Source of the DNA: Carcharhinus longimanus
Taxonomy: Eukaryota
NCBI GenBank assembly: GCA_030264375.1
Contig: JASCQW010000156.1
Coordinates: 23,028,706 to 23,092,705, forward strand
Direction of reading: 5' to 3'
DNA length: 64,000 nucleotides
The notes beneath the pieces were generated by a model that did no database searches, was not told the origin of the DNA, and worked only from the letters and a program-made list of their open reading frames with translations. This document shows, one piece after another, positions 1 through 64,000 of this stretch (the first letter of the stretch is position 1; every line of letters begins with the position of its first letter). The position numbers and the translations under genes were made by a program.

Positions 1-139
1 ACACATCTGTCAACATGTTAGGCATCTCAGAATATGAAGACACATTCAGTTACATTAATGGCAAAGAGCCTGGTTATCATTGACACATCCAGTATCCCAG
101 TGCAATGAGGTGCAGGGTGAAATGCAACAAGTTGGACTG

Positions 140-380
140 AGCACTTTAAAGTCAAGAAATGTTCCACATGAGCATTATCAAACAAAATTTAATACCAGGC
201 CGCATAACAAGATATTAGGACATGTGACCAAACAACTGGGTAAATAGAAATGTTTTAAGTGTTTTAAAGGGGGAAGGAGAGTTAAAAGGTATCTAACATC
301 TGGGGCCCAGGCAGATAAAAGCTCGGCTGTCAGCAATGGAGCAATTAAAATTGGAGACCTGCAAGAGGTCAGAGTGCAAT
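140..380 (-). mobile_element. Degenerate L2-type LINE 3' end
   Basis: Reverse-complement similarity to the L2-type 3' ends at 1860-2150 and 30290-30825. Confidence 0.55.
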
Positions 381-1479
381 TTGATACAAATCATATTCCT
401 CCTCACAGATGGTTCTTGCAAGCTTTCAGCTTATTTATAATTAGTGTATTGTTGTTGAATAACTATCAACAATGATGAGAAACTGCTGGTTTTAAACCTA
501 CACTTAAAATATACAATTGACTGCTTTATACAATGGAAAATTATTAATAATTTTTCATGTGTCCTTTGAACGTTACAAGTCTGATGTTTTCTTCTATTAG
601 GCATATAGTTAGATTATAAATAGGGCAAGAACAAGAATTGTTATGAATTTTACCTGAACAAATGAAACCTTGCTCTTTGTAACTGAAACACCATTGTTTT
701 TCTAAAACATTGTTTTTCTTGGGCCCTTTTATAGAGCATATAAATAATCGTGATGTTGGATACAATAGTTATCCGATGACAGACTGAACAATGTAGTCAT
801 GAATGTGTTTTGATGTTGGGTCTGCCTATTGAATAAATGCATCTAGTTTGTACTTGCTAAGTATTTTCACTGTCATGCAGATATGAAAAGTAACGTTTTA
901 CAATGTTGAAAGTTGACAGAAGTGTAGTTATGGAATAGTAGTGCATTTGTTGAATTTATGGATTTAATTTGTTTCATGAAGATTAACTCAGATGGCAGCT
1001 ATTGTTTTAAATAGCATGAGTCTTATGGATATTGGATGTAAGTTGCTAATGGCTGCACAGTGTAAATAACAGAATTTCACATGTTCTTAAAAATGATAAT
1101 CGTATATCTCCAGCAAGTGTTTGGTATTTTAACTACTGCGCAATTCCCAGCTGACAAAAGTTTAGTTTTCTGCTGATTTTATTGTGGTAAACTGGTTGTG
1201 CTCTACTTGTCTATGTATATGTTTGAATTATTATGGTTCCTGTGGTTACTAAATTGTCTGGGAACTTGATTCAAAAGCATTTGGCACAACAGCAGGACAT
1301 GAGTAAAAAGGTTTTTTTTCTCTTCCAGTCTCTCAGGTAATTGAGAGCCCCCTATGTTTAGCCTAATGGTGATTATTTATCTTCTGATTTGTCTGTTTAA
1401 CTACCTAATCAAATACTCAGCATATTGCAGATAATGTTGCATTTTTAAATGGATTATATAAAAAATATAAAGAAACATA

Positions 1480-1692
1480 TTTTATGCACTGTGTAGTTAG
1501 GATCTGGAATGTACTGCCTGAGAGGCACATTCAGTAAGGCTTTCAAAAGGGAACTGAATAACCACCTGAGGAGAAAATGTATGGGGAGAATGCAGGGGAA
1601 GGGGGATTGGCTGGGTTGCTCTCGCACAGGGCTGCCATGGCCAGGATGAGCCAAATGATCTCTTTCTGTGCTGTAACAATTCTGATTCATTC
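1480..1692 (+). mobile_element. CR1 LINE 3' end
   Basis: Typical CR1 3' region (ggatctggaatgtactgcctgag...ttcaaaagggaactg...ctgtgctgtaacaattctgattc). Confidence 0.75.
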
Positions 1693-1859
1693 AACTAATG
1701 TTCAGATGATTTCTCTGTGTCTGCCCTGTCAAATTACTTTATCGCTTAAACATCTCAACTCGATTGTTCTGCCTGATTCTAAATTCAGAAGAATATGCTG
1801 CAGCTTTAGGAACCTGTTGCAATAATTTAATCCTCAGATCACTGGAATCATTTTGGTGA

Positions 1860-2150
1860 CTCTGTGCCTATCATCCTCAAATCTCTTACCCTCTAGTCTG
1901 GTCACTTGTGCATTAATTGCGTACTGTTGAGGACCTTACCTTCCGCAATCGAGATCCTAAAGCTCTCTGTCATTTTACCACTCTTCCTTTCTTTACAATG
2001 TTACTTGAACCCTAACCTCTTTGAGCAAGCTTTCGGTCGTCTTCTGTAATAATCTTGTGGGGTCAGTGTCAAGTTTTGTTAGGTAATGCTCCTGTGAAAT
2101 GCCATGGGATGTTTTATTTTGTGGCATTACATTAATATAAGATGTTGTGT
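1860..2150 (+). mobile_element. L2-type LINE 3' end
   Basis: ctctttgagcaagctttcggtc...gctcctgtgaaatgccatgggatgtttt...gttgtg tail, shared with 30290-30825 and 35790-35980. Confidence 0.65.
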
Positions 2151-2164
2151 CATATCTCTCAAAC

Positions 2165-2640
2165 GGCAAATATTTTTCCTGAGGTGTGTAGGCCAAAACT
2201 AAGTACTTCAAATGGACTTGTAGTCTGTACAAGTGAAGCATCATGTCCTCACTTTTGAATTCCACCTCCTAGGAAATAAAAGGCCGACATCCTGTTGGCC
2301 TTTTTGATAGCCTTTTGTACGTGTGTACTAGCTTTTCATGATTCATGTACTGGGATTTCCAAGCCCCATTGTCCTTCCACGGTTGGTCAGTCATAATTAA
2401 AAAAATATTCTAACTTGTCTTTCTCAGATCCAAAGTGAAGGAGTTCTCCATATTAAATTCCATCTGCTATAGTTTTGCTCACTCAGTTTGGTTCTGATAT
2501 TGTCACTTCCTGCTGCCATCTATATAACTTACTGTGGCTCTTATTTTAGTCATTTTCAAAATGTGATATACAATCGTCCATGCTTTCATTCAAGTTATTA
2601 ATATATTTGATCATCTGTGGGGAATACAGTTTGTCATATC
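2165..2640 (-). mobile_element. Old CR1 ORF2 fragment
   Basis: Minus-strand remnant (KKANRM...VEFKSEDMMLHLYRL) matches the CR1 RT C-terminal motif also seen at 9850. Confidence 0.7.
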
Positions 2641-2654
2641 TTCTAAATATTGAA

Positions 2655-2980
2655 GGTAGTGGATGGATGGCCTGTCAATTAAGTAGGCTACTTTGTCCAG
2701 GATAATGTTGAGTATCTTGACCGCTGTTGCAGCTGCACTGGTTCAGATACTGGAAAATAACACTCTTGGCGTGTGCTCCATACATTTTACCTATCCTCTG
2801 AGCAGCTCTTGTAGTTGTAGGATTACATGGTTGTCTAGTTAAGTTCATGGTTAATGGTGACCCTTGGCTGGTGGTAGATTTGGGGATCATAATGCCACTG
2901 AATCTCAAGACGGGGTAGAAATCTCATTGGAAAATGGTCATTAGGTGGCATTTAACATTACTTGCCACTTGTCATCGCAA
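2655..2980 (-). mobile_element. Degenerate fragment of the LINE family at 12070-12870
   Basis: Reverse complement resembles 12075-12370 (e.g. actacaagagc..., cagtggcattatgatccccaaatc). Confidence 0.5.
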
Positions 2981-3059
2981 TTGTCTGTATTATGGTGCTG
3001 TGTTATAAATTACTAATGGAGTTTAGCGTTGTTGTGGAAACATGCACTTTTACATGGAT

Positions 3060-3292
3060 CTTGACGGTAGCGGCTCCAAATGTCTTTACATCACTTGGCT
3101 GACCAGGAATATCTCCTGCACTTATATCTGTCGTAGGCCTGCGTTGGAAAGATTTATAGGTTGGTAGTCAACCTGTTTGGCTGAATTGTGAATACACCTT
3201 CATCAACAATCAAGTCCTGAAGTGGGATGCAAAACCCTCTGGCTCAGAGGAAGGATGCTACCCACTGCATCAGAAGACATCCCTCCCTCCCT
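3060..3292 (-). mobile_element. Degenerate tRNA-derived SINE
   Basis: Minus strand begins gtcttctgatgcagtgggtagcatccttcctctgagccagag...catcccacttcaggacttg, which is box A/B-like. Confidence 0.45.
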
Positions 3293-6200
3293 TATGAACA
3301 GTATTCGTCCATTGCCACCTTTTCCCATTGCATTCATGTTGATCTTGTGTTGTTGATAAATTGGCAGTTTTCTGCAGTTGAGGCAGAATACTTTGCTGGA
3401 AATTTGAAATTTAAACAGATAATGCTACAAGGTCTCAACGGGTCTGATGGTATCTGTGGAGAAACAGTAAACAAACTATAAAAATTTGTTTCAGGTTGGA
3501 ATCTATTATTCTGAGATGCTTTTGACATTGCAATATTAAATCTCAAAATCTAGCAAGCAGATTACCGTACAAATGGTATTTAGCCTTTTTGGACCATTCA
3601 ACTTTGAGAAGATTATATAAAACACAGTTTCTTGGAAAACTCAACCTGCAACTTTTAAAAACAGTATTTTGTAGATTGACCAAATGTTCATGGTGTTCTT
3701 GGTTAGTATTGGGTAACTTTATCTTGCTGATATCTTAACTAGATAACTTTAGTAGATTTGCATTCTTTCACTTATCAGCATGCCTGTATTACATTAAAAA
3801 GCAATAAAGATGCCTCTGAATGTAACCATCTGAATATAATGTATCGTGTGAACATACTCTAAATGCCCAGTTAGAGTTATGTTTCAGTATATTTAGATCA
3901 ACTCACTTTGCCATGAATAAATGCATTACAAATTATGTTAAATCACAACCAGAAAAAAGCTGAAATCTCGGTTATTTGCTTGTTCTCGATCTGAATTTCT
4001 CTGATTAATTTTACAATTCAGTAGCTTCCACAAAATTAACAAAAAGCAAGGGTTAATAAAGGCAGTGGATTTGTTACTGTGAAGTTATATCTAAGTGACC
4101 TAATTTGATTTATTTGATCTAACAGAGGGTTGATGAAGGGAGTGAAATCGATATATTATATGAAACATTCTAAGATTCTGAAATTTATTCAACTGACCAC
4201 TTATGGCATTATAACATTGGATTCACATTCTTAAACAACCAGTCAGTATATACTGTGATACATTTACCATAATACCAAAGGAATCTGTGTTTCTAGATAG
4301 TATTGATAAACTTATTAAAAATAATGCAAGTAACTCCTTGTCCTACTCATTTTGTTATATTTATTTGCTCTGACACACTGATTATGTAAGTTTTCACTAC
4401 CCTTAGGCCATTTAAAAATGCGAAATTGTTCCTGATGGTTCCGTTGACAACTGAGGGAACTCAACAGATTTTATTTCTGGTGCTACAATTGGTCTCTGTG
4501 GCCTGACTCAGATTGGCAAGATCAGTTCCTGTTTGATTTCTAACCATTAACTAGCTCCTGGTACTTGTACGTGAATGCTGTTAAACAGGATTGTACATTA
4601 TAGTTACTGAATGAATATGAAGCTAACACTCAAATGTCTTGAGTTTGTACAGAAAGAATATCCACTATGGGGAAGGTAATAAAGGGTTCCAGAAATATAT
4701 ACTTGACATTGTCAGCATTTTCAGTAATGGAAGAAAATAGAATAGTTTCTGTAAATTTAATGGAACTGGTAAAATGTTCTGCATGACAACACCACCGTAG
4801 TTTATCATCTCTTTAGGGGAGAGATTTGGTTGCTAGCGGCACTTGGAGCGGAAGTGAACCAGGAGAGTGTTCATTTTTGAATGACACTTAAAATGCCCTG
4901 GCTGTCTCTGTTTTAAGATGAGTAAGGAAAGCTGCAAATATTTTTGGCAGAAAGGGGAAGAGAATTTTTTAGTTAAAAGTATTTGGAGTAATAACGTTGT
5001 TTGTGCTGTATTTTTTCTTCATTTTGGTGCTGTTTCAGGGATGTTAGTAATTTGAACAAGTTTGAGTTTAACTTGGCATTGAACCACTTTAGGAAAGTGG
5101 TAATGTTCAAAAGGGAGAAAAGACAAAATATAATTTGAAAGTTAAAAGGCATCAGTCAGATGAACAGGGATATTGGTGAACAGCAAGTCAGGCAAAATAA
5201 ATAAGGCCAGACAAAAAAAACGTCTCAAGTGGGTGAGGAGTGAGTTCACTATCAGTGTAAGCGGGCAGTCCAATAATTAGCTGGGGGTGGGGGAATGCAG
5301 AAGGTCAATTGTCTTGCTTAGTAAGGGGTGGGTGGAAATCAGTCTCTAGTGCTCAGCACACATCACATGACCATGGCTGTTCAGCTTTTTCCCTGCAGTT
5401 TCTGTATATCTTTTGCTGAGGTGTCTTTCATACTCAAGAGTTTACTTTACTTTGAAATCTTTCCATTTTTAATTTCCATTCTGATCCCCGCCTCAACAGT
5501 CAACTTGTCCCTAAAGGACAAAAAGAAAGACACTTGATTCCAGTTTGACATTTTCTCTGTGGCTGCAGACTTTGTCATTTCTTTTTGTTCTTCTTTTAAA
5601 GTTCTGCTTTTTGCTTCTGACCAGATAATCTTGGGAACGTAGAAGATGCTTCTTATATTCCACGTGGAGCCAAATCCTTTGATGATTGAGCAGAGAATAT
5701 TTGCGTCTTATGCACATTTGGGCTATTATGTAATCTTAGGCCAGTTCACATTGATATTGATATGTTCAATTATGTTATGTTGACAGCCCCACCTACTGGT
5801 GCAGTATTTTTAGAATCTTGAGATCACTAATTATTTTAATATACATGTAGTGCCACCACTGGTGTGAGGGTCTAATTGGGAAGTAATAATTTTATGGACA
5901 GTTTTCATTACATGTTATTATGCACATATTAATAAGGAAAAATATAATATATTTATATAGTTCCTTTCATCACTTCAGTGTTCTTGAAGCCCTTCACAGC
6001 CAAATGAAGTATTTATGAATATCATGTTAGGAAAAGTTGACCGGAAGTGTTATTTAATGTATTATAAATATGTAGGTAACAAATCATTACAAGAAATTGG
6101 TTTGTAAAGAACAAAACAAACATTGGAAATCTGTCTTGACATTGAAGTTGAAACAAACTTGACATTGAAACAAACTACGTCTTGACATTGAAGTTGGGAT

Positions 6201-6439
6201 CTTGATGCAAGTTTCATTGATCTATCTTTTGATTAGCCTTGAGCAATGTTGAGCAGTATAAGATGTAATTAAGATGACTGCAATGCATGTGACTCACCCA
6301 TCCCACTTTTGAAAGATGGTAGTTGATGTAGCTTTGTAAATGCTATGCGCTAAATTATTGATGACCATGAGGATTGTTTTTTTTGGATCATCACTTCCCA
6401 TTTCTCACCAGTCTCAGTAACTACTGTAAATTTTTGTTC

Positions 6440-6780
6440 TCTAGTTTCTGTTTTGTAGACAGTTTGCTATCCATTCCGTCACTTGTTCCTTGATTCGCAT
6501 CCTATCGCTTGCCAAAGGCACTTTAATGTCCATGTATATTAAATCCCCGCATTACCCTTGTCTACTTTTTCTGTTATTCCTTCAAATAAATGAGTAAGAT
6601 TAATCAAGCATGCCTTCCCCTTTTGGAACCTGTGCTATTATACTTTGTCTCCTGGATTTTTTCCTGTTCCATCTTTGAGTGATGGTTGCATTATGCTTCT
6701 ATCACCTGACAAGCTAAATTGTCTGATAGTTCATTGGAATTGTTGTATTTATTTTTTTTGACCGTGGGATGAATTTTAGG
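6440..6780 (-). mobile_element. Old CR1 ORF2 fragment
   Basis: Minus-strand remnants of QHRFQKGKACLINL and YMDIKVPLA resemble CR1 RT domains. Confidence 0.55.
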
Positions 6781-7199
6781 CACATTTTAGTGACTTCAAA
6801 TGTTTGCCATTATGTTTTCAGGGACTAACTTTGAGACATGTTTCACAGATAATATTCAGTTCATAGTACTTAACCGTGACTGAATGTGCTGCTGTCATTC
6901 TTTTTGCAGCAATCTATGCAAAGTCTGCAGACCTCTGGTGCTATTACTATATGTTAGTAGAAATGTATATGTTTATTCATGTGAGTATCGCTGTTTGCCG
7001 ATTGTTTAATGAACATGTTTTTCATTTAAACCGTTTAGTACTGAAACTGTTTAACACTACATTTTTTGACCCAATCTCGCTGTCAAAACCGATAATTTGA
7101 ACAAAGAATGTGTTCACAGACCTTCGAAACATTTTCTGAATGCACAAATTATAATTGTATTTTTTTGAAACTAGATTAGATTATTCTGGTTTCTGTTTT

Positions 7200-8900
7200 G
7201 AAGTAAAATATTATCAGGCTTTCCTGTTTTAAGGAAGAAAACATTGGGGTCGTGAAAATAATACGCTGTATTGAGCAGTGATTGAGTTACAAATATGACC
7301 ATAGTGGAGCCGTACCTAGTCGCTTCACTGGCTGTGCTCGTAAATTGCGGTGGATAATCGCAGTAGTCTCCATTCTGTATTGTATTTAAAAGAAATATTG
7401 TGTTTACTGTTTTGAAGTAGAATCCTCCATGTATATATTTGATATATACACACATATTTCACATTAAATTGCAACGTTTAGGCCATTGAGAGCACCCCCC
7501 CATTGATTGGTGGTGTCAGTAGCTGATGCCAGCCCGAGTACAATAAAATTCTCTCATACGTCGGGCAGGGTTTCCTTTCGATCTTTTACTGTTGCAAAAA
7601 AATAAACCGTCAACTGTTCGGGCTACTAGATTGGTTAAAAAAGGTTTTGGGTTAGTGTTTTTAGAAATGAAAAGCTGTCCAGAATTGTTTTAGCTCTGCG
7701 GTGTACGTATATTGTGTAAAAATATGACATTCAGTTCTCTCAAGAGACTTGCCCAGAAGAAATAAGGCGGCTCCATCGACGTGCGAACGCCATGCTAATT
7801 ACACTGCAAATTAATTAAGTAGAATCGCATTTGAAGACTGAGTTGTGCAAAACATTCGTATCGGTTAGCGGTAGGAAACCTAGATACTTGTCTATTTTCA
7901 GAAATGGGAAGAACCATTTTGATTGATATTTACGTAGACAAAAATCTACAAATTAGGACATACCGCATTGAAATCCTGCTACACTCCCAGTAGATCACAT
8001 GATATTGCTGCTCAAGCTGCCCGATTTCTCAAAGGTAAATTAATTGATGACTGCGTCCAATGAAAACCTTACCAGGGCTAATGTCCTTGAAATAATGAAA
8101 ATCGTGCAGCATTAACAAAAAAAAATTTCGGGAAATTACACGTTAACACGGAATTGTGCAATAATTATAAATTCCGCAGATCGTATTTTTGTTATTATTG
8201 ATTTACTCGGTTAACATTATTTGAAGCCTGTTTTTTCTGTGTCTCCCGCCATTACATGGGTCTATTCGATCCCTGTGATGTGTCCCGCCATTTTACAGCA
8301 TTGCACCGCCAGTCGGCTGCGAGATTGCAGCAACTAGAGAGCTTGGAAGGCAGCCACAAGGTGTGTCCATGTGGCCATTTCAGCTCGTCATTAAGGGAGA
8401 ACACGTTAAGTTGATCCCTTCGGCATTTGCGCAAAAGTCCTTAAAAAGGCCTTGATCTTCCAAAGTGTACACGGTCCTGTAAACGTTTGTGTTTAATGTA
8501 GATTCAAATAAGAAATAAATCAGATAGCAGCGTTCGCTGAAATGTTTGTGAAAGGATAACATTCCTTGCGGTTTTCACGGTCAGCGACATTAATGAAGCT
8601 GATAAATGTTGTCCCCTCTTGGTTATACTGCCACGTTGCAACCATGCATTATAGATGAAATTTGAAATAATATTTCACAACGTAATTGCAAAAGCGTCCC
8701 TAATAAAACATGCATATGTCTTTCTGTTCTTCCATGGCGTTGCTCACCCGAAGTGGGAGGATCGAGAGTATTTCTGGGGGAGACAGGAAATAACTGACGT
8801 TTAAAGGAAGTGTGTGCTAAACTCTCGTGTACAGTATGTGGCAGTTTTGCTTTGGGGAGTAGGGAAACTTCAAACACATTTCTGGAATTTGGTGTCCAGT
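7200..8900. promoter_or_regulatory. CpG-retaining intronic regulatory island (enhancer or alternative promoter candidate)
   Basis: Hand count gives about 29 CpG in 8101-8760 versus about 1 in 22021-22680. YY1-type TCCCGCCATT at 8244 and TCCCGCCATTTT at 8283, TTGCGCAA at 8427, ATTGG boxes near 7506 and 7630. No recognisable repeat. Confidence 0.6.
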
Positions 8901-9084
8901 AAAATACCTACTGTTTATAAATTGAGGTGTTTTAAATACATATTTTGAAAATTTAAAGCCACAACACCAAACTACAATTTCCAATTGCAGTAAGATTCTG
9001 GATTGCTTTATGGTGATGTTACAATCTTTTGCAACAATTAACCTTTAGTTTCTTGTCATGTAAAGGGCTTAGATGGAGTAAAAT

Positions 9085-10300
9085 ATATACAGGAAAAATT
9101 TTTCAGTTAATATGTAGAGGATCCAACAAGTGCAGTGCTGGACCTAATTCTGGGGAATGAAGCTGGACAGATAATTGATGTGTTGGTGAGGAGCATTTTG
9201 GTGATGATGACCACAACATGATTCAATTCAAATTTGTTACAGACAAAGAAATAGACAAGTTGCAGGAAAAGGTATTGGATTAGGGGAAGAGTAGATCTTA
9301 ACAAAATAAGGCAGGATCTGGCCAACGTAGACAGGAACGAGTTACTTGTGGGGAAATCTACAAAAGGGGGGGGGTGTTCAAGATGTAATGGGGAGGGTAC
9401 AGATCCAACATGTTCCCTATAGGGTAATAGGAAAGCGTAACAAACTGAGAGAATCATGGGTGACCAGAGACATTCAGGATACAATGAGAAGGAAAAGAGA
9501 CGCTTTTAACAAGTATAAGGGGAGTAAGTCTACAAAGGCATTAGTAGAGTACAGAAAGTGCAAGATGGAGTTTAAGAAGTCAATTCGGAGTGCAAAGAGG
9601 GGAAATGAGAAAACTCTAGCTGGTAAAAATAGGGAAAATCCGAAGATAAGTCGGGGGGCAGCACAGTGGTTAGCACTGCTGCCTCACAGCACTAGTGACC
9701 TGGGTTCAATTCTGGCCTCGGGTGACTAGAGTTTGCACGTTCTCCCCATGTCTGCCTCTGTTTCCTCCTGGGTGTTCTCGTGCCTTAGACACTGAAGGTA
9801 AGTATGTGCAGCAGGCAGTAAAGAAGGCAAATGGTATGTTGGCCTCACTGTGAGAGGTCTCGAGTACAGGAGCAGGGATATGTTGTTGCAATTAAACAGA
9901 GCTTTGGTGAGGTCACACCTAGAGTATTGCGAGCAGTTTTGGTCCCCCTTTCTGAGGAAGGATGTTCTTGCTCTCGAGGGAGTGCAGCAAAGGTTTACTG
10001 GGCTGATTCAGGGGACGGTGGGACTGATGTATGAGAAATTGACTAGGTTAGGATGGTTTTTGCTGGAGTTCAGACGAATGAGACATATAATCTCATAGAG
10101 ACGTATAAAATTCTAACAGGACTAGACAGAGTAGATGCAGGGATGATGTTCCCGATGGTGGGGGAGTCCAGAACCAGGGGTCACAGTCTGAGGATTCAGG
10201 GTAGACCATTTAGAATGGAAGTGAGGATACATTTCTTCACCCAAAGAGTGATGAGCCTGTGGAATTAATTACCACAGGAAGTAGTTGATGCAAAAACATT
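9085..10300 (+). mobile_element. CR1 LINE ORF2 remnants (endonuclease end and linker, then RT C-terminus) interrupted by a SINE
   Basis: AVLDLILGNEAGQ and WVTRDIQDTMRRK before 9650. KKANGMLA, RALVRSHLEYCEQFWSPFLRKDVLALEGVQQRFT and RTRGHSLRIQGRPFR...FFTQRVMSLWN after 9790. Confidence 0.9.
9652..9782 (+). mobile_element. HE1-like V-SINE, 5' half
   Basis: tRNA-derived head gcacagtggttagcactgctgcctcacagc...gggttcaattc plus the V-domain start (gagtttgcacgttctcccc). Confidence 0.85.
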
Positions 10301-10364
10301 GAAACTGTGGGGTTCTAGAGCAAATTGCCTTACAGTGTGACAAGATATTGGAGCTATTGGCAGG

Positions 10365-11234
10365 NNNNNNNNNNNNNNNNNNNNNNNNNNNNNNNNNNNN
10401 NNNNNNNNNNNNNNNNNNNNNNNNNNNNNNNNNNNNNNNNNNNNNNNNNNNNNNNNNNNNNNNNNNNNNNNNNNNNNNNNNNNNNNNNNNNNNNNNNNNN
10501 NNNNNNNNNNNNNNNNNNNNNNNNNNNNNNNNNNNNNNNNNNNNNNNNNNNNNNNNNNNNNNNNNNNNNNNNNNNNNNNNNNNNNNNNNNNNNNNNNNNN
10601 NNNNNNNNNNNNNNNNNNNNNNNNNNNNNNNNNNNNNNNNNNNNNNNNNNNNNNNNNNNNNNNNNNNNNNNNNNNNNNNNNNNNNNNNNNNNNNNNNNNN
10701 NNNNNNNNNNNNNNNNNNNNNNNNNNNNNNNNNNNNNNNNNNNNNNNNNNNNNNNNNNNNNNNNNNNNNNNNNNNNNNNNNNNNNNNNNNNNNNNNNNNN
10801 NNNNNNNNNNNNNNNNNNNNNNNNNNNNNNNNNNNNNNNNNNNNNNNNNNNNNNNNNNNNNNNNNNNNNNNNNNNNNNNNNNNNNNNNNNNNNNNNNNNN
10901 NNNNNNNNNNNNNNNNNNNNNNNNNNNNNNNNNNNNNNNNNNNNNNNNNNNNNNNNNNNNNNNNNNNNNNNNNNNNNNNNNNNNNNNNNNNNNNNNNNNN
11001 NNNNNNNNNNNNNNNNNNNNNNNNNNNNNNNNNNNNNNNNNNNNNNNNNNNNNNNNNNNNNNNNNNNNNNNNNNNNNNNNNNNNNNNNNNNNNNNNNNNN
11101 NNNNNNNNNNNNNNNNNNNNNNNNNNNNNNNNNNNNNNNNNNNNNNNNNNNNNNNNNNNNNNNNNNNNNNNNNNNNNNNNNNNNNNNNNNNNNNNNNNNN
11201 NNNNNNNNNNNNNNNNNNNNNNNNNNNNNNNNNN
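10365..11234. other. Assembly gap (870 N); other gaps at 12476-12575, 19743-19752, 20059-20088, 25743-25925, 29486-29523, 35614-35713, 54616-54715, 56123-56132
   Basis: Runs of n. Most abut young repeats, and three are exactly 100 N (unknown-size placeholders). Confidence 0.97.
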
Positions 11235-11790
11235 TTATTGAATGGCGGGGCAGGCTCGAAGGGCTAGATGGCCTACTCCTGCTCCTATTTCTTATGTTCT
11301 TATGTACTGTGTGCAGTTGTGGTCGCCACATTATAGGAATGATGTGATCGCACTGAGAGGTGCAGAGGAAATTCACCAGTACATTGGGGTGGACAGGTTG
11401 GGATAGACTTGGGTTGTTTTCTCTGGAGCAGAGAAGACTGAGGGGATGACTGATTGAGGTGCTCAAGATTATGAGACAGCGTGGTTAGGGAGCAGCTGTT
11501 CACCTTAGTTGAAGGGTCAGTTAAAAGTGAAGGGTGCGAGGTTTAGGAGGATTTTGAGGAAAAACTTTTACCCAGAGAGTGATGATGGTCTGGAATGCAC
11601 AGCCTGGAAGGTTGGTGAAGGTGGGATGTCTCACATCCTTAAAAACGTACCTGGATGAGTACATGTCATTACATTCAAGGCTATGGGCAAGTGCTGGCAG
11701 GTGGGATTAGGTGGGCAGGTTAGGGCCTGTGCCGGTGCAGACTCAATAGGCTGAAGGGCCTCTTCTGCACTGTAGTATTCTGTGATATTC
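11235..11790 (+). mobile_element. Two CR1 3' ends (young tail next to the N gap, then an older fragment)
   Basis: Tail ggcctactcctgctcctatttcttatgttcttatg. The second fragment runs from tgcagttgtggtcgcc to gaagggcctcttctgcactgtagtattctgtga. Confidence 0.85.
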
Positions 11791-12069
11791 CATATCACTA
11801 ATTTAATCTCCTAACTGCTATCAACCAGAAGCTAAATGTAAATGTACAAAATAAGGCTAACATTTACAGTATGGCGATTTCTGTACTAAACCTGGCACCT
11901 TTAAAACCTTACCATTTCTGCTGTTTTTGCAACATGTTAACTGGGAACAGAGGTGTGGCAAATGTATACGTCAATTTTAAGGGGAGGGAATTTATTGCCC
12001 AACTCCCAGTAGAAAGTAGAATGTTCCTGCAGCAATAATACAAGATTTGCCTCACACGACTGCCAGGCA

Positions 12070-12870
12070 ATAATCATCTCCCCAGGACATTTGCTGGCAC
12101 TGCTATCACTGGATCTCCAACCATCAGCTTTCTATGGTTGTTATCATTTATCAGAAACTTTTGATTTGCTCTTGTAACCATATAAGTACTGTGACTACAA
12201 GAGCAGGCCAGAGGCTTGAAATTCAACAGTGAGTAACAAATCTCTTGACTCCCTAAAGCCTGCCCATCACCAGCAAGGCACAAATCATGAATATGATACA
12301 ATATTCACCATTTGCCTGAATGAGTTTGGCTTCAACAGTACTCAAGAAGCTCAACTTCATCCAGGAAAAGACAGTTTATTTTACCAAAACTGCCCTACCA
12401 CCTTAGCATTCACTCCCTCCCACCAACACAGTTGCAGCAATGTGTAATATCAACCAGGTGCACTGCAGCAACTCANNNNNNNNNNNNNNNNNNNNNNNNN
12501 NNNNNNNNNNNNNNNNNNNNNNNNNNNNNNNNNNNNNNNNNNNNNNNNNNNNNNNNNNNNNNNNNNNNNNNNNNNCAATGCTCTTTTAACAGCACCTTCC
12601 AAACCGTGATTTTAACCACTTAGAAGGGCAAGAAGAAAGGGAACACCACCACTTGTAAGTTCCCCTTCAAGCCACACACCATCCTGACTTAGAACTCTTT
12701 CTCACTGTTGCTGAGTCAGAATCCTAACAGCTCTGTAGGTGTATCTACATTGCATGGACTGCAGCGATTTAAGTATCTTATCACCATCTTCTCAGGGGCA
12801 GTTGAGGTTGTAACACAAATTCTGGCCTTGCCAACGAGGTTCAAATTTCAGAAAATAATTAAAAAGAAAC
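12070..12870 (+). mobile_element. LINE 3' region (CR1-group, second family)
   Basis: Frameshifted RT C-terminal remnants (gtgactacaagagcaggccagagg..., caaggcacaaatcatgaatatg) and a 3' UTR ending in ...tctcaggggcagttgagg...ctggccttgccaacga. Confidence 0.65.
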
Positions 12871-12956
12871 TCAGCCAATAGGGAGCGGTTAGGGTATAAT
12901 TATCTGGTTTTGGATGGCAAAATTTGCTTTTGTTTTTGTTTCTGTTAATTGTATAA

Positions 12957-13308
12957 TAGTGGCACAGTGGTTAGCAATGCTGCCTCACAGCATCGGGGAC
13001 CCAGGTTCAATTCTGGCATTGGGTGACAGTGTGGAGTTTACACATTCTCCACGTGACTGCATGGGTTTCTTCCAGGTGCTCCAGTTTCCTCCCACAGTCC
13101 AAAGGTGTGCTTGTTATCTGGATTGGCCATGATAACATTGCCCCTTACTGTCCCAAGATGTGTAAGCTAGTTGGATTAGCAGTGGTAAATGTGTGGGGTT
13201 ATGGGAATAGGGCAGGGGGGAGGACCTAGGTAAAATGCTCCTGTCAGAGCGTTGGTGCAGGCTTCATGGGCTGAATTACTGCCTCCTGCACTGTAATGGA
13301 TTCTATGT
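12957..13308 (+). mobile_element. HE1-like V-SINE, near full length
   Basis: tRNA-like head, V-domain (gtttcctcccacagtccaaagg...ggattggccatg) and CR1-derived tail (cctcctgcactgtaatggattctatg). Confidence 0.9.
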
Positions 13309-13639
13309 TTCCTACTAAAAGTATGTATAGCTGTCCTTAGTTTATTGGTATATGGCATTGCCCTTGACTCTAAGCATGCAGATGCAGTGCAGCCAACCCC
13401 AATTTTAAAATTAACTTGCCAGATACTGCAGAGCCAATGCCAGCAAATTTACTTTGGGCAGTTACGGGTTATGTAAGACCCTATATTTAGAGAATCAGCG
13501 GCACTGGCATACAGAGTGAAAATAATCTGTTATCAGATGAAAGTAGGATCAAGCTCTGCTGTGCTGTGAATTAAGCATCAGAGAAATCAGGATCCAAACA
13601 GTAAAAGACTTGCACCTTTCACAACCACAGGACATGCCA

Positions 13640-13965
13640 CACTTTTCTTCAAAAGTAGTCTGTTGACTGTATAACCACTGTTGTAATATAAGAAACATGG
13701 CAGTCAGGTTGTGCTCAGCAAGGACCAGATAATCTAATGGTATTGGTTGAGGGATACATGTTGAACAGGACACCAGGGGAACTTACCTGCTGTTATATCA
13801 CCTGAGAAGACAGGTGGGCCTTTGGTTTAGGTCTCATCTAAAAGATGGCAGCTTTGGCAATGCTTCTTCAGTACTGCACTGGAGCATCAGCCTCAATTTT
13901 GTATTCGTCTAACCCTAATCCTTCTCCCCCAAGTGAGTGTGCTATCACTGACCCATAGCTGACAT
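13640..13965 (-). mobile_element. DeuSINE (SacSINE1/AmnSINE1-like)
   Basis: Minus strand contains ccagtgcagtactgaagaagc...ccatcttttagatgagacctaaaccaaaggccc, a Deu-domain-like core, after a tRNA-like head. Confidence 0.7.
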
Positions 13966-14807
13966 TTGCAAGAAATATGAGTATTGAAAGCTGGCAGGAA
14001 AAGGAAGAGAATTCGAAATGTCTGTAGATATAGAGATATGATGGACAATTACATTTATGACTTAGTAATGTAGATTGAGGTTTTCTGGTTTTTGATCACT
14101 TTGTTTAGAATCATTTATTTTTAGCATAAATTCAGTAAGTGAATTGACAAATTAGTTTAACAAAACTAGAACAGGAAAAGTAAGTAAAGTGATGAATAGA
14201 ATCTGTAATGCACTTCAGCGAATGTTGGTTATCATATCTGACCATTGCTTGTGTACTCAGATCTATTTTCTGCCTCAGGCCTACTTTTGGCTGCTGAAGA
14301 ATCCATACTAGATTAATTTAATTTAACAAGGGTTAATCAAAAGTCTATAGTGGCTTGATCGGAAATGGTGGATGTTTTTAAATGCAACTCTATTACACTT
14401 CAGTACAATGGCCTAGATTCTGGTTATCAGACATACAGTTTTGTTGTGTATTCAAGAACTTGATGTTAAGACCAGCTTCAACTGCCCCATCTCCTCCAGT
14501 ACACTCAAAACTACAAAAATGATGTTTGCTTTATTGGGACTTGTCGTGAGTGAAATGCACTATGTATTTTCATTTGAAAGCTTGACAGTATAGAATGCAC
14601 TATAAAACTGCAAACACATTTCTTTCAAGTGCAGAAAAACAAAATGATAAAAATGAAGTTGCAGATTACTTTACAAGCCCTCAATTGTATCATGTGCTGG
14701 CAAGTTTATGCAGTGCATATTTATATATGGTTGTATCCTTGAACAGTTAAATGCAACTTATTTAAATTTAAGCTGGTTATGCTAATTTTCTTTTCTTTTG
14801 CTTTCAG

Positions 14808-15128
14808 ATATGGCCGTGTGGAAAGTGTCAAAATTCTTCCCAAAAGGGGCTCAGAAGGTGGAGTGGCAGCCTTTGTGGATTTTGTGGACATCAAAAGTGC
14901 GCAGAAAGCGCACAATTCTGTCAACAAAATGGGAGACAGGGATCTGCGAACGGATTACAATGAGCCTGGCACTATTCCCAGTGCTGCTCGGGGATTAGAT
15001 GATACCGTTCCTATAGGAACTCGTACTAGAGAGGTTTCAGGGTTCAGGGGAGGTGGTGGGGGGCCAACATATGGACCACCACCATCACTACATGGACGGG
15101 AAGGACGTTATGAACGGAGACTTGATGG
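14808..15128 (+). CDS. SPEN: SPEN exon 2 (321 nt; RRM1 C-terminal part, YGRVESVKILPKRGSEGGVAAFVDFVDIKSAQKAHNSVNKMGDRDLRTDYNEPG...RRLDG)
   Basis: Acceptor ttttgctttcag at 14806-14807 and donor GG|gtaagt at 15129. The peptide is recognisable as SPEN RRM1. Phase 2-2. Confidence 0.97.
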
Positions 15129-16432
15129 GTAAGTTCCAAGGTTTCTCTAGGCAGGGTTTTGATAAATAGTGTGGTGAAAAGCAGCAACTCATGTATAGGT
15201 TCCCCAGATGGATTTATTGAGGAAATCTGTTCATTCGTGCCGTTGTTGGATATGGAAGAAAATTGAAACCAGTAGCAGCTCTGGCCGATTCGCAGTGGAT
15301 CTATCCTGCAGCTGGCTGGATGACTACTCCTGGGATAAATTTTGGTTAGTTTGATGGAAGGTTTCTGTCAGTTAATATGGAGTTAACCCTCGTAATAAGC
15401 TTCCCTTTTCTCCCTGGATTGCAAGCAGTTCCCTCTGGATGTATCCCTTCGATCGAGTGGCTATAATATTACTGTCTGATGCAACTAACCTGAGGAATAC
15501 CTACATTTTGAGGCAATACTGAAGTGCATTGAAGACTTTCTGCAGTATTATATTTGGCTTTGGTTTAAACATAAAGTATCGATGCACATTCTTTGGATAT
15601 GAAATATTTCTATGAAGATAGAGTACTCTTGTGATTTACCATTTCCTGGAAGGATCTTACAGCCAATGATTTTCAACAGGAATACATGCAAGGAAAGCTG
15701 AAGAATGAGGACGTAACACATACAGTTATCATGGGTCTACAAATCTGTACTGTTTATTTTGTTTCTCCCTGATTGGATCTTTTGGATATTTATGGGCTAA
15801 AGATAAAATATTAGAAACTTTTAAAACAGTTGGAATGCCATTTTCCCCGTATAATGGAATAGAGGTCATTATCTCTTCAACATGGGATTATATGCACCTT
15901 TAAGTAGTTGTATGGCAGAATGGATTACCTGGTTTGTGTTTGACACACTTCTTGCTTCTACCTTATTGTACCAATGGACTATCAAACAAGGGAAAACTTA
16001 GTGGATGCGTCACGTTTTAATTTTCAGACCAAATGTGAAAAGATTTCATGAGAACTGAATGGCTACTGACTGCTAGAAAATGGATAATAAATGCCTTCTA
16101 CTAGAAGAAAGAAAGCGCTGTGCCCTGGGAGTGACGGGTATAGTTGCTTAATATCGTCTCAAGAATTGGGATACATCTCTCTACTGACACACATCAAATT
16201 GAACTTCGCCATCTCAGAAAGGTCTTGGGGTTTGGGAGTCACTTTTAACTTTGGGAGCTATCTGTTTACAGGCGAATGCACTTAACACTGGCAATGGAAG
16301 TTTATCTTTCTTGGGCGTTCAGTTTTCTTGATACAATCCCCAAATCATTGCGGCACTAGCACTATCCGAAGTTGGATTACCCCTTTAAGAGGGGACCAAA
16401 TTGGGAATGTTTGTACACTTTTCTCTCCCTAG

Positions 16433-16474
16433 ATTTAATTGGGATTTAGGTCGTGTTTACTGCAGTCTAAAAAG
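16433..16474 (+). CDS. SPEN: Candidate 42-nt in-frame cassette exon (or 3' part of an alternative first exon with ATG at 16407) in SPEN intron 2
   Basis: Acceptor acttttctctccctag and donor AAG|gttggt. Phase 2-2 and stop-free between exons 2 and 3 (G-FNWDLGRVYCSLKR-ASD). No transcript evidence. Confidence 0.5.
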
Positions 16475-18009
16475 GTTGGTATGTCCTGCCATGTATATCT
16501 TAGCCCCTCTCCTAACCCAGTCAACCCTTCCTTTCCACTAACTCCAGTAGTCATTAGCACTGCTAGAAACTCAAACAGCACCTTAGCCAGTAGAATCTCA
16601 CTGACTTACAGCTCTATTAGCTCCTCTGCCTGTCTCTGTGTCTTTCTTGAATTAGAAGTTTGTATATTTTGTATGTCAGCTGATGCAGTAACGCTTTGGA
16701 ATCAGCTTGCTTCTTCTGATTGCTGAAAGGTCAGTGTAAAATGATTCCACAGTATGTTGTAAGCTCAGTTCTGTAACTGTAGCTTATAAAATTAAATCAA
16801 GTTGACTTGCATAGTTTAGTGCTTTGCTGCTCAGTGTTTCCTGAATCTGTAGAATGTTTAAAAAATTAACATTTTAATAACTTATGTGGGAGACATGTAG
16901 AATGAATAGGGACAAAAATGGCCAGAATGAAAATGAAGTAATTTAATAAGAACACAGTGCAGAATTCAGAAATTAAAGTAACCACATTTCTTTAATACAT
17001 TGTTACTGAAGCAAAATATTTAGCAAATTAATGAATCAGGAAATCTTTTAATGACCTTTTCTATATCTTTAATGCCTGAAAATTGGGAAGTATAACTAGC
17101 TAAAAAAATTAAAAAGTATCACTCCATTTGAAAGTGAGGAAGTAAATGTTTAATTGTAAAGGATGGACATTGGAAGAAAGCAGTTGATTTTTTGAAAAGT
17201 ACCTTCTTGAACAAATGTGAAAAGTGAATCAAGCTAGCTTTTTGTTGTCTTTTGGACTTAAGCCCATGGCAAGAAACCAACAGTGTTGCATATTTTTGCT
17301 ACAGCTTTGTGTTCTGCATTGGGGACTTGGGAAATTTGGGCATGGGGGTTCACCTTTCAGCAATTGCTGTCTAGTAGTTAAAGTGATGACTGAGGTTCAG
17401 CCAGTTTGAATATTCAAAAATGGAACCACCATCATCTGTAGATAATCAGCACTGCTGCTGCTTAATTCCTGCTTTCTTCCAAACGTGAGTTTTCTGGTTA
17501 AACACTGGCTACAAAATGTCTATCTTTGTCATTTGAGATTTGATGGTCAGCGCCCCTATGGATTGATTTGGTGCATGGCACAATATTTGAAAATGTAAGG
17601 ACTTCCTGTATAGTTTTAAAATGATCAACAGAGTAATTTAAAGTAATTGATTGAGCAGAGGGAACAGACAGTGGGAGAATTCTTAATGTGAAAATATCAA
17701 AACCTCTTTATGTATAATATATGTATTACTTGTGTATCAGTGCCTGGGAATTGGAAAACACAAACTCTACAGATGATTAATTTAAAAAATTAAAGTTAAA
17801 GGGAAACCTGATTCAACTATTTTAGGTCGATACTGAATACATTGCTATTGCTAATTTCTCTATTGTTTCTATATGCTCTCTAGTTAAAATTCAAATGCTT
17901 ATTTTCCCAGAGCTTACTAGGGGCAAGTTGGGGAATTTTTTGCTATCTTGCTGATGCTTGACAGATTCTTATTTTTTCCTCCTCCTCCCCATCCCCAAAC
18001 AAAACACAG

Positions 18010-18483
18010 GGCTTCTGATAACAGGGAGCGTACTTATGATCACAGTGCCTATGGACACCACGATCGTACAGCAACAGGGTTTGATCGCCCCAGACATTAT
18101 GAACAGGATTACTATAGAGATCCCCGAGATCGAACTATACAACATGGAGTTTATTATGGGTCAAGAAGTCGAAGTCCAACTCGATTTGAAGCTCATGATC
18201 CACGTTATGAACAAAGAGGGAGGGAACAGTTTGCAATATCAAGTGTAGTGCACCGAGACCTCTACAGGGAAGATATTACTCGGGAAGTAAGAGGGAGACG
18301 ACAGGAAAAAAATTATCAGCACAGCAGGAGTCGATCCCCACATTCCTCACGGTCAGGAAACCAGTCACCGCAGCGATCTAGTCAAGCATCAAGGTCACGC
18401 CGTTCTCCCAGTGGCAGTGGGTCTCGGAGTAGGTCATCAAGCAGTGATTCAGTCAGCAGCAGCAGTAGTACCAGCAGTGACAG
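18010..18483 (+). CDS. SPEN: SPEN exon 3 (474 nt; Arg/Asp/Tyr-rich then RS/Ser-rich region, ASDNRERTYDHSAYGHH...SSSSDSVSSSSSTSSD)
   Basis: Acceptor cacag at 18008-18009 and donor AG|gtaggt at 18484. In frame with exon 2 (GG|G GCT). Phase 2-2. Confidence 0.95.
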
Positions 18484-20671
18484 GTAGGTGGAGAGGAGCA
18501 TAACCAAGTAGTTCCCACCATATGACATCAGAGCAAAGGGAATCATGTGGATATTGTTTTTACCAGTCATCGGAAAAGGTGAACTGTACAAGTCAGTAAA
18601 TCAACACTGATTGTTATTGCCTGTTCTTTATGCTGTCAAATTTTTGTTTTAGTCTTTTTTTCCTGAGATTCTGAAAATTGTGTAATTAAATAATGGGGAA
18701 AAAAAGCATCAAAGCCTGCTTTAACAAAACTTGTGATGTTCCTGTGTGATACAAAAGTAATGAATGTATTGCTCTCAATGGGATTTCAGTAAAGTGCAAT
18801 AATAAGGAACATTTTCATGCACTGACAACTGAACTGTGGAAAACACCTAGCAGTACAGTTGCTCTTCTGAAAGTGGATTGCATCTGGAGGATCATTTTAT
18901 ATACAAGACTAGGGTGAATTACTGGCGAAGAGCAATTTGAGGTGGTAAGATTATTACATAAGCTTTTCCTCTTCCGTGACATTTTGATACCAATGAGCTT
19001 GGCAACACTTGAATGTGGGCCCTTACGACAGATGAATGATGTTCAGTTCGGGATGAGCACTCGACTAAGGTGGTGATCAGTTTAGAAAAATAACTTGGGC
19101 ATTATTTAATTTACAAATGTTAGTGTTCCCATTTGCTTCAGGAATGAAGGTAATGTGTGGCATTCCATGTCTTGTGCGTGTAGTCTTGTGAAATTACTTA
19201 CTTAAACTATGCAAGATATACAGATAGTGGCAGGACAGCAACATTGCATTCTCATACATTACCATTGAGGTGTAAAGCCACTTTCAACAAACTATCATCA
19301 GTGCATACATGGCAGCAACTTGTTGATTCACAATAAGAAGTAAACTATACAGAAACAGCCTGTTTGTGGGAGGTCCTAAGAGCACAAAGTAAACAATACT
19401 TTCAAAGTTTATAATAAAATTTTCAATGAAAAGATACTGTTTTTAAAATAGTTCTGTATTCTATTCCAATTAAATTTTCATATTTGTAATATTGTTTGCA
19501 AAGTGTACATATTTTGTCAGTGACCGTTTGCATGTATTTTTACCACTTGACACTGCCTTCCAAGTGATTTTTTAAGGAAATGTAGCTATATGATATATGA
19601 TCTGAATAAGTAGCCTGTGTTTCAGTGTTTTATGTAGGTCAGTAGCTGGGTTGATGCGTTTTGTGCAAATACGCTTTCTCTGCTCTGAATTCACAGGAAT
19701 TTTATGGTAGTCGTCAATTTGTCATTCCTTTTGTAAACCTAANNNNNNNNNNATTTGAATAATCAGTGATATGTTCATTATTGGAAAAAAAATTCTAACT
19801 GAAGATTGAGTTGTTAAATAGAAAAATCTTACTTTATTATGCAAGGATTGAACTTTATAGTGCATGTTTTTGACTGATCTTCAAATTTCCAAAAGTAAGT
19901 TATAATGTATAACCTATAGATTTTGTTGGTGATGCCATTGTGTGCATGATAACTATCATCAGTCCTGGAATTGGATTTGAATATGCTGAGTTACTGTTAT
20001 TGGCTAACTCTTTAATCAACTTCATATCTAAGTAAGTTCACTAGAGGTTCAGGATTCANNNNNNNNNNNNNNNNNNNNNNNNNNNNNNAGTGTAAATTAC
20101 AATGCCAGGGCTGTTTATTTGGAAAGATCTGACAAAGGCTGTTACCTTTCATAAACAGAATTGGAATATGCGATAATATTTCCTGAGTAAATCCTTATCA
20201 TTGTTAAGGCATTGCACAATATTCTTAAAATATACAACATCATCTAAATTTGTATCCTAATTAGGTGTATTGCTGTTAATGATGTGTGAGTTTACTAAAA
20301 GATACTCTGGGTGTAATACATTTTTGGATAACACTGTTTACCATACTACTGTTGATTGATTCAGAGGTGGATGAGTGCAGTTAATTCCTCCTGCCCTTCT
20401 TGATCCTCAAATTGCAAAGCAAGAGTTTCACAGCAGGAAAAAACAGGTGTGAATCTCTAGCATATATAATTTATGTGAATGAAGCCACAGTTCTTTCTAT
20501 GAGCTGGTAACATTTATACTGAATAGAGGCATAAGTGGGGCAGTGTTGATTTTCTGGTTTTGCAGGGTAAAAGGGATTAAATTGTTATGCACTTGTACTC
20601 ATTTTTAATATGTCTATTGGTGTACTGCCGTTTGTCTTTAGCAACCCATAACTCTGGATTTTTAAATTCTT

Positions 20672-21006
20672 CTCATAGGATGTGGGTCTCGCTGGGTGGG
20701 CCAGCATTTATTGCTCATCCCTAATGGCCCTTGAGGAGGTGGTTAAGAGTCAACCACATAGCTGTGGATTTGGAGTATCATATAGGTCAGATCAGGCAAG
20801 GATGGCCGATTTCAACTCCTAAAGAACATTAGTAAACCAGATGAGTTTTTGATGACAATTGACAATGGACATTTTAATTCCATATTTTTATTGAATTTAG
20901 GTTTCACCATCTGCCATGGTGGGATTCAAGCCTAGATTTCCAAAACATTACCCTCAGATTTTGGATTACTAGTCCAATGATTATACCACTAGACCACCAC
21001 CTCCCT
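20672..21006 (-). mobile_element. tRNA-derived SINE with a LINE-derived tail
   Basis: Minus head gggaggtggtggtctagtggtataatcattggactagtaatcc...ttgaatcccaccatggcag. Tail ctcaagggccattagggatgagcaataaatgctggccc. Confidence 0.75.
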
Positions 21007-22404
21007 TGAGGAGGCAGATGCAGTTTTTATTAGCACAGTGGAATTTTATTGAACAATAAGTATTATTTAAATGGCTACTGTTAATGAAGAAAAAATATAT
21101 ATTTATTCCTTATGCACAGATGCAGAAGGAATAAATCAGTGTTGAGCCAAAGAAGGAGGTAGAAGTAAAGTTTGGTCAAACAGAAGGATTTCAAGAGAGG
21201 TCTTAAAGATACATGGGCAGCTGGGTTTAGGTGGGGAATACCTAAGTGTCTAAAAGCACACCAATGTGGAATCATTTGTCAACCAGGTATTCGGTTAAAA
21301 ACCAGACATCTTGCCTCATTTCCTCTGTCAAAATTGTGGTGTGTTATTACTTTCAAAGCCCAGCCTTCCTCCCCTGCCCATGCGTAATATTCATAACAAG
21401 TTGCTGTTTTGACACTTGTTTTTGTCAACAACTCTAGATATTTTATTGTTTTTGTAAAATGAAATATTCTTAATTGTTACAAGGACCTGACTCGATTTTA
21501 AGTGGCTTTTGATTGGATCACAAATAGATTGCTACATTCAAGGAGAATGTTCTTGTACTGTGAAGTACAGAGGCCAAAAGTCCTTGTAAATACATAACCA
21601 AACTATAGAAAGCAGAACAAATAAATGTTCCCTTTCAAACAAAGTGAACTACTTTAATGAGGTAACCATTTATGGCCTTTATTACACTGCAGTCTGTATT
21701 TGGCCTCCTGTCAGTTTTCAGTTTTCAGTTTCAGAAACCAGTTAACAGTGGGAGTTTCCTTTATCCTGACCTTTTCCTAAATAGAGGTTAAAAACAATTC
21801 TGAGCTAAAGCCCTGTGCAAAATTACAACTGTAATTCCCATAGTTTTAATTGTCATGTCAGTGCCAAAGAACAAGCCCCATTTAGCATTATTAATATTAT
21901 AAGAAATTTATGTTATTAGTGTACATTTAATTTGAATCAGTACTATTGATGGATGTAGCCCCTGTTCAACATCAGTGGAAAGCAGGATCTGATGTTCAGA
22001 AGTTTCTGTCTTTTGTATTTGAAAGATTGGCAAAGCTGATTACTGAGCACCCACACTGAGGAATTGGCAGGAAATGTGAGTGAGGCCCAAAGCTGCCTGT
22101 GTGCTTTGTTTCTTCTTGGTTATTGCTAGGGTGTGAGTCATAGTACCTGCTTTTAAGTTGGCCAATATAAAAAACAGTTATATGGTGTTGTTAATTAAGT
22201 CATATATACCTGCCCAAGAGATCAATAAATCATTCAAGGATACAAATAGTCCTAAATTATTTAATGACTTGGATTTAATACCCAAATCTAATGATTGAAC
22301 AGCTATTTTTGTATTTCAGTGTTTTGCTGATGGTGGATCCCATTGTTAAAGTAATTATACTTTAATATTTTAGGGCAGAACAATGAATTTTGGTATTCTT
22401 CCAA

Positions 22405-22715
22405 TAATGTAGCTGGTTAAAATGGCAAATTGACAAGCCATCCAGATCAGGAAGTCCCAGGTTTGATTTCTGGTCTGTGAGGAATTAGCTAATCCTTGCC
22501 AGAATAGTTTACATATTCCTTATGACTTCTGCTGTAAGTGTGGGTGTGGATTGTCGCTGAACATTAGCTGTTGTGCTCAATAAAATAAATAAATAAGTAG
22601 ATAAATAAGATAATATATTCTTAACACTTGTTGTTAAAACTGGCATGTAAAGACTGGCCTACTTGGGTAAGGCACTGGAGACCAACTGGTATATGCAGAG
22701 TTGCACCCAAAGAAG
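22405..22715 (+). mobile_element. Ancient SINE-like repeat (probable related copies near 4480-4730 and 51200-51590)
   Basis: Box B-like gtcccaggtttgatttctggtctgtg...ttagcta. Loosely similar segments occur at the other two sites. Confidence 0.4.
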
Positions 22716-23475
22716 ATTAGAAATTAGAAACTAATTAAATTTAGAAAAATACACTGTAAATCTGTTATCTAATATAATTACCAAAAAATCATCTTTTGAG
22801 GCTGTAAAAATATAAATATTAGTAACTTTGGAGATTCAGGATCAAGCAACCTTCAAGTTTTTCTGGATTGTGTTTTTACACGTTGTGAAAGTCTTTCAAA
22901 AAATAGTGATCTGCAAGTAAGTAAGCTGTCTAAATACTTCATGCACTTTAACCATTCAATTCTGATTTGAAATAAGGGAAATTGTTGGTTGATGTTGAAT
23001 ATATGAAGCAAGATAGATTGGGCATAATTGAACTACAAAATGAGCAGGTTACCTTATTTCAGTCTAAGATATGACACTCTACAACTCATTACTTAGCCCA
23101 ACAATCCAAATGTTAAATTTATAGAAATTCCAGAATTGTGCAGAGTTTATGGTTTAGGTGCAAAATAATAGGAAGTAAGAATTGCGTGCATACAGTTAAC
23201 TGCCAAACTTTTAAATAAAACTGAGAAATAATAAACTTATTTTTTATATTCTACGTTTTCAGTTTCAAACTGAAATTCTTCTGCAACTGAAAAGTGGCTT
23301 AGGAAGCAAAAATTGAAGCTGATTATTAAACTTCAAAGAAGCATTTGATATGTGCTGCAGCAACATATCAGAATCCTTCATAAGATTTTAAATTATTGAA
23401 TCTGAAATTGGGACAGTGGAAAATATAACACTCTGATTCCTATAGTATAACTGTGAGAGGATGGTAGAACTTATA

Positions 23476-23571
23476 GATAGAATTTTATACCCCATGTCAC
23501 CAGTTGACTGGCACCCCAAGCAACCCTTTCAACAGGTGGACGGGACCACTGCTTTCCCATAAAATCCAGTC
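23476..23571. mobile_element. Short MITE-like element
   Basis: Imperfect terminal inverted repeats gatagaattttat / ataaaatccagtc, of the same type as the other MITEs here. Confidence 0.45.
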
Positions 23572-24369
23572 TTTTGAACATGCAAAGTTGACAGGGTGGG
23601 GAAAAGAAACAGTTAATCCATTAAAGCTGTCCAAGATTCAGTAATGACATCATGACTAAACACTCCATCTCAATCTCTTTCATTATTGGTCTCGGCAAAT
23701 GATGCATGTAATCAGTTTTGGCCCTACCAACACGCCACTATGTTTATCTTGATTAACTGTAGTTTGCCACTGTCAGGTCTGCTCTGCTGGTGCAGTTAAA
23801 TCTTTATTTGATTGCATGCCTCTACTGTCCTGACTACTGCATAATCTTGGTGACATCTGCAAATTTATTGACAGTACTTCCAACACCACTCAGGTGTAGT
23901 TCAGGTTTGAATGCATTTGTTTTCTGTTTTTGCTTGTCTAATTTACGTTTTTTTGCCTATTTCTTATTTTCTGAGTCATCGGTGAACGATAATTGAGTTA
24001 AACAGTGGCACTTTGGATTTCTAGCTCCATTTTCTTTGGATTAAAAATAGCCTTTGGAGATTTATAGGTGCTTGATAGAAATTGCTTGCATTTGTTGTGT
24101 GAAAGATTTAGACTTGTGAATTTGTGGTAAGAGGAAATTGGGTCTCCTCAAGTCCCTGACGATTCACTAAAGTTTGGATACCTTCTGTGCGCATAGTCCA
24201 GTCCTTTCCCATAGATGCTGTCTTTTAATTGAAGTAGCTTCATGTTTCGATTACATTATACTAGTTCTTCCCATTGCAGTGCCTTGGGATTGTACTTTTC
24301 TTTATAGCCTGAAAACCACTGATAGTGATTGGCAACAAACTAGTGACAATGTAAAACTGATAAACCCTC

Positions 24370-25500
24370 GTCACTGACTTCCCAACCAGAGGAAGGAATT
24401 GATCCTACCAAAACTATCCATACTTTTAAAACCTTCTATTGAACTGCCTCTTTGCATTCTCTACTCCAGCGGAAATAGTTGCACTATCTTGAATCTCTTC
24501 TCAGAACTATAGTTTCTCATTACCTCATAATTCTGGTGAATGCATGCTTTATACTCACAACGACTTTAATGTTCTTTCTTCTGTAATGGAATGACCAAAG
24601 CTTTCGTGTTTTTGACTTGTGATCTAAACATTCCAAGTGTAAATTTATTATCACTGTACAACTCTTATGCCCTGCCAATGTTCATAAAATCCAAAATTAT
24701 TTGGCTTTTTAGATGGTTTTGCTTACCTTGTATTTTCATGGTGTATTTGAATCTTGAAGTGCACCTGTTCCATTCAGTTCTCATAGTGACTGCATGCTTT
24801 CTCTCTCAAAATATATTACCTCTTACTTCTCTACTTCCTGAAATTGCATCCATCTATGCTGGTATTTTTTCTATTGATTCATGGGATGTGGGCATTGCTC
24901 CCTAGGCCAGTGTTTATTGTCCACGCCTAATTGCTCTTGAGAAGGTGATGGCAAGCTGCTGCCTTGACCTGCTTTGGTCCACGTGATATAAGGTATACTA
25001 TAGTGCTATTAGAGAGGGTGTTCTAAGATTTTGATGCTTCTTGAACTATAGTTCAGTCCTTGCTGTTTGTCAAGTTCCATTCTTCAGTATCATCTGCAAA
25101 TTTCAGTGTCATGTCCAAACTCATCTCTAATCTGGACTGTACCCCTATAGTCCTTGCCCTTCGTTTCCTGACCATTAGCAAATTCTCTCTACACTAATTT
25201 TCTTGTTACCTCGATTTTTTTTTTTTAAAACAAACCTCCTGGGACATATCATATCAAGTGTTTTCTGAACATGCATGCACACTACAAATTCTGCATTCTC
25301 GCCCGGCACCTCTTCCGACAACAATAAAATCTGTCAAATACAGTATGCCTTTAAAAAATCTGTGTCAGCTTGCTTGATTAAGCTATGCATTTCTAAACTA
25401 ATCTTGAGTTTTAGATAACTTTATCCTGTCATGGATTCTAAAGCTGAGTCTACAGCTGAGAGTAATTGTACTTATTCCATTTATCCGTCACCTTTCTTGA
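24370..25500 (-). mobile_element. Old CR1 fragments with a nested LINE 3' end at about 24875-25040
   Basis: Degenerate CR1 minus-strand motifs (tcatctgcaaattt, ctttaaaaaatctgtg). The nested piece shares the tail of the 12070-12870 family. Confidence 0.5.
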
Positions 25501-25589
25501 ACATGTTTTTTTGTTGACAAAAATGTTATTATTGATGTTGTAAGTTCCTAGATCTTTGTTTTATTGCAGTAGTTTCCTATAATGGTTTT

Positions 25590-25742
25590 AAGAACATAAG
25601 AAATAGGAGCAGGAGCAGGCCATCCAGCCCTTCGAGCCTGCTCCGCTGTTCAATAAGATCATGGTTGATCTGTCGTGGCTCAGTTCCACTTTCCCGCCCT
25701 CTCCCCATAATCCTTAATCCCCTCGCTTATCAAAAACCCATC
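25590..25742 (-). mobile_element. Young CR1 3' end running into an N gap
   Basis: aagaacataagaaataggagcaggagcaggccatccagcccttcgagcctgctccgc is the reverse complement of the tail type at 11235 and 35715. Confidence 0.85.
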
Positions 25743-25925
25743 NNNNNNNNNNNNNNNNNNNNNNNNNNNNNNNNNNNNNNNNNNNNNNNNNNNNNNNNNN
25801 NNNNNNNNNNNNNNNNNNNNNNNNNNNNNNNNNNNNNNNNNNNNNNNNNNNNNNNNNNNNNNNNNNNNNNNNNNNNNNNNNNNNNNNNNNNNNNNNNNNN
25901 NNNNNNNNNNNNNNNNNNNNNNNNN

Positions 25926-26135
25926 GTCGTTAGTAATGATGACCATAACTGTCATTGATTGTAAAAACCAAGCTGGTTCACTAATACCCTTTTGGGAAGG
26001 AAATCTGACATCCTTAACCTGGTCTGGCCTACAGCAATGGGTTGACTCCTGTCCTTCTGAAATGGATTAGCAAGCCCCTCAGTTCGAGGGCAAATAGGGG
26101 GGTACTGACCTTGCCAATAATACCTGTATGCCGTA
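25926..26135 (+). mobile_element. 3' half of the SINE family at 20672-21006
   Basis: gtaaaaaccaagctggttcactaataccc...aaggaaatctgacatcc...gcaatgggttgactc...agggcaaatagggg matches the reverse complement of 20700-20860. Confidence 0.65.
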
Positions 26136-29100
26136 AAACAATTTTTTAAAAGTGATTAAAATTTTAAAAAAGATTAGAGCAGTTTTCTTAATAACTGATA
26201 GGGAAAGTATATCTTTACTTTTTTAAAGATGAGAGAACAAGGTTTCATCTTTATTTGTTAACTCAGTTTGTCTGTCTATTTCTATTGTAGTACAAATTCT
26301 GGATCTGTCACTGACTATGGAAAATAATTTCATAGCAAACATAATGGGAGCCAGCTGCTGGATACCACCCTCCCAGGAACTTAATCACAAGTATAATATT
26401 AATACAGCTAAAGTGTGAAACATTTGAGAAAGTTCCTAGTGTAGTGTGTTTGAGTAGCCATCTTTTATTTGTAATTTGAATTTATGGTTTATTTAATTTA
26501 GATTTATGCATCTTTAAAAGATATTGGCACCATGGAAAAATAAGGCTAATAAAAGATCACTTGTAGAGTTTCCTGTACAATCAATTAGCAGTCCTTTTCT
26601 AATTCCTGCAGGATATTGTAACAGTCAGTTTGCACACAACAGTTGAGGTCAAAATCCAATTCATCTCTTTAGCTGGTGTTTAAGTGGTGAACATTGGCCA
26701 AAGTATTTGAAGATATTTTGCAATAATGCTACGAATCCATCTGAACACAGGAAATTGGGCCTCAATCTAATGCCTCATCTGTGAAATAGCACCTTGATTA
26801 AGACCGTTCTTCTTCATTACCCCCTTTAATAAGTAATTTGCACTTATAGAAGCAAGCTGTAGAAGAAAACTGTTACAGAACATGAGGATAAAGAAAGGAA
26901 ATGGGAGAATTGTAGATGGCTGTAACATTGGAGCTAGCACATGTGCTGAAGAACTTCATTCTATAGCAAAGTTTCTATGATAGTACAGATTTTGTACATG
27001 GAAATATTTTGTACTTGTCCTTTAAATGGTCTTGACCTGAGCCAATGATAATACATTTCAACAATTAATTTAGTCCTTCCCCCTTTTTTCATTTGACACC
27101 ATCTCAATTAAATGTTAAAAGATGAGTTTTAGTCCTTGGGTGATGATACCTCGTGCTGAAGAAAGAGTTGGTTGATGAAGTTGTACTGTATGTAACTAAT
27201 TATAGATTTATAGATGTCTGCTTTCAACTTAGTTTAAATAAACATTCTTTGAAATATACAGTTGAATAGACATAAGTTGACCTTTATGTCTGAGCAAAAC
27301 TGTTCTCATGATGCAAGAAATCTGGAATATTTTTCAGTGTGCACCACCCCAATGCCACCACCACCCCCTCAGTAAAATTCCTTTTGTTTTTTAAAGACAA
27401 ACTTGCATTGATAATGCATACTTTCTGTTTGCTTCAATTTTCAACCGATGAAAATTATCCTGTGATTAATACTAGGAAGAAGTTGCATAACGTGGACATA
27501 AAGCAGGAAACAGGAAAAAAGTACAGTGTTATGTTTCCATTGTATATGAACGTAGTTGTGTGGCTAATCTGGCCAGTTGACGAAAAAGCTGTAGGATGAA
27601 AAAAGTAGTGATTGATTTCCTTAATGTTATATTAATGAGTGTTTTTTTTACCACTATAAAAGGACACCATAGAGAATTGCGAATAAGTTATTTTCTTGAT
27701 GAATTTGAATCAGATTTAAGAATTTGAAAATATTCAATATTCCAAAATTGTCTACAGAAATTAAATCAGATGATATCATGCACATATCAGTTCTGGAGTT
27801 CACCAAGAGGCTGAGATGCAGTTTTTGTGTTGTTCTAAATTAATTTCCATATTTTAAAACTAAAGCATTCCAGTTGGAAATGACACACAATTACAGCAAT
27901 TACCAAGATAACTAAGCACATGGAGAGGGTTTAGTAGTTTTTGACCCGTAAAAATCAAGATGGAAGGTATCGTATCCAATTTAAAGAGAATTTTATCATT
28001 GGAAAGCTTTTTGACTGAAAATGTTTTAGGAGAACCCTAGAGATTGTATGGTGTAGGTTGGTCAGCTCAGTGTCATTTTATTCACTGGCTGGTTGGTCAG
28101 CCAGCTCATGTGGCTGGTGGATTGATATGTCTGATAAAGGTGCCTCTGAATTCAGGCACACAAATGTGGAAAACACAATCACAGCATCTTAAGTGCTTTG
28201 CCCCTTTTGGAATAATTTACCTGAATCCATACTTGTTATCCTATGTTGGTAAGTGAATACTGCATGATAAAGAGAACCCAGCTGGTTGTCAGATTAAATA
28301 TGCTTAAATGCCTGGAGATTTAGTTAAACATGGTAAACATTGCACATAAAAGCCCATGTGGATCATTGTCAGAATGCTGTTGTGTCACATGAATTTTGTG
28401 CAAAATAAGGCTGTTTGTTGCAGATCACAGGAAATAGCTTCAGCATAGTTTTATTGTTTCTCCAGGTTCATCGACATGCTGAAAGTGTAGTTTTGATTTA
28501 ATGTTTATGAATGGAAATTCTGAAACAAAAGGCAAGAAATACAGAGTTGACTGGTGAACTACAGACAAATGGAAATGATTGATTTCTGCGATTAGTCTGT
28601 CAGCGAAGAGCTGTACTTCGGGGAAGTGGACTGTAAACCAGAATGCTGTAATATTTTTAATTATTATTCTTAAGTTTATGTGCGTGAAAGTGGATTTCCA
28701 CCAATTAAGAAACATAATAGTAACGTTGTGTAACTGGATACCACCATAAGAAGGCTTATTTTGGCAAACTGTTCCATGTGTATGGGTTGAAAAGCTTGCA
28801 TCTGAATATAGCAACGGCTAGAACTGCTTGTTTGGCTTCTCAGGGCTAGTTTGAACTGGAAATATCCAGTTTGACTTGGCAACTGGCCATGTTACAGTGG
28901 TAATATGAGCTTCACTTCCTTCTCTGGTGGAGTCCTTGTGGTGCAGGGGCTGGGGGGGGAGGCATGTGACTGGCATGAGTCTGTGGTTAACCAAGAAGGA
29001 GGAGGGGTTACATTCTCAGCCAGTGGACTGCGAAGTGCCTGTCAATTAACTTGCAGATGTTACTGCCGCCCCAAAGAAGTCGAGCAGACGTGCGGAAGAG

Positions 29101-29340
29101 TGGCTGAGTGCTCTGGAAATGACTTCAGAGATTAAATACCTTTTATGAGGGATTTCCAACAGCTGTGCATGTTGCAACTTGGAAAAACCTTGCTTGTTAT
29201 TTTTGAATTTTGAATTATTTTTGCATTTTCTTTATGTTTGGTTCAAAAGGGTTTCAAGTATACCATGTTAGGTACTTACTGAATATAATTTATACAGTTT
29301 TAAGATCAGAGTTTGTGGCTTTTGGTGATGTATCAAACAG

Positions 29341-29637
29341 TATAGAATATCATAGAACACTGCAGAGCAGAAAGAGGCCCTTCGGCCCATCAAGTCTGCA
29401 CCGACCACAATCCCACCCAGGACACTAAGGGGCAATTTTAGCATGGCCAATCAACCTAACCCGCACATCTTTGGATTGTGGGAGGNNNNNNNNNNNNNNN
29501 NNNNNNNNNNNNNNNNNNNNNNNCCTGAGCCGGGAATCGAACCCAGGACCCTGGAGCTGTGAAGCAGCAGTGCTAACCACTGTGCTACCGTGCTGCCCAT
29601 GTGCTACTGTGCTGCCCATGTGCTACCGTGCCACCCC
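29341..29637 (-). mobile_element. HE1-like V-SINE with a triplicated 5' end
   Basis: CR1-type tail at 29341-29400, V-domain, box B (gggttcgattccc) and three 19-nt head units at 29581-29637. Confidence 0.9.
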
Positions 29638-30289
29638 TATAAATGTACCAGTATTTACTGATACATTTCTGTAGAATTAGTTATGTTTAAATCCATTAAT
29701 TAAATTGTATTTTTATTAGGGAGCTTCCTTTGTTACCCTCTTCCATAGATAAGCACCTGAAAAGGTCAACTGTGAGTCCCTATTGTACAATCGAATTGAA
29801 TTATTTTTTCCTTTGTGCAAGTTGCTGCATTTTTAACCCACTACTGCACTTTTGCAAAATAAGTCATTTAGCCTTGATAGTTAAACCGTTAGATCTACAG
29901 GAACTTTTACAATGCTGTGAAAAGTCTCCTGCCTGTTCTTGTTCTCAGCCTCCACACACAGACATGCATATTGCGAAGATGCAGTGTTTTAGTATGGCAT
30001 TAATTTGATTCCCTGAAAAATGCTTTACAGAGCCATTTAAAGTAATTGCATAACTTGCAGAAGGGCTCTGTTAACTCCCTACTAACTACCTTCCAGGATC
30101 ATATTAACCTTGCATTCAACAAGGCTGGAAGTGTTCAGTGTGTTAGCAATTTTAAAGTCAACTACAAAGTCAATGATTAGCCATTAATAATATATATACC
30201 CCATTCATTCATTTTCATAGTTTTTGCTTTCATAACGTCTGTATAGCATTGTCACGTTTCTCTTCATTTTGTTTCCTTTGTCTTGCATT

Positions 30290-30825
30290 TCTAGTTTGCC
30301 TCCCACGTTCTGCCCTCCATAAGCTTGACGTCGTCCAAAATCTGCTGCCCATATCCTTAATCTCACAAAATCCCATTTACAATTGCTTCTGTACTAGTTG
30401 ATCAACACTGGCACTCGGTTAAGCAATGTCCCAATTTTAAATTTTTCATTCTTGTTTTCACATCCTTCCATTGCCTGCTCCTCCCTATCTATATAATCTC
30501 CTCCAGCCCCACAACTCTCCAAAATATCTTTGCACATCTAGTTCTGCTCGCTTGAGTGTCCTTGACTTTAATCACTCCACTGATGTACATGCTTTCAGCT
30601 GCCTTGTTCCTAAGCTCTGGAATTACTTCCCTCAAACTCTCCAGTACCCTTCCAATCTTGCCTTTTTTAAAGACACACCTTAAGCGCCACTTCTTTGACC
30701 AAGCTTTTGGCCAAATGCCCCTAAATTTCTTTGTGGCTCGATATCAAATCTTGTTTCATAACACTGCTGTGAAGTGCCTTGTGATATCTCATTATGTTGT
30801 ATGTGCTTTGCAAATACAAGTTGTC
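30290..30825 (+). mobile_element. L2 LINE 3' region
   Basis: PPYLYNLLQPHN, AFSCLVPKLWN and FKTHL-like remnants, followed by the gtgaagtgccttgtga...caagttg tail. Confidence 0.8.
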
Positions 30826-31032
30826 TTTTTCCTTTATCATATGTATTTTTTGTTATTATTTGAACTTGCTCTTGCAACATAGAAAACCCAGTCCCATGCC
30901 GCCTTCAGCTGCTATCCTTTCATCTTCTGACCACATTATCCCACTCCCCATCATGATCTTCCAGAACACTTTGAATATTCTTTCTTCTACACCAGTAAGG
31001 AAAAACACTCCACATTAGATATAATGAAAAGT

Positions 31033-31755
31033 TTTTGATTTGATTTATTATTATTATTATTACATGTATTAGCATACAGTGAAAAGTATTGTTTCTTGCG
31101 CACTATACACAAAAAACATACCATTCATAGAGAAGGAAAAGAGAGAGTGCAGAATGTAGTGACACAGTCATAGCTAGGGGGTAGAGAAAAATCAACTTAA
31201 TGCAAGGTAGGTCCATTCAAAAGTCTGACAGCAGCAGAGAAGAAGCGGTTCTTGAGTCGGTTGGTACATGACCTCAGACTTTTGTATCTTTTTCCCGATG
31301 GAAGGAGGTGAAAGAGAGAATGCCTGTAGTGCATGAGGTCCTTAGTTATGTTGGCTACTTGGCTGAGGCAACAAGAAGTGTAGACAGAGTCAGTGGATGG
31401 GAGGCTGGTTTGTATGATGGATTGGGCTACATTCAGGACCTTTTGTAGTTCCTTGCAGTCTTGGGCAGAGCAGGAATCATACCAAGCTGTGCTTTCTCTG
31501 GTGCATCTGTAAAAGTTGGTGAGAGTCGTGATTTCCAGCTAAATTTCCTTAATCTCCTGAGAAGGTAGCAGGGTTGGCGGGCTTTTGTAACTATAGTGTC
31601 AGCATGGGCGACCAGGACAAGTTGTTGATGATCTGGACATCTAAAAACCTGAAGCTCTCGACCCTTTCTACTTCGTTCCCATTGATATAGACAGTGGCAT
31701 GTCCTCCTCTAGGCTTCCTGAAGTCGATGACAATCTCCTTCGTTTTGTTGACAAC
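31033..31755 (-). mobile_element. Rex1/Babar LINE 3' region with a (TAA)n tail
   Basis: Minus-strand remnant ...PSGKRYKSL...TNRLKNRFFS is typical of the Rex1 ORF C-terminus. (tta)n at about 31045-31062. Confidence 0.8.
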
Positions 31756-33237
31756 AAGTTGTCAGTATTTTTAGACGCTGTGTTCAGTTGTACAAGTATT
31801 AGAACTGAAAAAGTTCAGAAAGAAATAGTAACTGAAAATTTCTACATGTTTGTGAAAATTACCTCGCTTGCTTTCTTTAGTTAGCTTAAGAAAAATACTT
31901 TGTGGCAACTTGAAGTAAATTTGTACAATAACAAGAAAACTCTGCCATTTTCTTTTGTTCATAAACATTTACTCATTTTTACAGTATATTAAAATATTTT
32001 GTCTGCATGCACTATTTATGTGGGTCAGTTCTGTTGTCACTAATTTTTCCATTATAAATTCCCATGCTCATGTGTAATGGAAATTGCCTATGTAAACTCA
32101 TCATCTTGATTGCTCAGTTTGACTACTGTGCCGCACAGTCTGGCCATGACTTGACGATGATTTGTAGAATATCTTTTCAACAGCCATTTCTTCCCCTCTG
32201 TAATTTAAATTTTTGACATCCAATTTTTTAAAACAGTAAAAAATACTAATTTCACAATAACACAACAAACTTTCTCCATTCAGTTGTCCTTTGTGCCCTC
32301 TAAGGACTTCAATTAAGACTTTGCCTTAAGGATTCAGCCTCAGAGCTGTGAGCTGAATTATAATTTTGAAGCCTTCAGCATGTGCAGTGTATCTCCATTG
32401 TTAGCCAGCTGTACTAGTGGATTTTTTTTTGTCTTTAGAGTTTTTAATTGTTTTCGCTCACGCGTTTTTCATAATTACTTGAAGATTAACTCATGGACCA
32501 ATTCCAAAAGTGGTACTGGGATAAAATTCATTGTATGCCTTTTGGTCATGGCAAAGGGCAGAGTGAAGGAAATGATCAGAGACCGGAAAAAAGATGAGAA
32601 GAAAGTCAGTTTCTCCTCAAGTAATGCTAATTTAATGTAAAATGAAGAATTTTGAAGCCTGCTAATTACTTCTCCTGTGTTTTCTTATATTAATGGTTTC
32701 CACCTGTGACAAATTTGAGATGAGACAGGAGAGAGAAATCTATAAATATAAATTTATATCATTTTAGTTTTATTTAAAGAAAGCATATTGAATTTTGAAA
32801 GCTTAAAGCATGATTATAGGAAATAGATGGGAGTGGAGAGTGAAGGAGGCTATCACCAAGACTGCCTACTTTCAAATCTGTTACTGCCCACATCAATCCA
32901 TTCATCCATTCAAACCCTCACTTGTACCATTATTATATCTAGGCTTGTTTTATCCCAATGCTTGACTATAATTGCACATGAAGAATGACATTATCTGAGG
33001 GCGACTATAGAATTGTTCAATTCAAAAATGTTGTAATAAAGTGTTTTTGAAAGTTGGTAAGATATACGAATTGTGCTACCAACGTCTCACTTACCTCGCC
33101 CAGCTCCATGGCATCTCCCTTGATTGTTGCCACCCTTGTCTATTCAGTTGTAGCCAGGATATTTGCAGCAATGGTTTCTCTTTCCAATTTAGGCCATTAA
33201 CTCATGAATCTCCCAAAAATTAATTCTTGACCCTTCT

Positions 33238-33528
33238 TTATCTGGGGTCATAATTTGAGGATGGGGGTAAACCTTTTAGGGCTGAGCTGAGGAGCAATTT
33301 CTTCACCAAGAGAGTGGTGAACTGTTGAATTCACTACCACAGAAAATAGCTGAGGCCAAAACATTGTATGATTTCAAGAAGGAATTAGATAAAGCTATTG
33401 GGGCTAAAGGGATCAAGAGGTATGAGGGGAAAGTGGGATCGGGATATTGAATTTGATGACCAAAATGAATGGTGGAGCAGGCTCCAAAGAGCTGACTGGC
33501 TTAATCCTGTTTCTATTTTCTATGTATC
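33238..33528 (+). mobile_element. CR1 3' end
   Basis: ggggtcataatttgagg...cttcaccaagagagtggtgaa...cctgtttctattttctatg. Confidence 0.85.
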
Positions 33529-34357
33529 CTCCTCCTTGTTGACATCGTCCAAAGCCTTGAGGGTTAACATACACTTATAACCTGACCTCATCAAACACTG
33601 CATTTCCACCAACTTCCTCAATGCTTACACTTTATCCTGTCAAACTGAGTCTGGTAGCCAGTCTTGTTGAGCCTAAGTACCCTGAACACTGGGAAAATTC
33701 TGTGGTCATGTCACCAATGTCTTTCTGCTCAACCACTATTTCAGGCTGAACAAAGACTGCTCACAACCTCTTATTATTTGAGCTGAGCCTCTGACCTCAT
33801 CTTGTTTGTCAAAAAGACGGCCACCAACCGCTCCTTGGCAATGCCGGTAAGCCATCACCATTACACAAGTCCTGTTACTGCCAGAAACCCCAAAAGTTTG
33901 CTTCCTATGACACCCAAGAACCTCACTTTTTAATACAGCCATACCCCTCACCTTTTGCATCTCTACTCCAGGGCTGTATCCCACTTTTCCAAATCATATC
34001 ACTCCACTTTATTTCTGTTCATCTCCTTTTTGTTACCAGCTTAATACATTTTAACTATCATTTTTCTATGGATCCTGAAAAGGCAACATTTAATAGTTAA
34101 ATAAGCCTTCAATCAATATTTGCAATTTTCACCAAAATATGGACGTAATCACATAACTTGAATCTGAAGCTGCCGCAAACACTTTTGGAACTGCCTCATT
34201 CTCAAATCAGACACATGAAATATGGGAATCACAGGCTCTTATGAATCCAATTATACATGTGAAGGTGTCTATTTTATAGAGTTGTTGCTTACTAGATTCG
34301 CTGCAGAAAGTATATTGTGTACAAGTGGATTACTAAGAAAGATCTTTACTTAAACAT

Positions 34358-34552
34358 TCGCCAAAATCTTGCTGCCATTTACATTGGTGGGATCTTGCGG
34401 TCCTGCCACTGGCGTACCCCACCATGAGTTGTCTGGCAGCAAGGGGTGCATTCAGTTGGAAACCCCATTAACCACAAGATCCTGCCACCCACGAGCAGCG
34501 CACTGCCTCCTGCTGTCACCACACATGTCATAAGAGGGAGAAAAGACCGCCA
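34358..34552. mobile_element. GC-rich MITE-like element (inverted relative of 57388-57550)
   Basis: gccaaaatcttgctgccattta...gcaaggggtgcattca aligns with the reverse complement of 57450-57550. Confidence 0.7.
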
Positions 34553-34779
34553 ATTTTAAGAACCAAAATACTAAAGTTTAATTCATTTGCTGCTCTAAAT
34601 AGCACACTATTTTCTTGCTTGTTCAATAATTGATCAAGATTTGTGGTGGGTCTCTACAAAAAAAACACAATACTTTCATTTTTGCACCATTTCTAGGGTG
34701 ACTAGAATCACAACTTTTATTCAAGAAACCTCCTTAATGTCAGACATTCAGTTGGAAATTTCAGCAGCAGCCATGAAAT

Positions 34780-35260
34780 CAAGGGAGATAAGAGGGTAAA
34801 ATGGGTGCCATCCATCTATAAATAGAACTCAATCCCAATATTTTGAATGATGTCATGAAGGCATGCTTGTAAATAATGAAAAGGGTAAATAGTGGAGTCT
34901 GATAGTACACCAGCAACGATCATATATGTACGGATGAGAGAAACTAATGAATGATGTGTTGTAGCACTGGTCTGAGTGAGACCAGTAGAAAACAGTGTCA
35001 ATGAGGCTGCTGCAGAGGAGAGATGTAGACAAAGATAAAATGATAAATAGTGTCAAGGCTAAGTTAAGGGTAGTAAGAACCACAATTTTAGTCATGTTAA
35101 CAGGAACATCGGGTAAAGATATGGAACAAAGAGGCCTCAGAGAAGTTGTAGAGAAGGTTTTGAATGTGCTGAAGTCTGAGTCCTTTGCATTTAGAATGCA
35201 AAGAAACTCCAAGAAGATGGAACAAAGGAAAATAGGAAGAATAGAGAGCTCATTTTGCAA
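34780..35260 (-). mobile_element. Old L2 ORF2 fragment
   Basis: Minus-strand degenerate RT motifs (ccttgacactatttatc, resembling AFDT.DH; DTVFYWSHS, resembling GTALAWF). Confidence 0.45.
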
Positions 35261-35518
35261 ATTTGCAGCTTATTCAGGTACATGATCTGATGCTGTGTTT
35301 TTGGTGTAATTTTATAGTGATTCAGAATTTTCACTTCAGTTGAGAAATTAATTTCTACGAGATAAGTGCATATCATCTCAAATGTGAAGTTCTCCGTTTT
35401 ACGTAAGCCCTGACTTACATAGTGTTTGACGGGGGATTTCTCCAGACATAACCACACCCCAAACAATCCAGCTTATAAAATTGCATTTTTGTTTTGTTTC
35501 AAAATTGTAATTGTCTGG

Positions 35519-35789
35519 GTACCTAGATAGACTAATAGGACTGATGGTGGACAAGTCCCCAGGACCGGATGGAATGCATCCCAGGGTTCTGAAGGAAATG
35601 GCAGAGGTGATAGNNNNNNNNNNNNNNNNNNNNNNNNNNNNNNNNNNNNNNNNNNNNNNNNNNNNNNNNNNNNNNNNNNNNNNNNNNNNNNNNNNNNNNN
35701 NNNNNNNNNNNNNCTTATTGAATGGCGGGGCAGGCTCGAAGGGCTAGATGGCCTACTCCTGCTCCTATTTCTTATGTTCTTATGTACCT
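35519..35789 (+). mobile_element. Young 5'-truncated CR1 collapsed around a 100-N gap
   Basis: LDRLIGLMVDKSPGPDGMHPRVLKEMAEVI, then the gap, then a CR1 tail. GTACCT direct repeat at 35519-35524 and 35784-35789. Confidence 0.9.
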
Positions 35790-38700
35790 CAGGACTAAAA
35801 TCTTCCAGCTAATTTGCATCATTTATTGCAGTTGTAGAAATGTCTCATTTTGACCAAGGTTTTGGACATTTAACCTATTATCTCCTCCTATGGCTCTGTG
35901 TAAAAATTTTAATAAACACATTAGTGGATGCACCTTGGAACGTTGTTAAAGGTGCTATATAAATGCAAGTTTTGTTGTTGAGGTCTAAAGTTATTACTGT
36001 CAACATTTTTCAAATAAATTAGATCAACTACATCTTCCCGAGTAAAAGAGATAGTAGTAGTCCCTAATCTAGGTGCGCCATCTAGCTTGGGATTTGCTTT
36101 TGGTGCTGGTTATGTAATGCTATATTCAAACCTTCCTTCAGGGACACCTGCAGCTATGTGCGTTGGTGTAGTAAATCTGTTCTTGACATAGTTTAGGAAT
36201 GTTTACTGTACTTATGAGTCACAAGATTTTTATTCAAAAGTAGATATAATGACTTCCAAGAATTTTTCTCAAATAAGTATAGTGTCAGAAGTCATTTCAG
36301 ACAATACCAAATTATTGTACTGAATATACACGGAAGCTGTTGGTCAACCCAATTAGCTTTCTATTTCTTTCTCTCATTTAAGGGACAGTTTGACAAATAA
36401 ATGCATTTGTTTGTATCTATCTGTACTCAGGGTCAGTTATTTTTAGGTACATTCCAAAGCACAATTTGTGCTCACTGTGAGGATGTGAAGAACTATCAGT
36501 TTGGGCAATCTAGACAAACTTCTTTGAACAAATTGCACAGTCAATTTTTAGGCTTGCACTGTTTGGGCAAAATGCGTCCTCCAGGAGGCCATAGATTAAA
36601 ATTTGAATGCAATAGGCCAAACTTTGCTGGAACTGCACATCTTACAGCATGCACCATTACCTGGTCTTTTATTTGCACTCTTCAGCTTGAATATAATTTG
36701 ATGCAAAGCTTTCTGAAGTTACTTCTGATAAATGTTTGTTCTGTGAATGTTACACCTGACTATATTGTTGCAATGATGACTATACTTCGAAAGTACTTCA
36801 TTGCTTCTAAAACGCTCTTGAGACATCCCGAGGTCATGAAAGGCACTACAGAATGTAGAAATACTAAATTTTAGTGCACAAAATCAGGCACTGTAAAACT
36901 GTACAGAGTTCTTACCGTTCATTGCTTTGATGTTTAATGGGCGTCTTCAGGGTCAACCCCACCATTTCTTTCTTTTATTTTGGACAAGTAGAATTTTGAG
37001 CAAATTCAGTTTTATGGACTGTTACTTAATGAAAATAATCTGCCGGAACTGTCTTTTGAAAGATCCACAAATTATTAATGTTATATGTATGACACTAAAG
37101 ATAGTTGTACCTCTGGACTTACAGATCTATATGGAAAAGAACAAATAAATTCATAGAGTGCAAAAGGAGGCCATTCAGCCCCTTGGATTTCACCTACCCT
37201 ATGTTAATTAATTTTTTTAAAGGCTTGATCTCTCAATTGTAGTGTTGAATGGAGGAAGACTGATTTTAGTGTATTTGTAAAATGTTTTTACAATGTGTGC
37301 ATAATACATATGAGAATAAACTGAGAATCGTTAATTCAATTGGAAGTTAATTTTACAAAATAGCTTTTTCTTTCTAAATACACTGGATTAAACAATGCTT
37401 TTTGCTGAGCATTATAGACATGCCACCACTTAGATTCTGTTTAAATATTGTGATGCAGAGAATGAGTGCAGCTTATAATACAGGTCAGTGTCTTTCCAAA
37501 CACGTTCAGCTGCATGAACAGTTGTGTTAAACTGTGCTAATAATAGCTAGTATACGGGAGTTCCTTTCAGTGTTTCTCCGGTTAAGGGAGTAAATCCGAT
37601 TTGCAGTGTTTTTGTAGCTGTCCTCAGTTAGTGTGGGACGTGGTTGACTTACGTAACTGACTCAATAGGCACAACTAATATCAGGTGCTTATCAGCTTAT
37701 GCCTTTTCCAATTAAAACATTTTTTGGGTTAATCCTTTGTGGCATTTCGAATATCTGTAAGGGTGACTATGTTGCTAATATTAGTTTGGTAGAAATGTCA
37801 ATTCCATAGTTCTAATGAAAGTATTAAATACACCAATTAATAAAGAATGAAATCTAATAACTTGGAGTTTATTTTTGAGAATCCTGCCCAGTGTTGCATC
37901 AGCTGTTTGCCCTTGTTATACCGAGTTCAATTCCCACTGAGGTTTCTGAGTACAGTCTTTGTAACACTGACCCTGTGTTCATTATTTCATGACTCAGTAC
38001 TATTTTCAGGTCTGTATGCATAATGTACCTCTTCCTCCTGTGAAGATAGTGCTTTGTTTGTGAATAGAGGCTATGGAATACAGATCAAAATCTTAATGTA
38101 TAATCATCCAAATTAGATTTTACACAAACCACGCATGGCTGCCAGTTGGAGGGTCAATTGAGAGTACAGAATTAAAAGTTGGCATTGTATCAACAAAAAG
38201 TGGATTTGTGTAGACCCCAAAATCATGTAGAATACGGGAATGTATATGTTAATTGTTTAGATAAATGCTTGGGAAAATGAAGTGAACTAAAAATTTAATT
38301 CACAAAACAGAGAAGCTGTTCTGTTGATGAATTGGTAGTCTTTAATTGACAGACTGGCAGAGGAATGAATATAATTGTGATGTCTAATGTTTTGTATGGT
38401 AGGTCTGATTGTGACTGAGGTTTTGAGCCATTATTGTCACTTCAAAAAGCAAATAAGTGAATATTTCTATAGCATATTGTAAAACAATGCAGCCAAACAC
38501 TCAATATGCGAAAACACAAAAATATTCTGCTCAGAAGATAAGTTTCTAGCCTGTAAGCACACTTGAGAAATTTTATTAAGTATTTGTGGTCCCATAAACA
38601 GTCACTTAAAGATCCACAGAATAAAACCAGCCCTAACATTTTTACAGAAGTAGATCTGTACTTATTGAGGGGATTGGTTGTGAAATTATCAAAACTATCT

Positions 38701-39019
38701 CAGTTTCAAAGTGGAATGTCTAAAATTTGTTATTGGACTCTTCCCTGTTTCTCCAACTTGCTTGATTGTACAGGCATCAAACACAATATTTTATATATAT
38801 GTGTAGTGTGACTATATAAAATATATGTGTGCATGTGACTATATTTCAAATGTGGTTAATTGGTTATCACGTGCTTTGGAACATCTTGAGCTTGTGAAAG
38901 GCACTTTATAAATGTAAATTTGTACTTATTGGACTGAAATTGGTATTCACTGAAATCAAACTTTATTGGAAGATTGATTATATGTGCATAATTCACTGTC
39001 TGGTGAAATTTCTTGACTT

Positions 39020-40110
39020 CTGGGAAAAAAAACAAAATCCTGGAATTATTCAAGTCAAGCTGCATCTGTGGGAAGGGAAATAAGGCTAACATTTCAGTTC
39101 ACTGACTTATCACCAGAACTGACAAAATGACATAGGTTTGAACCAAATATAAAAGCAAGAAAAGGGAGGGAAGGGTAGATCAAACAAGAGGGAAGGCCTG
39201 TGAAACGGTGGAAGGTAGAATTGTAGAAATCAGTAGAAAGCCTACAGTGCAGAAGGAGGCTATTTGACCCATCAATCCCATCCAGGCCCTATCCCTGTGA
39301 CTTAATGTATTTACTCTGCTGGTTCCCCCAACACCAAGGGACAATTTAGCATGGTCAATCAACCTAACCCACACATCTTTGGAGTAGGAGTGATTAAATA
39401 ACAAAAGAAATGATGGTGCAAGGCAAAAGGGACAAAGATAGAAACAGAAGATGGCTGTAAAGGAGATGTGAATGGAAATATTGGAAACATTGCCAGAAAT
39501 TGCTGTCTGAGAAAATGGGGACAACAGTTGAATTGCCTGAAATTGTTGAACTGGTTGTTGAGCCTGGACGGCTGTAAACGGCCTAACTGAAAGATGATTC
39601 ACTGTTTCTTGATTTTTCCATTGAGGTCAGATTGGAGCAAAAAACTAAAATGACAGGCCCATGGTCATGGTCATGGTCATGCTTGTGAACAGAACAGGAT
39701 TGTCCCACAAAATGATCACTCAACTTGTCTAGTAAAGAGACTACTTCATGAGAAATGGAATACAGTACAATAACTGGAAAGAAATCCAAATAAATTGCTG
39801 TTTAACCTGGAAGGAGTCGTTTGAGACCCTGGACAGTGGGAAAGGAGAGGTGAAAGGACAGCTGTTGTATCTTCTGCAATTATACTGGGAAGGTGTTGTG
39901 GGAAGGAAGGGTATATTCGTCATAAATGAGGACTGGCGGAACAGGGTATCAAGTAAGGAATGGTTATTTTGGAATGCTGAAAATGGAAGCATGGGCTTGT
40001 TGCACTATTGGAGATAACAAAGGATGGACCTTTGAATGCAGTGGGCTGGTGGAGTGGCAGGTGAAGGCAAGGGACACCGTAACATGGTTCTAGGAAGGGA
40101 AAGTGTTGAG
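39020..40110 (-). mobile_element. Penelope-like element 3' part (GIY-YIG remnant plus terminal repeat with a decayed hammerhead motif)
   Basis: Minus peptide NCRRYNSCPFTS...SFQVKQQF...LLYCI parallels 56190-56370. Terminal motif AGTT-CTGGTGA...GAAAT-GTT at 39084-39120. Confidence 0.75.
39222..39385 (-). mobile_element. HE1-like SINE 3' half nested in the Penelope-like copy
   Basis: cctacagtgcagaaggaggc...gggacaatttagcatggtcaatcaacctaacccacacatctttgga. Confidence 0.85.
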
Positions 40111-40324
40111 AATTAAAATGATGAACATTAGAAAAATTATGGAGTGATATTCATGTGTGATATTATGAGTCTGATTTTTCAAAAAAAAAATGAAACTTCA
40201 GGCAGCCCTCACAAGGCTGTGAACTTCAAGGCACAACTTAGTATATGTCAGTTGTGATGGTAATACCCTGAAAAATGTCATCTTGACTTTGCCTTCCTAA
40301 TCTAAAGACATTCTTGCAATCGGA

Positions 40325-41207
40325 TTGGGCAGAAGTCTCGCTCGGTCATTTTTTTAGGCCACCTGTAGGGTGGGCTGGGTGGTCAGCTTCGTGCCAACTT
40401 TGTTTCTGGGGAAGGGAGGGTTAATATTCAGGCTCCTTCTCTCTTTGACTTGTCTCTCTCGCTCACTCTTTCTCTTGCTCTCCCTTTTGTGTATCTCTCA
40501 ATAATTATAAGGGCTGCTGTACCACAAGTTTTGAACAGGATTCATAGGACACCTTTGCATCCTCCCTCCCCAATCAGTGCTTGTTGTTTACATGCCCTTT
40601 ATTCGTAATCATAGAACCATACAGTGCAGAAGAGGCCCTTCAGCCCATCGAGTTGGCACCAGCACATTAGAAACACCTGAAATCCCATCAGTCAGCACTT
40701 AGCCCATAACTTGAATGTTATGATGTGCCAAGTGCTCATCCAAAAGCTTTCTAAAGGATGTGAGGCAACCCAATTCTACCACCCTTCCAGACAGTGCATT
40801 CCAGACTGTCATCATCCTCTGGATAAAAAAGTTTTCTCTCACACTCCCCTTAAACCTTCTGCCCCCTCACTTAGAATCTATGCCCCCTTGTGTCTGACCC
40901 TTCAACTAAGGGGAACAGCTGCTGCTTTTCCACTCTGTCCATGTCCCTCGTAATCTTGTACACTTCAATCAGGAAGCACCTCAGTCTTTGCCTCATGCCC
41001 TTTTGCCCTGCCTCAGGGAGCTGCTGGTTTATTTTATTGGTTAATTAAGGGCCTCAATTGTAGTGCATGTGGGTGGACCACCTTAGACTTTGTCTGTCCC
41101 CTGTAAAATTGCAGTCAGGTCAGGGACCGGTGGGAAGGTCGCCCAGAGAATATTATGGCTGCCCCTCTTGCAATCACGCCAGCTGGTGACAGCAAAATTC
41201 TGCCTAG
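40325..41207. mobile_element. MITE-like element probably split by a CR1 insertion
   Basis: Ends gggcagaagtct / aaaattctgcct. GC-rich arms flank the CR1 piece at 40607-40990. Confidence 0.45.
40607..40990 (-). mobile_element. CR1 3' end
   Basis: aatcatagaaccatacagtgcagaagaggcccttcagcccatcg..., the reverse complement of the 11400-11790 family. Confidence 0.85.
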
Positions 41208-41329
41208 TGTATTTTTTATATCCTGGAACAGCATATCTTTAAAATTAATTTTCAATTCATATATTTCATAGAAATATATATGCAATAAATATAAAATATT
41301 TGTTTTGACCATGTTTACAGGCAGTTGGT

Positions 41330-43310
41330 TTTGAAGTTCGTTATTCTTGATCCCCTGCTTTACCAAATTTGCATGTCAATATATTTGAATTACTCTGGGA
41401 CAAATGCAAAGTGGTGGAACCTCATAGAATTTGCAAAATGGGAAAAGCTGCCCTTTGAATTATCAACTAGGGACTTTCATCTTCATGTAGACTCAGGCAA
41501 ACCAAATTGGCAAAAGTTACTTGGAGGGTCAGTTGAAGGAATGCATTTGAGATCTTTGAACAAATGCTGAGGAACCAATTAGGGAGTGGTTTATTTTAGA
41601 TTTAGTATTATGTAATGAAATACTGTTAATTTGTAGTCTTATAGTAAACTTTCTGTTGGGGAAATCTGATCATATGTTAAAATTTCATACCAAGTTTGAG
41701 AGTGATATGATTAACATTGAAACATACAAAAGAGAAGCAGGAACAGGACATTCGACCCTTTGAACCCACTCTGCCATTCGTTATGATCACAGCTGATCAT
41801 AGTTAGTATCCTGATTCCGCCTCCCCCGATATTCCTTGATCCCTTTAGCCCCAAGAGCTATATCTAATTTCTTGAAATCACACAACATTTTAGCCTCTGC
41901 CACTTTTTGTGGTAGTGAATTCCATAAATTCACCACTCTTTGGATGAAGAGAGTTCTCACCTGAGTCCTAAAAGGTTTGCCCCTTATCCTCGAAACTATG
42001 ATTGATAATTCTGGACACCCCCATTATTGGCAGTGTTCTTTCTGAATCTACCATGTCTAATCCTGTTAGAATTTTGTAAGTTTCTATGAGATCTCCCCTC
42101 ACTCTTAATTCCAATGAATACAATCCTAACTGACTTACTCTCTCCTTTATACGACAGATCTGCCAGCCCAGGAATCAGCCTGGTAAATCTTCCCTGCACA
42201 CACTCTACAGCAATTAGATGAAAGACTGGATTGATGGTAGAAGGCAATAACATACATTTAAAGAAATAATTCATTCTGTGAATATTTGTTTATTTGAGGA
42301 ATAAAAATTGCATTGTAAAAATGTCACATCAGTGGTTAACTAGAGATGTTAAGGATAGTGCAAGATTAAAAATAGAGGCTTATGATGTCAAAAAGTTTAC
42401 TATGTCTGAGGATTGAGAGGATTTTAAAAAAAGCAAAAGATGATTGAGAAGGTGAATAAAAAGTAGAAAAGAGCGCGAGAGCAAACTAGCAGGAAGTATC
42501 AAAACACATTGTAAGAACGTTTACTTAGAAGTTTATAAAAATGACAAGTTTAGCAAAAGAAGCAGAGATAGGAGAAATTATATAATGAGAATAGGCAAAT
42601 GACAGATGTTAAACAAGCATTTTAAATTTATCTTCACAGTGGAACATACCAGAAACTGTGAGGAACCAAGGGTCCAATGTGAATGAAGAACTTAGTCATT
42701 AATATAATAAAGAAAAAGTGCTGGAGAAATTAATGGGACTAAAATCCAACAAACCCCTTGGAACCTCTGCTCTATCTCCTAAGGTTTTGAAAGAAGTGGC
42801 TTTAGATAGTGGATGCATTGGTTTTAATCTTCCACAATTCCTTGGATTCGAAAACTACCCCCATTGTTCAGAAGGTAACCAATGTAACCCTGCTATTCAG
42901 GAAAGGAGGGAGAAAGAGAGCAAACAGAGAACTTATAGGTCACTTATCAGGACAACAGTTGGAGGAGAAATATTGGAATCTTTCAGCACTTTGAATATCA
43001 GGTCATGATTAGGCAGAGTCAGTAAGACTTCTAAGAAAGTCATGCTTGGCAAATCTATTAGAACTTTTTCAGGGAGTAGCATGCTGAATAGCTAAGTTGG
43101 AATCACTGGATGCATATTTTAATTTTCAGGCATTTAATAAGGCACCTCCCAATAGGCTGTTGCCAAGATTAGAACTCACTGAATAGAAGTAATATATTAG
43201 CATGGATTAAAGAAGATGAGGTGTGCTAGTGGAGCACCAAAAAAATCAATGTTTCGACCTCAGCTATTTTCAAACCGTATCAGTGAGTTATTTGAGGGGA
43301 TCAGGTCAAA
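41330..43310 (+). mobile_element. Old CR1 ORF2 (endonuclease end to RT start), heavily frameshifted
   Basis: ILDLVLCNE, KVLEKLMGLKSNKPLG, NVTLLFRKGGR and KSCLANLLE remnants. Confidence 0.8.
41719..42212 (-). mobile_element. Younger CR1 3' end nested in the old CR1
   Basis: Minus peptide VECVQGRFTRLIPGLADLSY. Tail gaaacatacaaaagagaagcaggaacaggacattcgaccc. Confidence 0.85.
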
Positions 43311-43897
43311 CTATTGAAACTAAACCATTGCAACACATATTGTGGAATGATACATTTTGCCCATAAATAGCTATTATTGAGCTGCACTAGATCTGTGTCA
43401 CTATCTCTTGTGTCGCCTTGAAACTGGAATTCCTGAAGGCGTGATGTATATGAACCTTATGCTTAAACCAAGTTTTAAATAAATCAGTGGGCAATTTTAA
43501 AAAAAAAAGCCCAGTTTTGCTCCTGTTGTGGAATCCTCTGACTTGGCATCTTATCTTCCCTGGTCACTGTGTAAACAAGTTGCAGTAAAACGTTCTATAT
43601 TCTGTTCACGTACATTAGAATGCGTACTTTGTGACCACAGTAACGTTAGATTAGGTCAAATGTCAATCTCTGATTTCCTAAGAGAGTTTGTGCTCACTGC
43701 CGGGATGTAATTGACTTTCCCGGTGAGAGCTACAGATTTTTCCTGTTTGCATACAGTAAAAGCAGAGGGATTATTCTTCAGGATCTAATGCTTATTCAAA
43801 AATGACGGCAAAGTTGAAATCCTTTATTCAGACAAAAATCCAAGCTTATAAGAATGTAACGTTTATAATGCTGTGGGAACGTGGGAGGAATGAATTA

Positions 43898-44075
43898 TTA
43901 GAAAGAACATTCAGCACAGAAGTGGACCATTCGACCCAACCAGTCCATGTTGGCATTTACGTTCCACTCAAGCCTCCACTTATCCTTGCTTGTGTATCTC
44001 TATAACTCTTTATTTCCTTCTCCTTAAATGCGTCTGAACTATTCATCTCAATTGGTCCTTGTAGTAGCATGTAAC
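43898..44075 (-). mobile_element. CR1-type tail fragment
   Basis: tagaaagaacattcagcacagaagtggaccattcgaccc. Confidence 0.6.
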
Positions 44076-47000
44076 CCTTTACTTCCCTTTACTAAAGTAA
44101 CCCTTTAGTTCATGAGATCAATTAATTTATTTAATATTTCTCCATTTTGTTTTAAATGCAGTTATATAATTCTAATCTAATCTTCTAATCTATGGCCAGT
44201 CAGTGCATTTCTTTGGTGAATACTGAAGCAAAATAACCCTGTTGTCACACTTTCCATTTTTTCTTTAATCTCATCTCCCACTCTCACATTTTGGCATTTG
44301 TGTGTTTGCAGAAAAACGTGGGTTCCTGTTGGGGGGATGGATTGTAAATGTAATTAACAGTAGGGAAATTGATTTCTGTGAAGGCTTAACCTCCCTTGTT
44401 GTGAAGGGTAACTTGTTGTCATATTTCTTAGTAAACACCAAAATGAAGTAGCTGGATTTAATAAAGGTGAGCAATACTGGTCCTATAAGGAGCAGAAGTT
44501 ATTCAAGACTTGTCAGTGCTTTATTTTAAAATTGAATTAATAAATTTATCTCTGCCTATATATACATCTAGTTTCAGTCACCACTAATTTTAAAAGTTGA
44601 TGTCTCGATGGATACATTGACCTGGCTGTTTGCTTGCCACATTTAGATAGCTGTCTTGTAGGAAACTCGGAGCTTCAATTATTTTTATAAATCTATTTTT
44701 GGAAAGAATGAAAAATGAAATGTTGGTATTTGTCCGTAGCCAAATATGTTTTAGAGTAATTTATTCTCGTTCTCATTATGATTTTAAGAGAACATTCTCA
44801 TCGCAAGTGCTAAGTGGTGAGCTGTTGTTAGTCACAAAAGAGGTTGAACATTCAGTGTGATGCTACAGCACTGATAAATATATAACTAATTTGCCAAGAA
44901 CATTTCTGCTTGTATCAGCGTTCTGCTTTTTGTTTATTGGAAATGATTGGGAAGTTGAGTGTTTTGTGTGAGGTGTGTGTTTATCTGAATTCAGTGTAGC
45001 TGTGGTTGGTTGCACTGCAGAAGTAATTTGTCATTCCATTTAGTGCTGATTCAAGAACTAAATCAATTCCCTGATTCAGCTACAGAGATACTCTAAAGTG
45101 TGAGGTTTTCAAAAGGGCAGCTTGATCCCAGACTGCAGATCTGATATGCCAGATTCCTGAATCAGCAGAGTTCAACATGCGGCCACCAACTGACTTCTCT
45201 TACTACGGCCATTTGCTTTGAACCTTTTGGTTGTCATTAGGGCACAGAGAATGCCTCACTTCCTGCTGAGTACTCCTAATTTGATTTGACATCTATTTCA
45301 GTCTAAAAACAGATTGTGCATATCTAATTGGGTTACTCATGAAATTGCTTTGGTTAAAATGAGAGGGAGCCTTTCTCCAGCCTATATTTATTGTTGGAAA
45401 ACCACTTTAGACGTGTTTTGAAATGAGTCTTTGCCTCTTTAGCTTCATCATATGTACAGGTTTTGCAGCTTCATGTATATGAAATGTGAAAGCAACCTTG
45501 TGTTCCATTCCCCTGTCTGGCTTTGAAGCTATCCTAAAGTAAAAACAGAAAATATATCATGTTTGGGTTTTGTGCAGCCAGTTAAATTTAAATACTTAGT
45601 GCAGAAGTGCTTTATGATCATCATGGAGGTATATTTATGCTTTTGATGGGGTTTGATATATGGATTATTTTTAATAAGGGGTTTGTGCTATATATTTCAT
45701 AACTACTAAAGTGAGAGTTTCTGCTTGGCAGGGTGAGTTTTTACATTGTTCTGTTGTGAACACATACTGTGAAATATGGGCTTATATCAGCAGCTGCAGT
45801 TAATGTGTTGTAAATGGACACGCTGCATATTATAATGTTTTTCTTTCAACGGGAATGAATATTGTGAATTTTTGGAGGTTACATGATATTTTATTAGAAT
45901 AATGTAGGTCATTCATTTTCTTAGCAAATTAGCATAATATTGGTCAGATCAACCTGGGGGATGAAGAAAATGGATTCTGAAAGCTTGTAAACAAATGAGT
46001 ACTGCAATAAATACTCTTAAAGCAAGGTGTGCCAGAATGATTTCTAGCTATTGGCATTCAAGCGCATTATGGAATAGCTGCTTGGTAGAAATCTCCCAAA
46101 ATTTCTGACTACACTGTGTTCTCGGCAACAAAAACAGTTGCCCGTTGACATTAATGGCTCTTATTGGGAATTAATCTTCCAGCTGGTTTAAGGTATCAGC
46201 AACCTGATATAACTGGACCTTGCTGCTGCAGTGGGTATAATATGACAGCATTGCTGGAAGCTAGACTCTAGGATGTCACTCAGCGAGACCGGGGAAGGCA
46301 CAGTGGAACTGAATGGAGCACATTATTTTTGATTTTGTTTTTGTCAAAGTTCATGCATGGATAGTAGATAGATCATTAAGAATTCATAGTAGAGTGACTT
46401 GATTTTTTTTATTTTGGATACGTGAGAAACTTGTTCCTTTGGAATAAATTTAATGTAATTGATACTGGTCAAGTAGCACTATTGAGGACATCACGATTCT
46501 AGAAAATTCTGACCAATAATTCAGTCAAAATTTCATCAAAGGAAAAGTTGTCTGTATTTACATTAAATATAGGTTAAAACAGCCATATTACTTGAGTCAA
46601 AATTTTCCAAAATTAGTACTACACAATAGATAATAAAAGACATAAGATTGTCTATGTCTGAAACACAGTGCTGGAAATGCATAGGTCTGCCGGCATTCAT
46701 GAAAAGAACATACTTAATAATTTTATATTAAATATTAAGCATCAGAATTGAAACTGAACCAACCTGTCATCTTGTTACAAATGCTGACTGACTACTGTAT
46801 TTCCAGTATTTTTATTTTTGTTTCAGATTTCCAGAATTTAGAAATTTTATTTGTTCTGCCAATATCTGATGTTTTGTATTGCATGTATAATATGGCATTA
46901 CAATACATGACCACACCAGGAAGGACTTTTGTGAATGGAATTGAAGTGGAAGTAAAACAAAAAAACATAATTTTGCTTCCACTGAACAAGAATATGATTT

Positions 47001-47256
47001 CCGTTTGATAAGTTCAACTGTTAAGACTGTGTGTTATTCTGTTGTAAATATTGCCAGACCCATGTTTACAAGGAAAGTACTTCATGATTTCCTTGCTTAT
47101 GTTCCACAGGCAGCAATGTGGTTGACTTTTAGTTTCTGTTTCTTGCTTGCTAGTACATTGAAAATCTTCTAATCTCTCCAAAGCTATTTTTAAGCAGCAT
47201 GTCTTTGTCTCCAGTAACCTTCATAGCTTTCCAGTAGTTGACTCGTTAAACATCAT

Positions 47257-47392
47257 AGCCAGAATTCTCCAATGTTGGACACCCTGCTACCACTGCTAGT
47301 AAGAACGGAGAATTTGGTGCTCGGCCAAATCTTCATTCACTGCCGCGGGACCAGCACGTCCCAGCTGCAAGCAAGATTGGAGAATTCTGGCC
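47257..47392. mobile_element. 136-bp MITE, PIF/Harbinger-like
   Basis: Perfect 16-bp inverted repeat GCCAGAATTCTCCAAT (47258-47273) / ATTGGAGAATTCTGGC (47376-47391), flanked by CAT on both sides. Confidence 0.8.
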
Positions 47393-47765
47393 CATATGTG
47401 CAGATTCCAGTCAATAATTAACATTTGAAAAAAATGTTATTTATCATGCTAGATAATTTGTTTTATCCTTTCACAGGACCAAGGCTTTTCTATTTATGCC
47501 TTCATTTTCATTGCCCATCTCTGATTGAACTGATGCAGGCCATGTGGCATATGTACATCCACAGCATTTTAGGGAGGAAATTCTAGGATTAAGTATTACT
47601 CCATATGGCTGTTGTAATTACTTGAGAAGAAAAGCACTGAATCAACTTTTGCTTAATATAACTTAATCCCACAATTATCTCCCAAAAATTCTTTTGGAAT
47701 GAGAATTAATATACATAAAGTGAGGGCTAAAATGAATGTTAAAATGTTTGAGACTCAAAGATCAT

Positions 47766-48434
47766 AGGTGGAATTTTCCCCAAAAATTCTAAAGTGACAT
47801 TACAGTAATAAAACAGGAGTCCTTTATGCCGGTCTTCGTGGCACGCTCCAGATCACAGTCTTCTGGCATTCAGTCAATTGGCAGCTGGGAGGTTTGCGCT
47901 GGTATTGGGGGAGGGGAGACCTAAACACACTGGTGAAACGGGCTTCAGAGCACTGAGGCACCACTGCGCTAGGGTGCTCTGATCAGCCCGTGAACTAGGA
48001 GACCTCCCCCATTGCAACCCTCCAGTCTGCCTTCGTGGAGGCCCCAGAAACTTAGCACTGCCCCTGGCACATCTAGTGTCCAACTGGCACTGTTAGTTTT
48101 CCAAATGGATGCTGCCAGTGTGCCCTTTGGGCATTGCTCATCCATGCCTCGACCATCCAGGGACTTCAGTGTCTTCCAATCCCCCTGGTGTGGCTGTGTT
48201 GCCTGAGACCAGTAGTGATTTGCACTACATAATACACTGGAGAGTGGGGAAGCCGCTGTGCCGAACTCCATGATGAGATGGAAATCCAGGCAATCTGATG
48301 CTACTGAGCTTTGCGCCTTTTCTGGCCACAAAATGGTTCTTGCCAATGATGCAAATAGGAATTTTGGCCTCTTGCACCATTTTCCAGCTCGCCATGCCAA
48401 TCGACAGGCACAGCAAGCTGGTAAAATTGTGCCC
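47766..48434. mobile_element. Approximately 670-bp GC-rich non-autonomous DNA transposon
   Basis: Degenerate TIRs aggtggaattttcc / ggtaaaattgtgccc. Sharp GC shift relative to the flanks and internal ggcac/gtgcc motifs. Confidence 0.6.
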
Positions 48435-50137
48435 AACATGTCTACAGTAGTTTTCATTTGGTGTGCGTGATTCTGATATTTTTTGTTTGAAGAGTAGTAT
48501 TTTTGACATTGGGAAGCACCCTGGAAGGAGAAATAACATCAACACAGCGTCATTGATGCAGTCCTTCAATGACCTTATTTTAGTTGAGTATATTCAGCTG
48601 CCTGTTGGACTTTATTTTTCCTCTAGCCTAATTAATTAGTTCTTCTCCATCCCTAATTAATGTTACAGTTTTAAAACAAAGCTAAATGTAGTATATGAAA
48701 AACAAGAAAATTAAGCAAAAAGCTCTTTGGCACCTATGGGCTTGTCCTTTTCATAATCAAAGTAAATTCTGCTTCATTGATAGTATTCTGAGTGAAAGAT
48801 GTGTATCGCCTGAACCTGAAAGATAATTAATGAAATCCCCATAGTATACATTCAATCACACATCTTTGCTATTCAACCCTGCTCTGCTGTCCTTAACATG
48901 TATGATTCAACGCCTATCTTCCTACAAATTGTCATTTTAACAGTTGTGATTGTAGAATATTATCTCAGCCTACTTGTCTTGGTCTCCAACCTTTGCAACA
49001 ATCAGATATTTGTCCATCTTTTTGAAGAAACTGACTACTTACAAAAGCTGTTGATATTGTGTTAGTCAGTTTCAGCTGGCAGATACTTCAATATGTTTGT
49101 AGTTTATTTATTTTTATCCTGTGCCCTCAAGCTGTACATGGACAGTGTAAGTCGAAAGTTGCATATTTACATTCCTGTGCTTCTCAACATTTGGTGGATT
49201 TCCCACACTTGGAAAGTTAAATTTACTGGCTTATAGCTTCTAAACTATTTTTGACTATGTTGGTTAGCATTTCTTATCATCCATTCCAAGTGCAGTTAAA
49301 AGAAAAGAATGTTAGCTGGTCACCGAGGTTATAAGAATTATTAATCTGAATAAATTATGAAGTCCCAATGCTGGAATCATCATGTTGCAATTGATTCGTA
49401 TAATCAGTGTGTTGTGCTTAAGTGCAAAGATGATTTGCACAAAGGGAATTCATAAGGATGCCACAATATATTTTTGCGCTCCTTAAACACAAAGGTTGCA
49501 TGCTTTTGAAGACATACTATGAGAGTATTAAATGTGAAAAGCCATTCCAGTGGTTGAATAATATTGATGTGGAAACCAACAAGCTTTGTTTTACAGGTAA
49601 ATTTATTGGTCTCTTGTAGTCAAGTATTATAGTTTGAAAAATTATTGCAACCCCTATTTTAAAGGTGAACCTTTGAGTATGGGACTTATGTTTCAAGATA
49701 GTAATACACATATACATGTGTAATATGCATATATGTATGTGATAATGTTTCATAGTGTATTTTACCCCATCTGTTGTCTCCTTGCATTAGACATAATTTG
49801 TATTTGAGTTGGTAGGCAACCTACTTGTAGAACATTGTTGACGCTACTCAAAATGTGACTATAAGAGGCTATAAATTAGTTTTTAATTGCCTCCAGGAAA
49901 GTGTTAGGCCTCGTCATAGCACCAAGTTTGGGATTGTAAGAAAACTAAGAGTTTAATATTCTTTATTTCAGACCCATGGTAGAAATATTCTCACGTATAC
50001 TGTTTTCGTACAGCACATGGCTTCGTTATCCTCATTGTGCTAAAAAGGAGTTCCATGATTTGTATTTATGACTCTATATCAAGGGGTACAGTTAGTTGAT
50101 TCAGTCTTCTAACCAGTGGCCTTTGTTTTTTTTGCAG

Positions 50138-50298
50138 TAGTGATTCTAGCATCAGTTCCAGTGATGAATCTCCAGCAAGATCCGTGCAGTCCGCTGCAGT
50201 CCCTGCACCACCAGTCCAACTCCCAACACCCGTAGAAAAGGATGAACCACGTAAGAGCTATGGAATCAAAGTCCAAAATTTGCCAGTCCGCTCTACTG
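50138..50298 (+). CDS. SPEN: SPEN exon 4 (161 nt; SDSSISSSDESPARSVQSAAVPAPPVQLPTPVEKDEPRKSYGIKVQNLPVRST, start of RRM2)
   Basis: Acceptor tttttttgcag (NAGNAG, CAGTAG) and donor G|gtgagt at 50299. Hand translation continues the exon 3 frame. Not in the ORF track because it has no start codon. Confidence 0.95.
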
Positions 50299-50877
50299 GT
50301 GAGTAAATGCACAATTTAAGAGATCTGATCTGTTGGAAATTGGTTTCTTTCAGATATGTTCAAATAGACGTGGCAGTCAGTTTCTGGAACACATCCAACA
50401 AATTTGAAAAAAATAAGATTGCTTGGCGTGTAACATCAAATATTTCTCTTTTCAATAATAGAAGTTCGATTTTAGGGAATGCTGGAAAGTTAAATTTAGA
50501 AATCATTTATGCAGTGTTTAGCATATATATAATGTTCATTGCATGATATTAACGGCATTTTAATTTCAGGACAGAAATTGATTTCAGTTTTTAAACCTGT
50601 CGTTTTAATTCCATTTAAATTACCAAATGGCAGCTTCTCTGCTATTTATATTCAGTGTGACTTCTTCAATCCTTTGTGAAAATTGAAAAATCTACTGATT
50701 TGGATATCATTTCTTGAGAAAAAAGTAAAGCTACTTACATTTGATTGAAATGGTAAGGGGAAGAAGAAAAAGAGATTTTTGCAATTTATATGTGGAAACC
50801 ACTGTGAATAAAAGCATATTCAACTTGTCTAATGTGCCTGGTGACAAACACGAATGGAAAAAAAAAATCAAAGGTTA

Positions 50878-51071
50878 GTGAGCACAGTGGTTAGCACTGC
50901 TGCCTCACAGTGCCAGGGACCTGGGTTCAATTCCAGTCTGGGGTGACCGTGTGGCGTTTGTATGTTCTCCCTGTGTTTGTATCGGTTTCCTCCAGGTGAT
51001 TCAGTTTACTCCCACAGTCCAAAGAGGTGCAAATTACATGGATTGGCCCCTTAGTGTCCCAAGATGTGTAG
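50878..51071 (+). mobile_element. HE1-like V-SINE (3'-truncated)
   Basis: gcacagtggttagcactgctgcctcacagtgccagggacctgggttcaattcc...cccacagtccaaagagg. Confidence 0.9.
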
Positions 51072-52512
51072 TGATTGGTTAAAAGAAATTTCCCAATCCA
51101 TACATCAATTTTTTCTCTTGATTGTTACAGGCATAACAATGGAAAATTAGAAGCGACACCAGAACAGTATGTTGGGATGTGGCATTATGAATACATTAGG
51201 CAGGAACACACTGCCTATAATGGTCTGGCAATCAACGAATAGACGAATTACAGAGGTCACAGTCACAATTTTAATTCCTCTCTGTGTATGGTTAGCTGAT
51301 CTTATCCTGGTGGCCACAGGTGATCTACAGTCCATCCCAGAATCACTATGTTAGGCAAGGGGAAAAGGACAGTATTTCCTGGTCCTGATTCTTGTCTAAT
51401 ACCTTTATTGGAAATACATGTATGAATATTGGGTGAGTGTGGAAACAGGTGATGACCCCATTATTGATAGGCTTGCCAGCACTTGCTTTCTGAGGTGCAC
51501 TTAGGAAATGGCTATTCGCAGAAGTGCTAGAGATCACCCATAGCCTTGTACCCCAGTGAGGAATAAATACCTTGAGGCATGGAGAGGAAAAAATTAGCAG
51601 GAAATGTTTCAGATATAGTACACTTAAAACAATAATTGTTATTTGTTTACTTTTTGTTTCCTGTTTACATGCATTTCAATAGCACTATCAATTTTACAAA
51701 TCTGAAAAGTGTGAAGCTTGCAAATTTAAACTCAAAAATTGCTCAAACTTTATATAATGGTTAGACTTGATTTTTCTGTAAATGCTGAAAGCTCAGAATT
51801 TTATCCCTAAGACAGTGACTGTTTAGCTGAACACTTTTAATTCACAATTAATTTAAGAAAAATGTCAGGCAGTGAGAAACCTAAGACATGCATTCATCAG
51901 CGATATAAATATTTTCTGAATGAATTTAAATCGTAAATATTTGGGTTAATAGCTATGTATAGAAGTTAGGATGAGAGCTCAAAGTTGATCTTTACTACTT
52001 TTCAACAGGAGCTCTAATCGGGGCTGTCTGGTTTGTTTAATCCAGGAACAACACCTTTTACAATCTCACAGTTAGCCATAATTCTTTTTGGAGGTCTGGA
52101 TCCTCACTACACTTAAACGCTTTGTATTTGTATTAACTCTTCCAACTTTTAATAACACTTATTGAAGAGAATAGAAGAGACCTGGCTTGAAATTAAGGAA
52201 AGTTAAGCAGTTATAATTATTGGTCACATGTACAAATTAAATTCTCTCTTGGACATTCCGTCCAGCTTCCCTTCCAATTATTTTCACATAGATGGTCATT
52301 GGACATTGTTGCAGGCAGCAGACAATGCTCACCCTTCTCTCAGATTTTGGTAGTTCTCGGCTGACAATCCCTGAAAGCGAAGAGTCTTCTATCCCATTTC
52401 AGAAGAGTGTGCTTGAAATTGGAAATCGTTTGTTGATTATTCATGAAATTGAAAACAAATATCTTGCATCACATGAATACTTTTCACTGAAACCTTTCAA
52501 TTTTTCTTTTAG

Positions 52513-52713
52513 ACACAAGCCTTAAAGATGGTCTTTTCCATGAATTTAAGAAGTATGGGAAAGTAACATCTGTGCAAATCCATGGAGCATCTGAAGAACG
52601 CTATGGTCTTGTATTCTTTCGACAACAGGAAGACCAAGAGAAGGCTATGAATGCATCAAAGGGGAAGTTATTTTTTGGTATGCAGATTGAAGTTACTGCG
52701 TGGACAGGCCCAG
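52513..52713 (+). CDS. SPEN: SPEN exon 5 (201 nt; RRM2, DTSLKDGLFHEFKKYGKVTSVQIHGASEERYGLVFFRQQEDQEKAMNASKGKLFFGMQIEVTAWTGP)
   Basis: Acceptor tttttcttttag and donor CAG|gtatgt at 52714. Phase 1-1. Confidence 0.97.
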
Positions 52714-53654
52714 GTATGTGTTTACTGAGCAGCGGCACAGTTTGTGTAAAGATGTGGTACTGCAATCCAAATCATGGCAAAGGCTTGGTGAAAATAAGGA
52801 ATATCTGTTTTAAATTAATTATATCCTCAAAATGTTTTTGGATTTACAAAACATTTGTACATTGTTTACTATCTTGCTGAAGAGATGAGAAGTACATTGA
52901 CTTAAGATTAATGTTACTCAAGATTGCCATTGTTGCAGCCCATGGGAGCATCTTGCAGAAGGATCATTCTCTGAAGCACCTCAGGATGATGGGATGTGGA
53001 TGTGTGTTCATGTTTCCCTACATATTGTGCTCTTGGTTTCAATCCTGGCTTAATAAGAAAATTATTATTTAAACTGGATGGGTTGAAGAAATATAGAAAT
53101 AATGTTCTATTAAACTGTCGTATCCATAATTCTGAAAGATTTTCATTTCCCTTATGCATTTCCTTACTTGCTCATACTTCACATAAAAAGTATAGGAAGT
53201 AGCTCTTGAGTCTATGCTCCAGCAACATGTCATGGCATGGGAGGATGTTAATGGTGCTTCAGATACATGCAAAACAATTGTGATCTGCCATGAATCACAG
53301 ACGAAGGTGACAAGCCTACAAGTGATCCACAGTTTATATTACAAGCACCAGTGATTTGGATGACTTCTGTGAATCTTAACTTTATTTTACTTTGTAAAAT
53401 CTACTATAAAATTCGGGTTGGTTAGTCTATTCAATAAATGTACAGCAAAGTATTATCTAGTGAATGACACCTTTGTTCCTGAAATGATTGAGGACTGGAG
53501 AAAGTTAGCAGCAGACTGCATGACCACACTGAAGTAATCTTTTAAGTATGTATTTAACATATAGTCAAATTGAAGATAATTTGAAAAATAAGCAGAGTAG
53601 TGTTCTGGTGACATAATATGTTTTCGAATTTTTTTTGTTTGGGACCCCTTGCAG

Positions 53655-53806
53655 AAACGGAAAGCGAGAATGAATTTCGACCACTGGATGACCGAATAGA
53701 TGAGTTTCATCCCAAGGCTACAAGAACATTATTTATTGGGAATCTAGAGAAAACCACAACCTATGGAGATCTTCGAAACATCTTTGAACGCTTTGGAGAA
53801 ATTGTG
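53655..53806 (+). CDS. SPEN: SPEN exon 6 (152 nt; ETESENEFRPLDDRIDEFHPKATRTLFIGNLEKTTTYGDLRNIFERFGEIV, RRM3 RNP2)
   Basis: Acceptor ccccttgcag and donor GTG|gtatgt at 53807. RNP2-like LFIGNL motif. Confidence 0.97.
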
Positions 53807-54469
53807 GTATGTACGCTGCTTGGATTGGTAATTATTGAGGTGACAGGATTTCATCATTTTTGAAACCATTCAACTAGAAGTGTAATTTATTTAAAGCTGT
53901 ATGTTTTTTAAGGCATCCATTATCCACATTTTAGTTATCCTTCAACTTGATTATCTTTCAGAATTTTTGCAGCATGAGGCCTTGTGTAAAATATGCCATT
54001 GTACATCTGACCTGTATTTCATATCTTTGTCTCTTGGGTGAATAACCTACGGTTTGTTGTTTATTTTGTATTTGTCTTCATTCCAATTACCTAATGATCA
54101 TCCTGGGGGTGGGTAAAAGTGATCACCAGGTCAAGATGATGTGCTTGACAATGGGAGAATGAAACTCAGTCAACTCTGGCAGACTCCAGATACCTGAGCT
54201 AAGCAGGTCAGCAATATTCCAGGGCATTCTTGAGGATTCCTCAAGCAGCCTGATTTTGTTAATAGGATCTGGAGGGTAAAACAAACAGTTGGGACAGTGA
54301 AGGGATTTAGCCACCAAGGGTCCAGGAATCAATACAGGTGAGTGAGGAGCAGGCAGATGGATGGAATAGGATTTGGTAAAGGAAAGCATATGGGCAGCAG
54401 AGGTTTTGAAGGGACTGTGTTAATTTTGTTTTATCTTTTCACACAAAATGGATTCTGTCACATACTAAT

Positions 54470-56945
54470 GACCACCTTCCTAACTTGTCCTTGCCCTGGA
54501 CCATGACTCCACTACTGCACATCAAGCCACCAGGGCTGTCATAGACCTCATCTCCTCTGGAGATCTTCCACCCACAACTTTGTACCTTATAGTCTCCCAA
54601 TCTTGAATAACGCACNNNNNNNNNNNNNNNNNNNNNNNNNNNNNNNNNNNNNNNNNNNNNNNNNNNNNNNNNNNNNNNNNNNNNNNNNNNNNNNNNNNNN
54701 NNNNNNNNNNNNNNNTTTGTACCTTATAGTCTCCCAATCTTGAATAGCGCACTTCTACCTCTTTTCCAAAATCAACAAACAGGACTGTCCAGACAGGTCC
54801 ATTGTTTTAGACTATATCTACTCTAGTGAATCAATTTCTTCCCATCTTGATCCTGTTGTTCTCTTCTTGATTCTACTCTTGATTCTAGGGTGGCACAGTG
54901 GTTAACACTACTGCCTCACAGCACCACGGACCTGGGTTCGATTTCTTGCTTGGCTCGCTGTCTGTGCAGAGTCTGCACGTTCTCCCTGTGTTTGCATGGG
55001 TTTCCGCCGGGTGCTCTGATTTCCTTCCACAGTCTGAAAGATGTGATGGTTAGGTGCATTGGCCATGCTGAATTCTCCTACAGTGTACCCGATCAGGTGC
55101 CGGAGTGGGGTGACTAGGAGATTTTCACAGTAACTTCATTAAGTGTTAATATAAGCCAACTTGTGACACTAATAAAATAAACTATTTTTTCTCCCCTTGT
55201 CAACTCTCTTTTTATCTCCATTTGTGATTCTTCTGATACCGGATATCGTTTCAACATTATTTACAGTTTCCTGGCCCTAACTGCCACCTCTTCCCTATGA
55301 ATGTCCAATTTCTCTACATCGCCATCTCCCAGCAGGATGGGCTGAGGGCTGTCTGCTTCTTCCTTGAGCAGAGGCCCGAACAGTCCCCATCTACCACCAC
55401 TCTACTCCACCTGCCTTGCATTGTTCTGTCACTGAACAATTTCTCGTTTAACTCATTTCCTTATCTCATTTCCTTTGAATAAAAGATGTGGCTTTGGAAA
55501 CCTGATTAAGCCCTATTTATGTCTTGTCTTTTTGTGGCGTATGTGAAACATTGCTCATTTCAGTCCTACAACTCTTTTTCTGGAATCATGGTGCTGCCTG
55601 CCTTGGAACTAGAAAAATAATCAGTTTTATTTCTTTTCACCCTTCTTTCATGTTCAAATGGTATATTGCCAACACTTCTATTCCCTTCCTTGACTTCTCA
55701 CTTTTCATTTCTGGAGATAGACAACCTTTGAGATTCATTACAAACTCACCAACACCCACAACTAGCTGGACTACACTTACTCACACCCTGCTTCCTGTAA
55801 GGACTTCATCCATTCTCCTAGTTTCTCCATCTCTGTTGCATCCGTTTTGATGATGCTACAGTTCATAATGGCACTTCCAACATGCCTTTCTCCCCAACTA
55901 TGGTTGATAGCGCCCTCAACTGTGTCTGACCCATTTCCCATACTTCTGTCCTCACCACATCCCCTCTGTCCCAGAACCACACTGTGTTCCTTTTGTCCTC
56001 ATTAACCCACACCCAACCTCCCCCCAACAATCCTTGTATTCAAAGGATTAGCTTTTGCCTTTCCTGCTATCTCCAGTATGATGCTACCATCAAATACATC
56101 TTCCCTTCCTCAAAGGGACTGCNNNNNNNNNNTGGTTCATATTCTGCTACCAGCAACACCTCAAACCTTCCCAAGGCACCACTTTCCATGCAGGAGGTGT
56201 AATGTCTGCCCCTCTACCTCCTCACTCCTCATTGTCTAAAGCCCCAAACACACTTTCAGCTGAAGCAGCAATTTACTTGTACTTCTTTTAATTTAGTCTG
56301 TGCTGTTTGCTGCTCACAGTGTGGTCTCATTTACATTAGGGAGACCAAATGCAGACTGGATGACCATTTTTTGAATGCCTCCACTCAAGTCGGCAAGCAT
56401 GACTCCAATCTTCCAGTTACTTGCTATTTCAATTCATCTTGCTCTCATGCTCCTGTTTCAGCCTTTAGCCTACTAGAGTGTCCAGTGAAGCTCAACACAA
56501 GCTGGAGGAACAGCACCTCATCTTCCATAGGGCACTTTACAACCTTCTGGATTCAACATTGAGCTAGACAACTTCAGACCATGATCCCTATCCTCCATTT
56601 TGAATTTTGTTTTTGCCAAGTCCCACTTTGTATCTTGTTTTTGCTTTCAGACTGAGTTGACCTTTATTCTGCTATTAATGTCTATTCCAGAACTATGCTT
56701 TATTTCTTTAATGAAGCACAACAACTCCCTTTACTTTTTGTTCCATGACATCTTTGGAATTTAATCTCTATCACCTTCTAACCCATCTCTGACCTTCCCT
56801 TTGGTTGCATCTGATTCTCTCCCTTTTTCAACAGCATAAAACCTATCACATTTCTACCTCTCTAGTTCTGAAGAAATCATATTGGACTGGAAACATTAAC
56901 TCTCAGGTGCTTCCAGACCTGTCTCGTTTTCCCAGAACTTTCTAT
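54470..56945 (+). mobile_element. Degenerate Penelope-like element (RT plus GIY-YIG endonuclease plus terminal hammerhead-like motif)
   Basis: FYLFSKINKQDCPDRSIV (compare FYLLPKIHK..CPGRPIV), MNVQFLYIAISQQDG, SIPFLDF, and FTCTSFNLVCAVCCSQCGLIYIRETKCRLDDHF (GIY-YIG). CTGAAGA...GAAAC at 56868-56894. Confidence 0.85.
54887..55182 (+). mobile_element. V-SINE with a non-CR1 tail, nested in the Penelope-like element
   Basis: HE1-like head and V-domain. Tail gactaggagattttcacagtaacttcattaagtgttaatataagccaacttgtgacactaataaaataa. Confidence 0.85.
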
Positions 56946-57075
56946 TTTTATTACTAATGACAGCCGACTTGGTACAGTTTGCTGCATTAAAACTTGAAGC
57001 ATAATTGCACAGTATGTAAAATGTTCTATTTCGAAATGATAGCATAAAGTGCCAAATGCGTCAAAGAATTGAAGT

Positions 57076-57240
57076 AAAAACAGAAAATGCTGGAAAATCT
57101 CAGCAGGTCTGACAGCATTTGTGGGGAGAGAATAGAGCCAACGTTTCAAGTCCAAATGACCATTCGTCAGAGCTCTTGCTCTATTCTCTCCCCACGGATG
57201 CTGTCAGGCCTCCTGAGATTTTCCAGCATTTTCTGTTTTT
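57076..57240. repeat. 63-bp inverted repeat with a 39-nt loop (Penelope terminal-repeat-derived foldback element)
   Basis: Arms 57076-57138 and 57178-57240 differ at 4 positions. The loop region carries a minus-strand hammerhead-like motif. Confidence 0.95.
57134..57176 (-). ncRNA. Minimal type I hammerhead ribozyme-like motif (partly decayed)
   Basis: Minus strand: AGAGCU-CUGACGA-AUGGUC-AUUUG-GACUU-GAAAC-GUU-GGCUCU. Core CUGANGA and GAAA, stems I and II, and a palindromic ACGU stem III are present. Confidence 0.6.
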
Positions 57241-57387
57241 CTTTCAGATTCCAGCATCCTCAGTATTTTATCAAAGTAAAGTAGTTTGAAACGGATGCCT
57301 AATTGGTGCTATGTTTTTGACGTAAGTTAATGCACCACCATCCATGAGGAGTAATGAGGCTGATTCTTGCTCAAATGAACAAGACAG

Positions 57388-57550
57388 AGGATGGGATTTT
57401 ACTCCCCCTCGTGGCAGGACCTTGTGCACCTGCTGTCGTCGACAGGATTTCCTGTTGAATGCAACCCTTGCCGCTGGGAAATCCGCAGCGGGGTGCACCA
57501 TCAGCGGGATTGTAAGATCCTTCTGGCATAAATGGTAGCAAGATTTTGGC
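57388..57550. mobile_element. GC-rich MITE-like element
   Basis: Ends ggatgggattttac / gcaagattttggc. Inverted relative of 34358-34552. Confidence 0.7.
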
Positions 57551-57903
57551 GATAGTAACTATACTGTCCAGGCAGAAGTCTCGAAAATTGTGGACATGAT
57601 TCCTGCTTGTGATTCAGATGTAGTACTGCATTTCCTCAAGTAACAGTCTCATTTTCTTCTCTGTGCTCCCTCAGACCCAAATGCAAATGACTATGGATTA
57701 ATGTGATACTTCACGTTCACATATTTAAAAAAAACTTTGAACTAAAATTTAAATGTTACATTCACTCCCCTATTTATTTTAATGGGGAAAGCAAAAAGAA
57801 GAAAACAATTACAACAGAAGTCTTTGAAATTCGGCAAGAATGTGTTTTTTGTGATGAGGCACAGTCAAAAAGTCCATGCTATTTTTTTTATTTGAAATGA
57901 CAG

Positions 57904-58029
57904 GATATTGACATCAAGAAGGTAAATGGGGTTCCTCAATACGCCTTCCTACAGTACTGTGACATTGCAAGTGTCTGCAAAGCCATCAAGAAAATGGACG
58001 GAGAGTACTTAGGAAATAATCGGCTCAAG
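57904..58029 (+). CDS. SPEN: SPEN exon 7 (126 nt; DIDIKKVNGVPQYAFLQYCDIASVCKAIKKMDGEYLGNNRLK, RRM3 RNP1)
   Basis: Acceptor tgacag at 57902-57903 and donor AAG|gtcagg at 58030. Phase 0-0. Confidence 0.97.
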
Positions 58030-59682
58030 GTCAGGAAGGAGAAATACAGTCATTTGCTTATCAGGAATATTCACTTATCAGGAATTCACAGTGAAATATT
58101 AGTAAGAATTTTCTGTTGAACAATTTCTTGTATACTGTTTTTTGTTGTAACTTTACTTTTGTAATATTCCCCTCTGTTTTCTTGAGTTACTTCTCTCTTT
58201 CCTCCCTCCAAGTTTAATATTGTTCTCCTTGGCATGTTAGGTAGAATGTCCAACCTGCAGAGATGTTTCTGTGGATGTAATCAGTGCCACTTTTGGTCGT
58301 CCAACCTGGGCTGTGATTGAGCAGTGTGTGAAGGCAAGCATCACTGTTCTTCTCTCAGATGGGGTTGAGACATGCAAAGTTGAACTGAGCTCTGGGAGAA
58401 GCCCAAGTGCAATTGTTACCTGAAACTGGTCTCCCCTGATTGAAAATTCATTGATGTAGATTGTAGTATTGGTCTGTTCTACTTTCCCCTTCCCTGCAAA
58501 TTATTTTTCACCCACATGTCATCCTGCAGCTAATGTAACAACCTTGACAAATGAATTTCTTCTGGACATCACCGATTTTAACACCTACATAATTTGTAAT
58601 GTGCTAGAGTGATCCCACTAAATTCATGCTTCAGTTCCTCACTTCCATTTGGAAAATTGCTTTTTTCCTTAACTGGTACTTAATTGACTGAAATTGGGAA
58701 CTCACTATGTGGAGAATCATAGAGTAAGAATCCACGTTCTGCAACATGATTCAGTGACCTTTCTTGCATTTTTGTAGCTAGAATTGAAAACTAAAATTTC
58801 ATCAATTGTACATTTTGCAATTCTTTAACTAGTGAATCTGGGTATGGAGAAAATTGCAAGAAAATGTAAGGAATTATCTTATACAGACTATAAGTCAGTC
58901 TGTAATTCTGCTAATATGGAATCTATACAGAGCACTTGCTTAATAAAAACGTCATCAAACTTTCAGTCTGACCAAATGCATATGATAGGCATAGACCAAA
59001 AATCATTGATTTTTCAATTACTATTTAATTAACAACAGTAACCAAGTAATTTTTGAAGTAGAATTGATTACAAAAACAATTTGAGTGATCCCCTTAGCAT
59101 TGTTGTATTTGTATAAATGTCTGCTGCTTATCCTATTGGAACTATATTGGTCATCTATACAAATGTAAAAATGTTTTCAGATCAGACTGTTGTATGTTAG
59201 TGTTTCAGGACATTTTGTCCTGGAGTTATTGAATATGGGTTTGTGTCAATGTTTTGTGAGCAATTAATCCAGCTCTGATGGATAGGAAAAAGGCACTTCC
59301 AAATGGAATGAGTGAAATTTGGAATGTTTTCCCAATCAACTTGTGCACTTCCTAAAGACCAGTTCCAGAAGAACGTTGAAAGGCTGGGCTCTGTTTCAGC
59401 TCTTAAATAATGAATGATCCAAGATACCTGAAATGAAGTGAAATGAATAAGATGTTCACAGAACAATTTAAATTATTTATAGAGCTGCATCATGTTTCTA
59501 TACCAATTATCTCCTTTGAAAAAATTCATATAATTCTATATTACAGTGAAGACTAGTAGTAGTAGTTGTAAATTTTGGGGATGTCAGTTAATTAGATTTT
59601 TAACATTTGTGAAAATTTTTAATACTACTTAGCCCTATTGTATTCAGGTCAGTGAGTTTTATTACAGTTAAAATACACCTAT

Positions 59683-59706
59683 TCTCTCTCTCTCTCTCTC
59701 TCTCTC
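59683..59706 (+). repeat. (TC)12 microsatellite forming the exon 8 polypyrimidine tract
   Basis: Direct reading. It ends just upstream of the acceptor AG at 59714-59715. Confidence 0.95.
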
Positions 59707-59715
59707 TTTCTTCAG

Positions 59716-59829
59716 CTGGGCTTTGGAAAGAGCATGCCAACTAACTGTGTATGGCTGGATGGTCTGTCTTCAAACATTACTGAACAATACTTATCCAGAC
59801 ATTTCTGTCGTTATGGACCTGTGCTCAAA
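59716..59829 (+). CDS. SPEN: SPEN exon 8 (114 nt; LGFGKSMPTNCVWLDGLSSNITEQYLSRHFCRYGPVLK, RRM3/RRM4)
   Basis: Acceptor (tc)n-tttcttcag and donor AAA|gtaagt at 59830. Phase 0-0. Confidence 0.97.
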
Positions 59830-61218
59830 GTAAGTGTCTTGTTGCACACATTCACTTACATTTCACAACTTATTAACAGCTGGCAGCAAAATAATTTTTC
59901 ATAATTTTTCCAATTTACCTTTGCAAATCCAATAATTAATAGGGTTTTGAGAAAATTATGATTTCAATTTTCCTCTCCAAAATACTCCAATACATTTCAT
60001 GTTCTGATGAGACAAAATGGCATCTAATACATAGTTGTGAATATACTGATTTGATTAGTTTTCAACTTTACATACGAGGAACCTACCATGAAAAATGGCA
60101 TTTTAATCGTAGGACTTGAATATGATCTCTTTGAATGAGTTTACAATTCTTCTTTGAAATACATCAATTCCATTATCAGATTATATTTGTTTCCTAAGGC
60201 AGTTTAAACATTAGATTGCTGAAAATGGATTCATCTGTCAGCCTCGGTGATGTCACCATCAGAACAGTATATTTCATAATGTTTTTATCCTCCGCATTTC
60301 AAAAAAGAACAGTACAAATACTCAGAATCTGAAATGAAAACAGAAGACATTGGAAATGCAGCAGTTCAGTGCAGATCCTTTCTCTGAGCTCAATTTTTAT
60401 GAAGGCTCCCAATGAAGCATTGAGCTGTCTTTTCTCTTTCAGATGCTGACTGACTGATTATCTATTTCCAACAATTCTGTTGGTTTTACCAAAAAGTAAT
60501 CTAGGTCCTCCTAGGAAAATGAACTTGTGCAGCATGGAGCTGCTTGTCATCCATCCCTTTCATAGTTTGAAGTGGGTATGTGGAACTGAATGCTGAACTT
60601 TAATGTTGGCAATAAAGAGCCACTGTTCACGCTGTAATTTGTGTTGGGTGATGCCAGAGGGCCATGGTCTTGGCTATCAGCATTGTAAGTTTTAAAATTG
60701 ACTGTTGAAACAACAATAATCACCTAATGATTCTAAATAGTTCATAAAAATGATATAGAAGTGAATAACTAGCACGTGATTCAGAAATTTATTTTTCACT
60801 TCAACTGCTCAACGGTCTGAAAAGACCAATTGCACAACATAGCATTCTCTATATCTATGACTTTTCTATCGACCTGCCATTTACTATATCACTCTCTGAT
60901 ACGTTTCCTCTCTAATGACAGATTTTGTTACAGGGTCCTCACTGATGCACCAAACTGTATAAAGCATGCGTTTTTATTGTACATCCTTCACTGTCATCTC
61001 TATTGATGATACCTCTGATAGAGCACTCTATTTATGTCTCTCTTGCTTACAGACAAATTATATCAAACTCCACTTCAGTAACTTGTCCCTTCTCCTGATA
61101 ACACATTTGTATGGATCCCCAAGACAATGCTCTGGAGGGGTTCTGCTGTATATCTATCAGTTACTTGCCATTCCTATTCAGGGAACTAGCTGACTTCTTT
61201 CTTTACCTCCTGGGACAG

Positions 61219-61332
61219 ATTGTGTTGGATCGTCAGAAAGGAATGGCTCTGGTGTTGTACGATGAAATTGAATGCGCACAAACAGCGGTGCAGGAGACCA
61301 AGGGCAGGAAGATTGGAGGAAATAGAATAAAG
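61219..61332 (+). CDS. SPEN: SPEN exon 9 (114 nt; IVLDRQKGMALVLYDEIECAQTAVQETKGRKIGGNRIK, RRM4)
   Basis: Acceptor gggacag after a pyrimidine tract and donor AAG|gttagt at 61333. Phase 0-0. Confidence 0.96.
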
Positions 61333-61863
61333 GTTAGTATGAGAGAGTTCATGGGGATACTAACAGTGCACTTCTTGTTCTCTTCACTCTTCTATATCCT
61401 TTCTTTTTTCACTCTCTTTCTGCACAGGTACATAAACATAGCAGTGTTCCCTATCTTCTCAGGCATAGTCCCCTCCCACCCTTCCCCAATCTCATGGCAT
61501 TACACGTGATAAAAGACAAGATACATTCTGTGTAAAACCAGAGCATGAAATAGTACCAAGTATTGGAGGGGATTGGAAGGTTAAAATCTGGAGAAAAAAC
61601 CCAGGAAGTTAAAATTAATATTTTGCAATGTTAAAAAGCGGAATTTGTTGGCCTTCTGCAGTTCAAAGTGGTATTGTGGTTGGCACACAAACTGGAAAAA
61701 CAGTTTAATGCCTTACAAGGATCAGAAGCATGTTTAAAAAATCACCATTTGCTGCCAGTTCAACTTTGCAATCAAATATCCAGTTGTTATTGTATGACTT
61801 TCCCTTATTTAATAAGCATTGCCTCAGCTTTAAATATCTAACAATGAGACTTCTCCCTTTTAG

Positions 61864-61964
61864 GTGGATTTTGCAAATCGCGAGAGTCAGTTGGCATTTT
61901 ATCGTTCTATGGAAGTCTCTGGGCAGGATATCAGAGATTTATATGAAATCTTTGCTGAGAGAAG
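61864..61964 (+). CDS. SPEN: SPEN exon 10 (101 nt; VDFANRESQLAFYRSMEVSGQDIRDLYEIFAER, RRM4 end plus C-terminal helix); ends at a GC donor
   Basis: Acceptor ctcccttttag. SPEN-like peptide ends at AAG|gcaagt (61965-61970), a consensus GC-type donor. Confidence 0.93.
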
Positions 61965-64000
61965 GCAAGTGAAAAAGTTTTTTTTTAAAGACAAAGGCTT
62001 CTCAAATGATAACTATAGTGCCAAAGTGTCAGTTTTTCATAGACCGTGCATTTAATGCACCTATTATGCTTAAGGTTTTTACTTCAACAATGTTTAGACA
62101 ACTTGTCACAACCATTTAATCCAGCAATGCCAATTAACTTTGGCAAATATATAAGCAATTGTGATTTTTAAGTTAAGTACAATACTGTGAGGAAAGGAAA
62201 TGTTTTCTGCATACTGAATTATTTCTTTTGCCTAATAGTATTATGTAAAACTAAGCCTTTTTCAGCTGGATTTCTGACTGCGCTCACTCATACACCAATA
62301 TCATTTTAAACTTCTGCGGCCATACTTGACATATGCAGTTACGGTCAGATTAGTTTTTAAGACAAACTGTGACTCCAGTGACCTGATGAATATCCTAATG
62401 TATTTGTCAATCCAAGAGTCGTCTTCTGTCAGGACAGAAACTGTGAAGAAACTTACAGGACTCAAATTTTAAGCCAGAGCAGTGTAAAAATAGTTCAGTC
62501 TCAAAAATTACACACTTTATAAGTTAAAGCAATACATGGCAAGCTGATCAGTTTGCTTTGTAGATGAATCATTCCTTTCCTCAGTCAGCAAGTCTGAGTG
62601 AGGGTCTTTGGAGTGTTACTTGATTTCCAAGGTTAGATGTTGACTGACTACAAGATGGTCAGTGTGGCATAGGCTGTTATGGTTGTACTGATTTAGGTGT
62701 TTGTCATTAAGCCACGGCTTTCTTAGTTGGTTCTAGGAAAATCTCGTACTTGTCATGCATGCAAGATATTTTGATGTGGCCAGGTAGTTGTTCCACGTTG
62801 TCTCCTTGTCATTATAAAACCCCAATAGGTCAGCTTTAAAACACTTCACATTTTCTCAACTAAAGCAATTTATTCTTAAGCTTAGATTAGTACTTCTAGT
62901 TTTTAAAATATAGTTTGCAAGTATATTCTATTTTCAGAGCCAATGAGTTCTTGTTTTCTTCCATTTCAGATGTTTACCCTGGAATGGGGAACTTACTGGT
63001 CCTCGAGCATAAATATCAGTGAAGCACTGCTGTCCTTTCCAAACAGAAAAAAAATCAAATTGATGACAGTTTACAGATTTAGCTACAAGCAGTAGTCTTT
63101 TCAAATTATATGGTAACAACTACCAGCTCTCCAGGGGGCTATAGGAGTCAGCAAAGCAAATGAGCACAAACAAAACAAACTTCAGGGGATTGAGGTAGAA
63201 AATTGTAATTTTAACTGTCAGCCCTGGTCATCTTCTAACTGGGCTATTATTTGGTATGTCTATCAGCAGCAACTCATAATACGTATTGCCTACATCATTA
63301 AAAGCACACATTGGGACAGTATATCAACACCAACCTCTGTCAAAGTTTAAATAAATCGTGAGATGCACTGTTCATTCAACATTGTTGACTAGCATAATTT
63401 GGATATAAAATGCCTATTGTGGAACATATCACTTCTGCCTGCCATATTTGTCTTGAGTTCCCAAACCAAGCCCCTAAATTGGCAACTTAACTGTGTGTCT
63501 CATGTTTTTCAAGGCAAAATTAAGAATCAGGAAAAGCAAAAGAAAGACAGGTTACAAGCAGTTTGTACATTGAGCCATTGATCTCAGTAAACATTGCCCG
63601 TGATTCACCTATGCAAAGCACTAAGCGATGACACTCGGAAAGATGTCAGTCACCAGAACCAGTCAAGCTACTTTTGATCCCTGTCATGGCTGAAGAATAT
63701 ATATCATTCAAAGACTAAAGGAAGCTGGTTCATTTTTAATAAAATTGATTTGTTTTCCACTTGAGGAATCTAAAGTGCATCCTCTATATGTTTTTGCAGT
63801 AAAAATTTACAAGCATACAAACAACATTATGTTAAATGTTCTAATTTCGGAACAGAATAGTGATTAAAGCAAGGATTAACAACATCTCAGCAAATTATCT
63901 TCGGAGTTCCAATGCCATTTTAAATTTGTTATATCCAGCCCTGCAGAAGAAAGCCTCTTAACTTGACAAACTTTTATTTACGTAGTCACACAAGTCTTCT

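Follow-up and report, generated by a model that had tools for sequence, protein, structure and literature searches.

What does the exon-like element deep in intron 2 of shark SPEN do to the transcript? The window, the whole 64,000-nucleotide stretch of Carcharhinus longimanus DNA that we analysed, holds SPEN from exon 2 onward, with exon 1 further upstream. The nearest named proteins are SPEN isoforms of Mustelus asterias (97%), and a search for a second genomic copy gave 1 match only. Exon 2 (14808..15128, + strand, 321 nt) encodes the second half of RRM1; exon 2 of mouse Spen is also 321 nt, judging from a block size in PMC8327914. Intron 2 (15129-18009) begins with a proximal, productive donor, GTAAGT (15129..15134, + strand), and ends at exon 3 (18010..18483, + strand), whose acceptor is common to this donor and a distal one. 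A preliminary description of the distal site correctly placed an ATG at 16407-16409, a pyrimidine tract with an AG at 16431-16432, and donors AAG/GTTGGT after 16474 and TTG/GTATGT after 16478. Its frames were also right: with the 42-nt piece, FNWDLGRVYCSLKR would be added without a frameshift, and a 46-nt piece reads RLGF and then TGA at 18016-18018, followed by TAA. The idea of a conserved regulatory splice element in SPEN intron 2 held up as well, but the cassette exon, the 4-nt donor switch, and a conserved start codon were not supported.

First, the distal donor of SPEN intron 2, GTTGGT at 16475..16480 (+ strand), is real and used. Twenty-four runs, none on record as RNA, were considered, and the contigs of four of them (X1, X2, X4, and X6) were compared over 15140-18130, a range that begins downstream of exon 2. 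Contigs can show presence, not absence, and uncovered parts, including 15140-15484, count as no evidence. A 1019-nt contig from X1 differs from the window at 2 of the 988 nt over 15485-16472 and then splices from 16474 to 18010 with GT..AG borders (the aligned joint, 16472/18008, is cut at +2), as the preliminary description had predicted for this junction. The same contig runs unbroken through the ATG and the AG, and on this one contig at least 990 of the 1346 nt of intron upstream of the donor (15485-16474) were kept. The joint was present in one of the four runs compared; X2 and X4 had no contig on the element, and X6, from a relative ~94% alike, was unspliced across the donor site (16015-16865). 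Neither a joint from 16478 nor a loose end at 16433 was listed for the contigs of the four runs in this range. Distal-donor use would keep the entire segment 15129..16474 (+ strand, 1346 nt), and we infer that its 15129-15484 part is continuous with exon 2. The X2 and X6 contigs both stop near an A-rich run at 16857-16900, downstream of the donor; these ends may reflect internal priming or an intronic 3' end.

Second, the strength of the donor fits its use. Scored against a U1 consensus, donor 16474 has 8/11 matches, the exon 2 donor has 7, and the site 4 nt further on has 6/11. With 8 of 11 matches and use in RNA, donor 16474 is more than a chance occurrence. The second donor-like site (16479-16480, + strand), whose use was not seen, is simply the +5/+6 GT of the distal donor. 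Among constitutive SPEN donors of the window, 8 of 9 have GT at these positions, as do 24 of 52 strong donor-like sites, and the GT 4 nt past donor 16474 is thus ordinary rather than special. Shifts of 4 nt between donors likely arise from the donor consensus itself, and most such sites are put down to noise (PMC8055015); SPEN was not found in nine text supplements of that study. Like the GYNNGY tandem donors described there, the shark site has two GTs 4 nt apart, but unlike them only 16474 was seen used, in one contig. That the pair forms a regulated switch between productive and premature-stop forms, as had been claimed, is extremely improbable: the second site matches U1 at 6 of 11 positions and is unchanged in X6, but its use was seen neither in contigs nor as an intron in the reported mouse cluster, and in extended RNA a stop precedes both donors. 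Elsewhere in SPEN, the exon ending near 61964 (61964-61970) has an apparent GC donor, AAG/GCAAGT.

That stop, an in-frame TAA at 15130-15132, had been overlooked. Reading through the proximal donor adds a Gly and then meets this TAA, the first of 23 in-frame stops in the extension, which also contains 31 upstream ATGs. Because the TAA lies right after exon 2, extended RNA would be unproductive whichever of the two neighbouring donors ends it. If the RNA includes exon 2, the TAA stands ~1340 nt ahead of the 16474 junction, and by the usual rule of nonsense-mediated decay (NMD) a stop placed so far before a junction leads to decay. Distal-donor use would thus join 16474 to exon 3, lengthen exon 2 by 1346 nt, and place a stop directly after RRM1, giving an RNA that encodes RRM1 only and that would be degraded by NMD or retained and turned over in the nucleus. 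We consider it likely that donor 16474 extends exon 2 by 1346 nt into unproductive RNA, with m6A probably promoting its use, as reported for mouse. Such a switch could act as a dose valve, in which more methylation would mean more distal-donor use and less full-length SPEN, a dosage-sensitive repressor.

Third, a closely similar event is on record in mouse, where Spen intron 2 has an m6A-dependent alternative 5' splice site, reported within a proposed feedback (Wei et al., 2021; PMC8327914). The mouse LeafCutter cluster contains two introns only, with the exon 3 acceptor shared and donors 1213 nt apart; by exon sizes, its ends are those of exons 2 and 3, and it lists neither a cassette junction nor a +4 donor (PMC8327914). 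Distal inclusion (PSI) fell from 0.337 to 0.167 on METTL3 loss (p 0.002, adjusted p 0.156), and five m6A peaks, 5053a-e, tile the region between the exon 2 donor and a point 24 nt before the distal donor (PMC8327914). LeafCutter's alternative 5' splice site class, as described there, also takes in alternative first exons, and the words 'NMD', 'nonsense', and 'premature' are missing from the main text of PMC8327914. The shark event thus resembles that of mouse in gene, intron, 321-nt exon 2, and shared exon 3 acceptor, with the distal donor 1346 nt into intron 2 in shark and 1213 nt in mouse; it differs in that m6A is only predicted in shark, where DRACH motifs are not enriched and UGGAU is. 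Position and amniote gene models point to shark 16474 as the probable orthologue of the mouse donor, and the switch is likely the same one, conserved down to sharks.

The class of mechanism is therefore already known and the surprise modest; the locus, which had been called under-described, deserves that label only in part, since the mouse event is published (PMC8327914). What is probably new is the depth of conservation of the Spen intron 2 switch. A literature search for 'Spen intron', with most subscription journals outside its reach, gave only PMC8327914 and its preprint, and under the same limit no titles on conservation of the event were found.

Fourth, the DNA around the donor is conserved as bases. 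In tblastn, amniote peptides align to one frame of the window over 16369-16404 and to another over 16404-16445 (E ~3e-9 to 2e-8), and by eye the match enters the third frame after FNWD. Similarity over 16369-16445 thus spans several frames, so that bases are conserved and codons are not, and it crosses frame-shifting indels, as expected of an RNA element. A conserved island (16349..16569, + strand) surrounds the distal donor and reaches ~95 nt into the downstream intron; compared with X6, it shows 2 substitutions and no indel among the differences listed. Counted the same way, the 200 nt round the donor have 3 differences and the other 651 nt have 34 (p 0.013), with none in the 95 nt downstream of 16474 (p 0.011), all in windows picked after viewing. 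Conservation of 16407-16484 alone versus X6 was not significant (p 0.32).

Might the element instead be a minor or tissue-restricted micro-exon on donor 16474, 42 nt in sharks and 24 nt in teleosts, that rescues the frame? Its appearance invites this idea. The acceptor-like tract and AG (16419..16432, + strand), which showed no use in the X1 contig, has 13 pyrimidines in 14 positions, the frame is open, and the + strand of the window contains only two open phase-2 acceptor-donor pairs, the candidate element and one true exon, at thresholds chosen post hoc as the element's own scores. The exon-like look of the element is fair on this count. In addition, shark and amniotes alike have 14 residues between SLPR and exon 3, internal indels notwithstanding, although the codon register shifts inside the 42-nt piece between them. 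Annotated SPEN forms argue otherwise. We collected 90 entries from cartilaginous-fish hits and clusters (three clusters had 30 more members that went unlisted) and 103 from other vertebrates. Among the cartilaginous-fish entries listed, 76 join exon 2 directly to exon 3, 9 skip exon 3, 3 lack both, and the remaining two are a skate model starting MRRM and a sawshark model, P0228; the other vertebrate entries comprise 73 direct, 6 with exon 3 skipped, 21 lacking both, and 3 crane models with the homologous donor. None of these 193 long SPEN entries listed (149 direct) has the 14 residues or any other insert at the exon 2/3 joint, and the single spliced contig reads through the AG, so the proposed 42-nt cassette went unrepresented. 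In the primate, desman, crane, and sawshark models that use the homologous donor, it never forms part of a cassette.

Teleosts bear on the same question. Among 19 shorter proteins that include the ends of both exons, two teleost 'hypothetical' models insert 8 residues; in all, 8 such residues precede exon 3 in three teleost GenBank models, ending SLKR, CLTR, or CLKR. These endings at the same KR/TR suggest that the donor extends to teleosts and make a small micro-exon conceivable. Against a micro-exon, the teleost models are 'hypothetical' proteins, the eel model draws its 8 residues from another upstream donor, the corresponding inner AG of the shark (16448-16449) would yield 25 nt, and the mouse cluster has no junction of this type (PMC8327914). 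Rare splice forms can be dropped by contigs and annotations alike; even so, we regard a micro-exon as quite unlikely. Separately, 9 of the 90 listed entries from cartilaginous fish and 6 of the 103 from other vertebrates are annotated as skipping exon 3 (18010-18483), which would be in frame and give an isoform without the RS-rich region. The MRRM-starting skate model, P0220 (isoform X9), implies yet another donor upstream of exon 3; no fitting site was found in the window with one pattern.

The sawshark model raises a different possibility, namely that a promoter in intron 2 and donor 16474 create an alternative first exon, with SPEN lacking RRM1 translated from ATG 16407..16409 (+ strand). 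P0228, an automatic model, starts with exactly the 23 residues that the window encodes from this ATG (MFVH...SLKR), and Pfam finds 3 RRM stretches in it rather than 4, without RRM1. To this extent the RRM1-less start suggested earlier has a counterpart. Other models also open a frame at the element: three from cranes place 76 residues' worth of intron before the homologous donor, and partial models from chimpanzee, orangutan, and desman place long intron sequence there. The X1 contig, moreover, starts at 15485, short of exon 2. The ATG itself is not conserved, however: G16409A turns it into ATA in X6, amniotes have no Met at the position, where their models read Ser-Tyr, and those models begin elsewhere and in other frames. 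The 31 ATGs of the extension lie upstream, and the region has no CpG island (CpG o/e 0.41, GC 0.39). Annotation pipelines, furthermore, choose the longest ORF in stop-containing RNAs. A search with residues 1-42 of P0228 against long proteins gave 17 candidates, none at E 0.001, and was uninformative. We consider an alternative first exon very unlikely. Human SPEN-202 may be the distal-donor form. According to a preprint, SPEN-201 and SPEN-202 occur at equal ratios in human fibroblasts (bioRxiv 10.1101/2025.11.02.686099).

It is highly improbable that the acceptor and paired donors serve as a decoy exon, which would hold the spliceosome unproductively and cause intron 2 retention. From fish to mammals, OGT, SF3B1, and SNRNP70 retain conserved decoys, often with alternative donors 7-12 nt apart (PMC7373989), the X6 contig is unspliced through the site, and conservation continues downstream of the donor. 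But this donor is truly spliced, in nascent RNA of mouse at one junction in three (PMC8327914), unspliced contigs are possibly pre-mRNA or DNA, and SPEN had 0 mentions in the two decoy-exon papers listed. Folding of 16340-16580 gave no stability beyond that of shuffles (z +0.97); a hairpin predicted over the AG in a 41-nt piece was not significant (z -0.75), was missing from the 101-nt fold, and was rejected.

What, then, might set use of the distal donor? TGGAT occurs 13 times in the extension, where 3.1 copies are expected (p 0.005, family-wise across all 5-mers, 1000 shuffles), a count reached in 0 of 190 background windows; it occurs 0 times on the other strand and once in the other 1535 nt of intron 2. 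This array of 13 UGGAU motifs, confined to one strand of the shark extension, is new. By contrast, the 21 DRACH motifs of the extension amount to 15.6 per kb, below the 21.5 per kb of the remainder of intron 2, and this lack of enrichment gives no support for m6A control in shark, where m6A promotion of the distal donor would follow by extension from mouse Spen. GGAU, present 18 times, has been reported in plants as a minor site of m6A (PMC8796052), and GGAUU as sensitive to METTL3 inhibition in human cells (bioRxiv 10.1101/2025.11.02.686099); to tie these reports to the shark TGGAT array is speculation. It is unlikely, though conceivable, that the UGGAU array is a jawed-vertebrate-wide sensor of SPEN dose that sets distal-donor use through non-canonical m6A or an RNA-binding protein, with the nearby acceptor giving an in-frame micro-exon in some tissues. 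Also within the extension, an acceptor-like site near 15428 makes a second unproductive exon possible at 15410-15620; a horse intron-2 exon peptide with a stop (P0064) matched the window only at E ~1, and this match was not accepted.

The proposed unproductive extension of exon 2 from donor 16474 has parallels beyond Spen. In Ythdc1 intron 11, an m6A-promoted distal donor likewise diverts RNA from the coding form, but the gene is another one and its published effect is stronger (PMC8327914). Arabidopsis FPA, of the SPEN family, restrains its own expression by way of an RNA that encodes just the first RRM, but it uses intronic polyadenylation, unlike shark SPEN, and the likeness is an analogy only (PMC10111866).

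Splicing regulators reportedly carry unproductive splicing in conserved elements, as Lareau is said to have described in 2007. The shark element is like these in being a conserved non-coding element that adds a premature stop in a gene for an RNA-binding protein, and unlike them in being a long exon extension, not a cassette, with decay only predicted.

Several consequences follow for SPEN. 'RRM1-less' isoforms in databases are likely by-products of stop-containing RNA. With one donor now named, blocking it might raise SPEN. If the shark switch is that of mouse, it is older than the shark-mammal split and hence arose long before Xist, and it would point to a long-standing connection of m6A with SPEN level, not to X-inactivation.
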